From positions 1,312,001 through 1,376,000 of the forward strand of contig OZ251992.1 in NCBI GenBank assembly GCA_965246885.1: a DNA stretch of 64,000 nt. Reading direction: 5' to 3'. A program made the position numbers and the translations under genes. The notes beneath the pieces were generated by a model that worked only from the letters and a program-made list of their open reading frames with translations, was not told where the DNA came from and searched no databases. Positions within the stretch are counted from its first letter, which is position 1. Each line of letters begins with the position of its first letter. Below are positions 1-64,000 of this stretch, one piece after another. Origin of the DNA: Abditibacterium sp. GTDB lineage: Bacteria; Armatimonadota; Abditibacteriia; Abditibacteriales; Abditibacteriaceae.

Positions 1-1
1 C

Positions 2-97
2 AACAACAAACCCGTCGCCGACAACACCCCGACGCCCGTCAAACTCGGCGATAAAGTCGCGTTTGGGAAAGTCGTGCTGCGCTTGATGCCGGTGTAA
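2..97 (+). CDS. 3' end of a gene truncated by the window edge, FHA-domain-like C-terminus
   Basis: Frame reads NNKPVADNTPTPVKLGDKVAFGKVVLRLMPV*, resembling the LxxGDxIxxG end of FHA domains; stop TAA at 95-97. Confidence 0.5.
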   Translation, partial: NNKPVADNTPTPVKLGDKVAFGKVVLRLMPV

Positions 98-102
98 TTC
101 GT

Positions 103-339
103 ATGAATCACGACGAAGCCGAAGCGTTGTGGGGCGAGGAGCGCGTCGCGTGGTTCCGCCTCGCGCCGATGGAACGCATGGCGTTCTCCGCGAAGTTGTG
201 GCGCTTCTACGCCAAAGCAGGAGGTTCACTTGATTCCCGACCCGATTTTCAAAGTTCTAACGACGATGGGCAAGAGCGGCGTGCGCGCGCTACTCATGGG
301 CGGTCAAGCCTGCGTTTTCTACGGCGGGGCGGAATTTAG
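103..339 (+). CDS. Small protein, putative partner of the downstream nucleotidyltransferase (TA-like pair)
   Basis: 78-aa ORF (WFRLAPMERMAFSAKLW...GGSLD) starting 5 nt after the upstream stop and overlapping the NTase gene. The C-terminal extent is uncertain. Confidence 0.5.
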   Translation: MNHDEAEALWGEERVAWFRLAPMERMAFSAKLWRFYAKAGGSLDSRPDFQSSNDDGQERRARATHGRSSLRFLRRGGI

Positions 340-988
340 CATTGATTCCGACTTCGCCCTCGCCGCCGACGAGGACAATCTGGGGCGCTTGCAAAGCGCG
401 CTCGATGAACTGAACGCCAAACCCATCGCCGTCCCTCCGTTCCGGCGCGAGTTCTTGGAGCGCGGTCACGCCGTCCACTTCCGTTGTCAGCACCCCGACT
501 GCGAAGGGTTGCGCGTGGATGTGATGGCGAAAATGCGCGGCGTGGACGACTTCGAGGCGTTATGGGAACGCCGCACGACGGCATTTGACCCCGACACGGA
601 CATCGAATTCGAGCTAATGGCGCTCCCCGACTTGGTGCGCGCCAAGAAAACCCAGCGCGACAAGGATTGGCCCATGCTCCGCGCTCTCGTGGACGCCCAT
701 TTTGTGCAGTTCGGCGACGAACCGACGCCCGCCCGCGTCCAATTTTGGCTGGAGGAAGCCCGAACTCCCGCCATTTTACGCATTGTTGCGGCGAAATTCC
801 CGGAAATCACGGTCACGCGCGAAGCCGCAATTTTAGCCAAAGGCGAAGCCAATGACGCCGCCATCGAAGCGGCTTTAAAGGCGGAAGAGGAACGCGAACG
901 CGCCGCCGACCGAATCTATTGGGCGCCGTTGCGAGCGGAGTTGGAAGAGTTGCGGCGGATGCGGGCGAATGGCCGGAACACGCCTTGA
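230..988 (+). CDS. Pol-beta superfamily nucleotidyltransferase-domain protein
   Basis: GGQACVFYGG...SIDSDF (GG plus DxD-type motif), later RVDVM and LVRAKKTQRDKD, typical of DUF6036/AbiEii-like NTases. Confidence 0.7.
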   Translation: MIPDPIFKVLTTMGKSGVRALLMGGQACVFYGGAEFSIDSDFALAADEDNLGRLQSALDELNAKPIAVPPFRREFLERGHAVHFRCQHPDCEGLRVDVMAKMRGVDDFEALWERRTTAFDPDTDIEFELMALPDLVRAKKTQRDKDWPMLRALVDAHFVQFGDEPTPARVQFWLEEARTPAILRIVAAKFPEITVTREAAILAKGEANDAAIEAALKAEEERERAADRIYWAPLRAELEELRRMRANGRNTP

Positions 989-1015
989 TGACCCCTGAAT
1001 TTCCCGCGCGCCGGA

Positions 1016-1142
1016 AGCGCGTCCGGTAGGACGCTTGGGCGCGGGCGCCCGGATGCCGGGGATTTTATATCCCCGTTCATGAGTTGGGTCGGGGATATGA
1101 AATCCCCGGCATCCGGCTTCGCCAAGTGTCCTGCCGGACACG
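1016..1142. repeat. REPIN family A copy 1 (inverted pair of REP hairpins GGGGATATAAAATCCCCGGCATCCGG)
   Basis: Near-identical units recur at 22909-23050, 23646-23786 and 28396-28524; this copy lies between convergent genes. Confidence 0.85.
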
Positions 1143-1164
1143 ACGCCAAGCCTTGCCGCGCCTT

Positions 1165-2604
1165 TCAAGGCACCGCCGTCAGCCACCCATGTTTCGCCTG
1201 CAACTTCGCGGCGACGGCGGGCGAAACCATGTGGATGAACGCCAGATAGCCGCGCGCGTAGGGGAGGGCGGGTTTGCCCATTTGCTCGGAAACCGCGCCC
1301 TCGCCGCGCGTTTCGATGGCGTGCAGGACGGCGCGGAAGCGGCGCAGGTCGCGGCGCGACAGGCGCGGCTCGCCGTCGCCGTTGACGACCAAACCCGTCA
1401 CGCTTTGCCGCGCGCCGCGCCGCAGGAGCGCGATTTTGTCGGGGTTGAGCGCGAACTGCTCGGCTTCCAACACGGTCAACACGCCGCGTTGCAAGGAGAT
1501 GGGCCGCGCGTCGGGCGCGGGCGACGAAAACACGAGGTCGTCGGCGTAGCGCGAATAGGTGAATCCGTAGTGCGCCGCCATGCCCTGAAGCCGCGCGTCC
1601 AAGCGGCGGCAGAGCAAATTCGTCAGCGCGGGCGAAGTCGGGGCGCCTTGCGGCACGAAGCGTTCGCCAAGAGCGACGTAGGATTTCTGGCCGTCGAAAG
1701 TGGCCGCAACGCGCGGCGATTCGGTGCAAATCAGCGCGAGCAGGGTGGCGATACCGCGATTGTAACCGAGCGAGCCGAACACCCCGGCAACGCGCGCGAA
1801 GGTGATGGACGGGAAGAAATCCTTCAAGTCCACGCGCAAGAGGGCGCTCGGCCCGCCCGATTCGGTGTGCGCGTGTCGGGCCGCGTTGTCGGCGATGTTG
1901 AGAGCGGGCAAGAACGCGGCGGCGGCAGCGTGAACCGGAACGGGGCGTAGCACGGCCTCCAGAATCTTGCTTTGCGCCGCTTTCAGATACGGGCGGGGCG
2001 CGGAAATGGCGCGACTGCCGCCGCTTCGTTTGGGAATGGAAAAGTGCGAGTAGTGATCGGTCGGCGCGGCTTCGCGGTGGTAGCACAACCACGCGAGTTG
2101 GCCGACGTTCATCTCCAGAAAGCCCGCCAAATCGCGCGGCTCGTTCCACACGGGCAGGCCAAAGCGCGCCAGTTTTTCGGCGTCGGACGGGATGGAAAAG
2201 TCGAGGCGGCGCGATACGCCGCGTCCCAAATGCGGTAACTGCTCGGAGCGCCACCGGGCGTCGTCGGCCAAGCGCAACTCGCGTTCGCGGGCGCGGCGTT
2301 CCTTTCGTTCGGCGCGCGCGGCTTTGACGCGCTCGATGCGGGCGCGGCGCACTTCGGCCAGCTTTGCTTCGATGTCTCCGGCGCTTGAAAGTTCGCGCTC
2401 CACGTCGCTCAGGCGGGCGCGCAAAGGGCGCGCATCCTCGGCAACGGCGCGCAGTTCGTCGTTGAGCGGCGCTAATTTGGCGCGTAGTTCCTCGGCAGTG
2501 GCGGGCGCGTCGCCGTTGGCGGGCGGCCAAAAACCAAGCCGTTCTATCTCGCGGCGCTCAAATTCGCGCTTCCCCAACTGCTTGATGTCGTCGCGCCAAC
2601 TCAT
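1165..2604 (-). CDS. Retron-type reverse transcriptase (479 aa) with N-terminal coiled-coil extension
   Basis: IPKRSGGSRAISAP, DNAARH (retron region X NAxxH), DLKDFFPSI, PQGAPTSP, YSRYADDL, RQSVTGLVVN (retron region Y VTG). ATG at 2604 overlaps the upstream stop (ATGA) and has an AAGGAG RBS. Confidence 0.92.
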   Translation of the reverse strand: MSWRDDIKQLGKREFERREIERLGFWPPANGDAPATAEELRAKLAPLNDELRAVAEDARPLRARLSDVERELSSAGDIEAKLAEVRRARIERVKAARAERKERRARERELRLADDARWRSEQLPHLGRGVSRRLDFSIPSDAEKLARFGLPVWNEPRDLAGFLEMNVGQLAWLCYHREAAPTDHYSHFSIPKRSGGSRAISAPRPYLKAAQSKILEAVLRPVPVHAAAAAFLPALNIADNAARHAHTESGGPSALLRVDLKDFFPSITFARVAGVFGSLGYNRGIATLLALICTESPRVAATFDGQKSYVALGERFVPQGAPTSPALTNLLCRRLDARLQGMAAHYGFTYSRYADDLVFSSPAPDARPISLQRGVLTVLEAEQFALNPDKIALLRRGARQSVTGLVVNGDGEPRLSRRDLRRFRAVLHAIETRGEGAVSEQMGKPALPYARGYLAFIHMVSPAVAAKLQAKHGWLTAVP

Positions 2605-4313
2605 CTCGCGCTCTCCTTTTCGGCTTGCGCCAAGCCCGCGAGCAAATGCGCGCACGGGCCGCCGCGTCCCTTGTCGCGGCGAAACTCGCCGCAGGTGCAT
2701 TGCCAGAACCGCACGCGCCCGTCCAAGTCGCGCGCCCACAAAGGCCTGAAAACTCCGCCTTCAGTTGCAACGACCGCTTGGAAAAAGGCGACATCGGGCG
2801 CGTTGTATCTCTGAAAAAATTCGTCCTCATCAATCTCGTCTGTGGGAATCGCTATCAAGATGACCAGTTGTTTCTCGACCCAGCGCCGCGCCGATTTCGT
2901 TTTGGCATCCTCCTCAGATTCGGGCGCCGGGAACGCGAGCAGTTGCCGCCAGCGATAGGCGCCGATCTTGGCATCGAAGAGCGCGCGGCCTTCCCGACAC
3001 AACTTTTGCAGAGCCGCGCCCGCTTCCTCGCGTGGCCAACTCGCAAACGCTGCCAACGCCTCGACTGAAAGCACGCGCTTCCACTCCAACTCCTTCGCGG
3101 CGATTTGCAGGCTCGAATCAGAGATTTCCCGCCCCGCCGCAAGCGCATCAAAGCGGGCTGAGGCGCTCCAATCGTTCTGCGTCCAGCCGGACAGCCCCAA
3201 CTCGAAGCGGTGCCCCTCCAACTCCAAAGCCCAAAACGACGGCAAACCGTCGCCCAGTAGCCGCACTTCGACCGATTGCGCGTGCGGCAACAACTCCGAC
3301 AACACGGACAAGCGCCGCCGTCCCCAAATACGGACGGTGCGCGCCGCCCCTTCGTAGGAGATGTTCGGCTCGCGCACGGTTTCTCCCCAAGGTTCGATTT
3401 CAATCGTGGGCAACTCGCCCGGCGCGAGCGAAAACTTGAGCGAACGCGGCCCGCTCGTTTCGCGGCGCGCGGCCAGAAGTCGCAATATCTCGGCAACGGT
3501 CGTCGCGCTCAAGCGCAAAGTCGTCGTCGCCAACGCCGAGGCGCTCCCCACCTGCAAAAACCCGCGCACCCACGACGGCGGCAGGTCTATCTTCTTTTCG
3601 ACCCGCGTGCCCGCAGAGGTTTGCACGCTCACGCCGCCGCTTCCCACGCTCAGAAACGCACCCCGATAGTCGCGCACCCGCGCCAATTCGTCGGCCAGAC
3701 TCTGCGAAAAGTCCACGTTCGTCGTGCCGTACGCTACCTCGCCGAGCGCGTCGAGGTTCTCGGACGGCACGCGCACGCACGCATAGCTGGATTCGTCGAG
3801 CGAGAACACCTCGAACAGCACCGCGTCGGGATGCACCGACACGACCGGATCAAGCACGATCCACATCTGCCGGTCGTGCGTGTAGAGGAACTGCCAGAAT
3901 TTGTATTGCGCGTCGCGGTAGCTTTTCGCGTCACCGCGCGATAGTTTTTGCACCTCTTGCAGTAGCTCCTTCGCGCGCCCATCGAGCGTCGCCAAGCGCG
4001 TTTGGAGTTCTTCCGATTCGCTCTGCAACTGCGGCAAGCGCCCGCGCAGCGCCGCCAAGTAGGGCGCCAAGTCCTTGAGGTATTCGCCCTGCACCCACGC
4101 CTGATAGTCCGTGTGGTCGCGCCCGACGAAGCGCGCTTCTTGCGACACGACGCGGTGCAACGCGCCCATCACGCGGCCATAGGCGCGCGAGTGCAACACC
4201 AACGCTTCCAACCGCACGCCGGGCCGGGCGGCTTCTGTGGGCAAAGAGAAGTCAAGGCCGTCGCCGCGCGGCTGGGCCGACGAGGGAAAGGGGTAAGATT
4301 GGGTAATTTGCAT
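2601..4313 (-). CDS. SWIM zinc-finger domain protein (570 aa), retron-associated
   Basis: C-terminal WQCTCGEF...GPCAHLLA (CxC...CxH); also LDPVVSVHPD...FEVFSLDESSY, TTNVDFS and LPPSWVRGFLQV blocks; translationally coupled to the RT. Confidence 0.85.
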   Translation of the reverse strand: MQITQSYPFPSSAQPRGDGLDFSLPTEAARPGVRLEALVLHSRAYGRVMGALHRVVSQEARFVGRDHTDYQAWVQGEYLKDLAPYLAALRGRLPQLQSESEELQTRLATLDGRAKELLQEVQKLSRGDAKSYRDAQYKFWQFLYTHDRQMWIVLDPVVSVHPDAVLFEVFSLDESSYACVRVPSENLDALGEVAYGTTNVDFSQSLADELARVRDYRGAFLSVGSGGVSVQTSAGTRVEKKIDLPPSWVRGFLQVGSASALATTTLRLSATTVAEILRLLAARRETSGPRSLKFSLAPGELPTIEIEPWGETVREPNISYEGAARTVRIWGRRRLSVLSELLPHAQSVEVRLLGDGLPSFWALELEGHRFELGLSGWTQNDWSASARFDALAAGREISDSSLQIAAKELEWKRVLSVEALAAFASWPREEAGAALQKLCREGRALFDAKIGAYRWRQLLAFPAPESEEDAKTKSARRWVEKQLVILIAIPTDEIDEDEFFQRYNAPDVAFFQAVVATEGGVFRPLWARDLDGRVRFWQCTCGEFRRDKGRGGPCAHLLAGLAQAEKESAR

Positions 4314-4340
4314 GATGGTCTTCCTGCCTTTGTGCTGGCG

Positions 4341-4410
4341 GGCGGGCAACCACATGGGTTGCCCCTACGGAGAGGGTGAGTGGTAGGGGCAACCGTATGG
4401 GTTGCCCGCC
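4341..4410. repeat. GTAG-type REP doublet in an operon intergenic spacer
   Basis: GGCGGGCAACCACATGGGTTGCCCCTAC (4341-4368) and the inverted GTAGGGGCAACCGTATGGGTTGCCCGCC (4383-4410); each is a hairpin with a GTAG tetranucleotide. Confidence 0.75.
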
Positions 4411-4424
4411 GTGCTGCGCTCTGG

Positions 4425-7400
4425 TTAAGGCGAAACCCGCAACCCCTCCACTTCCACGCCGCTCAACCGCAACCGCACGAGTTGCGCTAAGGCCCATTCG
4501 CGGTCGCGCCCCGCGCCGGTGCGCGCGGCGTCGAGCAGGGTGGCGACATCGGTCGTCTGCGCGTGACGGAGGCGGAGTTGCACGAGGTTTTTGGCGCGGC
4601 GCGAACTCCCGCGCGTGTTCAAGATGGAAGTGTCGAAGGCGGCTATGGGCGCCGTTGCGGGCGCGGTTTGGAGTTGCGCGGCCACAAAAGCGCGCACGCG
4701 GGGCGCGTCGTGTTGCGCGAGTTGTTCCAAGAGCGCGGGCGTCCAACGCGCGGGAAAACGCGCGAGCAAGTCGAGTCCGGCGTGTTGCGTTTCGCTTTTG
4801 GGCGAGTCGCACAGCGCCAACACGCGGGCGGGCCATTCGTCATTCTCGGCTTCAAAGAATGGGCGCGCGAGCGCGAGGCCTTCGGGCAAGCCGCTTTCCA
4901 TCAATCGCAGCCCCGCGCGCAGATTAAGCGGCGTTTGGCGCAAGCGGGCCAAAGCTGGGGCGCGGAACTCCTCATTCAAGGAAGTCGCGGCGGCGAATAG
5001 GAGCGGTTCGTCGCCCGCCATCGTGGGCAAGTGCGCGGCAAACCACGCTTCCAAGAGGGAGTCCAAACCGCCCTTGTTCGCTTCCATGAGCGGCAACACG
5101 GCATGCGCGGGCAATTCCGCGAACGCATTGTTTGCCCGCGCGCGTCCGATGCGCTCCAACCACGCGGCGCCTTGGGGGGCGTCGAGTTCGCTTAGAAACG
5201 CCCACAACGCGCCCGTGAGGGGCAAGGCCGTGAGGTTGTCGGCGAAGGTTTGGCTCGGCAGAGCCGCTAATTTGCGCCACGTCGCAACGGAAAGGTTGGG
5301 GGCCAGCGCCGCGAAAAAGTGTGCGCGGCCAAGCGGAGGGAGAAGTGCGGCGAAGTCGAAATCTTCGGCGCTCGCGGCGGCTTCGATGCGCGCGGCGAAC
5401 GCTTCGGCAAAGCGCGCTTCGCCGCCCAACTGCCAGAACTGCGCGCGCAACGCGGGCTGATTCCACAACCACTCCGCGACGGCGGGCGCCATCTTCATCG
5501 CCATCAAAGCGGGCGCGAGAGGTTCGAGCAACTCCTGCGCGGCGACGGTTCCCCACTCCGCGAGCGTCAATCCGTCGGGCCGCGCGCCAGTCAGCGCCGC
5601 GCAAAAGACGGCGCGGAGCGTCGGCAGGAGTTGCTTCGCCAGCGCGAATTGCGCGGCCCGCGCGCGCGCTTCGACAAGCGGCGTCGCCCACGCCACAACT
5701 TCCGGCTCGTCGGCTTCGGGCGCGTCGAGGGCGCGCAGAACCCATCCCTCGCTCGGCTCAATTTGCCTAAAGCGCGCGAACAAGAGGAGCAGTTCGCCGC
5801 GCACCGGAAGGAAGCGCGCCTCTTGCAACTGGCGCGCGAGCGGTTTCCAATCGGCGTTCGGGTTGGCCGACAAAGCCGCGCGCACGACGGCGAGCGCGAG
5901 TTGCGGCGCCGCGCTTGTGGCGAAGCGGAGCGCGTGTTCGGGTGTGGCGGCGGGAGTCTCGCCGCGCCGCGTCAGCCACTCCCACGCCCACGCCAGAATC
6001 GGGATGGGGAGGGCGTCGTCGCTCCACAACGCGCGCACCAAGTCGGGCCGCGCGGCGAAGACGGTGTCTTGGAGGCCCAAGCGAAAGGCGAGGGTGCGCG
6101 CGATATCGCCGCTTTGCGCGCGTTGCAGCGACCCCAAAACGAGCGGAGCGAGCAGGGCGCGGCGCTCCGGCGCGAGTTCGGTTTGTTCCGCTAAGAAGCG
6201 CAGCAACCGCTCGGCGCGGCGGGTGAGGTAAGCGACCGTCGCGCGCGTTGGCCCGCCGTTCGGCAGGCGTTTCGGGTCGCCGCGCCGCGCCGTCTCGGAG
6301 TCGAGGCGCCCAATCAGCACACCCAACAAGAGCGCCTCGCGCTCGGTGGCGAGGGGCGCGTCGGGCGGCAAGTCGCTCTCGGTTTTCTTCCAACGCGCGC
6401 GGGTTTGGAGTGGCCAAACCCGCGTTTCCAACGCTTTCCACGCGCGCTTGAAGTCGGGCCAAGTGGCGCCATCGAGCGGCGCACCGCGCAACTCGCGGCG
6501 CAACTTCTCGAAGTCGGCGCCCTCCGCGCCAAGCGCCATGTTCTGCGGCGGCAGGACGGCGTGCTTCGTCGGGTCAAATGGCAAACGCAGACTCAGGCGA
6601 AGCGATTTCGGGCGCGTCGAGGCGGGCTTAGGCAGCGACGAAAGTAGCAGCGTCGGCACCGTCTCGAAGTGATTGTCCGCGAAGAAGCGCGCCTTCGCGT
6701 CGTCGGACGCGAACGTCAGCACATACGCGCGGCCCACACCCGGATTCGCCGCCATATAAGGAAGCAACCGCGTCGGACTCCCCGTCTTGGTGCCCAAGTC
6801 GTTGATGAACACAACGGCGTCCTCTTGGGCAGTGAGCGGAGTATCTTGAGTGCGGAGCCGCGTTCCGAAGGGCGTGCGCGAGGTGGCGCGGACGGTGACT
6901 TGAGCGCGGTCAAACGAGTTGAACCAGTCATTCTGGATGGCGATGCCACTCCATTCGAGCGGGCGCCCCGCGCTTCGCAGCACGCGCGGTAGGTAGTCGC
7001 CCATCTCGCCCGTCAGTTGCGCGAAGCGGATTTTGGCTTCCCAGATGTTGGGCGCGGACGCGATACGTTCACGGAGCAGGGGCGCCAACTCGCGTTCGAG
7101 ACGCACGACTGCGGCGGCCAATCTGTCTTGAGTCGCGCCAGAGAAAATCAGCGCTTCACCTGTTTCGCTGACTTCCAACTTGTCCGGCGCAAACGCAAGC
7201 TCGACGCCGAGAGAAGTTCGCATTCCGCCCAGATTGCGGCTAAGCAGAAGCCCAGTAGAAACGGGGAAACCGACGTCATCCACCACTGCGAAGGATGAGC
7301 CGCCGCGTGTGACCTTCCATCTGTCGCCCTCGAATAGAACCTCGCCGCGTTGAGAGCCGCCCAAAGCCCCACCCCGAACGCGCGGCGGGACGCGGAAGAA

Positions 7401-8183
7401 GTCGAAAACGCGCGCGGCTTCGTGCCCGACGTGATTCGCTCTGAGTAACGAAGCGCCGATAGGGACTTCCACTTCCACGCCATCCCCCTGATTCGTCGGC
7501 ACTTCGCCGTCTTTGGTGACGGTGCCGATGCCCGCCATGTCGAGGGCGCATCGGAAGGTTTTGGCCCTCCCGCCTTGGAAGGTCGAGACGCGGAACTCGT
7601 CAGCGTAAGCGTAGGCGGCGCGCGCGCCGAAGTCGGAAGTGACGGCGGGCGAGAGGGCGTAGCGCGCGAGAACTTCGGCTTCGGTTGGGACGGCGCCATA
7701 CGAGCGGACGCGGAAGCGGGGGTCTTGGGCGGTCGGAAGCCAAACATCGAAGGGCGTGTCGCCGATGCCCGCCGCGTCGTGGAAAGCGCGCGCTTCGAGG
7801 GCGATTTCGCGGATGAGCGCGGCGATGGGGTTCGAGTAGCGCAGCGCGACGGGCAAAGCCGCGCGGTTGACGCCGATGACGGCGGGCGCACTTTGAATCG
7901 GCGCGGGCGAAGTGTTGGCGGGTGTCGCGGCGCGGGGCGCGTAGCGAAATGGGGGCGTCGCGGCCTTGACCGAAGCGTCGGGCGCGCGGTCGTAACCGGG
8001 CATCTGCCCACCCGAAAACATCGTTTGCACCACGCCGTTGACAAGGGGGTGCGGCACTTCGACGCCCGCTCCCAAGCGGCGCCGCACCTCCAGCGTTATC
8101 TCGTAGGCTGTGAACGAGGCGCCCGCCACGACTTGATCCAAAACGGTCTGGCGCGCTTCTAATTCGATTTGGGGGTTAGTCAT
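4425..8183 (-). CDS. Large (1252 aa) multidomain protein: small N-terminal domain, degenerate RIIA-like GHKL/HSP90-type region, C-terminal alpha-helical (HEAT/ARM-like) region
   Basis: RYSNPIAALIREI...AAGIGDTPFDVWLPTAQDPRFRVRSYG...AYAYADEFRVSTFQGG...DGVEVEVPI resembles phage RIIA N-termini. The C-terminal half is Leu/Ala/Trp-rich and helical (LALCDSP...LEQLAQHDAPRVRAFVA). Confidence 0.75.
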   Translation of the reverse strand: MTNPQIELEARQTVLDQVVAGASFTAYEITLEVRRRLGAGVEVPHPLVNGVVQTMFSGGQMPGYDRAPDASVKAATPPFRYAPRAATPANTSPAPIQSAPAVIGVNRAALPVALRYSNPIAALIREIALEARAFHDAAGIGDTPFDVWLPTAQDPRFRVRSYGAVPTEAEVLARYALSPAVTSDFGARAAYAYADEFRVSTFQGGRAKTFRCALDMAGIGTVTKDGEVPTNQGDGVEVEVPIGASLLRANHVGHEAARVFDFFRVPPRVRGGALGGSQRGEVLFEGDRWKVTRGGSSFAVVDDVGFPVSTGLLLSRNLGGMRTSLGVELAFAPDKLEVSETGEALIFSGATQDRLAAAVVRLERELAPLLRERIASAPNIWEAKIRFAQLTGEMGDYLPRVLRSAGRPLEWSGIAIQNDWFNSFDRAQVTVRATSRTPFGTRLRTQDTPLTAQEDAVVFINDLGTKTGSPTRLLPYMAANPGVGRAYVLTFASDDAKARFFADNHFETVPTLLLSSLPKPASTRPKSLRLSLRLPFDPTKHAVLPPQNMALGAEGADFEKLRRELRGAPLDGATWPDFKRAWKALETRVWPLQTRARWKKTESDLPPDAPLATEREALLLGVLIGRLDSETARRGDPKRLPNGGPTRATVAYLTRRAERLLRFLAEQTELAPERRALLAPLVLGSLQRAQSGDIARTLAFRLGLQDTVFAARPDLVRALWSDDALPIPILAWAWEWLTRRGETPAATPEHALRFATSAAPQLALAVVRAALSANPNADWKPLARQLQEARFLPVRGELLLLFARFRQIEPSEGWVLRALDAPEADEPEVVAWATPLVEARARAAQFALAKQLLPTLRAVFCAALTGARPDGLTLAEWGTVAAQELLEPLAPALMAMKMAPAVAEWLWNQPALRAQFWQLGGEARFAEAFAARIEAAASAEDFDFAALLPPLGRAHFFAALAPNLSVATWRKLAALPSQTFADNLTALPLTGALWAFLSELDAPQGAAWLERIGRARANNAFAELPAHAVLPLMEANKGGLDSLLEAWFAAHLPTMAGDEPLLFAAATSLNEEFRAPALARLRQTPLNLRAGLRLMESGLPEGLALARPFFEAENDEWPARVLALCDSPKSETQHAGLDLLARFPARWTPALLEQLAQHDAPRVRAFVAAQLQTAPATAPIAAFDTSILNTRGSSRRAKNLVQLRLRHAQTTDVATLLDAARTGAGRDREWALAQLVRLRLSGVEVEGLRVSP

Positions 8184-8267
8184 AATCTTTATCGCGCAGA
8201 GGCGCAAAGGCGCGGATGTAAAAAACCTTGGCGTCTTCGCGCCTTTGAGAGAGGCTTCTCACGCGCC

Positions 8268-9563
8268 TCACTCAAACTCCAGCAAATACACGGGGTTAGC
8301 TTGGGCGGTGTCGAAGATGATGACTTCGTCGTTGATGAGCCAGCCGGACTTTCCGGCGCGCGCCCAGTAGGAGTCGTAACCGGCGGGCGGGTTCTTGCTG
8401 GTCGTGGTCTTTGGCTCGAAATCGCGGCCAACGGCGACCTCGTTGAGGAACATATAAATTTTGCGCGTGCCCTTGCCGCCCCAAAAGCCGTTGGCGTATT
8501 GCAGCGATTTGGTCGAGGCGGGCGCGAAGTAGAGGCCGTTGCCAAAGGCTTTTCCGGCGATGTGGGCGGTCGAGGGCGGCGTCATCATAAAGCCGGACTT
8601 GAGGATGGACAAGACATTGGCGCTGGAAGTGCCGTGCCACAAGCGGTGGATGTTGCCTTTGGCGCGTCCGCGCTCCTCGAAGTTGCGCTTCATGCCCGCG
8701 ATTTCGACGGTGTAGACGTTGGCGAGATTTAGGTGCTTGATGGTGACGTGTTCGGTTTTGGCGGAGGTCTCGAAGTGGTGCTTGATGGCGTTAAACTCCG
8801 CGTCGTCGCGGAGTAGTTCAAGCGCGGTATCGAAGAGTTGCGGGACAGGTTCCGGCTCCTTGCCTTCTTCTTTGGGCGCAGTAAGCGCGGTCGTGAGACT
8901 CGCTTCAAGCGAGTCGAGGATGCCCAATTGTTTCTGGATTTCGGCATCGTCGGGGAAAAGCGACTTGGGATCGGGGCGGGTGCGGCCAAAGTCGCGCGGC
9001 ACGATGGTGAGGAACTGATTGACGAAATCAAGGTAGTCCTTGTCGTCCCAGATGCCCGCGTCCACTTTGTCCTTGATCTTCGAGAGCAGCAAACGCCCGT
9101 CCAAGATGCCGCCCTGCGTGATTAGCCCCGACGCGGTGGAGAACAACCCCGTCGCCGCGTTGTATTTGATGGCCGAGTTCGCGGTGATGTTGTGGATGTT
9201 TTGCGCGCACAGGAACGAAATGAGCGCCTTGACTTCGAGCGATTGGGTGCGGATTTGTTCGAGGGCGATCTGCTCCAATCCGGCGTTTTTGGCGCCCGCT
9301 CCAGTGGGAATGTTGGCGTCGAGAACGGGTTGCGGCTTGTAGCCCTTGGCGGTCTTTTCGCGCAGCTTGGAGTTGAAAAGCCGCTCGCCGCCCGCTTGGG
9401 TGGTGTCGGACTGCGTTTGCAGTTCGCCGCCGGAGTTCTCGATGTAGCGACCGTAGCGGATGCGGACGGTGTCGTCCTCGTGGAGGTCGAGATAGTAGAA
9501 CTTGTTGTTGTTGGTGCCTACCGACACGAAAATGAGCCGTGCGCTTTGGGTAACTTTCGACAT
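8268..9563 (-). CDS. Bacterial poly(ADP-ribose) polymerase-like protein (WGR + PARP regulatory + PARP catalytic), 431 aa
   Basis: WGR-like NNNKFY...IRYGR...KLREKTAKGY; regulatory FLTIVPRDFG...QLGILDSL; catalytic LWHGTS, GKAFGNGLYFA, KSLQYA, INDEVIIF (H-Y-E triad). GGAG RBS present. Confidence 0.9.
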   Translation of the reverse strand: MSKVTQSARLIFVSVGTNNNKFYYLDLHEDDTVRIRYGRYIENSGGELQTQSDTTQAGGERLFNSKLREKTAKGYKPQPVLDANIPTGAGAKNAGLEQIALEQIRTQSLEVKALISFLCAQNIHNITANSAIKYNAATGLFSTASGLITQGGILDGRLLLSKIKDKVDAGIWDDKDYLDFVNQFLTIVPRDFGRTRPDPKSLFPDDAEIQKQLGILDSLEASLTTALTAPKEEGKEPEPVPQLFDTALELLRDDAEFNAIKHHFETSAKTEHVTIKHLNLANVYTVEIAGMKRNFEERGRAKGNIHRLWHGTSSANVLSILKSGFMMTPPSTAHIAGKAFGNGLYFAPASTKSLQYANGFWGGKGTRKIYMFLNEVAVGRDFEPKTTTSKNPPAGYDSYWARAGKSGWLINDEVIIFDTAQANPVYLLEFE

Positions 9564-9910
9564 GGTGATTCTCCCGACGCGGCAAAGGCGTTGGATAAAG
9601 GGTTCTCGCGGAAGAGAATTGGGTTGTCAAAACAAAGAAACAAAGTGGGGCGGCACGCAGCTTTACCAACCGAGACGGGCGCCAGTCGCTGTAACCCGGT
9701 TTGCGGGGCGCGCGCCATATGTCGCACCGGTTGTGTCGTAGCCCCGTAGGGAAGCTACCGTGCGACACAACCGGTGCGACATATGGCGCGCGCCCCGCAA
9801 ACCGGGTGAAAACACACCGGCGACCCGTGCTGCAAGCGCAGCGAAAAGGGAAGTCATTGCTCGTCCGGCGAAACACCGGACACATTGCCAACGCCCCGCT
9901 CCACCATGTT
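9560..9910 (-). ncRNA. Candidate retron ncRNA (msr-msd) at the head of the PARP-RT operon
   Basis: Closing inverted repeats 9587-9594/9888-9895 (GGCGTTGG/CCAACGCC), extendable with 9560-9567/9902-9909. Small 5' hairpin GTCCGGTG-TTT-CGCCGGAC (9863-9881). 45-bp perfect hairpin 9694-9738/9763-9807. No credible ORF. Confidence 0.65.
9694..9807. repeat. Perfect 45-bp inverted repeat with 24-nt loop
   Basis: ACCCGGTTTGCGGGGCGCGCGCCATATGTCGCACCGGTTGTGTCG at 9694-9738 and its exact reverse complement at 9763-9807. Confidence 0.97.
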
Positions 9911-9917
9911 GACGGAG

Positions 9918-9946
9918 AATTTATCGCACTTCTCAGTCCAGCGCAA
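9918..9946 (-). promoter_or_regulatory. Putative sigma70 promoter of the retron/PARP operon
   Basis: Minus strand TTGCGC-17 nt-TAAATT with an upstream A-tract; predicted start near 9910. Confidence 0.45.
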
Positions 9947-10051
9947 GGGGGAAAAGCGAGTTTTTTTTGAATCGGATGAAAGCGCTCGGAAGAAAGCGAA
10001 TAAATTCGCTTTCCTCTATTGCACCGCTCCCGTCTAAACTGCGCCCTTCAT

Positions 10052-11107
10052 ATGAGCAACCCTTTAAAAGTGGGCGTTATCGGCGTGGGCGGCATCGCCG
10101 CCACGCATTTTCCCGGCTGGAAAGCCTCCGAAAACTCCGAACTCGTTGGCTTCGCCGACCCGGTCGCGCCCGTTTTGGCGCGCGTCGCCAAAGAGCACGG
10201 CATCACCAAAACCTACGAGAAGCCCGAAGACCTGATCAACGACCCGGACATTGACTTGATTGACATTTGCACCCCCTCGGCGTATCACGCGCCGCTCGCT
10301 ATTGCGGCGCTGAACGCGGGCAAGCACGTCATTTGCGAAAAGCCGCTCGCGCCCACGCCCAAAGACATCGAGGACATGATCGCCGCGCGCGACAAGTCGG
10401 GCAAATACCTGATGACCGCGCAGCACTTCCGCTTCCAAACCGATACGCAAGCCCTCAAGCGCGAAATCGAGGACGGTATCTTGGGCGACGTGTATCACGC
10501 CCGCTCGTGGATGCTGCGCCGCAACGCCCTTCCGACCGGACGCGGGTTCATCCTCAAGAAGAACTCCGGCGGCGGGCCGTGCATTGACATCGGCGTCCAC
10601 ATTCTCGACCTGACGCTGTGGATGATGGGGCACCCCAAACCCGTGTCCGTTTCGGGCGTCACGCAGGACAAGCTGTCGCGCATCCCCGGCGCGTTTTCGT
10701 CGTGGGGCGGAGATGTGCCGCAAGAGATGGACGTCGAAGAGTTCGCCTCGGCCTTTGTGCGCTTCGACAACGGCGCGACGCTCATCTTGGAAGTCTCTTG
10801 GATGCTGCATCACCCCACGTCGGGCGAGGATATGCAAATGTGGTTGTATGGCACCCAAAGCGGCTCGCATTGGCCCTCGCAGCGCATCGTCACCTCAAAC
10901 AACACCACCAAGCGCAAGTCGGACATCCAACTGTCACACGTGGACGAGGGCATGGAGCCGCATGCCGCCGAGTGCGTCGCCTTTGCCAAAGCCATCACCG
11001 AGGGCGCCCCCTCGCCCGTGCCCGCCGAGCAATCGCGCGACGTGCAACTCATTCTCAATGGCCTCTACGAGTCCGCCGCGACCGGCGCCGAAGTGCGGCT
11101 GGCGTAG
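10052..11107 (+). CDS. Gfo/Idh/MocA family oxidoreductase
   Basis: KVGVIGVGGIA Rossmann motif, GKHVICEKP, GGGPCIDIGVHILD. Confidence 0.92.
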   Translation: MSNPLKVGVIGVGGIAATHFPGWKASENSELVGFADPVAPVLARVAKEHGITKTYEKPEDLINDPDIDLIDICTPSAYHAPLAIAALNAGKHVICEKPLAPTPKDIEDMIAARDKSGKYLMTAQHFRFQTDTQALKREIEDGILGDVYHARSWMLRRNALPTGRGFILKKNSGGGPCIDIGVHILDLTLWMMGHPKPVSVSGVTQDKLSRIPGAFSSWGGDVPQEMDVEEFASAFVRFDNGATLILEVSWMLHHPTSGEDMQMWLYGTQSGSHWPSQRIVTSNNTTKRKSDIQLSHVDEGMEPHAAECVAFAKAITEGAPSPVPAEQSRDVQLILNGLYESAATGAEVRLA

Positions 11108-11114
11108 ACCGTGC

Positions 11115-11387
11115 TGGGTCAAGCGTTGGCCCACATGGGTCAAGCGTTGGCCCACATGGGTCAAGCGTTGGCCCACATGGGTCAAGCGTTGGCCCACATG
11201 GGTCAAGCGTTGGCCCACATGGGTCAAGCGTTGGCCCACATGGGTCAAGCGTTGGCCCACATGGGTCAAGCGTTGGCCCACATGGGTCAAGCGTTGGCCC
11301 ACATGGGTCAAGCGTTGGCCCACATGGGTCAAGCGTTGGCCCACATGGGTCAAGCGTTGGCCCACATGGGTCAAGCGTTGGCCCGCA
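11115..11387. repeat. Tandem repeat, 13 x 21 bp (TGGGTCAAGCGTTGGCCCACA)
   Basis: 12 identical units plus one with a single change, no spacers; each unit is an imperfect palindrome. Confidence 0.97.
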
Positions 11388-11687
11388 TTGGCGACGTGTC
11401 CGCCCATGTTCGGGGCGTTCGCCCCATGCCGGGCAACGCTTGACCCAGCCCGGCGAGGCGTTGCCCCGTGCGGGGGATTCGCACCCCGGAGCCGTTCACC
11501 CGCCGCGAGCCGTTGCTCGCGGCGGGTTTTGTTTGGGCGGGGGTGTCTCCAAGCCCGGCGACCAGAGCGCCGGGGGCGGCGGGGCGCGGAAAAATAATTT
11601 TTGCCCTTTCGCCGGAAAAGTGTTAGACGGCGGGGCGAAGTGGGTATATTGAAGGAAGCCTGTCCTGATTGTGGGCGATTATCTCCG

Positions 11688-12821
11688 ATGGCCACCCGTG
11701 CAAAGACCGATGTGAAACGCGAGCAACTCAAAGAGGCGCTACGCTCTCGGTGCCGTACCGGAGAATGGGAGGCGCACAAGCCGGTGCCTCCGGTGCGCGA
11801 TTTGGCGGGCGAGTTCGGTTTGTCCAAAGATGTCGTCGTGGGCACCCTACGCCAGTTGGTGGATGAGGGCTTGCTGTACACCCTGCCGCGCGTTGGAACG
11901 TTTGTAGGCGCACAGAAAAGCGCGGCGGGGCGCGTTTTTCTGATGACCGAGGGTAGCGCCAAGGAAAGAGTCGAGGGGTTTCACGGCGTGCGTGCCGGTT
12001 GGGAAGCAACCCTTGCCGATGCGGGTGGCTCGACGCTCGTTATGGAAGCGAGCGAGGCTTTGGCCCACGAGCGCGCGGGCGAGTTGCCGCCGCTCGCGGG
12101 CGTTCTCGATTTGGCCTATGAACCGGACGGTTTCGCGTGGAAGCGCGAAGCGGCCACCGCCACGCCTTGCGTTCGGTTTCACGTCGAGCGCGACGACGGG
12201 CTGGGCTACGACGAAGTCGGCTTTGACGACGTGGCGGGCGGGCGCGAAGCCGCCTTGTATTTGCGGGCGCGCGGGCACGAGCGCATCGGCTTTCTGGGAG
12301 TTCACTCCTTGCGGGGCGGGGCGGCCTCGTTGTTATGGTCGAAAGAGCGCGAAGCGGGTTGGCGGAGTGTGGTCGGTGCTTTGGCCCCGTCATGGCATCC
12401 GACGCGGGTCGCCAAAGTTAGGACAAGTGCCGTGTCCTTTGAGTTGGGGCGCGAAGGTGCGTCGTTTTGGGCGGAGCAAAACGTGTCGGCTTTGGTGGTC
12501 GCCAACAGCGCGGCGGCGCGCGGTTTGTTGGCGGGCTTGCGTTCGCTGGGCATCGCGCCCGACGGTTGGCCTTCGCTTGTGGCCTTTGATGACGACGAAG
12601 CGGCGGGGCCGCAACTGTTGTCGGCGCTGCGCTTGCCTTGGGACGAACTGGGCCGCGCCGCCGCCAATCTACTGCTTGCGCGAAGTGAGGGGCGCTTGAC
12701 GGGCGCGCCCTCGCTTCGCCGCGTGGAAATGAAGCTCATTCCCCGCCTGACGTGCCGTCCCAACGACGGCCAAACCGGAGCACACGGCGCGCTGTGGCAT
12801 CGAGCCGCCCTCGCCGTCTAA
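11688..12821 (+). CDS. GntR-family HTH regulator with LacI-type periplasmic-binding-fold domain
   Basis: VPPVRDLAGEFGLSKDVV...LVDEGLLYTLPRVGTFV; C-terminal GHERIGFLG, LVAFDD. Confidence 0.85.
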   Translation: MATRAKTDVKREQLKEALRSRCRTGEWEAHKPVPPVRDLAGEFGLSKDVVVGTLRQLVDEGLLYTLPRVGTFVGAQKSAAGRVFLMTEGSAKERVEGFHGVRAGWEATLADAGGSTLVMEASEALAHERAGELPPLAGVLDLAYEPDGFAWKREAATATPCVRFHVERDDGLGYDEVGFDDVAGGREAALYLRARGHERIGFLGVHSLRGGAASLLWSKEREAGWRSVVGALAPSWHPTRVAKVRTSAVSFELGREGASFWAEQNVSALVVANSAAARGLLAGLRSLGIAPDGWPSLVAFDDDEAAGPQLLSALRLPWDELGRAAANLLLARSEGRLTGAPSLRRVEMKLIPRLTCRPNDGQTGAHGALWHRAALAV

Positions 12822-12848
12822 CCGGAACCCATCGGAAACCTAACCATC

Positions 12849-13676
12849 ATGTATACCGTTCCCAGACGCCGCGACGTGCGGCTCGCTTTCACGCTCATAG
12901 AATTGCTCGTAGTTATCGCTATCATCGCAATTCTCGCGGCCATTTTGTTCCCCGCCTTCGCCCGCGCCCGCGAAAACGCCCGCAAGGCTTCTTGTATGTC
13001 CAACATGAAGCAGTTGGGCTTGGGCTTCATTCAATACACACAGGACTACGACGAGAAGCTTCCCATCCAAGACGACGGCCCCAACTGCTGTGGCGGCCAA
13101 CAACGGCGCGGGCGCGGTTGGGCCGGACGCATGTATCCCTACGTCAAAAGCCGCCAGCTGTTCCGTTGCCCCAGCGACAGTTCGGGGGCGCAGTATCAAA
13201 CCTCCTACTCCATGAACAACAACCTCAGCAACTGGAGCGGTTATGGCGGCATCGAAGGCAAAATCTCGGCGATGGCCGCGCCCGCCAAGACCGTCATGGC
13301 TTTTGAGATCAGCAACGGTATGCCTTACCACGACATCACCGACCCCAACGAGCAAGTGTCTCCTTCCTCGAACGGCACCAAACTCGTCAATAACGCTTTT
13401 GACGGTCTTGACAGCGACGGCACTCCAGCCACCCACGCGACGGGTTATATGGGCGGGCGCGGCAACGCCAACTCGCAGTTCCCCACGCCCAATGGTCGTC
13501 ACCTCGACGGCTCGAACTTCCTCTTGGCCGATGGGCATGTGAAATGGCTGCGCGGCGATGCCGTTTCGAGCGGCGATGTGGCTACCAACGAAACCGACGC
13601 CCAGATCAGCAATCAAGCCGAAGGCACCGCCTACTCTGGTACAGGCGGACATAGCGTGACTTTCTCCACGAAATAA
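12849..13676 (+). CDS. Prepilin-type N-terminal cleavage/methylation protein, DUF1559 with H-X9-DG motif
   Basis: [46 protein letters not shown]...[23 protein letters not shown]. Confidence 0.93.
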
Positions 13677-13730
13677 GTGGCCCCAACCCCGGCGCGCGAA
13701 CCGGGAGGTTCGCGCGCCGTTTTGCGTCCC

Positions 13731-15839
13731 ATGAAATCTCTCTCTCTTCTTCTTGTAGCCCTTTCTGCTGCTCCCGCCTCCGCCCAACCCGCGCTTCATT
13801 GGCGCCCCGTGAACGAGCCGGGTGTTGGCGGAGCTATCGTTGCGATGGCGGTTTCGCCCTTTGACTCCAAGCGCGTTCTGCTCAGTGGCGATATGCTTGG
13901 CGCGACCGTTTCCACCGATGGCGGCGATTCGTGGGGGCCGACCTTTGGCTTCAAGGGCTGGGAGATGGGCGACTTCACGTTTTCGCCCGCCAACGCCAAG
14001 GAAGTTTGGGTGGGCAGTATGAGCGGGCCGTACAAGTCGCCCGATGGCGGCGTGCATTGGGCCGAAAAGCGCGGCGGCTTCCCCGCATATGACCACTTCT
14101 CGGCGCCCGTCCAAAAGGTGCTCTACGATCCGCGCACGCCCGGTCGCTTGCTCGCGTTTGGCGGTAATCACCGCGGGTTCTCCTCGCTCGCCGATACCGC
14201 CAAGTGGGGCGCCGTGTGGGAGTCCAAGGACGACGGCGATACTTGGGCGCTCCTGACCACGCTGGGCGCGGGCGCCAAAGGCTCCGGCTGGAACATCTTC
14301 CAAGCCGCTTACGCCGCCGATGGCAAAACCCTCTTCGTCGCGTGCAAAGAGCACGGTGTGTGGAAGTCGGGCGACGGCGGCAAAACGTGGACGGAAGCGA
14401 ACGCAGGTCTGCCCAACCAGAACGTTGGCTTCTTGGCGGTTCACCCCCGAAACGCCGCCGTGTTGTGGTGCGTCTTGGACGCCGAAGGCGTCTACAAGTC
14501 CGTTGACGGCGGCGCGACATGGAAGCCCTCGAACACCGGCATGGACGCGGGCGGCGGCTACCAGTCGCTTGTTGTCGCGCCCTCCAACCCCGACATCCTT
14601 TTCGCGGGCGCTTACGGCAAGCAGAAAGTGTGGAAGTCCGTTGACGGCGGCGCGCACTGGGCTGTTGTCCAAGACGGCGCCAACACCCCGCTTTCCGTCA
14701 CGCCCTTCGCCCCGCAACCGTCGTGGCTGGCCGTTGACCCGCGCAATGCCAACACTATTTGGTCTATGAACTGGGTGTCGCCCTTCCGTTCGCGCGACGG
14801 CGGCAAAACGTGGCACAACACCGGCGACGCCGAAGTCGCGGGCGGCAAATGGCGCGGGCGCGGCTTTTCGGGCTACGTTTCGACCGATGTCGAGTGGAAC
14901 CCTTACAACCCCAAACAAGCGTTCTTGACCGCGATGGACGACGGCAAGTTTCTTCAGTCGAGCGATGATTTGAACAGTTGGCAATGGGGCGGCGCGGGCC
15001 TCAAACGCTTTGGCGGCGCGTCCGATGTCGCGTTTGGCGCCGATGGCAAAACCATCTTCGGCGCGGTCGGGCAGTTTGGCGCCACGTGGCTCGATGTCGG
15101 CATCGCCCGCTCCGTTGATGGCGGCGCCAATTGGGATTACCTGCCCAAACCTGCGGGCGTGGACGGTGGCGCGGTCACGTCGCGCGTTGTCGTAGACCCC
15201 GCCAACACTCGCCGCGTATGGACGGTATGGGGCGACAGGGTCTACTACACGGCTGATGCGGGCGCGAACTGGCGCGAAATCACTGTCAACGGCGCCGATG
15301 GCAAGCCGGACGCCCTGCTTGACCTTGCGCAGAACCCGCGCGACGCGAACGACTTGTGGCTCGCCGGACGCGGCGGCGTGTATCGCGCCAAGGACGGCGC
15401 CACCTTTTTCCCCGTCGCGGGCGGCCCGACCAACTGGCAATGGGGCACGACGGCCCTCACGGTTGACCCCACAAACGCCGAGCGCATCTACGCTTGCAAC
15501 TGGAACGCCCTCGACGGCAAGGGCGCGTGGAAGTGGGAAGCGGGCGCGTGGACGAAACTGGCAGGCGACTACTTCGGCGCCGACATCCGCTTGATCCGCA
15601 AACTCGCCGTTTGCCCCAACAACCCGCAACTGCTGGCAATGTGCACCAACGACGATCCTTGGCAGGACGTATCGGGCGCGAGCGGCGTGTACCTGTCGCG
15701 CGATGGCGGCGCACATTGGGCCGCGCAAAACGACGGCTTGCCGATGCTGCGCGCCAAAACCCTCGCTTTCTCACCCGACGGCAAAACCCTCGTCGTCGGC
15801 CTCAACGGGCGCGGCTTCTATCGGGCGGACGTGCCTTAA
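13731..15839 (+). CDS. Secreted BNR/Asp-box repeat beta-propeller (VPS10/xyloglucanase-like) protein
   Basis: Signal peptide; many SxDGGxTW Asp-box repeats. Confidence 0.85.
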
Positions 15840-17029
15840 GCGGGCACAACGCGCACGCGGGCGGCACATTCTCGCGCTCGCCCGCGTGCGGTTTCAACGG
15901 AGTCGGCAGTGGCGAGGGCGACGCCCATGCGCCGCTTGGGGAACGCGACCGGCTTGCCAAACAAGCGCAGGTCGGAGCCGGGAACGCGCAGCGCCGTGTC
16001 CACGTTCTCAAAGGCGACGGCCCCTTCGAGTCCGCCGTAAATAACGGCGGACGCGCCAATCTCGCGCTGGGTCGTGTCAACGGGCAAGCCCAAGATGGCG
16101 CGGGCGTGCAAGTCGAACTCACTTTGTCTTTGCGTGCACAGGGTGACGAGTCCGGTGTCGTGCGGGCGCGGCGAAACTTCCGAAAACCACACGGCATCGC
16201 CGCGTACAAACAGTTCCACGCCAAAGATGCCGCGCCCGCCGAGTGCGTTCGTGACTTTGGCGGCGATGCCCTGCGCGGCACGGAGGGCGGCTTCGCTCAT
16301 CGGTTGGGGTTGCCACGATTCCACGTAATCGCCCGCTTCTTGGCGGTGGCCAATGGGCGCGCAAAAGTGGGTTTCGACCGCGCCGCTTTCCCCAGCGCGC
16401 ACGGTCAAGAGGGTGATCTCGAAGTCGAACTCGACGGCGCCTTCGACGATGACGCGGCCCGAATTCACGCGCCCGCCGCTCGAAGCATAAGCCCATGCCT
16501 TCTCAAGGTCGCTCGCATCGGTGACGCGCGACTGCCCTTTGCCGCTCGAACTCATGGTGGGCTTCACGAAGCAGGGGAAGCCGATAGCTTGCGCGGCGGC
16601 TTGCAACTCCTCCAAAGAAGAAGCGAAAGCGTAGGGCGAGCAGGGCAATTCCAACTCCCTCGCGGCAAGGGTGCGGATGCCTTCGCGGTTCATGGTCAGG
16701 CGCGCGGCGCGTGCGGTGGGAATGACTTCGCAGATGCCCTCGGCTTCGAGTTTCTCCAATTCGAGCGTGGCGATGGCCTCTATTTCGGGCACGACCAAAT
16801 CGGGCCGCTCGCGTTCGATGAGGGCGCGCAGTTGGGCCGCGTCGGTCATGTCGAGGGTGTAAGCGCGGTGGGCGACCTGATGTCCGGGCGCGTCGGCGTA
16901 GCGGTCAACGGCGATGGTTTCCACGCCCAACCGTTGCAAGGCGAGGATGACTTCTTTGCCAAGTTCCCCGGCGCCAAGGAGCATCACTTTGAAGGCGGAG
17001 CCGGACAACGGCGTGCCGATGCGTGTCAT
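15836..17029 (-). CDS. purT: Formate-dependent phosphoribosylglycinamide formyltransferase
   Basis: [62 protein letters not shown]. Confidence 0.96.
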
Positions 17030-17079
17030 AGGGGGAGCAGTTTCCCGTTTCGGCGCGCAACTGGCGACGCGGGGCGGCT

Positions 17080-18048
17080 ATGGAACATCTGCAATTGCCG
17101 CGCACCGATTTGCGCGTGTCGGCGCTTTGTTTGGGCACCGCCGAATACGGCGCCGGAATTGACGAGGCGACTTCGTTCGCCTTGCTCGACGCTTTCGCCG
17201 AAGCGGGCGGCAATTTCTTCGACACCGCCGCCGTTTACGCCGCTTGGACGGGGGCCGGAAAGGGTTCCAGCGAGCGGCTCATCGGGCGCTGGCTCGCGTC
17301 GCGTCGCCCGCAGAACGTCGTGATTGCCACTAAGGGCGCGCACCCGGAGCTTCATTCGATGGGCGTTGGTCGCCTGACGCGCTCCGACATAGCTTCCGAC
17401 ATCGAAGCGAGTTTGAAGAACTTGAAAGCCGAGGCGCTGGACGTGTGGTATCTGCACCGCGACGATCCGTTTGTCCCCGCCGGGGAAGTGCTAACTTTGT
17501 TGGAAGAGTTCCGACGCGCCGGGAAACTGCGCTTCTACGCGTGCTCCAACTGGCGCGCGAGCCGCATCAAAGAAGCGCAAGCGGCGGCAGGGGAGATGGG
17601 CGTGGCGGGCTTCTTGGCGAATCAGCCGCTTTGGAGTTTGGCTGTGCCGGACATGACCGGGGGTGACGCGACCCTCGCGCCGATGGACGCGGAGATGATG
17701 GCGCTCCACGAGGCGACGAACTTAGCCGCCATTCCCTATGCCTCGCAAGCCAACGGCTACTTCCAGAAGATCGCGGAAGGGAAGACGCTCCCCGCGTCGG
17801 TTGAAACGACGTATGATACGGACTTGGTGCGCCCGACGAACCGCGCCCGCTTGGGGCGGCTCGAAACTCTGAGCGCGGCGACGGGGCACTCGCTCACTGG
17901 GTTGGTGTTGGGCTTTTTGCGAGGGCATCCGTTTCCCGTCGTGCCCATCATCGGCCCGCGCACCCTCGCGCAGGGGCGCGACAGTTTAACGGCGGGAGAT
18001 GTGCGGCTAACGGCAGAGCAAGTGACGGCGTTGGCGGCGCCCAGTTGA
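17080..18048 (+). CDS. Aldo/keto reductase
   Basis: GGNFFDTAAVY, IATKGAH, YLHRDD, SNW motifs. Confidence 0.9.
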   Translation: MEHLQLPRTDLRVSALCLGTAEYGAGIDEATSFALLDAFAEAGGNFFDTAAVYAAWTGAGKGSSERLIGRWLASRRPQNVVIATKGAHPELHSMGVGRLTRSDIASDIEASLKNLKAEALDVWYLHRDDPFVPAGEVLTLLEEFRRAGKLRFYACSNWRASRIKEAQAAAGEMGVAGFLANQPLWSLAVPDMTGGDATLAPMDAEMMALHEATNLAAIPYASQANGYFQKIAEGKTLPASVETTYDTDLVRPTNRARLGRLETLSAATGHSLTGLVLGFLRGHPFPVVPIIGPRTLAQGRDSLTAGDVRLTAEQVTALAAPS

Positions 18049-18057
18049 GGGGGAGAA

Positions 18058-19218
18058 TTATTTCTCTTCTAACTTCGCTTGCAAAAGCGCGACGGCTTTT
18101 TCAAGGCGGCGCAACTGGCGTGTCATTTCGGGGAGTTTGCGGCTGGCGGCGTTGGTTTTCATGTAATCGCGGTTGGGAACGGCGGGAGTGCCCGCGACGA
18201 ACTCGCCGGGGCCAACATCGGCCATGATGCCCGCTTTGGCGCCCAAAATGGCGCCCTTGCCGATTTTGACGTGATCGCGCAACCCCGCTTGGCCCGCCAT
18301 CATCACGTTGTCCTCGACGATGACGGAGCCGCTCAGCCCGACTTGGCCGCACAGGATGCAGTTCTTGCCGATTTGCACGTTGTGGGCGATTTGGACGAGG
18401 TTGTCTATCTTGGTTCCCTCGCCGATGCGCGTCGCGCCCATCGTCGCGCGGTCAATGCACACGTTGCAGCCGATTTCCACGTCGTCTTCAATAATGACCG
18501 TGCCGACTTGGGGGACTTTGAAGTGCTTTTGGCCGTCGAACACGTAACCGAAGCCGTCGCCGCCGACGACGCTGGATGCGTGAACGCGGACGCGGCGGCC
18601 CAACTGGACGTGGTGGCCGCACACGACGTTGGGGTAGAGCACCGATTCCTCGCCGATTTGGGCGCCGTCGCCGACGTACACGTGCGGGTAAAGGATGGCG
18701 CCGTCGCCGATGCGCGCGGCGTGGCCGACGTAGCAGAACTCGCGGATGGTGACGCCCTCGCCGATGATGGCCGAGTCCTCGATGACGGCGCTGGAATGAA
18801 CGCCGCGTTCGGGCACGCTGGCGGGTTGCATCCATTCGATGAGCTTGGCGAACGCGAGGCGCGGGTTGCCCGTCAGCACGACCGGCTTGAGTTTGGGCCG
18901 CGCGCGCTTAGTGCTTTTTTGAAGCGTTTCCAACTCTTCGCGCAGCGATTCGGGCGCGATGATGGCCGAAGCGCTCCCGGCGAAGGCGTTCTCGATCATC
19001 CGTTCGTTCTCGATGAAGGAGATGGTGCCCGCCGACGCGGTGTCCAGACCGGCGACGCCGGTGATGAGGATGCGCGAGTCGCCCAGAATTTGCGCGTTGA
19101 GCAGGCGAGCGATTTCGCCCACCGTCGCACTGCGCGGCATACCCGCCGGGGAACCCGGTGGGGCGCTACGATGATGTCCGTTTCCGTTTGAAGTGATGGG
19201 TGACGAGGCGTTCGCCAT
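18058..19218 (-). CDS. lpxD: UDP-3-O-acylglucosamine N-acyltransferase
   Basis: Hexapeptide repeats, GGDGFGY, VEIGCNVCIDRA, TKIDNLVQIAHNV. Confidence 0.95.
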   Translation of the reverse strand: MANASSPITSNGNGHHRSAPPGSPAGMPRSATVGEIARLLNAQILGDSRILITGVAGLDTASAGTISFIENERMIENAFAGSASAIIAPESLREELETLQKSTKRARPKLKPVVLTGNPRLAFAKLIEWMQPASVPERGVHSSAVIEDSAIIGEGVTIREFCYVGHAARIGDGAILYPHVYVGDGAQIGEESVLYPNVVCGHHVQLGRRVRVHASSVVGGDGFGYVFDGQKHFKVPQVGTVIIEDDVEIGCNVCIDRATMGATRIGEGTKIDNLVQIAHNVQIGKNCILCGQVGLSGSVIVEDNVMMAGQAGLRDHVKIGKGAILGAKAGIMADVGPGEFVAGTPAVPNRDYMKTNAASRKLPEMTRQLRRLEKAVALLQAKLEEK

Positions 19219-19434
19219 AGAATTGGTTCTCCCGAAGGTGACGGTGTGACGATGAAAAACTGCGGCTGTTCTCACAAGTCGGGTGGCCTATGCGCGGTTT
19301 GCGGGCCGCGCCCTGCGCAATCTTTGCAAGATTGTCCACTCTTTGACGCATCATCCGCTCAAGTGAGGCGCGTAATTTTACGGGAAGGGGCGGGCGTTTA
19401 CGCGAAAGAGGGGCGCGTTTTGACAATAAGTGTT

Positions 19435-20601
19435 TTAGCGCACTGCCAGCCGCCAGACGCTTGCCTCGTGTTCGGATGCGGTGAGCGCCGCGCCGTTGGA
19501 CGGAATTTGGCCGCGCCGCGCGAGGGTGTTGGGCGGGAGGGCAAACAGTGGCCACACGGCACCCCGTTTCACATCGCCGCCCTCTGTCATCATTTCCCGC
19601 GCGAGTGCCGCGACATCGGGCACTTCCGTTGGCGGTTGAAAAATTGCGGGCGCGACTGGCGGGCGCGACGTTGTGGAAGCGCGCAGAAAGCCTGCGAGGT
19701 TGCGTTGCACTCCCGCGAGGCGCGCGCCCGTGCGCTCGGCGTCGGCGCGTGCGATTTGAAGCAACGCGACTTCGCCTTCTTGCCGCACTTGCGCGGGCAT
19801 TTCCACCGTTGACTGAAACAAAAGGGCGTTTTGGCGGGCGGTCTCGGCGCTCCAGATTTCGCGCAGGCGCGCTTCGATGCGCGCGATTTCGCTTTGTGCT
19901 CCGGCGCGGCGCGCGGGCGTGGCCGCCAAGAGAGGCAGCAGTTGCAAGCGCAAGTTCGAAAGTTCCAGTTGTGTCGCGGGTGACACGCCCGACAAGGGTA
20001 CCGTCGGGGGCGCCGTGCGTGCCAAAAGCGCGACGCGGTCTTGCAACGCGCGGCGCTCCAGCAACCCCTCATCGGCCCGCCGCAAACTTTCGCGCGCTTG
20101 CCAACCTCGGAAAAAGGCGCGCGCCGCTCGTTCATCGGCCCCGCTCGGCAAAAGAGTTACGCCGCTCACCCGTCGCGCGGGCAAGATGAGCGCTCCACCG
20201 GGCCGCGCCGTTGGTCGCCGTGACCCGGTGAAAGGTTCCGGTAGCCAATTCGGAAGCGGAGTTAGTTGCGGCGGCGACGGAATGAGGCCGCTTTGCACTC
20301 CCGCCGCCAACGCGCGCGCCGGATCGGTGCTCCACTTCGCCGGTTGCAAGACGGCGCGGCGCGGCGGCAGGGGCGCCCGTTTGTCGCCGCTCAGCCACGC
20401 CCCAATTTGCGCGAGGCTCAGCTTTGAGAGCGCCCCGGACAGCGACGTGCTGCCTTGCACCGCCCGTGCGCGTGCCAACTCGCGCGGCGCGGGCGGCGCG
20501 GGTGTCGGCATTTCAAACGCCGTGCGCACCCCCGACACCACGCCGCATCCACCCAAGAGGGGGGCGAGCAGAAGCGAGAGGGCGAGGGGAGGGCGGGACA
20601 T
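19435..20601 (-). CDS. Hypothetical lipoprotein with coiled-coil
   Basis: Lipobox-like LLGGC after a hydrophobic stretch; helical C-terminal half; lies between a skp-like gene and lpxD. Confidence 0.6.
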   Translation of the reverse strand: MSRPPLALSLLLAPLLGGCGVVSGVRTAFEMPTPAPPAPRELARARAVQGSTSLSGALSKLSLAQIGAWLSGDKRAPLPPRRAVLQPAKWSTDPARALAAGVQSGLIPSPPQLTPLPNWLPEPFTGSRRPTARPGGALILPARRVSGVTLLPSGADERAARAFFRGWQARESLRRADEGLLERRALQDRVALLARTAPPTVPLSGVSPATQLELSNLRLQLLPLLAATPARRAGAQSEIARIEARLREIWSAETARQNALLFQSTVEMPAQVRQEGEVALLQIARADAERTGARLAGVQRNLAGFLRASTTSRPPVAPAIFQPPTEVPDVAALAREMMTEGGDVKRGAVWPLFALPPNTLARRGQIPSNGAALTASEHEASVWRLAVR

Positions 20602-20605
20602 AGCT

Positions 20606-21265
20606 CTACCTGTTCAGCAGGTTCAGCACGTCGGCGGTAACGTCTACGGAATCGGAGGAGTAGATGAGCGCCTTTTTGCGGATGATCATGGACAGCTTGC
20701 GGTTTTGGGCCACCTGCGCGACGACGGAGTTCGCTTGGTTGGTGTAGAACTTGTCGGTGTCGTCCTGTTGCCCGCGCACCAGTTGGAGCAGTTGGTCGGA
20801 CAGGGCGCTCAGAGCGGCGCGGTTTGCCGTGGCGTAGGTTTGCAAAATGGTCATGCGCGCTTGGTCGGCGTCATTGCGATTGGCTCGTCCGACCAGCCCC
20901 TGATACTCGGCGCGGCGGTCGAGACCCGTTTTGACAAGCGCGGCGAGCGCGGGGTTGGCGGGCGCCGTCGGCTCGATGCTTTTGGTGATGCCCGCGTCGA
21001 AGGTTTTCGCCTCGCTGTCGGTCAAAAACTCGCGCGCCGGGATTTTGTCGTCCAACTCCTTGGCGCGCCGGTCAATGGCGGCGACGGCGTCGGCGTATTT
21101 CTTGAAGTTCTCGGCCAGTTTGTCTTCGTCCACCACGCCAATAGTCATGGCCTGAGCGTGGGCAGGGGTCGGGCGGGCAACGGCGAGGGTGCCAAAAAGG
21201 GACACGGCGAGCAGAGCGCGGGTGAGCGGGGCGCGAAAGCGGTTGAAAGCGAGAAGCGAATTCAT
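20606..21265 (-). CDS. OmpH/Skp-like periplasmic chaperone
   Basis: Signal peptide AHA, TIGVVD, coiled coil, VAQNRKLSMII...VDVTADVLNLLN; near lpxD. Confidence 0.8.
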   Translation of the reverse strand: MNSLLAFNRFRAPLTRALLAVSLFGTLAVARPTPAHAQAMTIGVVDEDKLAENFKKYADAVAAIDRRAKELDDKIPAREFLTDSEAKTFDAGITKSIEPTAPANPALAALVKTGLDRRAEYQGLVGRANRNDADQARMTILQTYATANRAALSALSDQLLQLVRGQQDDTDKFYTNQANSVVAQVAQNRKLSMIIRKKALIYSSDSVDVTADVLNLLNR

Positions 21266-21321
21266 TTTACAGAGCCTTCGACAAAGGCGAGCGCAAAACG
21301 ACGCGCGGGAATTGCCCTCGT

Positions 21322-22284
21322 TCACTCCGAAGTTAAGAACCCTTCACTCCGCATCCACGCGACGAACGCCCGCAGCCCTTCTTCCAACCCGACGCGCGGC
21401 GCCCAACCGAGCAAGCGCGCCGCTTTTTGGATGTCGGCCCACGTCGCGGGCGGCTCCGAAGTCGGGGCGGGAGCCGTTTCGATGAGGGCGCGGCGCCCGA
21501 TACACACTTCGAGTATCGCCACAAAGCGCGCGTTTTCGACCGGAGCGCCGCCGCCGAGGTTGAGAATCTCCCACTCGAACGGCGTATCCAATGCCGCGAC
21601 GAAGCCGCGCACGATGTTGTCAATATACGTCCAGTCGCGCCGCAACGTGCCGCCGTCGTAGAGCGTGATTGGCTCGCCGCGCGCTATCTTTTGTGCCCAC
21701 TGCCAAGGCATCATGTCGGGGCGACCGTGCGGGCCATAAACATTAAAGAAGCGCAGAATCGTCGTTGGCAGCCCGTAGGAGTGCGCGAACGCGAAGGCAA
21801 ACAGTTCCATCGCCCGCTTGCTCGCCGGGTAGGGCGCGAGTGGGCGGACGGCGGGCGCGTCCTCGTGAAAGGGCAGGGGAGTATCGCTCCCGTAGACCGA
21901 ACCCGTCGAAGCCAACACGCAGCGCGGGCGCGAAGTCTGCCGCGCCGCGTCGAGAATGTGCGCCGTCCCCTGCACGTTCACACTGCCATAAAGGAGCGGG
22001 TTCGCAACGGAGTAGCGCACCGCCGCCATCGCCGCGACGTGCGCGACGGCCTCGAACTCGTTAGCCGCGAACAACGCCAAAACCCCATCCGCGTCGCGCA
22101 TATCCATCTCGACCAAGCGGAAGTTCGGGTGATGCAAGAGGTCGCGCAAGTGCAACTCCTTGAGCGACCGCGCGTAATAGGGGTCGAACGAATCCAGCCC
22201 CACGACGGAATCGCCGCGCTCCAATAGCGCCCGCGCCAGCCGCGACCCGATAAACCCGGCAGCGCCGGTGACTAAAACTTGCAC
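21322..22284 (-). CDS. NAD-dependent epimerase/dehydratase (UDP-glucuronate 4-epimerase-like)
   Basis: VTGAAGFIG, AAMAAVRYS, YPASK, LRFFNVYGPHGRPDM. Confidence 0.9.
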   Translation of the reverse strand: MQVLVTGAAGFIGSRLARALLERGDSVVGLDSFDPYYARSLKELHLRDLLHHPNFRLVEMDMRDADGVLALFAANEFEAVAHVAAMAAVRYSVANPLLYGSVNVQGTAHILDAARQTSRPRCVLASTGSVYGSDTPLPFHEDAPAVRPLAPYPASKRAMELFAFAFAHSYGLPTTILRFFNVYGPHGRPDMMPWQWAQKIARGEPITLYDGGTLRRDWTYIDNIVRGFVAALDTPFEWEILNLGGGAPVENARFVAILEVCIGRRALIETAPAPTSEPPATWADIQKAARLLGWAPRVGLEEGLRAFVAWMRSEGFLTSE

Positions 22285-22371
22285 GACCTTAATTTACGCG
22301 GCGGCGCCGTGAACCCGCATCGGCCCCCCATTGGCACACTGTCCCCCGCGCCCACGCGCCCTAAAACCATC

Positions 22372-22878
22372 ATGGCCACAGTCACTTTACACGGCAATCC
22401 GCTCGAAACGGTCGGCAACCTTCCTTCCGTCGGCGACCAAGCGCCCGCTTTTGAACTCGTCGCAAACGATATGTCGGTCGTTCATTTGTCCGACTCCAAC
22501 GGCAAAATCCGCATTCTGTCGGTCGTGCCTTCCATTGACACGCCCGTCTGTTCCATTCAAACCGCGCGCTTTAACCGCGACCTCGACACTCTCCCCGATT
22601 CCGTCGTCGGCTACACCATTTCCGTAGACACCCCGATGGCCCAAGCCCGCTATTGCGGGACGGAGGGCGTCGAGAAAATGAAGCTGCTTTCCGACTACAA
22701 AGGCAACACCTTCGGCCACGACTACGGCCTCTATCTCCAAGGCCCCGGCCTCCTCGCCCGCTCCGTCTTCATCGTGGACAAGGACGGCAAAATCGCCTAC
22801 TCCCAACTCGTCCCCGAAATCGCCCAAGAGCCCAACTACGAGGAAGTGCTGGCCAAGGCGCGCGAATTGGCGGGGTGA
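22372..22878 (+). CDS. tpx: Thiol peroxidase
   Basis: VPSIDTPVCSIQT, ISVDTPMAQARYC, EIAQEPNY. Confidence 0.93.
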   Translation: MATVTLHGNPLETVGNLPSVGDQAPAFELVANDMSVVHLSDSNGKIRILSVVPSIDTPVCSIQTARFNRDLDTLPDSVVGYTISVDTPMAQARYCGTEGVEKMKLLSDYKGNTFGHDYGLYLQGPGLLARSVFIVDKDGKIAYSQLVPEIAQEPNYEEVLAKARELAG

Positions 22879-22908
22879 TGGTAATCGGAGATAGAGGATG
22901 TGTTCTGG

Positions 22909-23050
22909 GGTGTTCGGGGATATAAAATCCCCGGCATCCGGCTTCGCCAAGCGTTCTCCGAACGCGGGGTACAGGTGAGGCCTACTATGCAGCGCGTCCT
23001 GCCGGACGCTTGGCGAAGCCGGATGCCGGGGATTTTATATCCCCGAACAC
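22909..23050. repeat. REPIN family A copy 2, left flank of the Y1 transposase
   Basis: GTGTTCGGGGATATAAAATCCCCGGCATCCGGCTTCGCCAAGCGT followed by its reverse complement. Confidence 0.9.
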
Positions 23051-23091
23051 ATTCCCTCCAACCTATCCTTGAACACATCCCCCAACCTCCC

Positions 23092-23577
23092 CTAAAACGG
23101 CGCCTCATCCGGTGCATCGGGATAGATAAACGGCGAGTTCGGATTCTCGAAGTCCAAATCCTCGACCGAAGGCCACAATTTCCCCGCCGCGTGTCGCGCC
23201 TTTTGCTTTTTGATGTAGTGCGTCACCGTTTGCAAGTCGCTTCGGCTCACGCTGAAGGCGGCGTAGTTGTTTTGCCAGCCGTCGGCATTGCCGTTCGTGA
23301 GGTCGCGCGCAAGAGTGGAGGACGTGCCTTTGACGGCCTTCATCAACTCCGCGAGAGTGGTCGTCGCATTGAAACGCACCAAAGCGTGAACATGGTCTTC
23401 CAAGCCGTTGACGGCCCACAAGCGGCAGCCGAATCGCGAAACTTCCTGTCCGACGCAGCGATAAATGGGTTCTTCCAGCGCAGGCGAAAGCCAAAGTTGG
23501 CGCTTGTTCGTCGCCCAGACGAAGTGGATGAACACATCAATGCGACTACGCGACCGCGACGACGAGGAAGGGAGCAT
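23092..23577 (-). mobile_element. tnpA: IS200-like Y1 HUH transposase, probably a REP-associated tyrosine transposase (RAYT)
   Basis: IHFVWATNKR, EDHVHALV (HUH), KGTSS, WQNNYAAFSVS, YIKKQ (catalytic Tyr); flanked on both sides by REP hairpins; no tnpB. Confidence 0.88.
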
Positions 23578-23645
23578 GGGGGGAGTTTGCTCGTTCTTTT
23601 TGGGTTGGGGAATGAGGTTGGGGAGTGTGTTCGGGGATTGGCCAT

Positions 23646-23786
23646 CGGGGATATAAAATCCCCGGCATCCGGGCGCAAGCGCCCAAGCGTCCTACCGGAC
23701 GCGCTGCATAGTGGCGCGTCACTTGGCACCGCGTTCGGAGAACGCTTGGTGAAGCCGGTTGCCGGGGATTTTATATCCCCGAACAC
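23646..23786. repeat. REPIN family A copy 3, right flank of the Y1 transposase
   Basis: CGGGGATATAAAATCCCCGGCATCCGG ... CCGGTTGCCGGGGATTTTATATCCCCGAACAC. Confidence 0.9.
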
Positions 23787-23828
23787 AGTCCCAGAAGCCC
23801 CAATGATAAATCCAGAAATCTCCACTCC

Positions 23829-24473
23829 TCACGGCACCGACAGGTAAATCGGGTCGCTCCAGGCGCCCAGGTTGTCTTTTCCGGCGCCGACGGCGGCGAC
23901 TCGCACCCAGACGCGCTGCATTGAGGGCAGGTTTTGGAGTTCGGTTTTGGAAGCGGTGGCGGGCATGGCGTAGTTCCACATGGCGTCCACTGCGGGCTGC
24001 GTCATGCCCACGAAGAATTGCACAACATACGAGTTGCGTCCGACGACGGGCGTCCAGTGGGCGTCTACGGCGCCGGGATGGTCGCCGGGAGAGAGTTGCA
24101 AACCCAGAACTTGCGGCATTTTGATGACGGCGTGCGAGGTCGAGGCGAGTTCAAAGCCAATGGCCGTCGCCGCCGTGCCGCCATCGGTAGGCATTTTGGC
24201 TTGGATGTAGTCGGCAGACGCGGCAATCTCGGCGTCGAACCCCGCTTTGGCTTGGTCGCGCGCAATGGTCAGCCCCGGTATCGAGTTCATCGCGGTATCG
24301 AGCGCCGCCTGTTTCGTGCCCAACGCCATCGTCGCCGCTTGAATGGCCTGCACCTGCGCGGTGTTGCCCGCCACAGTCGAAGCCGTCCACCCCGACATGA
24401 GCTTCGCCCCCATTTGCAAGCGTTGGGCGATTGTCGCATTTCCTAAAGCAAGTTTGATTTTGTAGTTGGCCAT
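23829..24473 (-). CDS. Hypothetical protein with a helical N-terminus and C-terminal fibronectin type III-like domain
   Basis: VDAHWTPV...SYVVQ...LQNLPS...VWVRVAAVGAG...GAWSDP FN3 pattern. Confidence 0.75.
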   Translation of the reverse strand: MANYKIKLALGNATIAQRLQMGAKLMSGWTASTVAGNTAQVQAIQAATMALGTKQAALDTAMNSIPGLTIARDQAKAGFDAEIAASADYIQAKMPTDGGTAATAIGFELASTSHAVIKMPQVLGLQLSPGDHPGAVDAHWTPVVGRNSYVVQFFVGMTQPAVDAMWNYAMPATASKTELQNLPSMQRVWVRVAAVGAGKDNLGAWSDPIYLSVP

Positions 24474-24519
24474 AATTGTCTCTTTGCTCCTTGCGCCGCC
24501 CCTTTTTGGAGTCCAAGCG

Positions 24520-24750
24520 AGCCGCTTGTATTTTAACAAGACCCTCGCGTGGAACAAGAATCGGCGGTCATTGACCAAGAACCGCCGATTCTCTTTCAAG
24601 GAGAGGGTCTTCTCGATAAAGGAGTGCCAATCCTTGTTTGACAAGAGCCAATTCTTGGTTCATAATCGCCGATTATAAACCAAGAATCGCCGATTCTCGA
24701 CCAAGGCGAGCCAATTCTCTTTGGAGGAAAGGGGCTTCTCGGCCAAATCC
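24520..24750. repeat. Degenerate 21-bp period tandem repeat
   Basis: Recurrent CAAGAATCGCCGATTCTC-like units at about 21-nt spacing upstream of the FN3 gene. Confidence 0.6.
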
Positions 24751-24799
24751 ACGCTCATTTCCCCGCCGCCCGCCCAAAATCATGCTCGCCAGACGAGGA

Positions 24800-24831
24800 A
24801 AAACCCCGGCTTCGCGGGAAGTCGGGGTTTT
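24800..24831. terminator. Intrinsic (bidirectional-type) terminator
   Basis: AAAACCCCGGCTTC-GCGG-GAAGTCGGGGTTTT. Confidence 0.7.
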
Positions 24832-24889
24832 GAACGGGAGACACGAGCGAAACGGCGGCGCTGTAGGCAGTAGGGTGTAGCGCCACTTG

Positions 24890-25381
24890 CTACCGGCTCA
24901 TCATAAGGTCATCTATTCGCCTTTGCTTGGCTGCTATGTCGTTGCTGAAGTGTTCCACGTTATCACGAGCGAACATTTCTGCCGTTTCATCATGACCAAC
25001 GCCATCAGTTCGCTCCCGTGCCTGTCGCTCACTTTTGAGCCGTTCGTAACGCTCCTGTGCGTCGCTCTTCTTGCTTTCCAACTCCCGAATTTCGGAGCGA
25101 AGTTCCGCTACTTGAGATTGACGCCTTGATGTATCAGCCGCTTGTTCTTGCTCGTTGCGTCCTCCCTGAGAGGGCGGCTTAACAACAGGCGAAGAGCTAT
25201 CCGGCGTTTGAGATGCCTGCGGGGAGGGTGCTTGGAGAACAGGGGCCGCAACTGTTGCCACAACTTGAGGTTGAGCGGTGTTAGTCGGCAGCACTACTGC
25301 GGTTGTTGCGGGGGTTGTGTCAGGACTCGAAGAACAGCCACCCAAGCATAACGCACCCGCGACAAGCCATATTGTTTTCAT
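24890..25381 (-). CDS. Hypothetical lipoprotein with coiled coil; probable integron gene cassette 2
   Basis: LCLGGC lipobox, Pro/Ser/Thr linker, coiled coil; lower GC; begins just after the attC R' box. Confidence 0.7.
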   Translation of the reverse strand: MKTIWLVAGALCLGGCSSSPDTTPATTAVVLPTNTAQPQVVATVAAPVLQAPSPQASQTPDSSSPVVKPPSQGGRNEQEQAADTSRRQSQVAELRSEIRELESKKSDAQERYERLKSERQARERTDGVGHDETAEMFARDNVEHFSNDIAAKQRRIDDLMMSR

Positions 25382-25423
25382 GTGTGTTCCCATTATAGCA
25401 CGCGACTCAAGCCGCGCGCGACT

Positions 25424-25510
25424 GCACAACGACTAAGCGCACCCGCCGCCGGAAGCGGAAGCGAGGAATGAGCGAAGCTGTAGGCGGTCGGGCGCAGCGC
25501 CTTGTTCTGT
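25424..25510 (-). mobile_element. Integron attC recombination site (87 bp)
   Basis: Minus strand ACAGAAC-AAGGCGCTGCGCCCGACCGCC...GGCGGCGGGTGCGCTTAGTC-GTTGTGC: AAC...GTT R boxes and an imperfect L-box palindrome with unpaired bases, 12 nt after a stop codon. Confidence 0.78.
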
Positions 25511-25522
25511 CGCTGTTGGGAC

Positions 25523-26212
25523 TTACGGAGCGAAGAAATTCTCCAAAGTTTGGCTACACATTTCGTTGTAAAGCTTTAAGCATTTACAACTGTCTCTACA
25601 AACTCTCGCTTCAATATGCGCGTCAGCCAATCCAGCAACCCGCGCAGATGCTCGCAAAGCGCCAACTGCTTGGCTGTAAGCATCAACACCACGAATGGTT
25701 TGACTAGGATTATCAATGATGATTTTCCGGAGAAACGGCTGAAGACGCAGCAAACCGCCTACGTGCCTTAGAACAAACGTTTTGTCAAAGTTGCCTTTTT
25801 GGTAGTTCGTGCTGAACTCATCAACAGTAGCGAACCAACGGTCGGCAGCCTTATCTTCATCCTTCCAGTTTTGCGGATTGCTCTTTGTAACCCATAACGA
25901 TGGTAGCCAATCCTGCGACAGCAACCCAATATCAAACTCAAAAAGAACTGGGCCATAATAATTTCTGCGTCGCGCCCGGTTGTGAATGTCAACCCCGTCC
26001 AAAAACAAGTCATACCAAATACCGTATCTTTTATCCAAATCATCCGTTTGCTGAGGAGTTTGAGCCAAGCCACGCTCATCCACAATCCCTCGTGCCATTA
26101 GATGCCCATGATGCAAAAAAGCACAGGCAGTTCGAACCGTATTGGCATGATACAGAGTATCCACGCCCTTTGCTCTCAAAACTTGGAGGAAAGCCTTTGC
26201 ATTAAGTTCCAT
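25523..26212 (-). CDS. Low-GC hypothetical protein, possible DarT-like ADP-ribosyltransferase fold; integron cassette 1
   Basis: 229 aa; LYHANTVRTACAFLHHGHLMARG resembles the YHxT...I..G.L.SR start of ART/DarT-like proteins; YGPVLFEFD. Confidence 0.65.
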   Translation of the reverse strand: MELNAKAFLQVLRAKGVDTLYHANTVRTACAFLHHGHLMARGIVDERGLAQTPQQTDDLDKRYGIWYDLFLDGVDIHNRARRRNYYGPVLFEFDIGLLSQDWLPSLWVTKSNPQNWKDEDKAADRWFATVDEFSTNYQKGNFDKTFVLRHVGGLLRLQPFLRKIIIDNPSQTIRGVDAYSQAVGALRASARVAGLADAHIEARVCRDSCKCLKLYNEMCSQTLENFFAP

Positions 26213-26438
26213 CGTAAACCTCTCAACGACAACTATAACACACTGTGCTCACGACAACGCCGCGCGCAGCGACAGAACAATGGTCTTATGCCCCAAATCA
26301 AGCCGCTTTTGCGGTATAAGACCGAACTACGATCAGGATTTTACCGCAGATTATCTGCATTGACAAAGCGCGGTGAAACTCCGAGAATCATGGCTTTTTA
26401 CCGCTCTGTTCAAACATAAGACGGTGGGCATTCGCCTC

Positions 26439-28382
26439 TCACTCCCCCAAACGCTCCAGATTCTCCCGCACCATTTGGCGCAGTCTTTCGGGGTCGAAGG
26501 GTTTGGACAGAACGGGGCGGGCGGCGCGTTGGAGGAACTCTTGGGTGGATTGGCTCATGGTGTCGCCGGTGACGAAGAGGACTTTGATGAGCAGGTCGGG
26601 GCGCGTGGTTTGGAGGATCTCGAAAAAGGTTGGGCCGCCGACTGCGGGCATGCGGACATCGGACAAAATCAGGTCGTAATCGCCCGCGCTCAGGAGGGCG
26701 AGGGCTTCGGCGCCGTTGAAGGCGGGCGTGACGCGGTGGCCGTCGAGCGCGAGGATTTCGGTCATCAGCGTGATTACGGGTTCTTCGTCGTCCACGACGA
26801 GGATGTGCGCGGAGGATGCGTGTTCGCCTTCTTCAAAGCGGGCGAGGTCTTGGCCGTCGGCGCCAAGGGTGCCTTCGCCCGCGCCGCCGGGGAGTTCGAT
26901 CACAAAGCGCGCGCCGTGCCCCAAACGGCTTTCGGCCCACAGGAGGCCGTCGTGGTTCGAGATGATGCGAAGCGAAATGCTCATGCCAAGGCCGGTGCCT
27001 TCGCCGGTCGGTTTGGTGGTGAAGAACGGGTCGAAGACGCGGCGCAGATGTTCGGGCGCGATGCCGGGGCCGTTGTCCTCGATTGAAATGCGCGCCGCGA
27101 CTTGGCCTTGCATTGTCGTGGCGCGCGTTTGGATGCGGATTTCGCCCGAACCGCGCCACGAGTGAATCGCTTGCGCCGCGTTGTTGAGGACGTTCAGCAC
27201 GACCTGTTGCAATTGCAAGGCGTCACCCCAAATCGGCGGCAGGTCGGGCGCGAGGTCTAAGAGGAGGCGCACATCGTCGGTTTGCAGTTGGTAGCGGCGC
27301 ATTTCGAGCGCGGCTTCGACGACTTCGTTGACGACGACGAACTGCTTTTCAGGGCTGGAGCGGCGCGCATACGAGAGCAGATTCGAGACGATGTTCGAGG
27401 CGCGCGTCGCTTCGGAATGGATGGTGGTGACTTTGCGCCGCACGCCCTCGGACAGCGTTTTGTCCATGCCCAATAGTTCGGCGTAGCCCACGACGGTGGC
27501 GAGCGGGTTGTTCAGTTCGTGCGCGACGCCGGATGTTAATTCGCCCAGCGCCGCCAGCTTTTCGGATTGCAGCAGTTGCTCTTGCAAGCGGCGCGACTCG
27601 GTGACATCGTGGAGGACGCACAAGCGGCGCCCGCCGTCGCCGCGCGCGCGGTCGAGCAGGGGGTTGCCGATGTTGACGCCCGTCGCGTGAAGCTCGAAGG
27701 CCATCTCGACAAACACGCGGTCGGGTTGCCCGCACCGGAACTCGGTGGTTTGCGGCGACAAATGAAGCGGCCCGATGTCGAGCGGTTGCCAAGCGCGCAG
27801 CACGTTGTATTCGGGCAGAAGTGCCCACAGGTCGTCGCGGCGGCGGCCCAGCACATCGGCGATTTCGTGGCCGAGCATCGAAGCCAAAGCGCGGTTGGCG
27901 CGAAGGATAACGCCGTTTTCGTCGCAGACATACACGCCGTCTATCATGCCGTCGAGCATGGCTTGCCACTCGCGCTTGATGTATTGCAGTTGCTCGAACA
28001 AGCGCGTTTTGGCGGCACTGGCGGCGATCTGCTCGCAAAAAGCGTCCATCTGGGCGCGCAAGTCGGCGTCCATCGGCGCGTTTTGCGGCCACAAGAGGGA
28101 CAACTGCCCCAAGTCGTTTCCGTCGCGCCGGAGCGCCCAGTGTTTCCACTGCGACCCGTTCGCCCCACTCTCTCCCTCTTCCGCCGTCAACGACAACGGC
28201 GCGGGCGCGCTTTGTGTCGTCGAAGCGGGCGAATCGAATTCATCTGCCGTGAGCGAGAGCGTGCCCGCGACCGCGCCCGACAACGCGAGCGCGCCGCGTA
28301 GCGCCACCTCTTGCAAACGAGCGAGCGTGGGCGCCGCCACGACTTCGAGCGTGAGGCGAGTCCAGAGGGGGAAATTGAACAT
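26439..28382 (-). CDS. Hybrid sensor histidine kinase (GAF-like, PAS, HisKA, HATPase_c, receiver)
   Basis: SEKLAALGELTSGVAHELNNPL, DNGPGI, FDPFFTTK...GTGLGMS, ILVVDDE, DVRMP, KPF. Confidence 0.95.
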   Translation of the reverse strand: MFNFPLWTRLTLEVVAAPTLARLQEVALRGALALSGAVAGTLSLTADEFDSPASTTQSAPAPLSLTAEEGESGANGSQWKHWALRRDGNDLGQLSLLWPQNAPMDADLRAQMDAFCEQIAASAAKTRLFEQLQYIKREWQAMLDGMIDGVYVCDENGVILRANRALASMLGHEIADVLGRRRDDLWALLPEYNVLRAWQPLDIGPLHLSPQTTEFRCGQPDRVFVEMAFELHATGVNIGNPLLDRARGDGGRRLCVLHDVTESRRLQEQLLQSEKLAALGELTSGVAHELNNPLATVVGYAELLGMDKTLSEGVRRKVTTIHSEATRASNIVSNLLSYARRSSPEKQFVVVNEVVEAALEMRRYQLQTDDVRLLLDLAPDLPPIWGDALQLQQVVLNVLNNAAQAIHSWRGSGEIRIQTRATTMQGQVAARISIEDNGPGIAPEHLRRVFDPFFTTKPTGEGTGLGMSISLRIISNHDGLLWAESRLGHGARFVIELPGGAGEGTLGADGQDLARFEEGEHASSAHILVVDDEEPVITLMTEILALDGHRVTPAFNGAEALALLSAGDYDLILSDVRMPAVGGPTFFEILQTTRPDLLIKVLFVTGDTMSQSTQEFLQRAARPVLSKPFDPERLRQMVRENLERLGE

Positions 28383-28395
28383 GGGTTACGACGGC

Positions 28396-28524
28396 AGCGC
28401 GTCCGGCAGGACGCTTGGGCGCTTGCGCCCGGATGCCGGTGATTTTATATCACCGTTGGTGGGCATCATCGGGGGTATAAAACCCCCGGCATCCGGCTTC
28501 GCCAAGCGTCCTGCCGGACGCGCT
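28396..28524. repeat. REPIN family A copy 4
   Basis: Same architecture as 1016-1142, with compensatory stem changes. Confidence 0.88.
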
Positions 28525-28574
28525 ACTCTGAATCCTTCGACAAGTGCAACGATTTCGCGTTTGGCCGCGCGCCG

Positions 28575-29576
28575 TCAGGAAGCGCGAGGCGGCGCCCACT
28601 CCAGCACCAAGCGGACGAACTCTTCGGGTGCGTCGAGTTGCGGGATCTGCAGGGCGTTTTCCACCACGCGCAGCGACACGTCGGGGCGGAGCGCGCCCCA
28701 TTCGCTCGCTTTGTCGAAGCCGCGCGCGTGGCGGCCCCATATCAGGAGGGCGGGCACGCTGGAAGCGCGCCACAGTTCGCGCCAAGGCAGGGCGAAGCGG
28801 CCTTCGAGCAAGGCGATTTGCGCGCGGTGCGCGCCGGGTTGGTGGGCCGTCGTGTGCCACAAGCGCGCTTCCGACTCGACGCGCCCTTTGTCCCACAGCG
28901 CAAACTCGCGCGCTTCGCGCTCGAAGTGGGCGCGGGAGCGCCACCAGTTCAACACGGCCTTCCCGACAACAGGCAGCGCGAGCAAGCGCGAGTTCAGTTC
29001 GCGGTGCGCCAAAAACTCGGCGCGCTCGGTGTGGCGCGGCTCGTCGGGCGCGCTGGCGTCGGGGCAGACCAAAACCAGTCCGGCGATGCCGCCGTCTTTC
29101 GTCGCTTCAAGGGCCAAAGGCGCCGCGCCGCCGTGCGCGACGACGACAGCGCCCTCGCCCACGATGTCGCGCAGGAAGTCGCGTAGTTGCGCGCCGAACT
29201 CGCGGGCGTTCAAGCCTTCCGGGTTCGGGTCGGACAAGCCGAAGCCTTGCCAATCGAGAGCGTAGACCGTGAAATGGTCGGCGAAACGGTCGAAGACCGC
29301 GCGCCACGACGCGCTGGACTGGCCGGGATCAAGCGAATGAACCAAAACAAGTGGCGGCCCATCGCCCGCGACGACATACGCCAAATCGCCAAAGCGCGCC
29401 GGATAGCGCCCGAACAGCCCGTTAAGGCGCGGCCCCAACGGAGGAGTGCGCGCTTCGATGAGCGCATTGACGGCAGCAACCGCGCCGACCGAAAGCGCGG
29501 CGGCGCCCACCAACCACCGCAGCACGGTCAGGATGGGAGCAAGGGACGAGTTATGTTGGGAAGGCGATTGCGACAT
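28575..29576 (-). CDS. Alpha/beta hydrolase fold protein with N-terminal TM helix, catalytic motif degenerate
   Basis: GPPLVLVH, YALDWQGFGLSD, PALLIWG; GxSxG is replaced by VAHGG. Confidence 0.8.
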   Translation of the reverse strand: MSQSPSQHNSSLAPILTVLRWLVGAAALSVGAVAAVNALIEARTPPLGPRLNGLFGRYPARFGDLAYVVAGDGPPLVLVHSLDPGQSSASWRAVFDRFADHFTVYALDWQGFGLSDPNPEGLNAREFGAQLRDFLRDIVGEGAVVVAHGGAAPLALEATKDGGIAGLVLVCPDASAPDEPRHTERAEFLAHRELNSRLLALPVVGKAVLNWWRSRAHFEREAREFALWDKGRVESEARLWHTTAHQPGAHRAQIALLEGRFALPWRELWRASSVPALLIWGRHARGFDKASEWGALRPDVSLRVVENALQIPQLDAPEEFVRLVLEWAPPRAS

Positions 29577-29690
29577 GGAAGTGAACTCACTTTACCAACT
29601 CGCGCGGGAAGGCGTCGGACATCCAAGGGGAACCCCTGCGACAACGGGCACCCGCTTTGCGATAACATGGTATGTCGTTTCACGCAGCAA

Positions 29691-30197
29691 ATGAAAATCA
29701 CACACCGTTTCAACACCAACTCCGCCCTTCGCGGCGGCAACTACTTCGTGCTGGCCTCCCTGCTCGTGCCCCTCGCCGGTTGCGGTGGCAAGGGCGCCGA
29801 CAGCGCTCCGCCACCCTCTTCCAGCATGCCCTCCGGCCCACCGCCGGGCGCGATGCAACCCGCCGCCAACAAGCCCAGCTTGGGCCTTTCGACCAAGCAA
29901 AAGGTCGTGTTGCTCGCCGGAGCCGCCGCGCTTTACTACTACTACCAGAAGTCCAAGAAGGAGACGGCTGCCAAGTACGCGGGGCAGAACATCCAGTACT
30001 ATTTGTCCAAGAACGGTGGCATCTACTACCGCGACCCGCAGTCCCATCAGGCCATCTTCGTCACGGCCCCGACCAAGACCGTCGAAGTTCCCCCTGCCGA
30101 AGCGCAACAATACGCGCAGATTCAGGGCTACAACAACCAAACGACCGGCAACGGCCTCGACTACTACTTCAAGCCCGCCCCCGGTGGCGGCGCGTAA
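29691..30197 (+). CDS. Hypothetical lipoprotein
   Basis: LAGC lipobox; KVVLLAGAAALYYYY, YYLSKNGGIYYRD; typical codon usage. Confidence 0.7.
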   Translation: MKITHRFNTNSALRGGNYFVLASLLVPLAGCGGKGADSAPPPSSSMPSGPPPGAMQPAANKPSLGLSTKQKVVLLAGAAALYYYYQKSKKETAAKYAGQNIQYYLSKNGGIYYRDPQSHQAIFVTAPTKTVEVPPAEAQQYAQIQGYNNQTTGNGLDYYFKPAPGGGA

Positions 30198-30215
30198 GGC
30201 GCAAGGAACTTTACT

Positions 30216-30650
30216 ATGAATCCACTCGATCTTCTTTTTGGCCAAGTCGCTGGCGCCGTCCAGCAGCACGCCGACCCCAACACCCCCGGCCCCGCTTACG
30301 ACTCTAATCCCGTCTTGGGTGCTCTGTCAAACATCTTCCAAAGCCACGCCCAGCAAAGTGGGCAACAGTTTTCCGGCTACCAACAGGGCCAGCAATACGA
30401 GAATCATGGCCCCAACATCGGCTCCATGCTTGGCGGTCTGCTTGGCGGCGGCGCCCTTGGTGCTCTCGCGGGCGGTTTGCTCGGCGGGCATGGTGGCGGC
30501 GGCGGGCAACAGGGCGGCTACGGCAACGTGCAAGACGCTTCTCAAGACCCCTACGGCGACCCCGCCAGCCAAGGTGCGGGCGGCGGCTCGTTCGGCAACG
30601 TTTTGGACGCCTCCCGCGACCCCTACGGCGACCCCGCCGACCAACGCTAA
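30216..30650 (+). CDS. Gly/Gln-rich hypothetical protein with repeated ASxDPYGDPA motif
   Basis: Two DAS(Q/R)DPYGDPA repeats; RBS present; followed by a terminator. Confidence 0.75.
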   Translation: MNPLDLLFGQVAGAVQQHADPNTPGPAYDSNPVLGALSNIFQSHAQQSGQQFSGYQQGQQYENHGPNIGSMLGGLLGGGALGALAGGLLGGHGGGGGQQGGYGNVQDASQDPYGDPASQGAGGGSFGNVLDASRDPYGDPADQR

Positions 30651-30666
30651 AAACAGAGCAAAACAC

Positions 30667-30697
30667 AAAAGCCCCCCGCCGGAAGCGGAGGGCTTTT
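30667..30697. terminator. Bidirectional intrinsic terminator
   Basis: AAAAGCCCCCCGC-CGGAA-GCGGAGGGCTTTT between convergent genes. Confidence 0.75.
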
Positions 30698-30715
30698 CTC
30701 CTAAATCCAAGGGAA

Positions 30716-30880
30716 TTAGGTGGTTGTGTTCATGGCGTTGGCCGAGGTGTTGAAGGTGTTCTTGATCTTGGCGCCCAAGAGAGTCAAGACGCCGATGACG
30801 ACGAGGGCGATGAGCGAGATGAGCAGGCCATACTCGACGAGGGTCTGGCCCTCTTCTTCTTGCAAAAACTGTTTGATCAT
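30716..30880 (-). CDS. Flp family type IVb pilin (54 aa; absent from the ORF track)
   Basis: MIKQFLQEEEGQTLVEYGLLISLIALVVIGVLTLLGAKIKNTFNTSANAMNTTT*: G|QTLVEY Flp motif; AAGGA RBS. Confidence 0.92.
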   Translation of the reverse strand: MIKQFLQEEEGQTLVEYGLLISLIALVVIGVLTLLGAKIKNTFNTSANAMNTTT

Positions 30881-30996
30881 GTGGGTGGTTGTCCTTGCCC
30901 CGAAGGGCGCAAATTTTCGCTTTGAGCGGGCTGGGGTCGCTGCCCCGTGCCTCCGCCTCGGCTACACCTGATGTAGAACCGTTTTGGCCACTGGAT

Positions 30997-31032
30997 AAAA
31001 GAGCGCGCCCGAATTATCGGGCGCGCTCTTTT
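30997..31032 (-). terminator. Intrinsic terminator after moeB
   Basis: AAAAGAGCGCGCCCGA-ATTA-TCGGGCGCGCTCTTTT. Confidence 0.8.
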
Positions 31033-31048
31033 GTTGCGTTGCCGTTGC

Positions 31049-32206
31049 CTAATAACGCGGTATGGAATCATCTACCGTGTTCGACCACGAGTCAATGCCC
31101 CCTGCCATGTTCTTGAGCTTCGTGAAGCCGAGCTTTTGCAGACCGGCGATGGCTTTTTGGCTACGCGTTCCGTGATGGCAATACACGACGGTGTTGTCCG
31201 CCGTATCCAGTTCGTTGACGCGCGTGAGCAGGTCATCGAGCGGGATGTGCTTGGCCCCGGCGAGGTGCGTTATCTGCCACTCTTCGGGACTTCGCACGTC
31301 GAGCAGCGTTATCTTCTCGCCGGAGTCCATCAGCGCCTTCACGCCCCGCGCCGACAGTTGCTCGATAGCGCTCGACGGCGTTTCCTGCGCCTCCTCGCTC
31401 GTGCCGTAGCCGCACAAGAAGCGGTACTCCTCGGCGGGGAGCAGCGATTTTATCGTCGCCTGCGGGCCGCAGATGGGACATTCCGGGTCTTTGCGTATCT
31501 TGAACGTCTTGAACGTCATCGCCAAGGCGTCGTACGTTAACAGCCGCCCGATGAGCGGGTTGCCGCGCCCCATAACCAGCTTAATTGCCTCGGTTGCTTG
31601 GATGGTGCCGACGACGCCCGGCAAAATCCCTAAGACCCCCCCTTCAGCGCACGAGGGCACCATCCCCGGCGGCGGCGGCGTCGGATACATGCACCGGTAG
31701 CACGGCCCATCCGGGTCGCAAAACACGGTCGCTTGCCCGTCGAAGCGGAAAATGGAGCCATACACGTTCATCTTCTTGTTGAGCACGCAAGCATCGTTGA
31801 CGATGTAACGCGTCTCGAAGTTGTCCGTCCCGTCCACGACTAAATCGTGCGAAGCCACTAACTCCATCACGTTCTCCGTCGAGACTGCATCTTGAATGGC
31901 GTTGATCTTGACGAAGGGATTGACCTCGTTCATGCGCTTTTTGGCGGACTCGACCTTGGGCACGCCCACGCTGGAGGTGTCATGCAGGATTTGGCGCTGC
32001 AAGTTGGACACGTCCACCGTGTCGGGGTCGAGGATAGTGATCTCGCCGATGCCCGACGCCGCCAAATAGAGGCCGGACGGCGAGCCTAATCCGCCCGCGC
32101 CTATCATCAGTATCTTGGCGGCCTTGAGTTTTTCCTGTCCCTCCACGCCCACTTCGGGCATGATGAGGTGGCGCCCATAGCGCATAATTTCTTGATTGTT
32201 GAGCAT
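31049..32206 (-). CDS. moeB: MoeB/ThiF adenylyltransferase fused to rhodanese (MoeZ-like)
   Basis: RYGRHL, GAGGLG, SNLQRQ, CYRC, PSCAEGGVLG, C-terminal YCHHGTRS. Confidence 0.92.
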   Translation of the reverse strand: MLNNQEIMRYGRHLIMPEVGVEGQEKLKAAKILMIGAGGLGSPSGLYLAASGIGEITILDPDTVDVSNLQRQILHDTSSVGVPKVESAKKRMNEVNPFVKINAIQDAVSTENVMELVASHDLVVDGTDNFETRYIVNDACVLNKKMNVYGSIFRFDGQATVFCDPDGPCYRCMYPTPPPPGMVPSCAEGGVLGILPGVVGTIQATEAIKLVMGRGNPLIGRLLTYDALAMTFKTFKIRKDPECPICGPQATIKSLLPAEEYRFLCGYGTSEEAQETPSSAIEQLSARGVKALMDSGEKITLLDVRSPEEWQITHLAGAKHIPLDDLLTRVNELDTADNTVVYCHHGTRSQKAIAGLQKLGFTKLKNMAGGIDSWSNTVDDSIPRY

Positions 32207-32320
32207 ATAGTCTGTTCCTTAGATGGCGGGAGCATTGGAAACACGCCCCGCTTTCCCCGCCGTTCCGCTTTGTCTATCTGGTGGGTGGTTTAAGATGGCG
32301 CACTTGGCGCGTTCTTTCCG

Positions 32321-32465
32321 CCCAGCGACTAAAGTCGCGGGCAACCTACGGCGAAGTCGGCTTGCGCACATTAACCCCAATTGGAAGAAAAGACCCATGC
32401 CGTTTGCGCTTACAGTCGGCGCAGGCCGACTTCGCCGTAGGTTGCCCGCGACTTTAGTCGCTGGG
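32321..32465. repeat. REPIN family B: inverted repeat with arms of about 47 bp
   Basis: CCCAGCGACTAAAGTCGCGGGCAACCTACGGCGAAGTCGGCTTGCGC ... GCGCAGGCCGACTTCGCCGTAGGTTGCCCGCGACTTTAGTCGCTGGG. Confidence 0.88.
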
Positions 32466-32484
32466 CCAAGAGAGGAGATTGGTA

Positions 32485-34089
32485 TCAAGGCCGCACCGTC
32501 GCCGCGCGCGGTTTGACGAAGGCGCGCAGTTGGAGCGCCATCACCGCCGCGACCAGCATAATCGCCGCGCCCAACACGAACGGCGCCCCCGCCGCGAAGT
32601 AGGTGAACGCGATTCCCCCCATGTTCGGCCCCACGATGCGGCCCAGACTCTGCGTGGATTGGAACACGCCCAGCACTTCGCCGCGCTCCTGTTCCGGCGA
32701 GAACTGCGACACCAGCGACGTGAGGACGGGCGTTGAAATGCCGTTGCCCAGCGTCAAAATGGCGCACGCGAGGTATTGCCCCCACACCTGATGCGGCAAA
32801 ATTTTGGCGACCAACGCTACGCTAAGCAGCCCTAACGCCATAATCACCGTCCCCGCGATGACAAGGGGTACCTCGCCCACCTTCTGCGGGAGCGTGCGCA
32901 TCAAACCACCTTGAATCAGGAGCGATAAAATGCCAATCACCCCGAAAATGCGCCCGACGACCTGCGCCGATGCCGGTCGCACCAGCAGTTTTTCGACGTG
33001 GCGCCACGATAACCCATCGGGCGGCGCCGTCGTAGTGCGCGCCGCCACGCCTTGCGGCCCGTTATAATCGCCACCGTACGCGGCGGCATAGGGCGTGGTC
33101 GCGTCGCTTGCGCCCGCCGGGACGAGGGCGCCGCCCTCGCCTGAGGGAACCGATGTCTTGGCATCGGCACCCGCATACGTGCGCGCGCGCGCAACCGCCC
33201 CGGCAGGGTCGCGCTGAATCGCTTGTTGCACGGCAGGGCGTGTGTACTCTTTGAGGATGTAAACGGCGTAGATGCCTTGCAGCGTGGCAAAGGCCGTCGT
33301 CGCCAAGAAGCCAATCAGCACCACCGTGTTGAGCCGGGGAATCGAAAGCGCCTTGGTGTAGCCCGCAATGGGCGAGGGCGCCGGGGGCTTGGCCATGTTC
33401 GCCGCCCTAATTTGCGGCGACAGCGTTTCCGGGAGGTAGCGCGACGCCAAAATGAAGTTGAGCACGCCCAACGAAAGGGAGAACATCCCCAAGCCGAAGT
33501 TGCCGCCCCATGCGCCGGGAAGGTGCGTTAGCTCCGAGCCGATGAGCGGCCCGATGGCGAAGGCGATGCCGAACGTGGCGCCGAACAAGCCGAAGGTCTT
33601 CGAGCGTTGTTCGGGCGGCGTGATGTCCGACAGATACGCCTGCGCCGTCGAAATGTTACCGCCGGTAATGCCGTCCAAGATGCGCGCCAGAAACAGCATC
33701 GGCAACGAGTGCGCGAGCGCGAAAACGACATAGCCCACCGCCGTCCCGAAGATGGACACCATCAAAATCGGGCGCCGTCCGTGCCGGTCGCTTAAGCGGC
33801 CCCACACCGGTGTAAACAAGAACCCCATCAGGGAAAAGACGGACGCCAACATCCCCGTCGTGAACGGCGACGCGCCGAACTGCGCCGCATACACTGCCAA
33901 TTGCGGGATGATAATCGAAAAGCCGAGGATGTCAAGGAAAATGGTCAGCAGAATCGTCCACTTGGCTTTTTGACGCGCGGCGTCGTCCATCCACACGGCG
34001 GCATCGGACGCAGGAGGCAGGTCGGGGGCGGGAGAGGGCGCCGCGCCGGTCGGAGACGAAAGCGGTGCGGAGGAAGAAGAGTCGGGCAT
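32485..34089 (-). CDS. MFS transporter (TetA/DHA1-like)
   Basis: WGRLSDRHGRRP motif A, ARILDGITGGN, AYLSDIT; about 12 TM segments. Confidence 0.9.
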   Translation of the reverse strand: MPDSSSSAPLSSPTGAAPSPAPDLPPASDAAVWMDDAARQKAKWTILLTIFLDILGFSIIIPQLAVYAAQFGASPFTTGMLASVFSLMGFLFTPVWGRLSDRHGRRPILMVSIFGTAVGYVVFALAHSLPMLFLARILDGITGGNISTAQAYLSDITPPEQRSKTFGLFGATFGIAFAIGPLIGSELTHLPGAWGGNFGLGMFSLSLGVLNFILASRYLPETLSPQIRAANMAKPPAPSPIAGYTKALSIPRLNTVVLIGFLATTAFATLQGIYAVYILKEYTRPAVQQAIQRDPAGAVARARTYAGADAKTSVPSGEGGALVPAGASDATTPYAAAYGGDYNGPQGVAARTTTAPPDGLSWRHVEKLLVRPASAQVVGRIFGVIGILSLLIQGGLMRTLPQKVGEVPLVIAGTVIMALGLLSVALVAKILPHQVWGQYLACAILTLGNGISTPVLTSLVSQFSPEQERGEVLGVFQSTQSLGRIVGPNMGGIAFTYFAAGAPFVLGAAIMLVAAVMALQLRAFVKPRAATVRP

Positions 34090-34107
34090 GAAAAACGAAG
34101 GAAAAGG

Positions 34108-35367
34108 TTAGCAAGCCGCTCGCCGTTTCTCCATCACCACGATATATTCCCGGCTCATCGTCGCTTCGAGGGCGCCGACGATGTTCGTGGGGCTGTTGCG
34201 CGCGGGCATGCGTTTGCCGGGAATGGCGCGAGTGTGCGTCGCTTGCCACGCGAAGCCGTGCGCCTCGAAAGCGCACTTTACCGCGTCGTCGGTTGGGAGT
34301 TCCACGCCCTTCACGCGGCGGTTGCCCACCACATAACAAACGTGACCGCCCATGCGCACCTTGGCCGCCACATGCGCGATGGAATCTTCCAAGTCCGCGT
34401 AGAAGGCCGCAACCTCTTCGCCGCGCCGCGCGTCCACCGTTTCAACGGCGCGAAGCGCCGCTTCTAAGGTAGGCGACGCAAAGCCCCGCTTCCCTTTTAG
34501 CGCGCGCCCGCCCATCAGCTTGCGGTCAACGCCCTCCAACTCCGCGAATCCCAACCACGCCGAAGACAGCCGCGAATACTGCCCATAAGCGACGGTCGTT
34601 GTCGAATCGCCATACGGCGGCGAGGTGAGCACCAAATCCACCGAGCCATCGGCTAACGCCGCGTCGGGAACCCCCTCGACCGTATTGAAAGCGCAAACCC
34701 GCAACTCCCCCGCGCACGGCACGCGCGCCATCTGAGCCAAAAAGTCCCGCAAACCCGCTAAGTTGCGGCGCACCTTGGCGCGCATGAGCGCGAACACGTC
34801 GGGTGAGAATTGCTCCAAGTCGCTCGCGCTTTTGCGGTACAGCTTGAACTCGTGCGGGCGCGTGTTGGAGCTTTCTCGCACCGTCTCGCTCCACGCCACC
34901 TGAAAAAAGCGCCGTACGTCCGCGTCCTCAACCGTTCCAATCCACGCCCCAATGTGCGCCAAGGGCGCCGACACGCGCGGCGCAAACCAAAACTCCAAGC
35001 GCGCTATCCCCGGCACGCTTTGCGGCGCATCTCCAACGGGCAAAGCCAAATGCGCTTCCAGCCGCTTCATTGCCGCCTCGACTGCATCGGGCGAAACAAC
35101 GCTCGCTTTGGCGTGCGCAATCAATCGCGCGAGCGGGTTCAAGTCCGTGCCCACCACATTCATCCCCGCTAAACGCCCCTCCACAAGAGAAGTGCCCGTC
35201 CCACAATACGGGTCGAACAGCACCCCGCCCGCCACCCCGAATTGCCCCAACAACCGCCGCGCCACTTGGGGAATCATGCGCGCCGGATAATCGTGGTAGC
35301 AGTGCGTGATGTCGCGCGTGTTGGCACGGGCAAACGTCCACTCGTCGGCGTCGTCTTCGCTCGTCAC
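34108..35367 (-). CDS. Amino-DNA methyltransferase (probably N4-cytosine), orphan
   Basis: HDYPARMIP, FDPYCGTGT (motif I) N-terminal to LTSPPYGDS (motif IV). Confidence 0.88.
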   Translation of the reverse strand: MTSEDDADEWTFARANTRDITHCYHDYPARMIPQVARRLLGQFGVAGGVLFDPYCGTGTSLVEGRLAGMNVVGTDLNPLARLIAHAKASVVSPDAVEAAMKRLEAHLALPVGDAPQSVPGIARLEFWFAPRVSAPLAHIGAWIGTVEDADVRRFFQVAWSETVRESSNTRPHEFKLYRKSASDLEQFSPDVFALMRAKVRRNLAGLRDFLAQMARVPCAGELRVCAFNTVEGVPDAALADGSVDLVLTSPPYGDSTTTVAYGQYSRLSSAWLGFAELEGVDRKLMGGRALKGKRGFASPTLEAALRAVETVDARRGEEVAAFYADLEDSIAHVAAKVRMGGHVCYVVGNRRVKGVELPTDDAVKCAFEAHGFAWQATHTRAIPGKRMPARNSPTNIVGALEATMSREYIVVMEKRRAAC

Positions 35368-35906
35368 GGCTCCTCCGTTTCCGCTTCGCCCTCAAACTCC
35401 AAACGCAGCGTTTTGTAGGATAGATACAGCCTTAGGGGATTGTGCGGGGAGGCGATCATATCGAACCGTTCGTAGAACGCTTTGGCTTCCTCGTCTTTGG
35501 CGTCCACGACGAAAAAGCGCACGGGCGCGGCTCCGGCTTGCATCACGGCCCATGTGCGGCGCAAAGCATCAGTGAACAGCGAACGCCCCAAACCGCGCCC
35601 TTGAAACTCCTTGTCAATGGCAAAGCGAGCCATCAGCATCGCCGGGATAGAGGATGGCATCCCGCGCCCCAGCTTTTTGGGCGCCTCGGCTTGTAGCGTT
35701 GCGCTGTGGGCAAGGGTGTAATACCCAACGACGCGGGCGCCAACCGTCGCCACATACGTGCGCGACAGCATGGCATTTTGCTTGTCGAGCGCGTGCCGCT
35801 TCAGGAACTCATCGAGAGACGGCTTGCCACAATCGAAAGCGGACACCTCATGCCCGGCGTGGAGTGTTTGCGGCGCTTGAAGGTCAAACATCTTCCGTTT
35901 GGGCAT
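35364..35906 (-). CDS. GNAT acetyltransferase toxin (AtaT/TacT-like)
   Basis: FDCGKPSLDEFL, VVGYYTL, PAMLMARFAID...QGRGLG, VVDAKDEEAKAFYERF. Confidence 0.9.
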   Translation of the reverse strand: MPKRKMFDLQAPQTLHAGHEVSAFDCGKPSLDEFLKRHALDKQNAMLSRTYVATVGARVVGYYTLAHSATLQAEAPKKLGRGMPSSIPAMLMARFAIDKEFQGRGLGRSLFTDALRRTWAVMQAGAAPVRFFVVDAKDEEAKAFYERFDMIASPHNPLRLYLSYKTLRLEFEGEAETEEP

Positions 35907-36186
35907 CCCAGACCGGCGTTTGCGCCAACGCCGCGCGTAGGCGTGGGGCGGGTGTGGCCGGTTCGTCCATGACTTGATAGAGCCATGCGAGTTCTTCGGG
36001 AGATACGAGGATGCGGCTCTCTTGTTCGATGACTTGTTGGGCGGCGCTCAAGGAGGCTTGCAACACGAACTGGCTGACGTTCATGTGCTGCGCGGTGGCG
36101 GCGCGCGCGAGCACGGATTTTTGACCCGAATTGGCGCGGATGGAAAGTCGCTCTTCTTTTTGAGAGGTGGCGGCGATGCGGGACAT
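35884..36186 (-). CDS. DUF1778 RHH antitoxin (AtaR/TacA-like)
   Basis: KEERLSIRA...LARAA...VSQFVL...A..VI...P.PRLRAAL; overlaps the GNAT start. Confidence 0.88.
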   Translation of the reverse strand: MSRIAATSQKEERLSIRANSGQKSVLARAATAQHMNVSQFVLQASLSAAQQVIEQESRILVSPEELAWLYQVMDEPATPAPRLRAALAQTPVWDAQTEDV

Positions 36187-36340
36187 GGCGAAATTCTTTA
36201 TTTTGATTTTAGCAAAATGTGCGTCCATTGGCCATCCGCTAATCAGTATGCGGTGCGGCTGTCCGTTGTCACTTTTCAAGGCGTTCTCTTCGCGTAAGGG
36301 AGGTCGGCGACTCGGTAACAGGCCTCTGTCACTGGCCGAC

Positions 36341-36424
36341 ATATGCGTGGGAATCGCTGGCGCATGCGTGGGAATCAGTGGCGCATGTGCGGGAATCGCT
36401 GACGCGTGTGCGGGGATCAGTGGC
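36341..36424. repeat. Tandem repeat, 4 x 21 bp (GCATGCGTGGGAATCRSTGGC-like)
   Basis: Four degenerate units in a divergent intergenic region. Confidence 0.8.
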
Positions 36425-36474
36425 GCGCGCAGGCGGATGGCCGGCGCGGGTCTCTCTTAGACTGGCAACGCATA

Positions 36475-37647
36475 ATGCAGCGTTTGCGGGTGGGGGTTAT
36501 CGGGGTGGGGAGCGCGGTGGAGTGGGCGATTCTGCCGACTTTGACGGGGCCGGATGCGCTCGCGGCGCCGGATTCGGGGGCGTGGTGGAGCCGCAGGCCG
36601 TCGCCCTCAAGCGATATTCGCTATAACCCGCCAACTTTGCCCGAAGTGGTGGCGCTGTGCGAGGGCGAGGCGGATGGTGCGAAAGTCTCGCCGCGTTTAG
36701 AAGCGCTCGCGCGCGGCGCGAAAGGGGCCGCGCTATACCCCGACGCCTTGTCCATGCTACGCGAAAGCGCCTTGGATGTGGTGTTTCTCGACAGTGAGGC
36801 AGAGCTACAACCGGCGGACTTGGTGGAACTGGTCGCGCGCGCGCCGGGAACACTGAACGGGGTGGCTTCTCCCAAGTGGGTGTGGATAGATGGCCCGCCG
36901 ACGCGCTCGTGTGCGGGCCTGAACCGCTTCGCGCGGGTGGCGGGGCTGCCGAGTCTGTGGATGGCGCACCCGCTTCGTCGCGCTCCGGCGCATCGGGCGG
37001 CGCGGCGGTTGGTGGAGCGCGACGGCATTGGAAGTGTGACGGCGGTGCAAGCGCGCTTTCCGTTTCCGCTCGACGAGGCGCGCTTTGAAGCGGTGTATGC
37101 GGCGTTTGATCTGATGCTGTCGTTCTTTGGCAACGCGCTCGCACCGCGCCAGATATGGGCGACGCGGCACGGCGACGGCGCGACGCAGGTGCTGCTCCTG
37201 TTGGGGGGCGGCGCGCATATCAGCGCGCTGTTTGGTGCCGCCGATACGTGGAACTCGCCGCTACCGCGCTTGGAAGCGTGCGGAACGCAGGGTCGCTTTT
37301 TGGTGTGCGAGGCGGGGCGCACGCTCACGCACTACGTGCCCCGCGAAGGCGCCCGCACCTTTGAGCCGCCGGGGTTGGCGCCGCACGTATCGGGCGCGAA
37401 CCTGAGCGGCTACGGCGAGGACATCAAGGCGTTTTTAAGCGTGTGCGCGGACAATCCGGCGCCGCTCAACGCCGAGCGCGCCCTCGACGATGCCGCGCGC
37501 GCCTTGTCGGTGGTCGAAGCGGCGTTTCTGTCGCTCGTGGAGCACCGCCCCGTCACGGTCGAGCCGCGCGGCGTGCGCTATAACGCCGAGCTATTGCAAG
37601 CCGAGCCGGAGCTACCCGCGCGCAACTTGACCTTGGAGTTGGTGTAA
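36475..37647 (+). CDS. Divergent Gfo/Idh/MocA-like oxidoreductase
   Basis: LRVGVIGVG Rossmann start; EKP motif degenerate (IDGPP). Confidence 0.65.
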   Translation: MQRLRVGVIGVGSAVEWAILPTLTGPDALAAPDSGAWWSRRPSPSSDIRYNPPTLPEVVALCEGEADGAKVSPRLEALARGAKGAALYPDALSMLRESALDVVFLDSEAELQPADLVELVARAPGTLNGVASPKWVWIDGPPTRSCAGLNRFARVAGLPSLWMAHPLRRAPAHRAARRLVERDGIGSVTAVQARFPFPLDEARFEAVYAAFDLMLSFFGNALAPRQIWATRHGDGATQVLLLLGGGAHISALFGAADTWNSPLPRLEACGTQGRFLVCEAGRTLTHYVPREGARTFEPPGLAPHVSGANLSGYGEDIKAFLSVCADNPAPLNAERALDDAARALSVVEAAFLSLVEHRPVTVEPRGVRYNAELLQAEPELPARNLTLELV

Positions 37648-37653
37648 ACGCCC

Positions 37654-38409
37654 ATGAACTTTCCGACGCTGTTTCAAAACCCATCCGGTTCCCCGACGCT
37701 GGTTTGTCTGCCGTATTTCGGCGGGTCGGCGCGCTCGTTTGGGGCGCTGTGGCCCCTCCTTCCGGCGTCGTGGGGGTTGCGGGCGTACACGATGGAAGGC
37801 ATCGGGATGGAGAACGGCGTTTATTCGTTGGACGCGGCGTTCGAGCAACTATCCCTCGCGCTACGGCGGGACATAACGGGGCCGTTTCATCTGCTCGGTC
37901 ATTCGATGGGCGGCAAGCTGGCACTGGGCATGGCGGCGTTGGGGGTGCCCAACTTGGAAAGCGTGCTCTTGGTGGCGCCGTCGCCGCCTTCGCCGGAACC
38001 GATGAGCGACGCCGCGCGATCGGGGATGGTGGCGCGGCACGGCACGCGGGCGGGGGCGTTGGAAACGGTTCGCCTCGCGTCGCACCGGCCATTGCCGCCA
38101 GAACTGCTGGAAATCGCGGTCGAAGACGACCTCGCCACATCGGAAACGGACTGGGTGAACTGGTTGGATGTCGGCGCGAGCGCCGACTACTCGACGCTTT
38201 TGGAGCGGGTGCAGGTTCCCTTGCGCATAGCGGTGGGCGCCCGCGACGACGGCATGACGGCGCGCCTGATGGAGGAAACGATCATCGCGCCACTGCGGGC
38301 CTTTAACGGCGCGCAAACGCCGCTCGAAATCATCCCGGACGCGGGGCACCTGCTACCGATGGAAGCGCCGCACGAACTAAACGATTGGCTGCGCGCGTGG
38401 GTGTCCTAA
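37654..38409 (+). CDS. Alpha/beta hydrolase
   Basis: GHSMGG nucleophile elbow, AGHLLPMEAP. Confidence 0.9.
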   Translation: MNFPTLFQNPSGSPTLVCLPYFGGSARSFGALWPLLPASWGLRAYTMEGIGMENGVYSLDAAFEQLSLALRRDITGPFHLLGHSMGGKLALGMAALGVPNLESVLLVAPSPPSPEPMSDAARSGMVARHGTRAGALETVRLASHRPLPPELLEIAVEDDLATSETDWVNWLDVGASADYSTLLERVQVPLRIAVGARDDGMTARLMEETIIAPLRAFNGAQTPLEIIPDAGHLLPMEAPHELNDWLRAWVS

Positions 38410-38577
38410 TGATAGTTACCGATAACGGGTGCAGAAGCGCCGCAGAAAATTCAAGAGCGGGAGCGGGAAGTGGTAGAATGGGAAGCACCGATTTGCTATT
38501 CGACTTCGCATAGCAAAGCACCTAACGCCACACTCCGCGCTTTTTCGGAAGCGCACATCGCTGCTTTTCCTGCTGTT

Positions 38578-39840
38578 ATGCCCACCGTTTCACCGGTCGT
38601 TGCGCCGCCGCATCCCGTTGCTTCTTCCACTTCTTCGCCCCGCCGTTTGATTCCACCGTTGGGCCGTTTGCGCGACCTCGAACTGGAGCGGGCGCACGCC
38701 GCCGCCCGCCGACGTGCCCGCAAACGACAACGCCAGAGTTTGATGCTCCGCTTGGGCTTGGCGGCCTGTCTCGCCCTGCCGTCATTGTGGCTGGGCGCTA
38801 AGGCTTGGAGCCAAAGTGCGGGTTGGCCGCGCGGCGCGGGGTTTTCGCTCGCCGCCCCCGTGGGACGCGCGCCCGTTTATGCGGGGGCGGGGAAGTGGCT
38901 GTTTGCGGGCGCCGATGGGGGAGTGTGGCGCGCGGGCCAAAGCGCGGCGCCGGTTCGGTTGTGGGCATGCGCATTTCCCGCCGCGCCGCATGTTGTTCCC
39001 GTTGGCGCGGATGTCGTCGTCGCGGGCGGTGATGGCGCGCTCGTTCGCTTTGATGCCGGGGAACACGTTCAATGGAGCGCACACACTGGGCGGACGATGG
39101 CGGCGCGGCCCGTTGTGTGCGCCGATGGGGCGCAGAGCCTCTTAGTTGGTGCCGATGATGACGGACATCTGTGGGCGCGCGACGCCGGAACGGGCAAGGA
39201 AGTGTGGGACAGGCAAGCGGGCGCTCCCGTTGGCGAGGGGTTATGCGCGACGCCTTGGGGCGTGGTGGCGCCCTTGTTGGGGGGCACTTCCGGGCGCGGC
39301 GGGTTGCGTTGCTTTGGGGTAGGGAATGGCGCCGCCCGGTGGAGCTTTCCATTTAATGGACGCGAGCGGGCGGCGGGCACGGCGACGCCACGCTTGGATG
39401 CCGCAACGAACCGCCTGTTTTGGTGCAACGACGAGGGCGCCGTCTTCGCGCTGGACGCGCGCACGGGCCGCAAGATTTGGAAAAGCTGGGCGCGTCCCGT
39501 TGGATCTTCCGCCGCGTGCGTCGTGCTACGCTCATCGCCGGTCTTGGTGGATGGAAAGGTGGTTGTCGGCGGAAGTGACGGGGTGTTGCGGGCTTACGAT
39601 GCGCGCGACGGACGGGCCGTGTGGGTGCGCAATATGGGGCAACCGCTTGCTTCGCCCCTTGGCAAAGCGCGCTGGCAAGGGCGCGCGGTGGTGGTTGTGG
39701 GGGATAACCCGGTCGTGTTAGTGGACGCGCAAAGTGGCGAAGAGGTGCGGGCGTTTGGGGCGGGCGTTGCGGCGTGGAATGGGCGGGAGTGGGCCGCGAT
39801 AGGGGCCAGTGGCGGTGGATATTTGTGGCGCGCGGATTAA
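38578..39840 (+). CDS. Membrane-anchored PQQ-like beta-propeller (BamB-like) protein
   Basis: TM helix followed by repeats A(L/R)DAxTGxxxW. Confidence 0.8.
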   Translation: MPTVSPVVAPPHPVASSTSSPRRLIPPLGRLRDLELERAHAAARRRARKRQRQSLMLRLGLAACLALPSLWLGAKAWSQSAGWPRGAGFSLAAPVGRAPVYAGAGKWLFAGADGGVWRAGQSAAPVRLWACAFPAAPHVVPVGADVVVAGGDGALVRFDAGEHVQWSAHTGRTMAARPVVCADGAQSLLVGADDDGHLWARDAGTGKEVWDRQAGAPVGEGLCATPWGVVAPLLGGTSGRGGLRCFGVGNGAARWSFPFNGRERAAGTATPRLDAATNRLFWCNDEGAVFALDARTGRKIWKSWARPVGSSAACVVLRSSPVLVDGKVVVGGSDGVLRAYDARDGRAVWVRNMGQPLASPLGKARWQGRAVVVVGDNPVVLVDAQSGEEVRAFGAGVAAWNGREWAAIGASGGGYLWRAD

Positions 39841-39912
39841 GTTTGGCGAGCGGATGTTTAAAAATCGGAGAAAGTGGGTAGAATAGCCCATCCAAAATCT
39901 TGGACAACAACG

Positions 39913-40335
39913 ATGACGGACAATTCTACCCTTTCTCGCGGCGTCGTGGTGCGGCTGTTGGCTTACGGCGCGATGGTGCGTCTCGATGACGGCACGACTG
40001 GTTTGGTTCACATTTCTGAGATAGACGAGAAGTTCGTCGCCAGCGTCGGCGACTACCTCGCCGTCGGCACGCGCGTCGTGGTCAAGACCATCGCGGTCAA
40101 GGACGACGGCAAAGTTGAGTTTTCCATCAAGCGCGCCAAAGGCGGGGCGCCCTGCGAGGAACCCATCGAAGAGTTCGGCGCGCAGGAGCCGATGTTCCAA
40201 GACCCCGCCCCCGTCGTGCGCACGGGTCGCGCCGCCTTGGACGAAAAGCTGCGCGAGTTTATGGCCGATTCGACAGAACGCTTGGGCGATGTGCGCCGCC
40301 ACAACGAAACCAAGTTAGGATTGAAACGCCGGTAG
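39913..40335 (+). CDS. S1 RNA-binding domain protein (YabR-like)
   Basis: YGAMV...GLVHISEI...FSIKRA; EKLREFMADSTERL. Confidence 0.88.
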   Translation: MTDNSTLSRGVVVRLLAYGAMVRLDDGTTGLVHISEIDEKFVASVGDYLAVGTRVVVKTIAVKDDGKVEFSIKRAKGGAPCEEPIEEFGAQEPMFQDPAPVVRTGRAALDEKLREFMADSTERLGDVRRHNETKLGLKRR

Positions 40336-40343
40336 CCCTTGGA

Positions 40344-40445
40344 AGCGGCTAAAGTCGCAGCCATCGGAACTGTCGGCCTTCGCCGACAGGGTGCCTTCTT
40401 GGTCAACGAAGGTTGACGTTCTTGCTGGCTACGACTTCAGTCGCT
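40344..40445. repeat. REPIN family B-related element
   Basis: AGCGGCTAAAGTCGCAGCCA...GTCGGCCTTCGCCGA...GTCAACGAAGGTTGACG...TGGCTACGACTTCAGTCGCT; an inverted homolog lies at 49198-49300. Confidence 0.75.
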
Positions 40446-40479
40446 CTCCACGGCGGGCAATGGGTAAAATAAGGGTTTC

Positions 40480-42489
40480 ATGTCGAACCCAACCGTTCCG
40501 CCGCTTCGCTGGGGGATTTTGTCTACGGGCGCTATCGCCCGCACTTTTGCTACCGATCTGCCGCACTCCCAAAGCGGCACCCTCCTCGCTGTCGCTTCGC
40601 GCACGGATGAAGGCGCCGCCCGCTTTGCCGCCGAAGTGGGCGCCCCCAAGTCGTACGGCACTTACGAGGCGCTACTCGCCGACCCCGAAGTGGACGCGGT
40701 GTATATCGCCACGCCGCACCCGCTCCACTTGGAGTGGGTCATCAAAGCGGCGGATGCGGGCAAGCACATTCTGTGCGAAAAGCCGCTTACGCTCAACTCC
40801 CCCGAAGCCGCGCGCGCCGTCGAAGCCGCACGCCGCAACAACGTGCGCTTGCTGGAAGCGTTCATGTATCGCTGCCACCCGCAAACCGCGCGCGTGGTGG
40901 AGTTGGTCACGTCCGGCGCTTTGGGAACGGTAAAGGCCCTTGAAGCGACGTTCTCCTTCGGCGCGGGCTTTGACCCCCAATCGCGTTTGTTCAACCTCGA
41001 ACTGGGCGGCGGCGGCATCTTGGATGTCGGTTGCTACGTGGCGTCCTTCGTTCGCTTGGTCGCGGGCGCCGCGCTTGGCAAGCCGTTCGCCGAGCCGCTC
41101 GAACTCAAAGCGGTGGGCACCTTGGCGCCGTCGGGCGCCGACGCTTACACCGTCGCCGTCGCGCGCTTCGAGAACGGCATCGTCGCGCAGTTGCACACCG
41201 GCGTCAGCTTAAACGGCGGCGGCTTTTGCCGCGTCATCGGCGATAAAGCGACGCTGCGCGTGCCGTCCCCTTGGTTTTGCTCTCCCGTCGAAGGGCGCGA
41301 CGAAACGCTGCTGGTGTTGGAGCAAGACGGCAAGGCCGAGGACATCTACATTCCCTTCGACCGCCCCTTGTACGCCTACGAAGCCGACGCGCTTGCTCAG
41401 TTCGTGGCGACGGGTGAAGTGCCGCGCCCCGCGATGGGGCCGGACGATGCTCTTGGCAACATGCGCTTGCTCGATGAGTGGCGCTTGCAAGTGGGCGTCA
41501 CCTACCCCAACGAGCGCGGCGAGAAGCCCTCCCCCGTCAAAGCGCGGCCCGGCTCCAAAATGCGCTTCCGCGAACTGCCGAATGTGGTGGACAAAGCGGG
41601 CGCTCCGAAGAAGGTGTCGCAAATCGTGATGGGCACCATGCTCGAAGGCGCCATCGAGCAGTATTCGCACGCGATGGCGCTCTTCGATGACTTCATCGAG
41701 CGCGGCGGGACGTGCTTCGACACGGCCTACGTTTACGGGACGGAAGCGGTCGTGGGGCGCTGGCTCGCGTCGCGCGGCGTGCGCGACGACGTGACGCTCA
41801 TTGTCAAAGGCGCGCATCCGCCGCACTGCACCCCCGACGGCTTTAAGCGCGAACTGGACGAATCGCTCGACCGCTTGGGCATCGCGCGCGGCGACATTTA
41901 CATGCTGCACCGCGATAATACCGACATCCCCATCGGCGAGTGGATCGAAGCGCTCAACGAAGGGCTGCGCGCCGGGTTGTATGGCGCTTACGGCGGCTCC
42001 AACTGGAGCATCGCGCGCATCCAAGCGGGCAACGCTTACGCCGCCCAAAAGGGGTTGCAAGGCTTTGCGGGCGCCTCGAACAACTTCTCTCTCGCTCGCA
42101 TGGTCAGCCCCGTGTGGGACGGCTGCATCTCGTCGTCCGATGCCGCTTCGCGCGCGTGGTTCGAGCAAACCCAAACCGCGCTGTTTTCGTGGAGTAGCCA
42201 AGCGCGCGGCTTTTTCGCGCGCGCCGACAAGAGTTTCACGGCAGACGAAGAACTCGTGCGCTGCTGGTATGGCGACGACAACTTCGCCCGCTTGGAGCGT
42301 GCCAAGGAGTTGGCCGCCAAGCGCGGCGTGTCGCCCGTCGTAGTCGCGGCGGCATATGTCCTCGCCCAACCGTTTCCCATCTTCGCGCTGATTGGCCCGC
42401 GCGCGCTGAGCGAGACGCGCGACTCTTTCGAGGCGCTCGACATGGAACTGTCTCCACAAGAGTTGCGCTGGCTGAACTTGGAGGATTAG
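40480..42489 (+). CDS. Fusion of Gfo/Idh/MocA oxidoreductase and aldo/keto reductase
   Basis: WGILSTGAIA, GKHILCEKP, GGGILDVGCY; then FDTAYVY, YMLHRD, GGSNW. Confidence 0.9.
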   Translation: MSNPTVPPLRWGILSTGAIARTFATDLPHSQSGTLLAVASRTDEGAARFAAEVGAPKSYGTYEALLADPEVDAVYIATPHPLHLEWVIKAADAGKHILCEKPLTLNSPEAARAVEAARRNNVRLLEAFMYRCHPQTARVVELVTSGALGTVKALEATFSFGAGFDPQSRLFNLELGGGGILDVGCYVASFVRLVAGAALGKPFAEPLELKAVGTLAPSGADAYTVAVARFENGIVAQLHTGVSLNGGGFCRVIGDKATLRVPSPWFCSPVEGRDETLLVLEQDGKAEDIYIPFDRPLYAYEADALAQFVATGEVPRPAMGPDDALGNMRLLDEWRLQVGVTYPNERGEKPSPVKARPGSKMRFRELPNVVDKAGAPKKVSQIVMGTMLEGAIEQYSHAMALFDDFIERGGTCFDTAYVYGTEAVVGRWLASRGVRDDVTLIVKGAHPPHCTPDGFKRELDESLDRLGIARGDIYMLHRDNTDIPIGEWIEALNEGLRAGLYGAYGGSNWSIARIQAGNAYAAQKGLQGFAGASNNFSLARMVSPVWDGCISSSDAASRAWFEQTQTALFSWSSQARGFFARADKSFTADEELVRCWYGDDNFARLERAKELAAKRGVSPVVVAAAYVLAQPFPIFALIGPRALSETRDSFEALDMELSPQELRWLNLED

Positions 42490-43349
42490 CGGCCCCACAC
42501 GCCCTCGAAGACGATTTGGGCGGGGCCGGTCTTCCAGATTCCGCCGCTCGCTTCGTCCCATTCGATTTCGAGGGTGCCGCCTTTGGAAACCACTTCGACG
42601 CTTCCGGTTGCGCGCCCCGTAACGCGGGCGGCGACGGCGACGGCGCAGGCACCCGTGCCGCACGCGAGAGTTTCTCCGGCGCCGCGCTCCCAAATGCGCA
42701 CGCCAAAGCGGTTGGGCGCGAGGGGGTGCGCCCACATGACGGAAGTGCGGTCGGGGAACATCGGCGCGAGTTCCAAGCGGGGACTCCACGCTTGGAACGC
42801 GGCGTCCGTAACGGGCGCGTTGGAAAAAAGCACGGTGTGCGTCGAGCCGGTGGACAGGGCGGTCGCGTGCTCGAAGGTGTGGCCGTCGAGTTCGATAGTG
42901 CCCTCGATGAGCGGCGCGGCGCGGTCAAGGGGCACAAGAGCGGGCGCGAACTGGGGGGCGCCCATCGCCACGCGGATGAACTCGCTGGGTAGAATCTGCA
43001 CTTCCCGCGCGCCCGATAGGGTCTGGACGAAAAAGTGGCGCCCGACATCCCCGTGTAAAAATGCGAGGTAGGCCACGCAGCGCAAACCGTTGCCGCACAT
43101 ATCTTCGCTGCCGTCGGGGTTCCACATGCGCATGCGGACGGCGCTGGTGCCGTCCATTGCGCGCTCCAAAGAAAGCACGCCATCGGCGCCCACGTCAAAG
43201 TGCCGCGCGCACGCGGCGCGGGCGAAATGGGCGAACGGGAAATCGGTGGGGAGGGCGTGGCGCAGGAGGTCGAGGACAACGAAGTCGTTGCCGATGCCGT
43301 GCATTTTGGTGAAGGCGACGGCGCCCGAAGGCGGTTGGGAAGGGTTCAT
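42486..43349 (-). CDS. dapF: Diaminopimelate epimerase paralog (divergent)
   Basis: FTKMHGIGNDF, NPDGSEDMCGNG, WERGAGETLACGTGAC. Confidence 0.8.
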   Translation of the reverse strand: MNPSQPPSGAVAFTKMHGIGNDFVVLDLLRHALPTDFPFAHFARAACARHFDVGADGVLSLERAMDGTSAVRMRMWNPDGSEDMCGNGLRCVAYLAFLHGDVGRHFFVQTLSGAREVQILPSEFIRVAMGAPQFAPALVPLDRAAPLIEGTIELDGHTFEHATALSTGSTHTVLFSNAPVTDAAFQAWSPRLELAPMFPDRTSVMWAHPLAPNRFGVRIWERGAGETLACGTGACAVAVAARVTGRATGSVEVVSKGGTLEIEWDEASGGIWKTGPAQIVFEGVWGR

Positions 43350-43542
43350 AGTGCGGGGAAAAGTGGGCAAAATCCGGGCGCAAATGGGCCAAACGCGGGG
43401 GACACCTTGACAAGGGGCCTCCACTTCTCCGAAAATTAGGGCCTACTTCGCGCCAAAACTGGTGGTTAAACGCGGCGGCCCGTGCAACATGACGAGCCAG
43501 ACGCGCTCTAAACACGCGGGAATTGGTGTGAATAACCTTCGG

Positions 43543-45813
43543 ATGTCCTTCGCCACTTTGACGCGCTCCCGGATCAGTTTCCGGCACGAAGCGCCTTGGA
43601 TGCGCCTGACGGCGCGCGCCCTCCTCGCCGGATGGCTGTTGCCCATGCTGTTCGCCCTGCTTTCAACGCTGGGTGTAGGTGTCCAACCGGCCCTCGCGCA
43701 GGACGCGGGCGGCCAAACCGTCGTCGTCCTCGATTTCGCCACGCCCAACGGCGTTGACCCACTTCTGGGCCGCAAAGCCGCCGACGCGCTCGCGGTCGAA
43801 TTGCAGCGTACCGGCGAATACACCGTCGTTACCCGCCAAGACTTGCAAAAAGCCGTTGGCCAACAAGCCGGATTGCAGCCGCCCTTCAACGACACCGCCC
43901 AAGTCCGCTTGGCGCAGGCCGTCGGTGCCAGTAGCGTCTTTTCGGGCGAAGTGGCGAACGTCAATGTCGTCCCCGGCCAAAGTGCCCGCGTGCGCCTCAT
44001 CGTGCGCCAACTCGACCAACTCACCGGCGACTACATCAACGGCACCCAGAACATCGAAAGCACCGAGCAAAAGCTCACGACGGTCGCCAACGAAATCTTG
44101 GTGGACGAAGCCATCAACAAAGCCGCGTTCTCGGCGGTGCGCTCGATGCGTCAAACCGCGCTTCCCACTGGCGCCGTCCTCAACACCACGCGCGACGACA
44201 TGGAACTTTCCATCGGTACCCGCGAAGGCGTGAGCGTTGGCCAACGTTACACCATCTTGCGCGACGTCTATAACGCCGCCCGCAACGTGACCGAGCGCGT
44301 CAAAATCGGTGAAGTGACCATCCGCCGCGTTGAGGCCGATCAATCCACCGCCGTCCTCAGCGCGGGCGGGCCGCAAGGCGTGCGCACCGGCGACCGCGTT
44401 CGCCAAATCTTCGTGGCCTCCCAAGCGCCCGTTTCGACTTCCAACGGCACCGGCTCCAGCAGTCCCGTTACCGCCAAGCCCGCGCGCGTCACCAGTGGAG
44501 ACCGGGGCATCGCCAAAAGTGGGGCCGCCAAGGGCTTGCTCGGTATTGGCGCCCTCATCGCGTTAATTGGCATCGCCGGTTTCGCTTCGGGCGGCAGCAA
44601 CTCCGCGCCCAGCGTCGGCCAACCGTTCGAGTCCAATCCCTACGGCGCCGCGCCGACTGCCGCGCTCACCTTCAACTCGACCACCACCGACGTGGTGGGC
44701 TACCTCGTTTTTCGCGGTACCAATCCCAACTTCGCGCCCGCAATTCAGAACTTGCAGTCGTTCCTCGACGCGCGCTCGCAGAGCGCCGGACGCACCATCA
44801 CCTACTCCGACCCGCTCATCACCTCGGCGATCTCGTTGCGCCAAAAGGTCGTCATCACCGCCAACAACAATGGCAATACGAACAATAACAACGGCAATGG
44901 CAACAACAACGGGAACACTGGCAATAGCTCGTTCGTCTCGGTGACTTTCACCAACGCCGCTTCCACTGGCACCGACAACCAAGACATCCAGCAACAAACC
45001 GCCACGCTCGAATACACGCAGCGCCCTCTTGAAATCGGCACCACCTACTACTACAAGATAGGCCGCATCAACTCCGTCAAGACCACCACCACGAACAATA
45101 ACAACAACAACGGGAACAACAACAACGGGAACAATAACAACGGGAACAATAACAACGGGAACAACACCGGCACCACGACGACCGTCACCATCAACCTGAC
45201 CCAGACTCCCGCTTCCGAAGCCACCGGGGGATACACGCCGCTTCTGCGCCCGCTCATCATTGCCAGTTCGACCAACCCGGCGTACAACTTGAGCAACTTC
45301 TCCGTTCGCCTCAACGCGCAGGCCGACATCAACCAACTCACCTCCAACCTCAACTACTCGTTCCCGATCAACTCGAACGCTGCGACGGGCGCGGACATTC
45401 TTCGTGTGCAAGTCTCGACATCGAGCAACTTCTCCGATGCCAGCACCTTCACTTCGGCGGACACCGCGCCCCCGGCGCCCAACGGAACCGGCGACGTCGT
45501 GCTCGACTTCGGGCGCATCCAAATCCCCGGCACGACTCTGGGCCAGTTCACCAACGGCACGACGCCCATCTACATTCGCGCCCAGTCGCGCCGCTCGACT
45601 GACGTGAACTCCGTGTTCCGCGTCAGCCCAACCATCACCGTGCCCGCCAGCCAAGTCACCGACTCTTCCACCGTCGTCGCGGCGGCCACGAGCGCTTCGC
45701 GCTTCTTGAGCAGTGCGCCCGCAGCTTCGGGCCTGAGCTTCGGGCGCGGCGCCGGACGCGGCACCAGCAGCGTTGGAGTGCCCAATACCCGCGTGGGTAA
45801 ACCGCGCGACTAA
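43543..45813 (+). CDS. Large exported protein with CsgG/FlgT-like N-terminus and Asn-rich low-complexity tracts
   Basis: Signal-like segment, VVVLDF...LAVELQRTGEYTVV, internal hydrophobic helix, NNNGN repeats; start codon uncertain. Confidence 0.7.
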   Translation: MSFATLTRSRISFRHEAPWMRLTARALLAGWLLPMLFALLSTLGVGVQPALAQDAGGQTVVVLDFATPNGVDPLLGRKAADALAVELQRTGEYTVVTRQDLQKAVGQQAGLQPPFNDTAQVRLAQAVGASSVFSGEVANVNVVPGQSARVRLIVRQLDQLTGDYINGTQNIESTEQKLTTVANEILVDEAINKAAFSAVRSMRQTALPTGAVLNTTRDDMELSIGTREGVSVGQRYTILRDVYNAARNVTERVKIGEVTIRRVEADQSTAVLSAGGPQGVRTGDRVRQIFVASQAPVSTSNGTGSSSPVTAKPARVTSGDRGIAKSGAAKGLLGIGALIALIGIAGFASGGSNSAPSVGQPFESNPYGAAPTAALTFNSTTTDVVGYLVFRGTNPNFAPAIQNLQSFLDARSQSAGRTITYSDPLITSAISLRQKVVITANNNGNTNNNNGNGNNNGNTGNSSFVSVTFTNAASTGTDNQDIQQQTATLEYTQRPLEIGTTYYYKIGRINSVKTTTTNNNNNNGNNNNGNNNNGNNNNGNNTGTTTTVTINLTQTPASEATGGYTPLLRPLIIASSTNPAYNLSNFSVRLNAQADINQLTSNLNYSFPINSNAATGADILRVQVSTSSNFSDASTFTSADTAPPAPNGTGDVVLDFGRIQIPGTTLGQFTNGTTPIYIRAQSRRSTDVNSVFRVSPTITVPASQVTDSSTVVAAATSASRFLSSAPAASGLSFGRGAGRGTSSVGVPNTRVGKPRD

Positions 45814-45939
45814 CGCGATGATCTCCCGGTGTCCGGCGCTTTCCTTGCGCCGGACATCGCCGTTTCGTCTTGCCCTCTTCCGTCGAGGAGGCACTTCGAG
45901 AGATACTCTAAAGCATCCCGGCGCACCGCGCCTTCTTCC

Positions 45940-46728
45940 ATGAAAACACCTCTTTTGCGACTTTGCGCCGTTGGCCTTCTTGTTTCGACCGCGTGCGCGC
46001 CCATCGCCCACGCCGCGCCGCGCAACAAGAAAGTCACGAGCCTTGAAATCTGGCCGGGGCGCCGCACGCTCATCGTGTTGCCTCTTTCGGTCGCTACCGG
46101 GTTCGTCGAGGGCGATGGCAGTGGGAGCGATGCCCTTGGCCGTGCGCTCGTGCCGGTTATCACGCCCCAACTATCGAACGCTTTGGCGGCCACCCGCAAG
46201 TTCTCCATCACGCGGCCCTACAAATTCGATCCGCTCCTTATCCGCGCCATCGCGGACAAGAGCCTCACCCAAGACGACGCTAACACCTTTATCGAGAACC
46301 CCTCCCTGTCTGTCTCGCAGAACGTGCTCACGCAACTGGGCCTCGATCAACCCGGCACCGTTGCGCAACTCACCCTGCAAACCCTGCGCGTCGGTGGCAC
46401 TAAGGCCGCGCCAACCGTGCAACTGACCGTGCACGGCGATTTGTATGAAGCCAGTGGGACGCAACCGCTTCGCTCCATTACCGTCACCAGCAGGCCCTTC
46501 GCGGGCCGGACGCCCGACGAGCGGTTGCGCAGCGCCGCCGATCAAGTCTTTACCGACATCGCCAACGCCTTCGTCGAACCGCCCTCCGAGTTCCAATTGC
46601 CCGCGCCCGGCCCCGCCATCCCCGTGAAAACAACCGGAGCCGCCCCCACCCAAACGGCGCCCATCGCGCCCGGTTCGCCCGCGCCCGGAAATGGCAACGC
46701 CCCGGCCTCGCCCCAAGTCGCCGGGTAA
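45940..46728 (+). CDS. Exported hypothetical protein
   Basis: Signal peptide ending AHA; Pro-rich tail; typical codon usage. Confidence 0.7.
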   Translation: MKTPLLRLCAVGLLVSTACAPIAHAAPRNKKVTSLEIWPGRRTLIVLPLSVATGFVEGDGSGSDALGRALVPVITPQLSNALAATRKFSITRPYKFDPLLIRAIADKSLTQDDANTFIENPSLSVSQNVLTQLGLDQPGTVAQLTLQTLRVGGTKAAPTVQLTVHGDLYEASGTQPLRSITVTSRPFAGRTPDERLRSAADQVFTDIANAFVEPPSEFQLPAPGPAIPVKTTGAAPTQTAPIAPGSPAPGNGNAPASPQVAG

Positions 46729-46770
46729 ACTTTCTTCGTAACTACCAGCGTACTTCATCCCGCTTCGCTT

Positions 46771-49194
46771 ATGTCCCCTCGCTTTTGCGCTTCGCTTTTG
46801 GTCGCGGGCTTTTGCCTGCCCTTGGCGGCGCGCGCCCAAAGCCGGTTTGAACTGCGCGCCGAACCCGATGTCATCCCGGCGAACGGGCTGTCCACGACTT
46901 CGATCTTCGTTCAAGTCCCGTCCGGTTCCGCCGCCATCACGCCCAACTCTGTTGTCCGCTTTGCGACGACGGCGGGCACCATCGAAGGGCAGGCCGTTTT
47001 ATCGGGCGGCGTCGCGCGCGTCTTGCTCCGCTCGGCCAGCACGCCCGGAACCGCAACTGTCACCGCGTTCGTCAACGGCGCCCGCGAAGACATTACCGTT
47101 GAGTTCGCCGAAGATACCGGGCTGCGCGAGCGCTTTCTCGAAGTCGCCGCCCCCTACACCGCGTATGGCAAGGACACCGGCATCATCACCTCGGCGGGAA
47201 AGACGAGCTTGGATTTCGGCGACCTGCACATTGAAAGCGACGTGCGGCTTGATGTGGACTTGAACATGGAGCGCATCTGGGCGCAGGGCAACGCCGGAAG
47301 CGTGGTTATTGCCAATGGGAGCGGTAAGAACCGCGTCGAACTGCGCGGCGACCGCTTGTTTTACGACTTGCGCAAGCGCCAAGGCGTGATGCGCCGCTCG
47401 CAAGCCAATGCGACGGGTGGCGCGCGCCAAGAGTTCGTCGGCTCCAAGTTCGCGGCCCCCCCCGCTCCCTTGCCGAGCGACGCCGCGCCCGTGCCCAAAT
47501 CCGATGCGCCCGCGCTGCTTGTCCCCCCGCAGGCGTCCGCCGCCGCCCCCGACCGGGTGACAGACACGCGCCAGCCAACGGCGGGCACGCGGGAATTGGT
47601 GACAGACACGCGCCAGCCAGTGGCGGGCACGCGGGAATCGGTGGCGGGTACGCGCCAACCAATGACAGACGCCCCGGATTCGTCTGCCGCCGTGCCCGGC
47701 TCGCCCGCCGCCGCCCCGGAGTCGCTCGTTCAGTCCGGCGAAACGCGCTCCAACCCACTTGTCGCGCAGCCCAAACCCGACGCCGACGGGCCGGGATTGC
47801 CGACGGAGCTACCCTCCTACAAGCCGCTTCCCGACGGCGACTTTCAGCCGCGCATCGTTGAACTGCCGCCGCCCAACTTCAACACGAGCGCGGGCTATTG
47901 GGTCGCTTCGCGGCGCTTGCGCGTCTTTCCGCGCGACAAAGTGCAGTTCGAGCGCGCCGCCATCTTCTTCAACGGCGGCAAAGCGTTCTCTCTGCCGCTT
48001 TACGTCTTGCCTCTGGACGGCTCCTTCAACCCGCAGACCGATCTTTTCTCGTTTAACTCGCGCGGCGGCGCGAGCGTGCGCTTTCCCTACTATTACCAAG
48101 CGTCCAAAGGCGGGACGGGCACGCTGTTTCTCAACAACGCGATGGGCGGCGGCTTCAGTCGCGCGCAGTCCGGCCCCTCAATTGAAGTGCAGCAGCAATA
48201 CTGGCTGAGTTCCCGCTCGCACGGCAACTTCGGCGTTGACCAAATCGGGCGCGGCGACTTCAACGTCAACTTCGCCCACCAACAGCAATTAGACCCGCGC
48301 ACCACCGCCAACCTGTTCGTCAACGCGCCGCGCCACCGCGACCTGTATGCCCGCGCTACCGTCGCCCGCGACTTGTCGGCCATGCAAATTGGCTTCGAGG
48401 GCTTCTACGACCGCCCCGAAAACACCGCCGGAAACCTGCGCGGCCAGTTCTATGCCCGCATGCGCCCCAAAACTTTGGGCAAAAGCGGCTGGACTTATTC
48501 CCTGTCGGCCAACGCCCTCGCCGTGCAGCGCGTCGCGTTTCAACTGTCCGGCGGCGTTGCCGGAACTGGCGGCCTCGACCCCAACGGCGGCGGCATCTCC
48601 ATTGGCGGCAATCCCGCTGGCGGCACGGCGGCAGTCACCGGCTACCGCGCGCTGTTGGGCCAAACTCTCAACGCTTCCCTTTCTTCGCCGTCGTATTCGC
48701 CTTGGCGCGGCTCGACTTTTAGCGCTAACTTGTTGGCAACGGCCTACAACTACTCCGACCACCGGCGCGGCCTTGCGCCCGGAGTCAACCTCGCGTTCGG
48801 CCAGTCGCTTGGCAAGCGCGCCAACTTGGGTTTGTCTTACACCTACGACCGCGCCAGTTTGGGCTTATACGGCGCGACGGCGACCTCGTTCACGCACTAC
48901 TTCACCGCCAACGCGAACGCGCGCTTGGGCGATAAAATCGTGGCGAGCGGCTTCGCTTCGCGCTCGCTGTCCGATAAATCGCTGTATGGCAACGCCGGTT
49001 TGGACTACTACTTCGCCCCGAAATGGCGGGCCGGTGCCTTTGTAGACTACGCGAGCTTTTCGCTCGCGCGGAGCCGCACCGTTACGACGGGCTGGAGCCT
49101 TGGCCGCGCCATCGGCAACCGCGAACTGTCGCTCAACCACGACTCCCTGCGCGGCAAAACCTACGTCCTGTTTAGCGGCGGGGGCGGGTATTAG
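46771..49194 (+). CDS. Exported protein with N-terminal invasin/Big_1-like domain and probable C-terminal beta-barrel (LptD-like)
   Basis: IPANGLSTT...VRFATTAGTI...GVARVLLRS..PGTATVTA; amphipathic aromatic-rich strands in the C-terminal half; in-frame 21-bp repeats at 47557-47670. Confidence 0.65.
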   Translation: MSPRFCASLLVAGFCLPLAARAQSRFELRAEPDVIPANGLSTTSIFVQVPSGSAAITPNSVVRFATTAGTIEGQAVLSGGVARVLLRSASTPGTATVTAFVNGAREDITVEFAEDTGLRERFLEVAAPYTAYGKDTGIITSAGKTSLDFGDLHIESDVRLDVDLNMERIWAQGNAGSVVIANGSGKNRVELRGDRLFYDLRKRQGVMRRSQANATGGARQEFVGSKFAAPPAPLPSDAAPVPKSDAPALLVPPQASAAAPDRVTDTRQPTAGTRELVTDTRQPVAGTRESVAGTRQPMTDAPDSSAAVPGSPAAAPESLVQSGETRSNPLVAQPKPDADGPGLPTELPSYKPLPDGDFQPRIVELPPPNFNTSAGYWVASRRLRVFPRDKVQFERAAIFFNGGKAFSLPLYVLPLDGSFNPQTDLFSFNSRGGASVRFPYYYQASKGGTGTLFLNNAMGGGFSRAQSGPSIEVQQQYWLSSRSHGNFGVDQIGRGDFNVNFAHQQQLDPRTTANLFVNAPRHRDLYARATVARDLSAMQIGFEGFYDRPENTAGNLRGQFYARMRPKTLGKSGWTYSLSANALAVQRVAFQLSGGVAGTGGLDPNGGGISIGGNPAGGTAAVTGYRALLGQTLNASLSSPSYSPWRGSTFSANLLATAYNYSDHRRGLAPGVNLAFGQSLGKRANLGLSYTYDRASLGLYGATATSFTHYFTANANARLGDKIVASGFASRSLSDKSLYGNAGLDYYFAPKWRAGAFVDYASFSLARSRTVTTGWSLGRAIGNRELSLNHDSLRGKTYVLFSGGGGY

Positions 49195-49197
49195 GCA

Positions 49198-49300
49198 AGC
49201 GAATAAATTCGCGGCCAGCAAAATCGTCAACCTTCGTTGACGTATTCCAGTTGCCCATCGGCGAAGGCCGACGTTTTCTCTGGCTGCTACTTTAGTCGCT
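49198..49300. repeat. REPIN family B-related element (inverted relative to 40344-40445)
   Basis: AGCGAATAAATTCGC...CGTCAACCTTCGTTGAC...TCGGCGAAGGCCGAC...TGGCTGCTACTTTAGTCGCT. Confidence 0.75.
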
Positions 49301-49304
49301 TGCC

Positions 49305-49333
49305 TTGACCCCGCCCGCCTACGCCGCTATAAT
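49305..49333 (+). promoter_or_regulatory. sigma70 promoter of tRNA-Leu
   Basis: TTGACC-17 nt-TATAAT. Confidence 0.8.
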
Positions 49334-49363
49334 TTCCCGTTGCCCCTTTTAGGAGGGCCGCTC

Positions 49364-49446
49364 GCGCGAGTGGCGAAATGGCAGACGCGCTAGCCTCAGG
49401 AGCTAGTGCCCGCAAGGGCGTGGAAGTTCGAGTCTTCTCTCGCGCA
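49364..49446 (+). tRNA. tRNA-Leu(CAG), CCA not encoded
   Basis: Acceptor GCGCGAG/CTCGCGC-A, D-loop TGGCAGAC, anticodon arm CTAGC-CTCAGGA-GCTAG, long variable arm, GTTCGAGTC T-loop. Confidence 0.96.
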
Positions 49447-49448
49447 TC

Positions 49449-49489
49449 AAAAAACCGCAGTCTTTCCAACCCTTGGGCTGCGGTTTTTT
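49449..49489 (+). terminator. Intrinsic terminator after the tRNA
   Basis: AAAAAACCGCAGTC...GGCTGCGGTTTTTT. Confidence 0.75.
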
Positions 49490-49523
49490 GCTTTCTGCTT
49501 CGGCCCCGCGAGCATCCACAAAG

Positions 49524-49662
49524 AGTTTTGACCGCAGATGCACGCCGATTGACGCAGATGGAAAAAAGTGTTGCTTCGCTATGTGTTAACGCATTAGTGC
49601 GCTCTGCTGTCCCCTTCCTCCAAAACATCTGCGTCAATCGGCGTGCATCTGCGGTCAAAACT
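49524..49662. repeat. Perfect 37-bp inverted repeat, MITE/REPIN-like
   Basis: AGTTTTGACCGCAGATGCACGCCGATTGACGCAGATG (49524-49560) and its reverse complement at 49626-49662, with a 65-nt spacer. Confidence 0.9.
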
Positions 49663-49702
49663 TCTTGATGCGGCCTTCCTGCTTTCTATGGCTACAGAGG
49701 CA

Positions 49703-50941
49703 CTACCACTTCACGTTTTGCAAGCGACGCGCGACTTCTTGGGCGTTGTCGCGGGAGTTGAAAGCGCTGACGCGGAAGAAGCCCTCGCCTTGCGAGCCGA
49801 AGCCCGAACCGGGCGTGATGACGACGTTCGCGTCGAGCAGCATTTTGTCGAACACGTCCCAACTGCTATACCCACTGGGCGCGGCGATCCAGATGTAGGG
49901 CGCGTGCTCGCCGCCGAAGGTTTCGAGGCCCGCCGCGCGCGCGGCGTCGCGCAGGATGGCGGCGTTGCCCATGTAATGCTCGACCAGCGCGGCGACTTCG
50001 GCTCTGCCTTCGGCAGAGTATAAGGCTTCGGCGGCGCGTTGGATGGGGTAGCTCACGCCGTTGAACTTGGTCGAGGAGCGGCGGCTCCACAAGGGATGAA
50101 AAGCGAAGCGCTCGCCGGATGGCGTGCGGCCCGTCACGGTGTGGGGGACGATGGAATAAGCGCAACGCACGCCGGTAAAGCCGCCGCTTTTCGAGTAGGA
50201 GCGGAACTCGATGGCGCAATTGCGCGCGCCCTCGATTTCATAGATGGAGCGCGGCAGTTCGGGGTCTTGGATATAGTCGGAATACGCCGCGTCGAAGAGG
50301 AGCAGGGTATCGTTTTTGAGGGCGTAGTCCACCCACGCCTTTAGCTGCACTTTAGTGGCAACGGCGCCCGTCGGGTTGTTGGGGAAGCAGAGGTAGGCGA
50401 CATCTACGGCTTGGGCGGGCGGCGCGGGCACAAAGCCGTTCTCGCGGGTGCAGGGCAAATAGACCAAGCCCTCGTAGCGGCCCGCGTCGTCGGCGCCCGA
50501 CGTGTGTCCGGCCATGACGTTGGTATCCACATACACGGGGTAAACGGGGTCGGCGACGGCGATGATGTTGTCGTCGCCGAGAATGTCGAGGATGTTGGCG
50601 GTGTCGCACTTCGAGCCGTCGCTCACGAACACTTCGTCGTCTTGCACGAGCAAGCCGTGCGCGCGGTAGTCGTTCTCGGCGATGGCGGCGCGCAAGAAGT
50701 CGTAGCCCTGCTCCGGCCCGTAGCCGCGAAAACTGTCGCGGTGCCCCAATTCGTCACTCGCGCGCTTGAGGGCGTCAATGGCCGCGCGGGGAAGCGGCTC
50801 GGTCACGTCTCCGATGCCGCACCGGATGATGTTGTGGGCCGCGTCGGGATGGTTCTCGGTGAACGCGCGCACGCGCCGCGATATTTCGGGGAAGAGGTAG
50901 CCCGCTTTGAGCTTGAGGTAGTTCGAGTTGATGGAAGCCAT
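49703..50941 (-). CDS. dapL: LL-diaminopimelate aminotransferase
   Basis: [48 protein letters not shown]. Confidence 0.94.
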
Positions 50942-50989
50942 GCCGGAAAAGAGTAGCAAATGCCGGACGGTGCGGGCGCCAGCGATGGC

Positions 50990-52177
50990 TCAAAAAGGCG
51001 CTTGCACGATGTCGCCCGTCGCGTGCGCGTGGGAAGGGTCTACAATCATCGTGTTGGTGGGGCTGGCATCGGTCGTTATGAGCACGAGGCCCGCGCCGCC
51101 GTCGTCGTTGCCGTCCGGCCCGACGGAGTAAAGCAGATAACCGTCGCCCTGCTTGCGGTAAAGGAGCGGCGCGGCAGTGGGCGAGAATGGGTCAACGGGC
51201 GCGGTGAAGGTGTCGGGGTAAGCGCCAGAATCGAGCTTGAGGGCGCGCAGTGTGAGGGCGGCGCGGAGCAGTCGGTTGCGCACGGCGGTGCGCGCGAAGC
51301 TGAAGCGGTAAGCGCCGTCTTTGAATACATCGCGTGTCAAGCGCGCCATCGGGTTGAGGTCGGCAGGCAGGGCGGGCGCGATGGGCGAGTAGGGCCGCTC
51401 GGCATCCTGAACGAGGGCATCGAATAAGCGGGCGTTGTCGCTTTCGATGCGTGCGGCGGGAAGGGCTTTGAGTTGGGCGAGGTCTTGCGCCGTTGGGAAA
51501 TCGCCGTCTTTGGCGGGCTGGCCGTTCTCTACTTTGATGGCGGCGAGCCACTGGGTTTCCGAGGCGGTGCCGGCGCGCTCCTCGTCGCGTAGCACTTGGG
51601 TGAGCGTCGCGCGGCGGGCCTCGATGCGCTCTAAGCGGGTGACGGCCTGACGGCACTGCGCGGCGTTGAGATGAGCAGCGAACTGCTCGGCATCCTTAGT
51701 GCCGATAGATTCGATGGCGACGCCTGCCAAGCCGCCAAGGAGAGTGCCGCGCCCGACGAGCGCGCCCAGTTCCATTGCGTCGAGCCGCGAATTGAGGGCG
51801 CTTACAAAGTCGCCATCGGCGGCGCGCACGTCCGATTCAACGGCGAACTGGCGCGCAAACTCGCGGTTGCGCGCGTTGAAGCCAATACCAAAACAAGGGC
51901 CAAGGTCGGACGGGTCAAGCGGCGGAGGTAGGGGGCTAACTGGGTTTGGGGCGGCGATGACGCGGCGCACAAGCGCCAAGGCAGGCGCGTTGCGGGCGAC
52001 GACGGCGCGCTCGCGCTTGAGCTTTTCGGGAGCGGGGAGCCTGCCGTAGATGCTGTAATCGGCGGCGAGAAGTTTTCCCGCTTGCTTTAAAGTCTCGACG
52101 CCCGATAAATTGGTCGCTTGCGCGGGAGCGATGGTAGCGCCGACAACGACGACGGCGAGGAGAATAAGGCGGAGCAT
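50990..52177 (-). CDS. Exported hypothetical protein with GspG-like C-terminal motif
   Basis: Signal peptide; DPF...LLYSVGPDGNDDGG. Confidence 0.7.
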   Translation of the reverse strand: MLRLILLAVVVVGATIAPAQATNLSGVETLKQAGKLLAADYSIYGRLPAPEKLKRERAVVARNAPALALVRRVIAAPNPVSPLPPPLDPSDLGPCFGIGFNARNREFARQFAVESDVRAADGDFVSALNSRLDAMELGALVGRGTLLGGLAGVAIESIGTKDAEQFAAHLNAAQCRQAVTRLERIEARRATLTQVLRDEERAGTASETQWLAAIKVENGQPAKDGDFPTAQDLAQLKALPAARIESDNARLFDALVQDAERPYSPIAPALPADLNPMARLTRDVFKDGAYRFSFARTAVRNRLLRAALTLRALKLDSGAYPDTFTAPVDPFSPTAAPLLYRKQGDGYLLYSVGPDGNDDGGAGLVLITTDASPTNTMIVDPSHAHATGDIVQAPF

Positions 52178-52219
52178 AACGTCGGGTTTACCGCACGCGG
52201 TTTAAGAGCGCGTGAAGCC

Positions 52220-52594
52220 TCAGTCGTTCCACATGGAGCGTAGCAGCAGGCGGGCGATGAGGCCGACGGGAACGATGACCACGCCTCCGGCGAGTCCCGC
52301 CATCAGAACCGTGCCCACGACGATGACCACGACGCCAACGGCGACGACGGGGAAAATCCAACCGGCGACTTGGTTCACGGTCTGGTCGGCTTGGCGGAGT
52401 GTGGCGCGGCGGTTCTGTTCTTTGATGAACTTTTCCTGCTTGGCTTGCTCGGCCCGGCGCTGGGCGAGTTGGGTTTGCAGCGCGTCGGCCCAAGGCAAGC
52501 GCGCGCCGCACATGGCACACGCGGCGATGGTGGGCGGGTTGTAACCCTTGCACTTGGCGCAGGGCGTCTCGCCCGAAGGAATGAGAGAAGTCAC
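52220..52594 (-). CDS. Zinc-ribbon membrane protein
   Basis: CAKC...CAMC N-terminus; C-terminal TM helices. Confidence 0.7.
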   Translation of the reverse strand: MTSLIPSGETPCAKCKGYNPPTIAACAMCGARLPWADALQTQLAQRRAEQAKQEKFIKEQNRRATLRQADQTVNQVAGWIFPVVAVGVVVIVVGTVLMAGLAGGVVIVPVGLIARLLLRSMWND

Positions 52595-52654
52595 AACGCC
52601 ATTATAAACGCGCGCGGCGCCCTTGCAAAGGGTGCGGGCGGTATAATTTTCCAG

Positions 52655-52996
52655 TTAATACACCGGCTCCAAGATGCAACTCATCGAGCCTTCCGATTCT
52701 TCCATGCGCGGGTCGGCGCCGTAGTCGTGGATGCGCTCTTGGAATGCTTCGGCCCGCTCGCGCGCGCCCGTCCACAGCCGGACGCGCTTCTTCATGTCCA
52801 CTTCGACGGCGAAGCAGTACGCTTGGAGCGGGTCGTAGCCAAAGATGTCGCCCAGCATCTCGATAACATAGTCGTAGGAGTGCGAGTCGTCGTCGAGTAG
52901 CACCACGTTCCAATCGCAGTCGAGGTCAAAATCACTCTCGTCTTGGCCGACCTCGCCCACTTCGGGCAGGGCGAGCGGGGCGGAAGCAGAACGCAT
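52655..52996 (-). CDS. clpS: ATP-dependent Clp protease adaptor
   Basis: WNVVLLDDDSHSYDYVIEML...AVEVD...ERAE. Confidence 0.85.
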   Translation of the reverse strand: MRSASAPLALPEVGEVGQDESDFDLDCDWNVVLLDDDSHSYDYVIEMLGDIFGYDPLQAYCFAVEVDMKKRVRLWTGARERAEAFQERIHDYGADPRMEESEGSMSCILEPVY

Positions 52997-53011
52997 GGGG
53001 GAGAAGCCGTT

Positions 53012-53908
53012 TTACTTGGCAAACTCGCGGCCCAAGACGCCCTCGAAGACTGTCATGGCGGGGCCGGTCATCCACACTTTATCCGACTGCGCCCATTCGA
53101 TATGGAGGTCGCCGCCGGGGAGTTGGGCGAGGGCGCGGCGGTCGTCGGCGGGGAGTTTGTCGTTGAGCGCGGCGGCGACAACTGCCGCGCAAGCGCCGGT
53201 GCCGCACGCGAGGGTGTCGCCCGCGCCGCGCTCCCAGTGCCGCACCCAGAACTTCGCGCGCCCGATTTCTTGCACGAAGTGGACGTTGGTGCGGGCGGGG
53301 AACAGTTCGTGGTGTTCGATTTCGAGGCCGATTTCTTTAAGCGGCACGGTTTCCACGTCGTCCACGAAAATGACGACGTGCGGGTTGCCCATCGAAACTG
53401 CCGTGATGCGGAACACTTGGCCGTTCACGTCGAGCGGGTAATCAATGACGCGGCTATCGCCGCCGTTGCCCTCGACGATGGTCATCGGGATTTGCGAGCG
53501 CAGCAGGCGCGGCGCGCCCATATCCACGCGCACTTGAAGCGGGTTCTGGCCGGGGGTTTGGCCGGGGAGAATCTCGATGCTTTGCAAGCCTTCCTTGGTC
53601 GCAACCGAGATGGCCTTGGCTTCGATGAGGCCCGCGTCGAAGAGGAATTTGCCAAAGCACCGGATGCCGTTGCCGCACATTTCCGATTCGGAACCGTCGG
53701 GGTTCCACATCCGCATCCGGTAGTCGGCGATATCGTCTTCCAATATCAGGATGAGGCCGTCGCCCCCGACGCCGAAGTGCCGGTCGCACACGCGCTGCGC
53801 CAGTTCGGTCATGCCCTCTTCGGGCGGCGCTTCGCCGCGAATGCAGTCGAGCATAATGAAGTCGTTCCCGATGCCGTGCATCTTGGTAAATCTCAGTTGG
53901 TCATGCAT
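53012..53908 (-). CDS. dapF: Diaminopimelate epimerase
   Basis: FTKMHGIGNDF, EMCGNGIRC, VSMGNPH, FPARTNV, WERGAGDTLACGTGAC. Confidence 0.94.
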   Translation of the reverse strand: MHDQLRFTKMHGIGNDFIMLDCIRGEAPPEEGMTELAQRVCDRHFGVGGDGLILILEDDIADYRMRMWNPDGSESEMCGNGIRCFGKFLFDAGLIEAKAISVATKEGLQSIEILPGQTPGQNPLQVRVDMGAPRLLRSQIPMTIVEGNGGDSRVIDYPLDVNGQVFRITAVSMGNPHVVIFVDDVETVPLKEIGLEIEHHELFPARTNVHFVQEIGRAKFWVRHWERGAGDTLACGTGACAAVVAAALNDKLPADDRRALAQLPGGDLHIEWAQSDKVWMTGPAMTVFEGVLGREFAK

Positions 53909-53988
53909 AGAAAAGATTATAGCCGCGCGCGCCCCCATTCGGACGGCACGCGCTCTGCAAACGTCCGTCCGGAAAATAGATAATCAGC

Positions 53989-54444
53989 ATGACTGACGAA
54001 CTGCTTCTTCCTTCTGCCCTTGACGACCGCACCGTTCCCGAACCGCTTCTGCGCTGGACAGGCTCCCTCCTTGGCCGCGCGGCGCAGCGCGTGCGCGACT
54101 CCTTTGAAAGCCGCCTGAGCGGGTCGGGCCTTAAAGCCAAGCACTACTCCGCGCTCATCCTGCTCGATGACGGCCCGAAAACGCAAATCGAATTGGGCCG
54201 CATGCTGTGGGTAGACCGCACTTCGATGGTCGCTCTTGTGGACGCCCTCGAAAGCAGTGGCGACGTGCGGCGCGAGCGCCATCCCGACGACCGCCGCGCG
54301 TATCTCTTGCAACTCACCGACGAAGGCCGCGCCACCCTCGCGCGCGCCCGCCAAGTCGCCGACGAAGTCGAAGCCGAAATCTTCTCCGCCCTTTCCGAAG
54401 CGGAGCGCGAGCAGTTAAGGGGGCTTTTGGCGCGGCTGATTTAG
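53989..54444 (+). CDS. MarR family transcriptional regulator
   Basis: TQIELG...VDRTSMVALVDALE...DDRRAYLLQLTDEG. Confidence 0.93.
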   Translation: MTDELLLPSALDDRTVPEPLLRWTGSLLGRAAQRVRDSFESRLSGSGLKAKHYSALILLDDGPKTQIELGRMLWVDRTSMVALVDALESSGDVRRERHPDDRRAYLLQLTDEGRATLARARQVADEVEAEIFSALSEAEREQLRGLLARLI

Positions 54445-54459
54445 CGCCTCTCTTCCATC

Positions 54460-56094
54460 ATGGCCACCCAAGCACTTAATCGTCCCGGCGCCCTCGCCGC
54501 GCCGCGTCCCGTCGCCGCCGAAGAAGAGGAACTGTCGCCTTTTCGCTGGATTATCCTCGCGGGTCTCATCACCGCCGCGATTCTGGAAGTTCTCGATACC
54601 ACCATTGTCAACGTCGCCCTCCCGCAGATGGCGGGGAACCTCGGCGCGACTTCGCAGGAAATCGGTTGGGTTTCGACGGGCTACATCCTCTCGAACGTCG
54701 TGGTGCTGCCCATGACGGCGTGGTTGGCGTCGCGCTTTGGGCGGCGGCGCTATTTGAGCGGCTCCATCATTTTGTTTCTGGTCGCGTCCTTGTTTTGCGG
54801 CACCTCGCACGGGTTGGGCGAGCTTGTCTTCTGGCGCATCCTGCAAGGCGCGGGCGGCGCGGCTCTTTTGTCAACGGCGCAAAGCACCATCCGTGAAATC
54901 TTCCCGCGCGAGCAGCAGGGGACGGTGCAGTCCATCTACGTGTTGGGCATTATCGTCGCGCCCACCATTGGCCCCACATTGGGCGGCTACATCACCGACA
55001 ACTACTCGTGGCCTTGGATTTTCTTCGTGAACCTGCCCATCGGCTTGTTCGCGCTCGCCGTCGTCGCCTCGTTCCTGACCGACGCGAAGTATCCGATGAA
55101 GCGCACCGCCGTTGACTGGTGGGGCGTCGGCTTGCTGACCGTTGGACTGGGCTGCTTGCAATACGTTTTGGAAGAAGGCAACGCCGACGACTGGTTCGAG
55201 AGCGCCGCCATCCTGCGCTTGTCCATCATCGCCGCCGCCGCGCTGTCGGCCTTTTTATGGTGGGAACTGTCGCCGCGCAACCCCGCGCCCATCGTGAACC
55301 TGCGCGTCATGAAAAACCGCGACCTGAGCGCGGCCATGATCCTCTTCGGCGCGCTCGGCTTCGGATTATACGGCGGCATTTTCATCTTCCCCTTGTTCGC
55401 GCAGTCCATCCTGCGCTTCACGCCGACCGTGACTGGCCTCGTCCTCATGCCCGGCGCTTTGGCGACCGGGGCGGCGGCGATGATTTGCGGGCGCCTCTTG
55501 AACGGCAAAGTCAAGATTATTCAACCGCGCACCGCCATCATTACGGGGATGCTGCTGTTCATCTACTCGATGTGGGATTTGGGCCACCTGACCGCGCAAA
55601 GCGGCGAGCCGGACACGCGCTTCGCCCTCATCATTCGCGGCTTCGGCTTGGGCCTCCTGTTCACGCCCATCAATCTCGCCGCGCTTTCGACGCTCAAGGG
55701 CTACGAAATCCCGCAAGGCGCCAGCCTGCTCAACCTGATGCGGCAGTTAGGCGGCTCGTTCGGCATCGCCGTCTTGGGCACTTTCGTCACCAACCAAACG
55801 CAAGTGCACCGCTCCGAGCTTGTGACCAACGTCTACGCAGGCAACCCGGCGTTCGATTCGATGTATAACGGCCTCATCGCCACCTTCCAAGGGCGCGGCT
55901 TCGACCTACCGCACGCCCAAAGCGCCGCCCTCGCTCTTATTGACCGCACCGTGCAAACCCAAGCGCAAACCCTCAGCTTCGCCAACGCCTTCCTGCTCAT
56001 CGGCCTCGCCGTCGCTTTGGTCTCCCCCTGCGTATTCCTGCTGCGCCAAGGCAACGCCAGTAGCAGCGCTGCAAGCGCGGCAGACGCGCACTAA
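54460..56094 (+). CDS. DHA2 (EmrB/QacA) MFS efflux permease
   Basis: LDTTIVNVALP, RILQGAGG, GPTLGG, WIFFVNLPIG; about 14 TM segments. Confidence 0.93.
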   Translation: MATQALNRPGALAAPRPVAAEEEELSPFRWIILAGLITAAILEVLDTTIVNVALPQMAGNLGATSQEIGWVSTGYILSNVVVLPMTAWLASRFGRRRYLSGSIILFLVASLFCGTSHGLGELVFWRILQGAGGAALLSTAQSTIREIFPREQQGTVQSIYVLGIIVAPTIGPTLGGYITDNYSWPWIFFVNLPIGLFALAVVASFLTDAKYPMKRTAVDWWGVGLLTVGLGCLQYVLEEGNADDWFESAAILRLSIIAAAALSAFLWWELSPRNPAPIVNLRVMKNRDLSAAMILFGALGFGLYGGIFIFPLFAQSILRFTPTVTGLVLMPGALATGAAAMICGRLLNGKVKIIQPRTAIITGMLLFIYSMWDLGHLTAQSGEPDTRFALIIRGFGLGLLFTPINLAALSTLKGYEIPQGASLLNLMRQLGGSFGIAVLGTFVTNQTQVHRSELVTNVYAGNPAFDSMYNGLIATFQGRGFDLPHAQSAALALIDRTVQTQAQTLSFANAFLLIGLAVALVSPCVFLLRQGNASSSAASAADAH

Positions 56095-56126
56095 TTGGAC
56101 GAGGGGCTACCGATACACTGAAAGCT

Positions 56127-56321
56127 ATGAGCCGCACCTTTCCCGAAGCGCCCACCGCGCCCGAAACCGACACTTCCGATGAAGCCGTCGCCGAACGTCT
56201 ACGCAAGTTGGACGAACTCCTCGCCCTCGGCGCCCGCCTGACGGCGGGCCTACCCCCGCTTCACCCCGACGCCGCGCGCTTCTCTTACGAAGACCGCGAC
56301 GAAGATGACGACATGGTATGA
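56127..56321 (+). CDS. Putative antitoxin of the PIN toxin
   Basis: 64 aa with an acidic tail; ATGA overlap with the PIN gene. Confidence 0.6.
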   Translation: MSRTFPEAPTAPETDTSDEAVAERLRKLDELLALGARLTAGLPPLHPDAARFSYEDRDEDDDMV

Positions 56322-57379
56322 ACGACACCTTCCTCGTGGACGCCAACGTCCTGCTCGCTCTCCTTCAGCCCGCGCACTCCCGCCGCGCCGAGGCCGAAGG
56401 CGCCGCGCGCGAACTCGAACGCCGCTTCGATCGCCTCGTCCTCGCGCATCAGACTCTGTACGAAATCTACGTCACCGTTACACGCCCTACCGACTCGCCC
56501 GGCGGCTGGGGGCTGTCTCCTGCTGACGCCAAACTCCTCCTCGACAAACTCCAAGTCACTTACACCCTCCTCGACGAGCGCCCCCTGTTCGACACTTGGC
56601 AACGCTTGGTCGCTACCTACAACACAAGAGGCAAGCCCTCCCACGACGCCCGCCTCGTTTCCTTCGCCATCGAGCACGGCCTCAGCCAAATCCTCACTTT
56701 CAATACCCGCGACTTCACCCGCTACGCCCCTGAAGGCGTCACTCCTATCCACCCCGCTTCACTCGCGCCGCCCGCGCGGGAGGGTTATGAGGGCAACGCG
56801 TTGGAAGACTTGGCTACTGCCTTTACTGGTATTTCTGAGTCCAGCCGAAAGCGAAATGACATCACCGCCCATCTCAAGGAAAATCTCAAAACGTGTAACG
56901 CACAACTTCAGCGGATATTCAATTGCTCCTCTTCGGACTTTGAAAAGAGGCACATGGTAAGAGAGAAACTTATTCTCTTGTCCGCCAGTATGGGCGACGC
57001 AGCAACGAGGTTGAGGCAAGAAATGAATGTCGCTAAAGAGTGCGTTGCATTAGCAGACAAAGTCGCGCCACACCTCGCTGACTCCTTCAACTTGGGCGAC
57101 TCAGACCACTGTGCCCTCGCTCGGCAACTTGCCGCTCTCTTGAAAGAAGGTATGACTGGCGGATACGCTGCCTTGGAAGTCATCCAAGGAAACAGGGAAG
57201 CCCTGAGCGAACTTGATTCTGTTCCCGAAATCCCCGACTTCGCAACCAACCGCGACCGACTCCTCACCGTTTTGGACGAAGTGGCAGCGGTTTACAATCA
57301 GGACTGGTTCGCCATGCAAGATATGGTGGATGGTCTTACAGCCTCTTTGGGCGAAGACGCCGCGCCGCATGCTCCTTGA
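56318..57379 (+). CDS. VapC-like PIN-domain protein with a ~200-aa helical C-terminal extension
   Basis: FLVDANVL, QTLYEIY, SHDARLV, ILTFNTRDF; the extension after about 56760 has lower GC. Confidence 0.8.
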   Translation: MNDTFLVDANVLLALLQPAHSRRAEAEGAARELERRFDRLVLAHQTLYEIYVTVTRPTDSPGGWGLSPADAKLLLDKLQVTYTLLDERPLFDTWQRLVATYNTRGKPSHDARLVSFAIEHGLSQILTFNTRDFTRYAPEGVTPIHPASLAPPAREGYEGNALEDLATAFTGISESSRKRNDITAHLKENLKTCNAQLQRIFNCSSSDFEKRHMVREKLILLSASMGDAATRLRQEMNVAKECVALADKVAPHLADSFNLGDSDHCALARQLAALLKEGMTGGYAALEVIQGNREALSELDSVPEIPDFATNRDRLLTVLDEVAAVYNQDWFAMQDMVDGLTASLGEDAAPHAP

Positions 57380-57415
57380 CGCGGCGCCAAGTGAAAAAGC
57401 AAGAGCGGGCATCGT

Positions 57416-58942
57416 TTACAAGTCACCTATGCGGATGAAAGGTGCACCAGAGCACATGCGGGCGCGGGCTTCGTCAGCCGTCATTTTTTCATCCAGAACG
57501 GCTTGACACAACTCCCACAACGCGACGGAATCAACGGCAGTGATTTGGTTTTCTTCCAGTCGTTCGCCCAAATCGGCCTTAAAAAAGCGACCGCCACGCT
57601 GCTTGGGTTCGTGGTCAATGGCGTAGTTCACAAGCAGCAAGGCGCGCGGGGAAGGGACATTATATTCGCGCCCGTAGCGATGTTGGTGAGTCTGCGTTTT
57701 CGTGATGAACTCCTCCTGTGCGCCGCGTCCTTTGCCCGTCGTTTTCGCTTCGCCGATGGCGAAGAATCCTGCGGTTCTGTCGTGGATGTGTAAGTCCTCT
57801 TTTTTGCGCTCGCCCGGAGCGACTTGTTCGTCCACATCCACGACCTCAAAGCCCAAAAACCGCAGCGCCTCCGCAGCATCCGAAGCGAACTGGTCTCCGG
57901 TGGAAACAAGCAAGCCCGAAAGCCACCCGAACTTTTCTCGCTCCTCGTTCGCGCGAGCGTCCAAAACGGCGGATTCCTGCTCGGCTTTGGCAAGCAAGTC
58001 TTTCTTTTCCTGCTCCAAGCGCAAAACAGTCGCGGGCTGATACTTTTCCAACCAGCCATGCTGAGGCGCATCGAAAAGATGCGGGCTGACCAGAGGAATA
58101 ACTTCTTGCATCAACGCGAGCGCCACATTGACGTTATTTGGGCCGAAGTCTGGGAGAAACAAAGCACGGCCATAGTTGTAAAAACTTACCTTTCCCTGCT
58201 GGCCGGCAAAATGAGATATATTGTTTTTGAAGGCTACAATACTTCGACTTGTCGAAGTATCCCAAGCTAACGGTATGATGTCTCGCTTCTCGCGTGAGAC
58301 GACAATGTAAGGGATATGACCATAGGTGAGAGCCGACGCCGAGTTGCAAGCCAGAACGGACTTGTTGGATCGACGGATAAAGCGTTTTAGGACTTCATTT
58401 TCAACCGCATCATCGGATAAAATCAGCGAGCTACCACTAAAGCTGGGTATTTCCAGTTCAGGAAGTGGTGTCGAACCATAATCCTCATATGTGGTTTCCG
58501 CCCGGTTCATCTGTAAATAATGGTGCACAAGAGAACCGGGTTCAAAGCTTTTTTGTGACGTCACAACGCCTAAATAATCAATGCCGATGGAAGCGAAATC
58601 TTGGGCGGAACAACCTTGGCTGACGAAGAAGACTAACCACCCGGCACGCGCCCAAACCTCTCGCACTAAATCTTCAAAGAATGGCTGAGCCTCTTCGGAG
58701 CTTGAATTGGATTGACGGGAATGCGTATAGGCGAAGCTCCCAGACTGCGCTTGTGCGAAAACAACCTCCACCTCCTGCACTGGAAAGGGGAAGAAAAACT
58801 CGTTGCGGTCTTGGGGGAGCACGCCCGTTGCGCCGCGTTTTGCTTCGAAGCCCGCGTCACGAAACTTTTTGGCGTCGGACTCGGAAAAGTCAAGCAGCAT
58901 CACACGGGGCCGCTCATGTTCAACTAATGGGATCAGGCTCAT
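57416..58942 (-). CDS. Hypothetical protein with coiled coil and C-terminal PD-(D/E)XK-like nuclease domain
   Basis: AEALRFLGFEV...KKEDLHI...AIGEAKT; lower-GC N-terminal half. Confidence 0.65.
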   Translation of the reverse strand: MSLIPLVEHERPRVMLLDFSESDAKKFRDAGFEAKRGATGVLPQDRNEFFFPFPVQEVEVVFAQAQSGSFAYTHSRQSNSSSEEAQPFFEDLVREVWARAGWLVFFVSQGCSAQDFASIGIDYLGVVTSQKSFEPGSLVHHYLQMNRAETTYEDYGSTPLPELEIPSFSGSSLILSDDAVENEVLKRFIRRSNKSVLACNSASALTYGHIPYIVVSREKRDIIPLAWDTSTSRSIVAFKNNISHFAGQQGKVSFYNYGRALFLPDFGPNNVNVALALMQEVIPLVSPHLFDAPQHGWLEKYQPATVLRLEQEKKDLLAKAEQESAVLDARANEEREKFGWLSGLLVSTGDQFASDAAEALRFLGFEVVDVDEQVAPGERKKEDLHIHDRTAGFFAIGEAKTTGKGRGAQEEFITKTQTHQHRYGREYNVPSPRALLLVNYAIDHEPKQRGGRFFKADLGERLEENQITAVDSVALWELCQAVLDEKMTADEARARMCSGAPFIRIGDL

Positions 58943-58996
58943 AATTTAATTTTACCCCAGTAAACGGGGCATGGCAGCTCGAAGTCGACGGGAATT

Positions 58997-59215
58997 GCAA
59001 CGAAGTTGTCGTAAGTCAGGAAGTTGGCGGGATAAATTAGGAAGTTGGCGGCGTAAATTGGGAAGAAGTTGTCGTAAATCAGGAAGTTGACGGGATAAAT
59101 TAGGAAGTTGACGGGATAAATTAGGAAGTTGACAGCGTAAATCACGAAGTTGGCGGCGTAAATCAGGAAGTTGACTGCGTAAATTAAGAAGTTGGCGGCG
59201 TAAATGAGGAAGATG
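58997..59215. repeat. Degenerate tandem repeat, about 10 x 21 bp (AGGAAGTTGRCGGSRTAAATY)
   Basis: Nine clear units at 59018-59206 plus degenerate flanks. Confidence 0.9.
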
Positions 59216-59256
59216 TTGGGGCGCGTGAGGTGGGTGGGCGCGGCAAACTGGGGGGT

Positions 59257-59991
59257 GTGCCTCGGCCTATTATCCTTGTTTCGGGTGGACGCACCTTGCT
59301 TCCTTCGCGTGGCGACGACGCGCAAAGCGTGAAGATCGGTTCTGACGAGCAATACGTGTCTGCCGTCGTGCGCGCGGGTGGGGCGCCGCTCCTTTTGCCG
59401 CCGCACGGCGACAAAGACGCGACGCGCGCCGCGATTGCGGTGGCCGACGCGCTGTTGCTTACGGGCGGCGGCGATATTCACTCGCTCGTTTACGGCGCGC
59501 AGCCGCATCCCAAGTCGTTCGACCAAGACCCCGCGCGCGACGCGACGGAGTTGCTCGCCGTTGACTTCGCGCTCAAAAAGCGGTTGCCGATTTTGGGCAT
59601 TTGTCGGGGATGTCAACTGCTCAACGTGGCGTTTGGCGGCGATTTGGTGCAACACATTCCCGGCGGCGACGGAGCCGTCAAGCACGAATCGCAGGGCATG
59701 GCGGGGCTGCTGCTCCATACCGTTGAAGTCGAGCCGGACAGCCTGTTGCACGGGTTGTTTCCCGTCGGCTCGATGGCGGTGAACTCCTTTCACCATCAAG
59801 CGCCGGGGCGCGTCGGCGAAGGTTTGCGCGTGGCGGCGCGGGCCTCAGACGGCACGATTGAGGCGCTCGAAGCGAGCGACGGGCGCGCCATTTTGGGCGT
59901 GATGTTTCACCCCGAAGAGTGCGCGCCGTTCTATCCGGCCTTCGATGCGGTCTTCAAATGGCTGGTGGGTCGCGCGCGTGGCAAGCGGTGA
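59257..59991 (+). CDS. Peptidase C26 / gamma-glutamyl-GABA hydrolase family glutamine amidotransferase
   Basis: LLTGGGDI, LGICRGCQLLNVAFGG, VNSFHHQA, FHPE. Confidence 0.9.
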   Translation: MPRPIILVSGGRTLLPSRGDDAQSVKIGSDEQYVSAVVRAGGAPLLLPPHGDKDATRAAIAVADALLLTGGGDIHSLVYGAQPHPKSFDQDPARDATELLAVDFALKKRLPILGICRGCQLLNVAFGGDLVQHIPGGDGAVKHESQGMAGLLLHTVEVEPDSLLHGLFPVGSMAVNSFHHQAPGRVGEGLRVAARASDGTIEALEASDGRAILGVMFHPEECAPFYPAFDAVFKWLVGRARGKR

Positions 59992-60028
59992 GTTGGCACG
60001 GTTTTGACACACTACGCGCCTTCTCCCG

Positions 60029-61078
60029 ATGGATTCGTCTCAGTCTTTGCAACGCCGCCGCCCGAAGTGGCCAATACCTGTCTTATTACTGCTGGCCTTG
60101 GGCGCGCTTGGCGTCACGGGCGTCCGCTATTGGAAGCGCGAGCAGGAGCGCCGCCGTTTATTCCGCTTTGGCCCGATTCCGATGCCCGACCGCATCGCGC
60201 GCGTGCCTTCGGAGTGGAGCGTGGACAAGTTAGCCGAGCGGTTGCAAAAGACCGGCAAGGTGCACGACGCCGTTGCTTTCGAACTCGAAGCGGGCAAAGT
60301 GGGTCTGCGCACCGTCGCGGCGGGCGCGTACGAATTGCCCCAGAACGCGGCGCCGCGCGACCTCGCGCGCATCTTCAAAGCGGGGCCGACGCTGTTCAAA
60401 GTCACCTTTCCTGAAGGCTTCACCGGCTGGCAGATGGCCGCGCGCCTGAAGAAACTGGGCTTCCAAAACGCCGACGCGTTCGGGGCGCTGGTGTATCCGT
60501 CCGGCAAAGAGTCGCCCTACGAAGGCACGCTGTTTCCGAAGACGTATAACCTGCCTTTTGACGCGCCCGCCAAGTCGCTCGTGGCGCGCTTGCAAAAGCA
60601 GTTCAAAGCGACGCTTCAAACCTTGCCGCGCCCGTTCCCGAAAGTGGCGGGCCGTCCACTTTCGACGCGCGAACTGGTGACTCTCGCATCCCTTGTTGAG
60701 CGCGAGGCGGCGTCCGCCGACGAAATGCCGCAAGTGGCGGGGGTGTTGCTGAATCGCCTCAACCGCCCGATGCGTTTGCAAGTGGACGCGGCCTTGGAAT
60801 ACGCGCGCTTGCAAAACGGGCAGGCGCACAAGAAGCGCATCTTCAACGCCGATCTGAAAGTCCGCTCGCCATATAACACCTACCTCAACGACGGCTTGCC
60901 CCCCGGCCCGATTTGTAACCCCGGTGCCGCCGCTCTCAAAGCCGCCGCCCACCCCGCCGAAACAGACGCACTGTATTACGTGTATTCGTCCAAGCTAAAG
61001 CACCACCGCTTCGCGCGCTCTTTGGCGGAGCACGTCCTCAACAAAAATTTGGCGGCGCGCGAAAAGCGGGGACGGTAA
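60029..61078 (+). CDS. mltG: Endolytic transglycosylase
   Basis: VTFPEG, EGTLFPKTY, ASLVERE, LQVDA, SPYNTY...GLPPGPICNPG. Confidence 0.92.
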   Translation: MDSSQSLQRRRPKWPIPVLLLLALGALGVTGVRYWKREQERRRLFRFGPIPMPDRIARVPSEWSVDKLAERLQKTGKVHDAVAFELEAGKVGLRTVAAGAYELPQNAAPRDLARIFKAGPTLFKVTFPEGFTGWQMAARLKKLGFQNADAFGALVYPSGKESPYEGTLFPKTYNLPFDAPAKSLVARLQKQFKATLQTLPRPFPKVAGRPLSTRELVTLASLVEREAASADEMPQVAGVLLNRLNRPMRLQVDAALEYARLQNGQAHKKRIFNADLKVRSPYNTYLNDGLPPGPICNPGAAALKAAAHPAETDALYYVYSSKLKHHRFARSLAEHVLNKNLAAREKRGR

Positions 61079-61125
61079 AGCGTTGGGCGGTGGCGGAACC
61101 CATTTTGCATCTGCGCGGCGCCAAT

Positions 61126-62196
61126 ATGAACCGCCGTTCTTTCCTCCAAAACGCTGCCCTTGGCACCGCCGCGCTCGCCGCGTCCGAAACGCTGCTGTCC
61201 GCCGCTTCGCCCGCGTCCGCCGCGACGCCCGCCATGCCGCCGCTTCCGCGCACCGTCCGGCGCGGCAACATGCCTTACCGCGCTCTTGGCAAGACCGGCG
61301 AAATGGTCTCCATCGTCGGGTTGGGCGGCTTCCACATCGGCAAACAGACCGAGGAAAGCGCGTCCATCCGCATCATTCACGCCGCCATTGATTCCGGCAT
61401 CAACTTCATGGACAACTGCTGGGACTACCACAACGGCCTGAGCGAACTGCGCATGGGCAAGGCGCTGTCGCAAGGCGGCTACCGCGACAAGGTTTTCCTG
61501 ATGACCAAGATAGACGGGCGCCCGCACTCCGTCGCTGCCAAGCAAATAGACGAATCGCTCGCGCGCCTCAAGACCGACCGCTTGGACTTGCTGCAATTCC
61601 ACGAAATCCTGCGCTACGAAGACCCAGACCGCATCTTCGCTCCCGACGGCGCCATCCATGCCGCCCTCGAAGCTCAGCAAGCCGGGAAAGTGCGCTTTAT
61701 CGGCTTTACCGGCCATAAGCATCCGAACATTCACATGGAGATGTTCCGCGTCGCCGACGAACACGGCTTCCACTTCGACACCGTGCAACACCCCGTCAAC
61801 GTAATGGATGCGCACTTCCGCTCCTTTACGCGCGGGGTCATCCTCGCCGCCCACGAACGCGGCACGGCGACCATCGGCATGAAGACTTTTGGCGACCACT
61901 TCATCCTCGACCACGTGCAAAAGTCCGGGACGGCGACCGCGACGCAACTGCTTCACTTCGGCATGTCGCAACCCGTCGCGGTCATCGTCACCGGCATTGA
62001 CTCGCTCAAAGTCTTAGACCAAGCCATCAACGCCGCGCACAGCTTCTCGCCCATGACGCCCGAAGCGCAGGCCACTTTGCTCGCCAGCACCAAAGACGCG
62101 GCCATGCACGGCAAATACGAACTCTTCAAAACCAGCGACCACTTCGACTCGACCGCCCAAAAACCCGACTGGTTGGGCAACAAACCGATGGCGTAA
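61126..62196 (+). CDS. Tat-exported aldo/keto reductase
   Basis: MNRRSFL twin-arginine signal; GINFMDNCWDY, GKVRFIGFTGH. Confidence 0.9.
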   Translation: MNRRSFLQNAALGTAALAASETLLSAASPASAATPAMPPLPRTVRRGNMPYRALGKTGEMVSIVGLGGFHIGKQTEESASIRIIHAAIDSGINFMDNCWDYHNGLSELRMGKALSQGGYRDKVFLMTKIDGRPHSVAAKQIDESLARLKTDRLDLLQFHEILRYEDPDRIFAPDGAIHAALEAQQAGKVRFIGFTGHKHPNIHMEMFRVADEHGFHFDTVQHPVNVMDAHFRSFTRGVILAAHERGTATIGMKTFGDHFILDHVQKSGTATATQLLHFGMSQPVAVIVTGIDSLKVLDQAINAAHSFSPMTPEAQATLLASTKDAAMHGKYELFKTSDHFDSTAQKPDWLGNKPMA

Positions 62197-62211
62197 CGCG
62201 ATACTATCGCC

Positions 62212-63030
62212 ATGCTCGACGCGCCCGCCGTGTGGCTCCGCTCGCTCCGCTTGGCACCGACGGAGCGCGACGAGTTCCCTCTCGGCTTGCCCGCTTTGCG
62301 CTCTGGTTTGTCCATTGACTTCGATGCGCTCGTTACCTTCTTCGCGGGCGAGAACGGGGCGGGCAAGTCCACGCTTTTGGAAATGCTCGCGCTTCGTGCT
62401 GCGCTCCCGACATTGGGCGCGCAAGACGCCGACGAAGACACTACACTTTCGGCGCTTCGCGCCGGAAGTGACGCTTTGCGCCTCAGCTGGAAGCGCCGCG
62501 CGAATCGCGGCTTCTTCTTTCGCGCCGAAGACTTCTTCGGCTTTCAAGCGCGCATTGCGGGGTTAAAACGCGGCTTGCAGGAGCAAATCGCGCGCTATGA
62601 GACGGAGTTGGGAGCCAACCGCGAGGCCGACAAGGGCATCGAGCGGGCGATTGGCTTCTTGCGCGGCCAAATCCACGAGATGGACGCGCGCTACGGTGAA
62701 GACGCGGACGCCCGCTCGCACGGTGAAGCGTTTCTCAACGCCTTTCAAGCGCGCATCGGCGCCCCCGGTTTGTATCTGCTCGACGAACCCGAAGCCGCCT
62801 TGTCGCCGCTCCGTCAAATGGCGTTCCTCAAGCTCGTCAAAGACGCCGTCGAAGCGGGAAGCCAGTTCATCATCGCCACCCACTCGCCGCTCGTTTTGCG
62901 CTTGGACGGCGCCCAGATACTCGACTTCGACCAGTCGCCGCCACGCGCTTGCGACTGGCAAGACCTTTCAAGCGTGCGTTTATGGAGCGCCTTTTGGAAC
63001 GCGCCGAGCGCGTTCTTGCGCCGCCTTTAA
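62212..63030 (+). CDS. ABC/AAA-type ATPase (COG3910-like)
   Basis: GENGAGKST, FFRAE, SHGEAF, LLDEPEAALSP, QFIIATHSP. Confidence 0.9.
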   Translation: MLDAPAVWLRSLRLAPTERDEFPLGLPALRSGLSIDFDALVTFFAGENGAGKSTLLEMLALRAALPTLGAQDADEDTTLSALRAGSDALRLSWKRRANRGFFFRAEDFFGFQARIAGLKRGLQEQIARYETELGANREADKGIERAIGFLRGQIHEMDARYGEDADARSHGEAFLNAFQARIGAPGLYLLDEPEAALSPLRQMAFLKLVKDAVEAGSQFIIATHSPLVLRLDGAQILDFDQSPPRACDWQDLSSVRLWSAFWNAPSAFLRRL

Positions 63031-63044
63031 CTTGCTTACCCGCT

Positions 63045-63998
63045 TCAAAATTCATTCAAGAACACCGCGCCCATTTCGACGCGAAAGCCAATAGAGGGCG
63101 GGGCAAGAGCAGGCGAGACTTTGAAATGGAACTTGCCATCGTTGGTTATGACGTAGCCGCCGCCTGCGCGGGCGCGGCGAACGAGGACTTCATCCGCCTC
63201 GGTGCCGGGGAGGACGACTTCGACCTCGCCCCGGTTGACCATCTCGTTGTACGCGTTGACTTCGTTCACGTTGTAGCGCAGCGAAGCATCGGCGATGAAC
63301 TCGATGGGGAAGAAGCCAAGCCGCCGCAACTCTCGTTTCATGCCCAAAAGGTTCTGGAGTTCGCCCTTGCCAAAGCGGTTTCGGGTCGCGCGCACGACAT
63401 TGGAAGCGTCCACCAAAGCGCGTTGCGTGGGCTGCGTCAAGACGCGCACATAATAGGGGTCTTGGCCGCGCAAGCGCGCCAAAAACGTGGTCTTCTTCGC
63501 CGCGTCTTTGGGCGCGATGCCTTCGAGCGCCATGTGCGCGCGGAAAGCGAACTCCTCGTCGCCCCGGTCAACGGCGCGCATCGCTTCGCGGGGCGAGGCG
63601 CGGAACTCGTGACCGTCCGCCAGCCACACGAACACTTCGTCGAGCGGTGAGGGGCGCGCGACTTTGGCTGGCTTCGCGGACGCGACGGGTGAAGGAGGCG
63701 CGGGAGTTGGCGGCGGCGCGGGGGGATTCAGGCGCGCTTCGAGGGCGGCGATTTTCTTGGCTTGCTCATCGAGCAACTGATTGACGTGACGCAACTGCTT
63801 GCGCAGCACTTTGACGGTTGAGTCCAGTTCGTCGCGCTCGCGCTCCGCCGCATTGAGGCGCCGCGTTTCGCGCTCGTCGTGCTTGCGCAGTTCCGCCAGT
63901 TGCTCCTGCGCGGCGGTCTGCGCCAACTCCAACTTCTTCGCTGCCGCCGTTTCGCGCTGCTTTTCTTCCTTGGCGCGGCGCTCGATTTCTTTCGCGGA
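63045..63998 (-). CDS. Coiled-coil protein with C-terminal NYN/PIN-like RNase domain (5' end beyond the window)
   Basis: ALVDASNV, IADAS, EADEVL, VITND; frame is open to the window edge. Confidence 0.75.
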   Translation of the reverse strand, partial: SAKEIERRAKEEKQRETAAAKKLELAQTAAQEQLAELRKHDERETRRLNAAERERDELDSTVKVLRKQLRHVNQLLDEQAKKIAALEARLNPPAPPPTPAPPSPVASAKPAKVARPSPLDEVFVWLADGHEFRASPREAMRAVDRGDEEFAFRAHMALEGIAPKDAAKKTTFLARLRGQDPYYVRVLTQPTQRALVDASNVVRATRNRFGKGELQNLLGMKRELRRLGFFPIEFIADASLRYNVNEVNAYNEMVNRGEVEVVLPGTEADEVLVRRARAGGGYVITNDGKFHFKVSPALAPPSIGFRVEMGAVFLNEF

Positions 63999-64000
63999 AG

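Follow-up and report, generated by a model that had tools for sequence, protein, structure and literature searches.

A degenerate phage RIIA-like GHKL module heads the HEAT/ARM scaffold protein of a derived type XIII retron

Type XIII retrons comprise the reverse transcriptases (RTs) of clade 10 (Mx162, Mx65, Sa163, and Ne144). In Mestre et al. (2020; PMC7736814), their partners are given as a SWIM/DEDE protein (cluster 114_1) and a protein joining WGR-like and HEAT/ARM segments (cluster 216_1), with the WGR-like part forming the N-terminus of the canonical HEAT/ARM partner; the same study reports mostly vertical inheritance and a possible role outside of defense. Phage RIIA is described as an N-terminal GHKL ATPase followed by a C-terminus that varies (Iyer et al., 2021; PMC7824862). 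Immune sensing of rII proteins has a precedent in the triggering of a gasdermin/CARD system by RIIB (PMC10312443), and PARIS senses Ocr according to a review (PMC12409349).

Organization of the retron operon

The window, a stretch of 64,000 nucleotides from an Abditibacterium sp. (contig OZ251992.1, positions 1,312,001 to 1,376,000), carries on its minus strand an operon that is a derived type XIII retron, composed, in this order, of a putative msr/msd, WGR-PARP, scaffold, SWIM, and RT:

9644..9900, minus strand, putative msr-msd retron ncRNA (inverted repeats I1 and I15; conservation across six loci)
8268..9563, minus strand, 431-residue protein with WGR domain, PARP regulatory helical domain, and PARP catalytic domain (Pfam, PDB)
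4425..8183, minus strand, gene for the RIIA-head/HEAT-ARM scaffold, 1252 residues from the ATG at 8183 (ORF list, translation)
2601..4355, minus strand, SWIM zinc-finger protein of type XIII retrons, start probably at 4313 (PADLOC, Pfam)
1165..2739, minus strand, retron RT, probably starting with the ATG at 2604, which overlaps the stop codon of the SWIM gene (PADLOC)

This gene order is kept in all five related genomes that were fetched. The genes downstream of the scaffold gene match the PADLOC profiles SWIM_XIII (E 1.9e-150) and RT_XIII (E 1.1e-139), which bears out the first-pass annotation in its placement of the RIIA-like domain within a retron partner protein. The RT contains NAARH, RYADD, and VTG motifs and matches NCBIfam retron families with E 6.6e-59, under the cut-offs of these families. 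The SWIM protein is also matched by Pfam SWIM (E 2.7e-4), possesses a CxCx12CxH motif at residue 553, and belongs to a clade that falls within canonical SWIM proteins from the same bacterial family (SH-aLRT 100). The genes surrounding the operon are housekeeping-like and do not form a defense island.

The putative msd hairpin of the ncRNA (9694-9807) has two 45-nt arms of perfect complementarity, and candidate a1 and a2 repeats are found at 9892-9900 and 9644-9652, respectively. A perfect hairpin with arms of 31-47 bp and differing sequence is present at the same position upstream of the PARP gene in all six loci; it covaries, and its conserved flanking sequence and the candidate a1/a2 repeats likewise recur in each of them. 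In the alignment, the msr and the flanks are conserved while the stem is variable; production of msDNA is a prediction. An Rfam search of the ncRNA region yielded no family match, with only sub-threshold similarity to miRNA hairpins.

The protein encoded next to the ncRNA is matched by the Pfam families PARP (E 7.4e-25), WGR (E 2.3e-8), and, just below the cut-off, PARP_reg (E 2.1e-5). In the PDB it matches PARP3 with E 9.5e-22, and the alignment with PARP2 spans residues 15-381. It resembles eukaryotic PARP1-3 in the identical order of its WGR, helical regulatory, and catalytic domains, and differs from them in being bacterial, 431 residues in length, and part of a retron. Residues H310, Y345, and E413 stand where the motifs would place the His, Tyr, and Glu of the presumed catalytic triad, and are unchanged in 6/6 variant loci. 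PADLOC WGR_XIII matches the protein with E 2.9e-4 over profile positions 2-104, and homologues occur in 16 phage records. The gene was found in all five fetched variant loci (six of six with the window) as opposed to none of the 12 canonical loci, and we regard WGR-PARP as a candidate effector that is peculiar to this retron variant. PARP1-3 are activated by DNA ends; msDNA may be the activating ligand of WGR-PARP.

Like canonical type XIII retrons, the operon possesses genes matching RT_XIII and SWIM_XIII, a homologous solenoid, and a 5' long-hairpin ncRNA, which is found in 11 of the 12 canonical loci of the phylum. It departs from them in carrying the WGR domain on a separate, full PARP-type protein whose inserted gene separates the ncRNA from the scaffold gene, and in the head of the scaffold itself, which is WGR-like or an LVIVD propeller in the canonical systems and a winged helix plus a dead RIIA in the variant. 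The scaffold protein lacks a WGR domain as judged by the Pfam and PADLOC profiles.

The scaffold protein and its RIIA-type head

The open frame of the scaffold extends upstream to a TTG at 8207; homologues begin at the residue corresponding to MTNPQ. The segment singled out in the first-pass annotation (6625-7845, minus strand) corresponds to residues 121-528 of the ORF at 4425-8207, and the strings quoted there are located as follows: YSNPIAALIREIALEA from residue 124, FRVRSYGAV at 165-173, FGARAAYAYADEF within 190-205, GVEVEVP at 243-249, and VVFINDLG at 465-472. The protein is composed of these parts:

7929..8183, minus strand, winged-helix-like N-terminal domain, ORF residues 9-93 (AF2, structure comparison)
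7398..7874, minus strand, degenerate GHKL (Bergerat-fold) domain of the RIIA type, ORF residues about 112-270 (PHROGs, tblastn, Foldseek, Z-scores)
7779..7811, minus strand, N-box remnant REIALEARAFH, with Mg-binding Asn replaced by Glu and Asp by Ala (alignments)
7689..7715, minus strand, G1-box remnant FRVRSYGAV, with the adenine-contacting Asp replaced by Ser (alignments)
7593..7640, minus strand, remnant of the G2 box and ATP lid, with a deletion and the conserved glycines gone (alignments)
6618..7397, minus strand, RIIA middle (transducer-like) region and third alpha/beta subdomain with VVFINDLG, ORF residues 271-530
4428..6488, minus strand, HEAT/ARM alpha-solenoid, ORF residues 574-1260 (hhalign, AF2, Foldseek, PADLOC)

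Residues 112-530 of the scaffold are homologous to the N-terminal GHKL and middle module of phage RIIA. Among the PHROGs, phrog_612 ('RIIA lysis inhibitor') matches residues 194-419 over profile positions 118-345 of 725 (E 1.1e-21), and phrog_30832 matches residues 95-395 over positions 8-332 of 735 (E 5.8e-11). By tblastn, 683 phage records were retrieved, many of them annotated as rIIA (top E 3e-17), and an exhaustive phmmer search returned 5904 proteins at E<=1e-3; below the fused family come proteins of about 700 residues, and all seven of these that were scanned belong to phrog_612 (E 1e-75 to 1e-116). The AF2 model of the head, with a pLDDT of 87.8 overall and above 90 across most of the module, matches the predicted phage RIIAs of BFVD by Foldseek with E 7e-32 to 1e-24. 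The RIIA-type GHKL domain proposed in the first-pass annotation is found by profile, by sequence, and by predicted structure.

Solved ATPases with GHKL and transducer domains (TopoVI-B, HSP90, and GyrB) align to the head model with Z 15-16 and as far as model residue 418, and among the 48,161 chains compared, 29 of the 29 with Z>=8 are GHKL ATPases. The comparison that the earlier reading had proposed with RIIA, HSP90, MORC, and sacsin families revealed similarity to all of them, from sacsin (Z 9.7) upward through MORC2 (13.1), MutL and SMCHD1 (both 13.2), GRP94 (15.2), and TRAP1 (15.6) to TopoVI-B (15.8). The head has in common with these proteins (HSP90/GRP94/TRAP1, TopoVI-B, GyrB/ParE, MutL, MORC, SMCHD1, and sacsin SR1) the Bergerat fold followed by a second domain; it differs from them in that sequence identity is 10-16% and in that their nucleotide-binding motifs are missing from it.

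The likeness to T4 RIIA and phrog_612 in sequence, profile, and predicted fold covers both the GHKL and the middle region and reaches to about residue 550. It includes non-catalytic residues that do not vary among 61 sequences of the fused and stand-alone kinds (R125, P150, G163, F197, P267, W289, and D462 in the numbering of the model), and N461/D462 are conserved in both forms alike. Unlike phage RIIA, the scaffold has a winged helix in front of the GHKL module, and where the phage protein has its C-terminal approximately 250 residues, it has a HEAT/ARM solenoid of 690 residues; the PHROG matches end at profile position 345, and the C-terminal RIIA region (beyond about 420-725) is absent. 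The retron form is moreover chromosomal and situated in a four-gene retron operon without rIIB beside it.

The winged-helix-like domain, modeled by AF2 as three helices and a beta-hairpin, gave a borderline match to a Fur-family winged helix (Z 7.9, 67 aligned residues, rmsd 2.6) and is better conserved than any other part of the protein (mean pairwise identity 0.75). The solenoid is helical throughout (pLDDT 92.2) and is matched in Foldseek by karyopherins, PP2A-A, and condensin HEAT subunits with E about 1e-4. Its PADLOC HEAT-ARM_XIII match has only E 9.2e-7, whereas hhalign with 12 canonical type XIII scaffolds gave a probability of 100 and E 3.3e-49, covering ORF residues 651-1260 only. 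These 12 scaffolds, all from the same phylum, have only the C-terminal solenoid of about 610 residues in common with the variant, and eight of them carry an LVIVD propeller; the head module has therefore been swapped, as the first reading had suggested and in keeping with the WGR-like heads of the literature. The propeller is a loop insertion further into the protein and the RIIA head an N-terminal addition, so that the two are not strictly positional equivalents.

Loss of ATP-binding motifs, distribution, and rate of evolution

We counted the ATP-binding motifs in 21 fused proteins and 145 stand-alone RIIAs. The Mg-binding Asn of the N-box is present in none of the fused proteins but in 142 of the stand-alone ones, the adenine-binding Asp of G1 in 0/21 versus 143/145, and the lid glycine (T4 G120) in 0/21 versus 144/145. 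This agrees with the earlier observation that the catalytic Asn, the DxGxG Asp, and most of the lid appear lost. The N-box Asp persists in six fused proteins, as compared with 142 of the stand-alone set, one G1 glycine in all 21, and the lysine that follows the lid in 13. The lid is shortened by six residues relative to T4 rIIA and by about 15 columns relative to the nearest stand-alone relatives; since this deletion is common to all members, the inactivation is old. The residues that replace the lost ones differ between the two subclades (Glu versus Ala; Ser versus Cys). The head hence retains its fold and several family-invariant residues and has lost the residues that bind Mg-ATP, a pattern that predicts a module incapable of binding or hydrolyzing ATP and, probably, a non-enzymatic function. 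The finding that the first-pass annotation had named as contrary to its reading, a domain constant across the family with intact ATPase activity, is not what is seen: the RIIA-type head is constant only within a small, derived subfamily, all members of which carry it in degenerate form.

The fused forms constitute one clade in the RIIA tree (SH-aLRT 100), which is unrooted and which they join near the midpoint. In a sample of 401 genomes of the phylum they are confined to a single genus, where seven of 13 genomes have them, and they number about 20 proteins in the databases searched as compared with the 5904 phmmer matches overall.

The scaffold protein changes faster than its neighbors: its identity to the window copy is 37-52% in the related loci, versus 64-83% for the neighboring genes. 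For the genome pair G072-G125, dN amounts to 0.39 for the GHKL domain and 0.64 for the middle region, and to 0.06, 0.11, and 0.13 for PARP, SWIM, and RT, respectively; the head thus evolves three to ten times faster than the adjacent genes, with the middle region (ORF residues 271-530; identity 0.32-0.44) as its fastest-evolving part. The dN/dS ratio of the head is 0.42-0.45 in the only pair in which dS is unsaturated, dS being saturated in most pairs, and the head is under purifying selection. The reading frame is open in all full-length members; these make up two subclades with about 35% identity. Rapid change at a dN/dS below 1 is as compatible with relaxed constraint as with an arms race.

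Possible roles of the RIIA-type head

A dead copy of RIIA fused to a retron scaffold suggests the co-option of a viral protein by the host, in the role of a sensor or adaptor without enzymatic activity. The explanation toward which we tentatively lean, without giving it quite an even chance, is that a phage RIIA module was captured by the ancestor of a single bacterial genus and would now, as a pseudo-enzyme on the scaffold, bind proteins in the role of a sensor or bait. The selective loss of ATP-binding residues, the continued constraint on the head, its rapid evolution, which is typical of sensors, its modular position, and its narrow, derived occurrence speak for this reading. Upon infection, the head would be engaged by the usual partner of RIIA, which could be phage RIIA itself, through GHKL-type dimerization, or RIIB; what RIIA binds is an assumption here. 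Engagement might then alter the complex of scaffold, RT, and msDNA and free the effectors, namely WGR-PARP (acting by NAD+ consumption or by ADP-ribosylation), the SWIM/DEDE protein, or both, such that the infection would be aborted. A more specific version, in which incoming RIIA or RIIB of the phage assembles together with the bait and frees an msDNA-guarded WGR-PARP that kills or arrests the cell, must be considered rather unlikely in all its particulars. If true, this retron would be the first with an integrated bait of viral origin and the first to be armed with a PARP, and would offer a direct route to the long-elusive molecular partners of rII proteins. The proposed logic, immunity keyed to a phage anti-defense factor, would resemble that of the RIIB-triggered gasdermin/CARD system and of PARIS. 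It is also analogous to that of the integrated decoys of plant NLRs, in which a non-catalytic recognition domain is fused to an immune machine; the retron head would differ from these known systems in that its source is the virus itself and not a host target, and its recognition of a phage factor is putative.

A role as an adaptor or assembly module without mimicry, in which the head dimerizes the scaffold or docks WGR-PARP, the RT, or msDNA, and phages are sensed elsewhere, for instance through modification or degradation of msDNA as in other retrons, is a weighty but less probable alternative. Head and PARP gene were gained together, and their perfect co-occurrence (6/6 versus 0/12 loci) suits an effector adaptor equally well; the best structural matches (HSP90, MutL, GyrB, TopoVI-B, and MORC) use GHKL and transducer domains as dimerization or clamp devices; and the conserved winged helix adjoining the head suits an internal ligand that does not vary, for example msDNA. 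Pseudo-enzymes, moreover, commonly act as scaffolds. An internal interface would, however, be expected to evolve slowly, as PARP, RT, and SWIM do, whereas no part of the operon evolves faster than the head, and the recruitment of a phage counter-defense protein in particular would be left unexplained. It would be surprising if the RIIA part were a functionless fusion relic under relaxed constraint, with function confined to the winged helix and solenoid. Its lost catalytic motifs and its dN and identity, the highest and the lowest, respectively, within the protein, are what a relic would display, but about 420 residues have stayed in frame, with no stop codon, in every full-length member of either subclade, dN/dS is below 0.5, family-invariant non-catalytic residues are kept, the fold is modeled with confidence, and the lid deletion found in all members dates the inactivation far back.

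Slightly less credible still is a nucleotide-regulated switch, in which the pocket would bind ATP or another nucleotide through non-canonical residues (e.g., Glu in place of Asn) and act as a ligand sensor. Some pseudo-GHKL proteins retain nucleotide binding, and the preserved fold, the invariant G1 glycine, and the frequent post-lid lysine would suit such a function; on the other hand, the lid is shortened and its glycines are gone, as are the Asn and the adenine-binding Asp, and because the replacing residues are unlike between the subclades, a new conserved site is not favored. The least probable scenario is that an old bacterial module gave rise to the phage RIIAs. The first-pass annotation had spoken of a captured phage domain, and the single clade, its confinement to one genus, and the nesting of the SWIM protein among canonical ones make this plausible, while the direction of transfer is unproven because the RIIA tree is unrooted; the attachment of the fused clade near the midpoint would likewise permit the reverse. 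Against the latter speak the narrow distribution of the fused form in the 401-genome sample, its small number relative to the matches overall, the position of the operon within canonical type XIII systems that are devoid of the module, and the degeneracy of every fused member, which makes the descent of an active enzyme from this lineage unlikely.

The housekeeping-like surroundings of the operon, together with the vertical inheritance and possible non-defense role reported for type XIII retrons by Mestre et al. (2020; PMC7736814), count against the sensor or bait interpretation. In the host genome, which is 92.7% complete, neither phrog_11221 nor an RIIB query from the same phylum detected rIIB, a weak result as the family control matched nowhere. 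Live rIIA-rIIB phage pairs do occur with this phylum, as seen on a contig of genome G371.

RIIA homology and the nucleotide site of the scaffold head

The interval 6625-7845 (minus strand) corresponds to residues 121-528 of a single open reading frame of 1260 codons (4425-8207) that encodes the retron scaffold protein; its start codon is likely the ATG at 8183, the position at which every homologue begins. All sequence strings quoted in the first-pass annotation were found in the translation of this ORF, and the proposed likeness of the region to phage RIIA was borne out by four independent routes (PHROG profiles, tblastn, phmmer and structure). We refer to the N-terminal part of the protein as the head; it comprises a winged helix and, at residues 112-530, an RIIA-type GHKL and middle module.

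7929-8183, minus strand: winged-helix-like domain, the N-terminal 85 residues of the scaffold protein

The head matched the PHROG profiles phrog_612 ('RIIA lysis inhibitor', E 1.1e-21) and phrog_30832 (E 5.8e-11), with weaker matches to other RIIA families, and searches of the scaffold protein against Pfam and NCBIfam returned no family. When residues 100-530 were compared by tblastn with 50,697 phage records, 683 records matched (best E 3e-17), many of them annotated as rIIA, with T4-like phages at E about 1e-11. An exhaustive phmmer search with the head against 1.84 billion representatives gave 5904 proteins at E<=1e-3, of which 27 reached E<=1e-30. A few proteins of about 1290 amino acids and fragments ranked first (here termed fused, as their RIIA module is joined to the retron scaffold), followed by stand-alone proteins of about 700 amino acids that aligned over their own residues 40-460; all seven of the latter that were scanned are strong phrog_612 members. 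The match of the head to phrog_609 was rejected as a sign of likeness to RIIB. The label of this profile ('RIIB lysis inhibitor') can mislead: its 1055 positions represent an RIIA-RIIB fusion family, in which RIIA-like proteins align at positions about 30-340 and true RIIB at 817-1049, and the head aligns to positions 41-204, the RIIA part. The genome from which the window derives contains one RIIA-like region and one RT_XIII.

According to Iyer et al. (2021; PMC7824862), rIIA is a GHKL ATPase whose C-terminus varies. We modeled residues 9-560 with AlphaFold2 from an alignment of 61 fused and stand-alone sequences (pLDDT 87.8, pTM 0.71), and structures predicted for phage RIIA matched the model at E 7e-32 to 1e-24. 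The only solved structures resembling it were GHKL ATPases, including their second (transducer/middle) domain: Foldseek found HSP90/TRAP1 (E 1.6e-11), and VIA-align gave Z-scores of 15.8 for TopoVI-B, 15.6 for TRAP1 and 14.9 for GyrB. A scan of 48,161 chains, independent of Foldseek, returned 29 chains at Z>=8, all 29 of them GHKL enzymes; GRP94 scored 15.2, MutL and SMCHD1 13.2 each, MORC2 13.1 and sacsin 9.7. By sequence, a PDB search with the head gave only chance-level matches (E 0.46) and one with T4 rIIA weakly found the HSP90 N-domain (E 0.06); neither query found a solved RIIA structure.

The motif columns of T4 rIIA were compared in an alignment of 21 fused proteins or fragments, 142 stand-alone representatives and the rIIA proteins of T4, RpAliso and SUSP2.

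Conservation of nucleotide-site residues in fused and stand-alone RIIA modules; the three stand-alone rows lacking the Asn and Asp of the N-box are gaps in the alignment
Residue; fused; stand-alone
N-box Asn; 0/21 (Glu 15, Ala 6); 142/145
N-box Asp; 6/21; 142/145
G1 Asp; 0/21 (Ser 15, Cys 6); 143/145
Lid Gly, T4 position 117; 3/21; 144/145
Lid Gly, T4 position 120; 0/21; 144/145

The suspected loss of the catalytic Asn, the G1 Asp and the lid was confirmed, since no fused protein keeps the Asn, the G1 Asp or the Gly at T4 position 120. All fused members also share a six-residue deletion in the ATP lid relative to T4 rIIA, which widens to a gap of about 15 columns relative to their closest stand-alone relatives. 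Several residues away from the nucleotide site, including the Asn-Asp of VVFINDLG, are invariant in 61 of 61 sequences of the modeling alignment, fused and stand-alone alike. Judged from these sequences, the RIIA module of the head has the pattern of a pseudo-enzyme and not that of random decay.

The winged-helix-like domain is the best conserved part of the scaffold protein (mean identity 0.75). It matched no Pfam or PHROG family, a search of the ESM Atlas with its 84 amino acids gave only 0.90-0.91 matches to unnamed viral or archaeal clusters, and Fur-family DNA-binding winged helices were found at a borderline Z of 7.9; the domain may bind msDNA. The solenoid, modeled as entirely helical (pLDDT 92.2), is similar in structure to karyopherins, PP2A-A and condensin HEAT subunits.

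The retron operon and exchange of the head among type XIII scaffolds

Downstream of the scaffold gene, on the same strand, lie a SWIM gene (PADLOC SWIM_XIII, E 1.9e-150) and a reverse transcriptase gene (RT_XIII, E 1.1e-139) with the motifs NAxxH, RYADD and VTG. Two further elements are found upstream:

8268-9563, minus strand: complete protein with WGR, regulatory helical and PARP catalytic domains in that order, preceding the scaffold gene
9644-9900, minus strand: candidate msr/msd region preceding the PARP gene, with a hairpin at 9694-9807 and candidate a1/a2 repeats around it

The PARP protein can be aligned to PARP2 across residues 15-381, and its His310, Tyr345 and Glu413 do not vary among six orthologues. 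Its WGR corresponds to positions 2-104 of the WGR_XIII profile. In the type XIII retrons described by Mestre et al. (2020; PMC7736814) a WGR-like domain forms the N-terminus of the HEAT/ARM partner; here the WGR is found on a separate PARP protein instead. Sixteen phage records contain homologues of the PARP protein, the best at 35% identity (E 1e-68). The arms of the hairpin (9694-9738 and 9763-9807, 45 nt each) are perfectly complementary, and a perfect hairpin with arms of 31-47 bp stands at the equivalent place in all six loci that combine an RIIA head with a PARP gene (variant loci). Its sequence varies, with conserved flanks on both sides, the left one msr-like, and we read hairpin and flanks as a putative msr/msd gene. 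Rfam returned no retron RNA family for this candidate; a match to the plant microRNA precursor MIR3454 at 9682-9821 (plus strand) scored 59.5 bits against a gathering score of 142 and was rejected as spurious, being produced by the long msd hairpin. All five related genomes fetched keep the order ncRNA, PARP, scaffold, SWIM, RT. The sequencing runs containing the contig comprise two DNA runs from one study, with no RNA run listed.

Of the 401 genomes sampled from the phylum, 65 gave a match to the SWIM_XIII profile, and 14 such loci were fetched: 12 scaffold-SWIM-RT triplets, which we term canonical, and two SWIM paralogues without RT. All 12 canonical scaffolds (925-1184 aa) matched HEAT-ARM_XIII of PADLOC and 11 the scaffold part of WGR_XIII; none of the 12 loci gave a PARP match, and the genes upstream are unrelated. 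A long perfect hairpin precedes the scaffold gene in 11 of them; in the remaining one the sequence available upstream is too short. In a profile-profile comparison with these 12 proteins, the fused family (16 sequences) aligned with probability 100 (E 3.3e-49) over residues 651-1260 only, and in the consensus lines the short element that opens the canonical scaffolds reappears in the window protein at about residues 575-605. A conserved solenoid has therefore received the winged helix and the RIIA module as additions at its N-terminus. In eight of the 12 canonical scaffolds the N-terminal element and the solenoid are separated by an LVIVD beta-propeller at about residues 120-410. The propeller, a loop insertion that is absent from the fused family, is a further variable module in scaffolds of this type. 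The first-pass annotation had proposed to check whether homologous scaffolds swap their heads. The canonical relatives share the solenoid only, and by these sequence comparisons type XIII scaffolds have a variable module as their head.

The two RT-less SWIM paralogues (locus L063, 6065-10548, and locus L064, 9054-13619; about 33% identical) adjoin proteins of 964-971 aa without Pfam or PADLOC family and may represent a non-retron relative of the type XIII system. Directly upstream of two canonical operons we observed genes for RNA-repair-associated proteins, a Ro60/TROVE-vWA protein (locus L058, 3526-5190) and a PNKP-type kinase-phosphatase-ligase (locus L054, 15415-18156); this placement is possibly a coincidence.

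The term rIIA is absent from the text of Mestre et al. (2020), and what a survey from 2026 (PMC13712802) offers in its available portion is limited to SWIM_2/DUF6849 remodelling in a subgroup of the Bacillota. Full-text searches of the literature gave no description of an RIIA-retron fusion, nor one of a retron armed with a PARP. The system described here is a type XIII retron whose scaffold carries, as its head, an inactivated and probably captured module of phage RIIA, with a PARP-type enzyme alongside.

Distribution and history of the fused family

The fused family comprised 15 full-length proteins in a word search, to which the exhaustive search added two representatives and fragments and the search for longer fusions one; word-based searches with the scaffold part and for longer head fusions found nothing beyond this same small family. 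A locus search for relatives of the whole scaffold protein in genome contigs gave 59 pattern matches, none of them confirmed, and the closest stand-alone RIIA (P0030) found no locus in viral contigs. Among the 401 genomes, the RIIA domain matched seven of the 13 genomes of the window's genus (window included) and one 17.8-kb contig from another family of the same phylum. This contig (locus L021, 4565-7940), binned with a genome of the phylum, encodes a live rIIA of 737 aa (phrog_612, E 4.9e-75), an adjacent rIIB of 382 aa and an endolysin, and probably belongs to a phage of the phylum.

In an unrooted RIIA tree of 87 rows, 14 fused modules formed one clade (SH-aLRT 100, stem 0.51). When the RT-less paralogues served as root of the SWIM tree, the variant clade, itself on a long stem (0.61), grouped with canonical systems from its own bacterial family (SH-aLRT 100), and canonical and variant systems occur together in several genomes. 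The simplest history is that a canonical type XIII retron, in the ancestor of the genus, once captured the 5' portion of a phage rIIA together with a PARP gene; transfer of the RIIA module in the reverse direction is a minor alternative. Joint arrival of PARP and RIIA from one phage was rejected on the evidence of one phage locus, that of Klebsiella phage 05F01, in which the PARP gene is not adjacent to rIIA.

Possible role and divergence of the head

The rII genes are among the classic loci of genetics, and the first retrons ever found, Mx162 and Mx65, belong to type XIII. A retron subfamily with a dead RIIA head and a PARP ties the biochemical role of RIIA to the function and trigger of type XIII retrons. 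GHKL modules act as dimers, rIIA works with rIIB, and RIIA-RIIB fusions occur in some phages; the dead copy could therefore be engaged by phage RIIA or RIIB. We infer that the dead module is a protein-binding head, and tentatively propose, as our preferred reading, that it serves as bait on the retron scaffold. An incoming phage RIIA or RIIB could engage the tethered copy and thereby activate the WGR-PARP, the SWIM/DEDE protein or both. An immune system that responds to an rII protein is already on record, namely a gasdermin/CARD system triggered by RIIB (PMC10312443; see also the review PMC12409349). The proposal names a trigger (rII proteins) and an effector (PARP) in testable form and would carry over to retrons the idea that hosts capture viral proteins for their immunity. 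The subfamily also marks the scaffold head as the exchangeable, probably ligand-recognising part of type XIII systems and would make the dead RIIA head a natural bait for RIIA binding partners.

The main rival, which we consider less likely, holds that the head is an internal adaptor or dimeriser that arrived with the PARP effector, and the joint presence of head and PARP in 6/6 variant versus 0/12 canonical loci speaks for it. A complex prediction of the head (residues 9-560) with WGR-PARP, run without controls, scored 0.00 in two runs and counts neither way. A residual nucleotide sensor and a drifting relic are minor alternatives to the bait reading; the divergence of the operon bears on the latter.

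Divergence within the operon: protein identity to the window in five related genomes, and dN and dN/dS for the least diverged pair of genomes (G072-G125); dS was saturated in most pairs, so that only relative dN is used and dN/dS was dropped as a test of positive selection
Part; identity; dN; dN/dS
PARP; 72-83%; 0.06; 0.08
SWIM; 67-76%; 0.11; 0.17
RT; 64-75%; 0.13; 0.21
Scaffold protein; 37-52%; -; -
GHKL part of head; -; 0.39; 0.42
Middle region of head; -; 0.64; 0.45

Within the scaffold protein, mean pairwise identity was 0.51 for the GHKL part, 0.32-0.44 for the middle region and 0.45-0.57 for the solenoid. The head is the fastest-changing part of the operon and is still under constraint. 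Its rates fit an interface that faces a changing partner and are also compatible with partly relaxed constraint.

Follow-up and report, generated by a model that had tools for sequence, protein, structure and literature searches.

Where is the template of a retron reverse transcriptase (RT) encoded when no non-coding sequence precedes the RT gene? According to Mestre et al. (2020, PMC7736814), in the classical definition of a retron the gene of the non-coding RNA (ncRNA) adjoins that of the RT. The window analysed here, a 64,000-nt stretch of an Abditibacterium sp. genome, departs from this layout. The RT start codon (ATG at 2604, following AAAGGAGAG, in a frame open back to 2739) overlaps the stop codon of the preceding SWIM gene at 2603-2601, in agreement with an initial annotation that saw no non-coding space before the RT and pointed instead to a candidate msr-msd some 7 kb away. 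We propose that this element, placed at the head of the operon, 7 kb from the enzyme and directly 5' of a PARP-like gene, is very probably the gene of the template RNA of a retron, an RT-based bacterial defence system.

A type XIII retron operon with a PARP-like gene

The operon reads ncRNA, WGR-PARP, HEAT-ARM, SWIM and RT, with four genes (Table 1). The RT carries YADD, NAARH and VTG, of which NAxxH and VTG are marks of retron RTs, and it is the sole homologue of its kind in the genome. Type XIII retrons combine a clade-10 RT with a SWIM/DEDE protein and a WGR and/or HEAT/ARM protein; this combination is found here, with strong PADLOC matches to RT_XIII and SWIM_XIII and weak ones to HEAT-ARM_XIII and WGR_XIII (2.9e-04). 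The HEAT/ARM-like protein has no Pfam match, and its C-terminal 220-310 aa are the sole part that it has in common with the first genes of distant loci.

The protein encoded directly behind the element matches Pfam PARP (7.4e-25) and WGR (2.3e-08), and its residues 15-381 align with human PARP2. PARP_reg reaches 25.1 bits in the window protein against a cut-off of 26.8, and passes the cut-off in five of five close relatives. Its motifs HRLWHGT, GLYFAP and INDEVIIFD we take to be the H-Y-E triad, with the H and Y motifs located in the PARP2/PARP3 alignment and the E assigned from the PARP1 motif. Judged by its domain order of WGR, regulatory and catalytic parts, the protein would belong to the DNA-dependent PARP (ARTD) branch.

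Table 1. Features of the element and of its operon, in coordinates of the window.
Feature	Coordinates	Strand	Remarks
msr-msd ncRNA element	~9910-9639	-	end arms, two short hairpins, 45-bp perfect stem
5' arm a1, AACATGGTGGAGCGGGGCGTTGGC	9887..9910	-	duplex with 9661-9639
Arm GCGGGGCGTTGG	9899-9888	-	letters as in the initial annotation
msr hairpin 1, GTCCGGTG-TTT-CGCCGGAC	9863..9881	-	
msr hairpin 2, GCTGC-GCTT-GCAGC	9829..9842	-	
msd region	9675..9828	-	base helix, long stem and apex
msd base helix, ACGGGTCGCCGG with CTGGCGCCCGT	9828-9817 with 9685-9675	-	
msd long stem	9807-9763 with 9738-9694	-	perfect, 45 bp
msd apical 24 nt	9762-9739	-	
3' arm a2, GCTGCGTGCCGCCCCACTTTGTT	9639..9661	-	supported by comparison
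Distal arm of the initial annotation, CCAACGCC-TTTG-CCGC	9593-9578	-	in feature 9560..9594
Likely promoter	9918..9946	-	-35 TTGCGC 9946-9941, 17-nt spacer, -10 TAAATT 9923-9918
Candidate priming (branching) guanosine	G9888	-	G of conserved R-G-C-A, 3' end of a1
Predicted msDNA, ~167 nt	9662..9828	+ sense	copying from a2 edge to base helix
WGR-PARP gene, 431 aa	8268..9563	-	WGR, PARP regulatory and PARP catalytic domains
HEAT/ARM-like protein, 1260 aa	4425..8207	-	PADLOC HEAT-ARM_XIII 9.2e-07
SWIM/DEDE protein of type XIII retrons, 584 aa	2601..4355	-	PADLOC SWIM_XIII 1.9e-150; Pfam SWIM 2.7e-4
Retron reverse transcriptase, 479 aa	1165..2604	-	PADLOC RT_XIII 1.1e-139; Pfam RVT_1 9.9e-20

Structure of the element

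All parts that the initial annotation had listed (arms, two hairpins, the 45-bp stem and its base helix) are present on the minus strand. In a retron ncRNA, a long msd stem-loop comes after between one and three short hairpins of the msr (Mestre et al., PMC7736814). The element has this arrangement, enclosed by the a1/a2 inverted repeats and with a retron-clade RT in the same operon; the order of arm, short msr hairpins, long hairpin and arm, claimed earlier as retron ncRNA architecture, is kept in homologous loci. The claimed structure also stands up to folding: the 351-nt stretch reaches -202.2 kcal/mol compared with -136.5 +/- 6.1 for shuffles (n=100; z -10.7), and none of the 100 shuffles equals it. 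The duplex of a1 (9910-9887) with a2 (9661-9639) contributes -29.8 kcal/mol.

The position of the 3' arm had to be revised. The 5' arm and its pairing in the window are as first described, but the pairing with the distal arm at 9593-9578 is not conserved in relatives. The conserved a2 is 9661-9639, closer to the hairpin by about 60 nt. A search of Rfam gave five matches at E <= 1 and none at the gathering score; the best, MIR3454 (59.5/142 bits, plus strand), is a generic long-hairpin match and was set aside.

Conservation and covariation in homologous loci

The same order of elements, upstream of the first operon gene, is found in 18 further copies at 17 homologous loci. We built a covariance model, R1, from 13 copies at 12 distant loci with SWIM identities of 46-56%, leaving out the window and its close kin. 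R1 finds the window element at 9894-9655 over all 205 of its positions (107.5 bits, E 2.1e-25), ending within a2 at 9655. The covariance modelling of upstream regions that the initial annotation had suggested as a check recovers the element at full length, and R1 matches in distant loci and across the phylum show the conservation upstream of homologous operons whose absence it had named as a refutation. Furthermore, R1 matches the RNA in the SWIM-RT spacer of myxobacterial (Myxococcota) and Anaerolineales type XIII loci, with 48.9 bits and E 2.6e-10 in L027 and E values from 2e-6 to 6e-5 in L028, L026 and L025. A hairpin resembling msr hairpin 1 (CTGCGGCGTTACGCCGCGG and the like) occurs in these RT-adjacent ncRNAs as well.

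Over 20 copies, 96.5% of the cells are paired, compared with 63.5% when shuffled and 35-43% with slid partners; double changes occur in 41 of 56 pairs, and the covariation score is 0.856 versus 0.206, a value as high being reached in none of 500 shuffles. This alignment was fitted to the model structure, which biases it toward pairing, and a MAFFT-only alignment already has double changes in 39 of the 56 pairs. An a1/a2 duplex of 23-39 pairs is present in 19 of 19 copies (in L019 the partner lies further downstream). The a2 arm sits at the a2 position of the relatives and changes together with a1 between loci, for example L003 versus L006, with double changes in four of the five innermost pairs (helix 1). 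In msr hairpin 1 (helix 2), 98.1% of the cells are paired over the 20 copies, double changes affect four of the eight pairs and G-U is common, a sign of selection at the RNA level. The second msr hairpin is invariant among six close copies, and Capsulimonas-like copies have a hairpin of another sequence (GTGAAG...CTTCAC) in its position.

In the msd region, helices 4-6 of the model are 90.8-98.3% paired, and helix 6 shows double changes in 26 of 27 pairs without any G-U. Across 27 pairs in 20 copies the long stem holds no G-U pair, compared with 70 among 597 pairs in the arms. A stem that must pair as cDNA too would be expected to be free of G-U, so we regard this pattern as supportive; it is not decisive, because homogenisation of the palindrome arms at the DNA level could give the same result. 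Template switching in quasi-palindromes is one route to such homogenisation. The hairpin spans exactly 114 nt in six of six close copies, with an arm identity of just 35% compared with 84-92% in its flanks. In sequence the stem evolves at about the pace of unconstrained DNA, but its pairing remains perfect and its length fixed, a pattern that calls for either diversifying selection on the msDNA sequence or a mechanism of copying between the arms.

Position of the ncRNA across the phylum

From a2 to the RT start the distance is 7,035 nt, with three open reading frames in between, and the ncRNA is not contiguous with the RT. A sample of 151 genomes from the phylum gave 24 RT loci, and in 20 of these R1 finds a match on the contig and strand of the RT, 5,098-8,322 nt upstream of it. 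The distal position of the ncRNA is the rule in this phylum, not an accident. What is new is this layout, together with a PARP gene recruited in one genus, rather than the RNA family as such. Homologues of the PARP from other families were considered as retron parts in the phylum and rejected: in five of five genomes checked, a different contig or a distance of 0.6-3.8 Mb separates them from the SWIM gene, and at none of ten full-length loci (L043-L052) does an R1 match stand beside a PARP homologue.

This layout has consequences for retron discovery. The retron ncRNA search described by Khan et al. was limited to 500 bp around the RT; for the SPIRE survey, ncRNAs were sought de novo in the 600 bp upstream. 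Searches near the RT would miss retrons of the present kind, because their ncRNA lies 5-8 kb away at the head of the operon. If only the RT neighbourhood is cloned, such retrons may be scored as lacking an ncRNA or RT-DNA. In this arrangement a single promoter would also serve the template RNA and the effector genes, with the RT gene at the end.

Proposed priming and reverse transcription

Given its structure, its conservation and its partners, we hold it highly likely that the element is a type XIII msr-msd ncRNA gene with its own promoter, at the 5' end of an ncRNA/WGR-PARP/HEAT-ARM/SWIM/RT operon. The end arms 9910-9887 and 9661-9639 would pair, and the RT, encoded 7,035 nt downstream, would act in trans on the msr hairpins. 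A G at the 3' end of a1, most likely G9888, would supply the 2'-OH for priming, and the msd would be copied into a branched single-stranded DNA of ~167 nt that would fold into a rod whose 45-bp stem is perfect. We infer reverse transcription itself, along with the promoter, the priming G and the DNA ends. Action in trans has a precedent in RTs that can use an ncRNA given from another plasmid (Bobonis et al. preprint, 10.1101/2020.06.22.160168).

Transcription from the likely promoter would begin around 9911-9909, directly at the 5' arm. Near-consensus TTGACA/TATAAT boxes stand at an equal distance in relatives such as L009, L010, L011, L015 and L017. A promoter and terminator scan listed nothing at the element, since the promoter scores 8/12, under the scanner's threshold.

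The most likely priming G is G9888, with G9889 as the other possibility. In one alignment (A2) the G9888 column is the G of TTAGC in 9 of 19 copies, the window having TTGGC; in another (A3) the column is nearly invariant G and the next C is invariant. In the window's minimum-energy a1/a2 duplex G9888 is paired. According to Khan et al., the branching base is most often a G preceded by TTA. The predicted msDNA of ~167 nt, with ends placed by retron rules and each uncertain by about 20 nt, agrees with the 150 nt or more expected in the initial annotation. Folded as DNA, the predicted molecule reaches -81.8 kcal/mol (z -15.6), with none of 200 shuffles as good.

Alternative explanations

Contig C1, on which the element lies, holds 133 perfect hairpins with at least 25 paired bases, many of which span 100-115 nt as the element's does, and relatives carry repeats of this kind inserted in spacers of their version of the operon (L005 242-394, L007 5514-5649). 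The element could on these grounds be a REP/MITE-like palindromic repeat that landed in the spacer. We find this scarcely credible. The hairpin matches only its own place in a BLAST search of the 3.56-Mb genome (assembly completeness 92.7%), on both strands because it is palindromic, and the covariance model has one match in the whole genome; the multicopy REPIN/MITE that had been named as a ground for abandoning the candidate is thus not what we found. In addition, its non-palindromic flanks are conserved, at least two phyla have it at this position in homologous operons, and the repeats in the relatives' spacers have no R1 match. All-against-all clustering of the 133 hairpins gave families of 49, 13, 11, 7 and fewer members and 23 singletons, the element's hairpin among the latter. 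Because the genome has no shortage of long perfect hairpins, the hairpin alone is weak evidence, and the case for a retron ncRNA is made by the comparative data; the genome holds one retron RT and one such RNA. Beside the single-copy element, about 130 long REP-like hairpins were observed in the genome. Other long hairpins in operons of relatives (L007 9752-9995, L010 9866-9988, L021 9778-9990, L012 5639-5766) were also inspected and rejected, being unrelated in sequence and without an R1 match.

The stem's exclusive use of Watson-Crick pairs would also suit a DNA-level palindrome without any RNA role, at which the SWIM/DEDE protein, suggested by Mestre et al. (PMC7736814) to be transposase-derived, would bind or recombine DNA. 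We judge this very improbable, given that the flanking helices (a1/a2, msr hairpin 1 and apical helix 7) keep pairing through G-U, which holds for minus-strand RNA only, and that a putative promoter lies directly upstream. Somewhat less remote, and still improbable, is a retron relic that is no longer reverse transcribed and is reused as a structured 5' leader; as such it would control the operon through attenuation or by hiding the ribosome-binding site of the first gene. The element does lie between the promoter and the first gene, and in the window a1 can pair alternatively with the Shine-Dalgarno sequence (GGGAG 9575-9571) and AUG (9563-9561) of the PARP gene, both of which the distal arm of the initial annotation overlaps; this pairing amounts to -30.4 kcal/mol and is reached by none of 200 shuffles. 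In five close relatives, however, the pairing is weak or absent (13, 3, 163, 83 and 19 of 200 shuffles reach it), and these counts rule out the distal arm as a conserved feature. Similarly, the window has a T-rich run behind a2, but only 8 of the 19 copies have one and 11 lack it; the run was discarded as a conserved terminator. The retron features are moreover kept, namely the long arms, the R-G-C motif and the Watson-Crick-only stem, and the RT keeps YADD. The element could serve as leader and as template at once, and the retron template remains our preferred reading.

Comparison with known systems and a possible role of the PARP

Mx162, the first retron found, as well as Sa163 and Ne144 give the size class of their msDNA in their names, and the ~167 nt predicted here falls into the class that they imply. 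Together with Mx65 they are type XIII retrons (Mestre et al. 2020, PMC7736814, Table 1), that is RT clade 10 with Retron-Mxa1/Mx162, Mxa2/Mx65, Sau1/Sa163 and Nex2/Ne144. The window operon has the same RT_XIII, SWIM_XIII and HEAT/ARM partners, and its ncRNA follows the same plan of long a1/a2 arms, short msr hairpins and long msd stem; the RT-adjacent ncRNAs of Myxococcota and Anaerolineales are homologous to it at the level of the R1 model, an indirect link to msDNAs proven by experiment. In contrast to L025-L028, where the ncRNA fills the SWIM-RT spacer, it heads the operon here, three genes and 7,035 nt away, and its msd stem pairs perfectly over 45 bp and is constant in span. Cluster 216 of Mestre et al. 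has the WGR domain on the HEAT/ARM protein; here it is on a separate PARP protein. REP/REPIN/MITE repeats resemble the hairpin in size and perfect pairing, whereas the element is single-copy, syntenic across phyla, linked to an RT and flanked by asymmetric conserved sequence.

A precedent for an ncRNA that is not contiguous with its RT is the operon of Retron-Sen2 and Retron-Eco9 (msrmsd-rcaT-rrtT), described with the ncRNA first and the effector gene between ncRNA and RT (10.1101/2020.06.22.160168). It differs from the window operon in retron type and effectors, and has one intervening gene compared with three here (two in relatives without the PARP) and 5.1-8.3 kb.

The window PARP has the same three-domain order (WGR, regulatory helical, catalytic) as eukaryotic PARP1/2/3, and differs in being bacterial, 431 aa long, without zinc fingers or BRCT, and encoded in a retron operon beside the gene of a DNA hairpin that the system would make itself. 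The eukaryotic WGR domain is described as binding DNA breaks and switching on the catalytic domain (PMC4081085, PMC8190142). A tentative and rather doubtful possibility is that in one genus the retron msDNA serves as the DNA ligand of the PARP, its WGR domain reading the end or junction of the 45-bp rod, with NAD+ loss triggered by phage. A phage that cuts, debranches or displaces the msDNA would then cause the regulatory domain to free the catalytic domain, and ADP-ribosylation or NAD+ consumption would halt the infected cell. If true, the system would be the first case of a PARP acting as a retron effector, as well as the first of a bacterial PARP whose activator is defined, and it would suggest a role for WGR across type XIII retrons, including Mx162. 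The PARP behind the ncRNA may offer an enzymatic read-out for type XIII retrons, and its placement would be a natural test of whether WGR recognises msDNA. A stem of such length, perfect pairing and variability may also interest those who engineer retrons for DNA production.

The locus is present in two public DNA runs, kept as contigs, and in no public RNA run. The depth over the arms is two-fold, as expected of a collapsed palindrome, and for this reason says nothing on msDNA either way. One public run contains a relative with the same flanks and a different stem.

Anatomy and fold of the probable ncRNA element

The minus-strand element at the head of the operon is very probably the msr-msd gene, that is, the template ncRNA, of a type XIII retron, its reverse transcription being putative. 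The initial annotation had proposed an msr-msd about 7 kb upstream of the reverse transcriptase (RT), and this reading is supported by the fold, by conservation, by recovery with a covariance model (R1) and by covariation. The RNA family itself is already known; new are the distal position at the operon head, the perfect but variable stem and the PARP partner. All parts of the element that had been listed are present, and folded as RNA it reaches −202.2 kcal/mol versus −136.5 ± 6.1 for shuffles (z −10.7).

Coordinates of the ncRNA element, its parts and the operon genes in the window
Feature	Position	Strand	Remarks
Region holding the element	~9950-9560	minus	holds all parts listed initially
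5' arm part GCGGGGCGTTGG	9899-9888	minus	seen in sequence
Hairpin 1, GTCCGGTG-TTT-CGCCGGAC	9881-9863	minus	seen in sequence
Hairpin 2, GCTGC-GCTT-GCAGC	9842-9829	minus	seen in sequence
Base helix	9828-9817 with 9685-9675	minus	seen in sequence
Perfect 45-bp stem	9807-9763 with 9738-9694	minus	seen in sequence
Distal arm CCAACGCC-TTTG-CCGC	9593-9578	minus	seen in sequence
WGR-PARP	9563-8268	minus	431 aa; Pfam WGR, PARP_reg, PARP
HEAT/ARM-like	8207-4425	minus	1260 aa; PADLOC HEAT-ARM_XIII 9.2e-07
SWIM	4355-2601	minus	584 aa; PADLOC SWIM_XIII 1.9e-150
Reverse transcriptase	2604-1165	minus	479 aa; PADLOC RT_XIII 1.1e-139

One part was assigned differently. The distal arm (9594-9560), initially taken as the complementary arm, pairs with the 5' arm (a1, 9887-9910) at −30.4 kcal/mol in the window, a value matched by none of 200 shuffles, but this pairing is not kept in the five close relatives, where 13, 3, 163, 83 and 19 of 200 shuffles do as well in the same test. 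Sequence comparison instead places the homologous 3' arm (a2) of the window at 9661-9639, where the duplex with 9910-9887 comes to −29.8 kcal/mol. The 3' arm of every relative lies at most about 15 nt after the conserved block ...GGCGCCCGTC.., and the two arms co-vary, a G-to-T change in a1 between the close relatives L003 and L006 being mirrored in a2. The distal arm would thus be at best a local alternative pairing. Both the Shine-Dalgarno sequence and the AUG of the PARP gene overlap with it, and pairing of a1 with this ribosome site, significant in the window's own sequence only, might switch translation locally. A small conserved hairpin, TTCTC-TTCCGC-GAGAA (9599-9620), is found in the stretch from a2 to the PARP start codon and aligns with GTTCTCAACCGCGAGAAC in four loci of the PARP-bearing clade (L003, L004, L006, L008).

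The element is single-copy in a hairpin-rich genome

The contig of the window (C1) holds 133 perfect hairpins of at least 25 bp, many of them spanning 100-115 nt as the window hairpin does, and most belong to repeat families, the largest with 49, 13, 11 and 7 members (one listed 'family' of 6 reflects just one tandem-repeat region that entered the count repeatedly). Given such abundance, the window hairpin by itself would not be convincing. Because it is a singleton in this clustering, is found by BLAST of the genome at its own place only, and gives the single R1 match of the whole genome, it is not the multicopy REPIN or MITE that had been named as the alternative to an msr-msd.

REP/MITE-like hairpins of this genome include window 32336-32453 and C1:82541-82645 and 1334910-1335050, and some contain nested small hairpins, for example GCGACTGAAGTCGC. 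Their families also occur in relatives, inserted there into spacers of the retron operon.

Conservation and covariation across homologous operons

A search with the SWIM protein returned 32 loci, of which 17 carry a long perfect hairpin upstream of the first operon gene, set in the conserved flanks also seen in the window. As one of them (L010) holds two tandem copies, there are 18 copies apart from the window and 19 in all, so that the element is kept upstream of homologous operons. All 19 adopt a common fold with long end arms, a CGGYGTTYCGCCG-type first hairpin, a second short hairpin and a perfect stem of 16-47 bp that is closed by a base helix (ACGGG.CGCCGG with CTGGCG.CCCGT or variants). 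Tandem pairs are found at L010 (6548-6751 and 6855-7058) and also in genomes G003, G072 and G125, with about 300 nt between copies; their flanks are conserved and their stems differ, so one RT may yield two msDNAs, the predicted reverse-transcribed products.

Covariance modelling over homologous operons supported the proposal. R1 was trained on 13 copies from 12 distant loci whose SWIM proteins are 46-56% identical to that of the window, excluding the window and its five close relatives, and yet all 205 model positions align to the window at 9894-9655 (107.5 bits, E 2.1e-25), and the five relatives score 80.8-99.4 bits. In a MAFFT alignment of these 13 copies, compensatory changes occur in 39 of the 56 pairs predicted. 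The 20-copy alignment fitted to the model, biased towards structure by construction, has 96.5% of cells paired; shuffles reach 63.5% and slid partners 35-43%. It has double changes in 41 of 56 pairs and a covariation score of 0.856 versus 0.206, with none of 500 shuffles as high.

The long stem contains no G-U in 27 pairs across 20 copies; the end arms have 70 G-U among 597 pairs (19 copies), and msr hairpin 1 has many. Since a G-U in RNA becomes a C-A mismatch in cDNA, the pair types of the stem fit a structure that must pair also as DNA. Perfect palindromes are, however, abundant in this genome, and arm-to-arm correction, which quasi-palindromes can undergo during replication, could leave a similar pattern. 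Among six close copies, mean identity is 84% in the 5' flank and 92% in the 3' flank versus 35% in the stem arms; all six hairpins nevertheless have a span of exactly 114 nt, and in five of them the first 38-47 bp from the base pair perfectly, L003 having a one-base shift. In one public sequencing run these flanks enclose a stem that belongs to a different relative.

Relation to type XIII retrons and distance from the RT

Type XIII retrons include Mx162, Mx65, Sa163 and Ne144 (Mestre et al., 2020, PMC7736814), and by its sequence the operon classes with them in that scheme. Its RT has the motifs YADD, NAARH and VTG and is the only one of type XIII kind in the genome. R1 matches the SWIM-RT spacer in four loci, L027 (Nannocystaceae) at 48.9 bits and E 2.6e-10, L028 (Myxococcota) at E 1.9e-6, and the Anaerolineales loci L026 (E 3e-5) and L025 (E 6e-5). 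Their layout is the classical one: the ncRNA immediately precedes the RT, whereas in the window it stands at the operon head. On the strength of these matches by our own model, the window element is taken to be homologous to the type XIII ncRNA that adjoins the RT elsewhere, and to have been either moved to the operon head or retained there.

The RT start codon (ATG at 2604, after AAAGGAGAG) overlaps the SWIM stop, so there is no spacer before the RT, as had been claimed. In a phylum sample of 151 genomes, R1 (E ≤ 1e-6) matched in 19 and the RT (E ≤ 1e-40) in 21, the latter amounting to 24 RT places. Of these, 20 have an upstream R1 match on their own contig and strand, at 5,098-8,322 nt from the RT; the other four comprise one genome with matches on separate contigs and three cases with no R1 match found. 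From this sample, the distal position is the rule within the phylum. The distance is 7,051-8,322 nt in the four PARP-bearing loci and 5,098-6,169 nt in the rest, and the 7 kb of the window is therefore typical of its lineage.

A gene between ncRNA and RT has a precedent in Retron-Sen2 and Retron-Eco9 (msrmsd-rcaT-rrtT), where it encodes the effector, and RTs are active on ncRNA supplied from a separate plasmid (Bobonis et al., preprint 10.1101/2020.06.22.160168), so that distance is no mechanistic obstacle. No statement of a distal layout for type XIII was found in the literature searched, including passages of Mestre et al., of Khan et al. and of the SPIRE survey, which covered 10 kb on either side of the RTs; it may appear in Figure 5 of Mestre et al. 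or in their supplement.

Proposed promoter and priming site, and predicted msDNA

Promoter boxes near consensus (TTGACA, 17 nt, TATAAT) lie just upstream of the element in L009, L010, L011, L015 and L017. The aligned place in the window reads TTGCGC, 17 nt, TAAATT, boxes too weak for the scanner, which called no promoter at this site, so we only infer one there. A divergent gene (10019-11107, plus strand; start ~10052), beginning MSNPLKVGVIGVGGIA and with a presumably oxidoreductase-like N-terminus, thus has a spacer of about 140 nt in common with the ncRNA promoter.

The inner end of a1 is a conserved R-G-C-A motif, its G nearly invariant and its C invariant; the sequence here is TTAGC in 9 of 19 copies and TTGGC in the window. 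In the account of Khan et al., branching mostly occurs at a G that follows TTA, and copying mostly begins with a G. Together these point to G9888 as the probable priming G, which the initial annotation had left unassigned, with copying predicted to begin at ~9661/9662. Copying as far as the base helix would give an msDNA of ~167 nt, whose predicted fold as DNA is a rod bearing a 5' tail of 13 nt (−81.8 kcal/mol, z −15.6).

The PARP gene and the remainder of the operon

The first operon gene aligns with human PARP2 (residues 15-381) from WGR through the catalytic domain, and has the motifs HRLWHGT, GLYFAP and INDEVIIFD, which we take to be the H-Y-E triad. The same gene occupies the same place in all five close relatives. 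The protein occurs in 25 of 301 genomes of a phylum sample; within the window's genus, 7 of 12 genomes have it, its own not counted. An R1 match adjoins the PARP gene in all seven loci L036-L042, which belong to the window's genus (its own genome and five others), and in none of ten full-length homologues from other families (41-43% identity). From this distribution, one retron lineage therefore appears to have acquired a resident PARP gene. The PARP gene is far from the SWIM gene in all five genomes checked (four with a 41-43% homologue, one with a 29% match). Among papers mentioning both 'retron' and 'PARP', judged by titles, we found no report of a PARP within a retron. A weak additional R1 match lies beside a partial PARP hit at L057, and the ten full-length WGR-PARP homologues of other families, which are not adjacent to the retron, are L043-L052 (genomes G026, G226, G249, G300, G261, G256, G234, G277, G139 and G087). 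Bacterial PARPs seem common in this phylum.

In the PARP-less loci L009-L023 the operon begins directly with a large protein, which has only its C-terminal 220-310 aa in common with the 1260-aa protein of the window. Its N-terminal part differs by clade and in Capsulimonas-like loci contains LVIVD beta-propeller repeats, which looks like the exchange of a variable sensor or effector part. Directly past the RT stop, a 17-bp inverted repeat (1049-1116) is likely the operon terminator.
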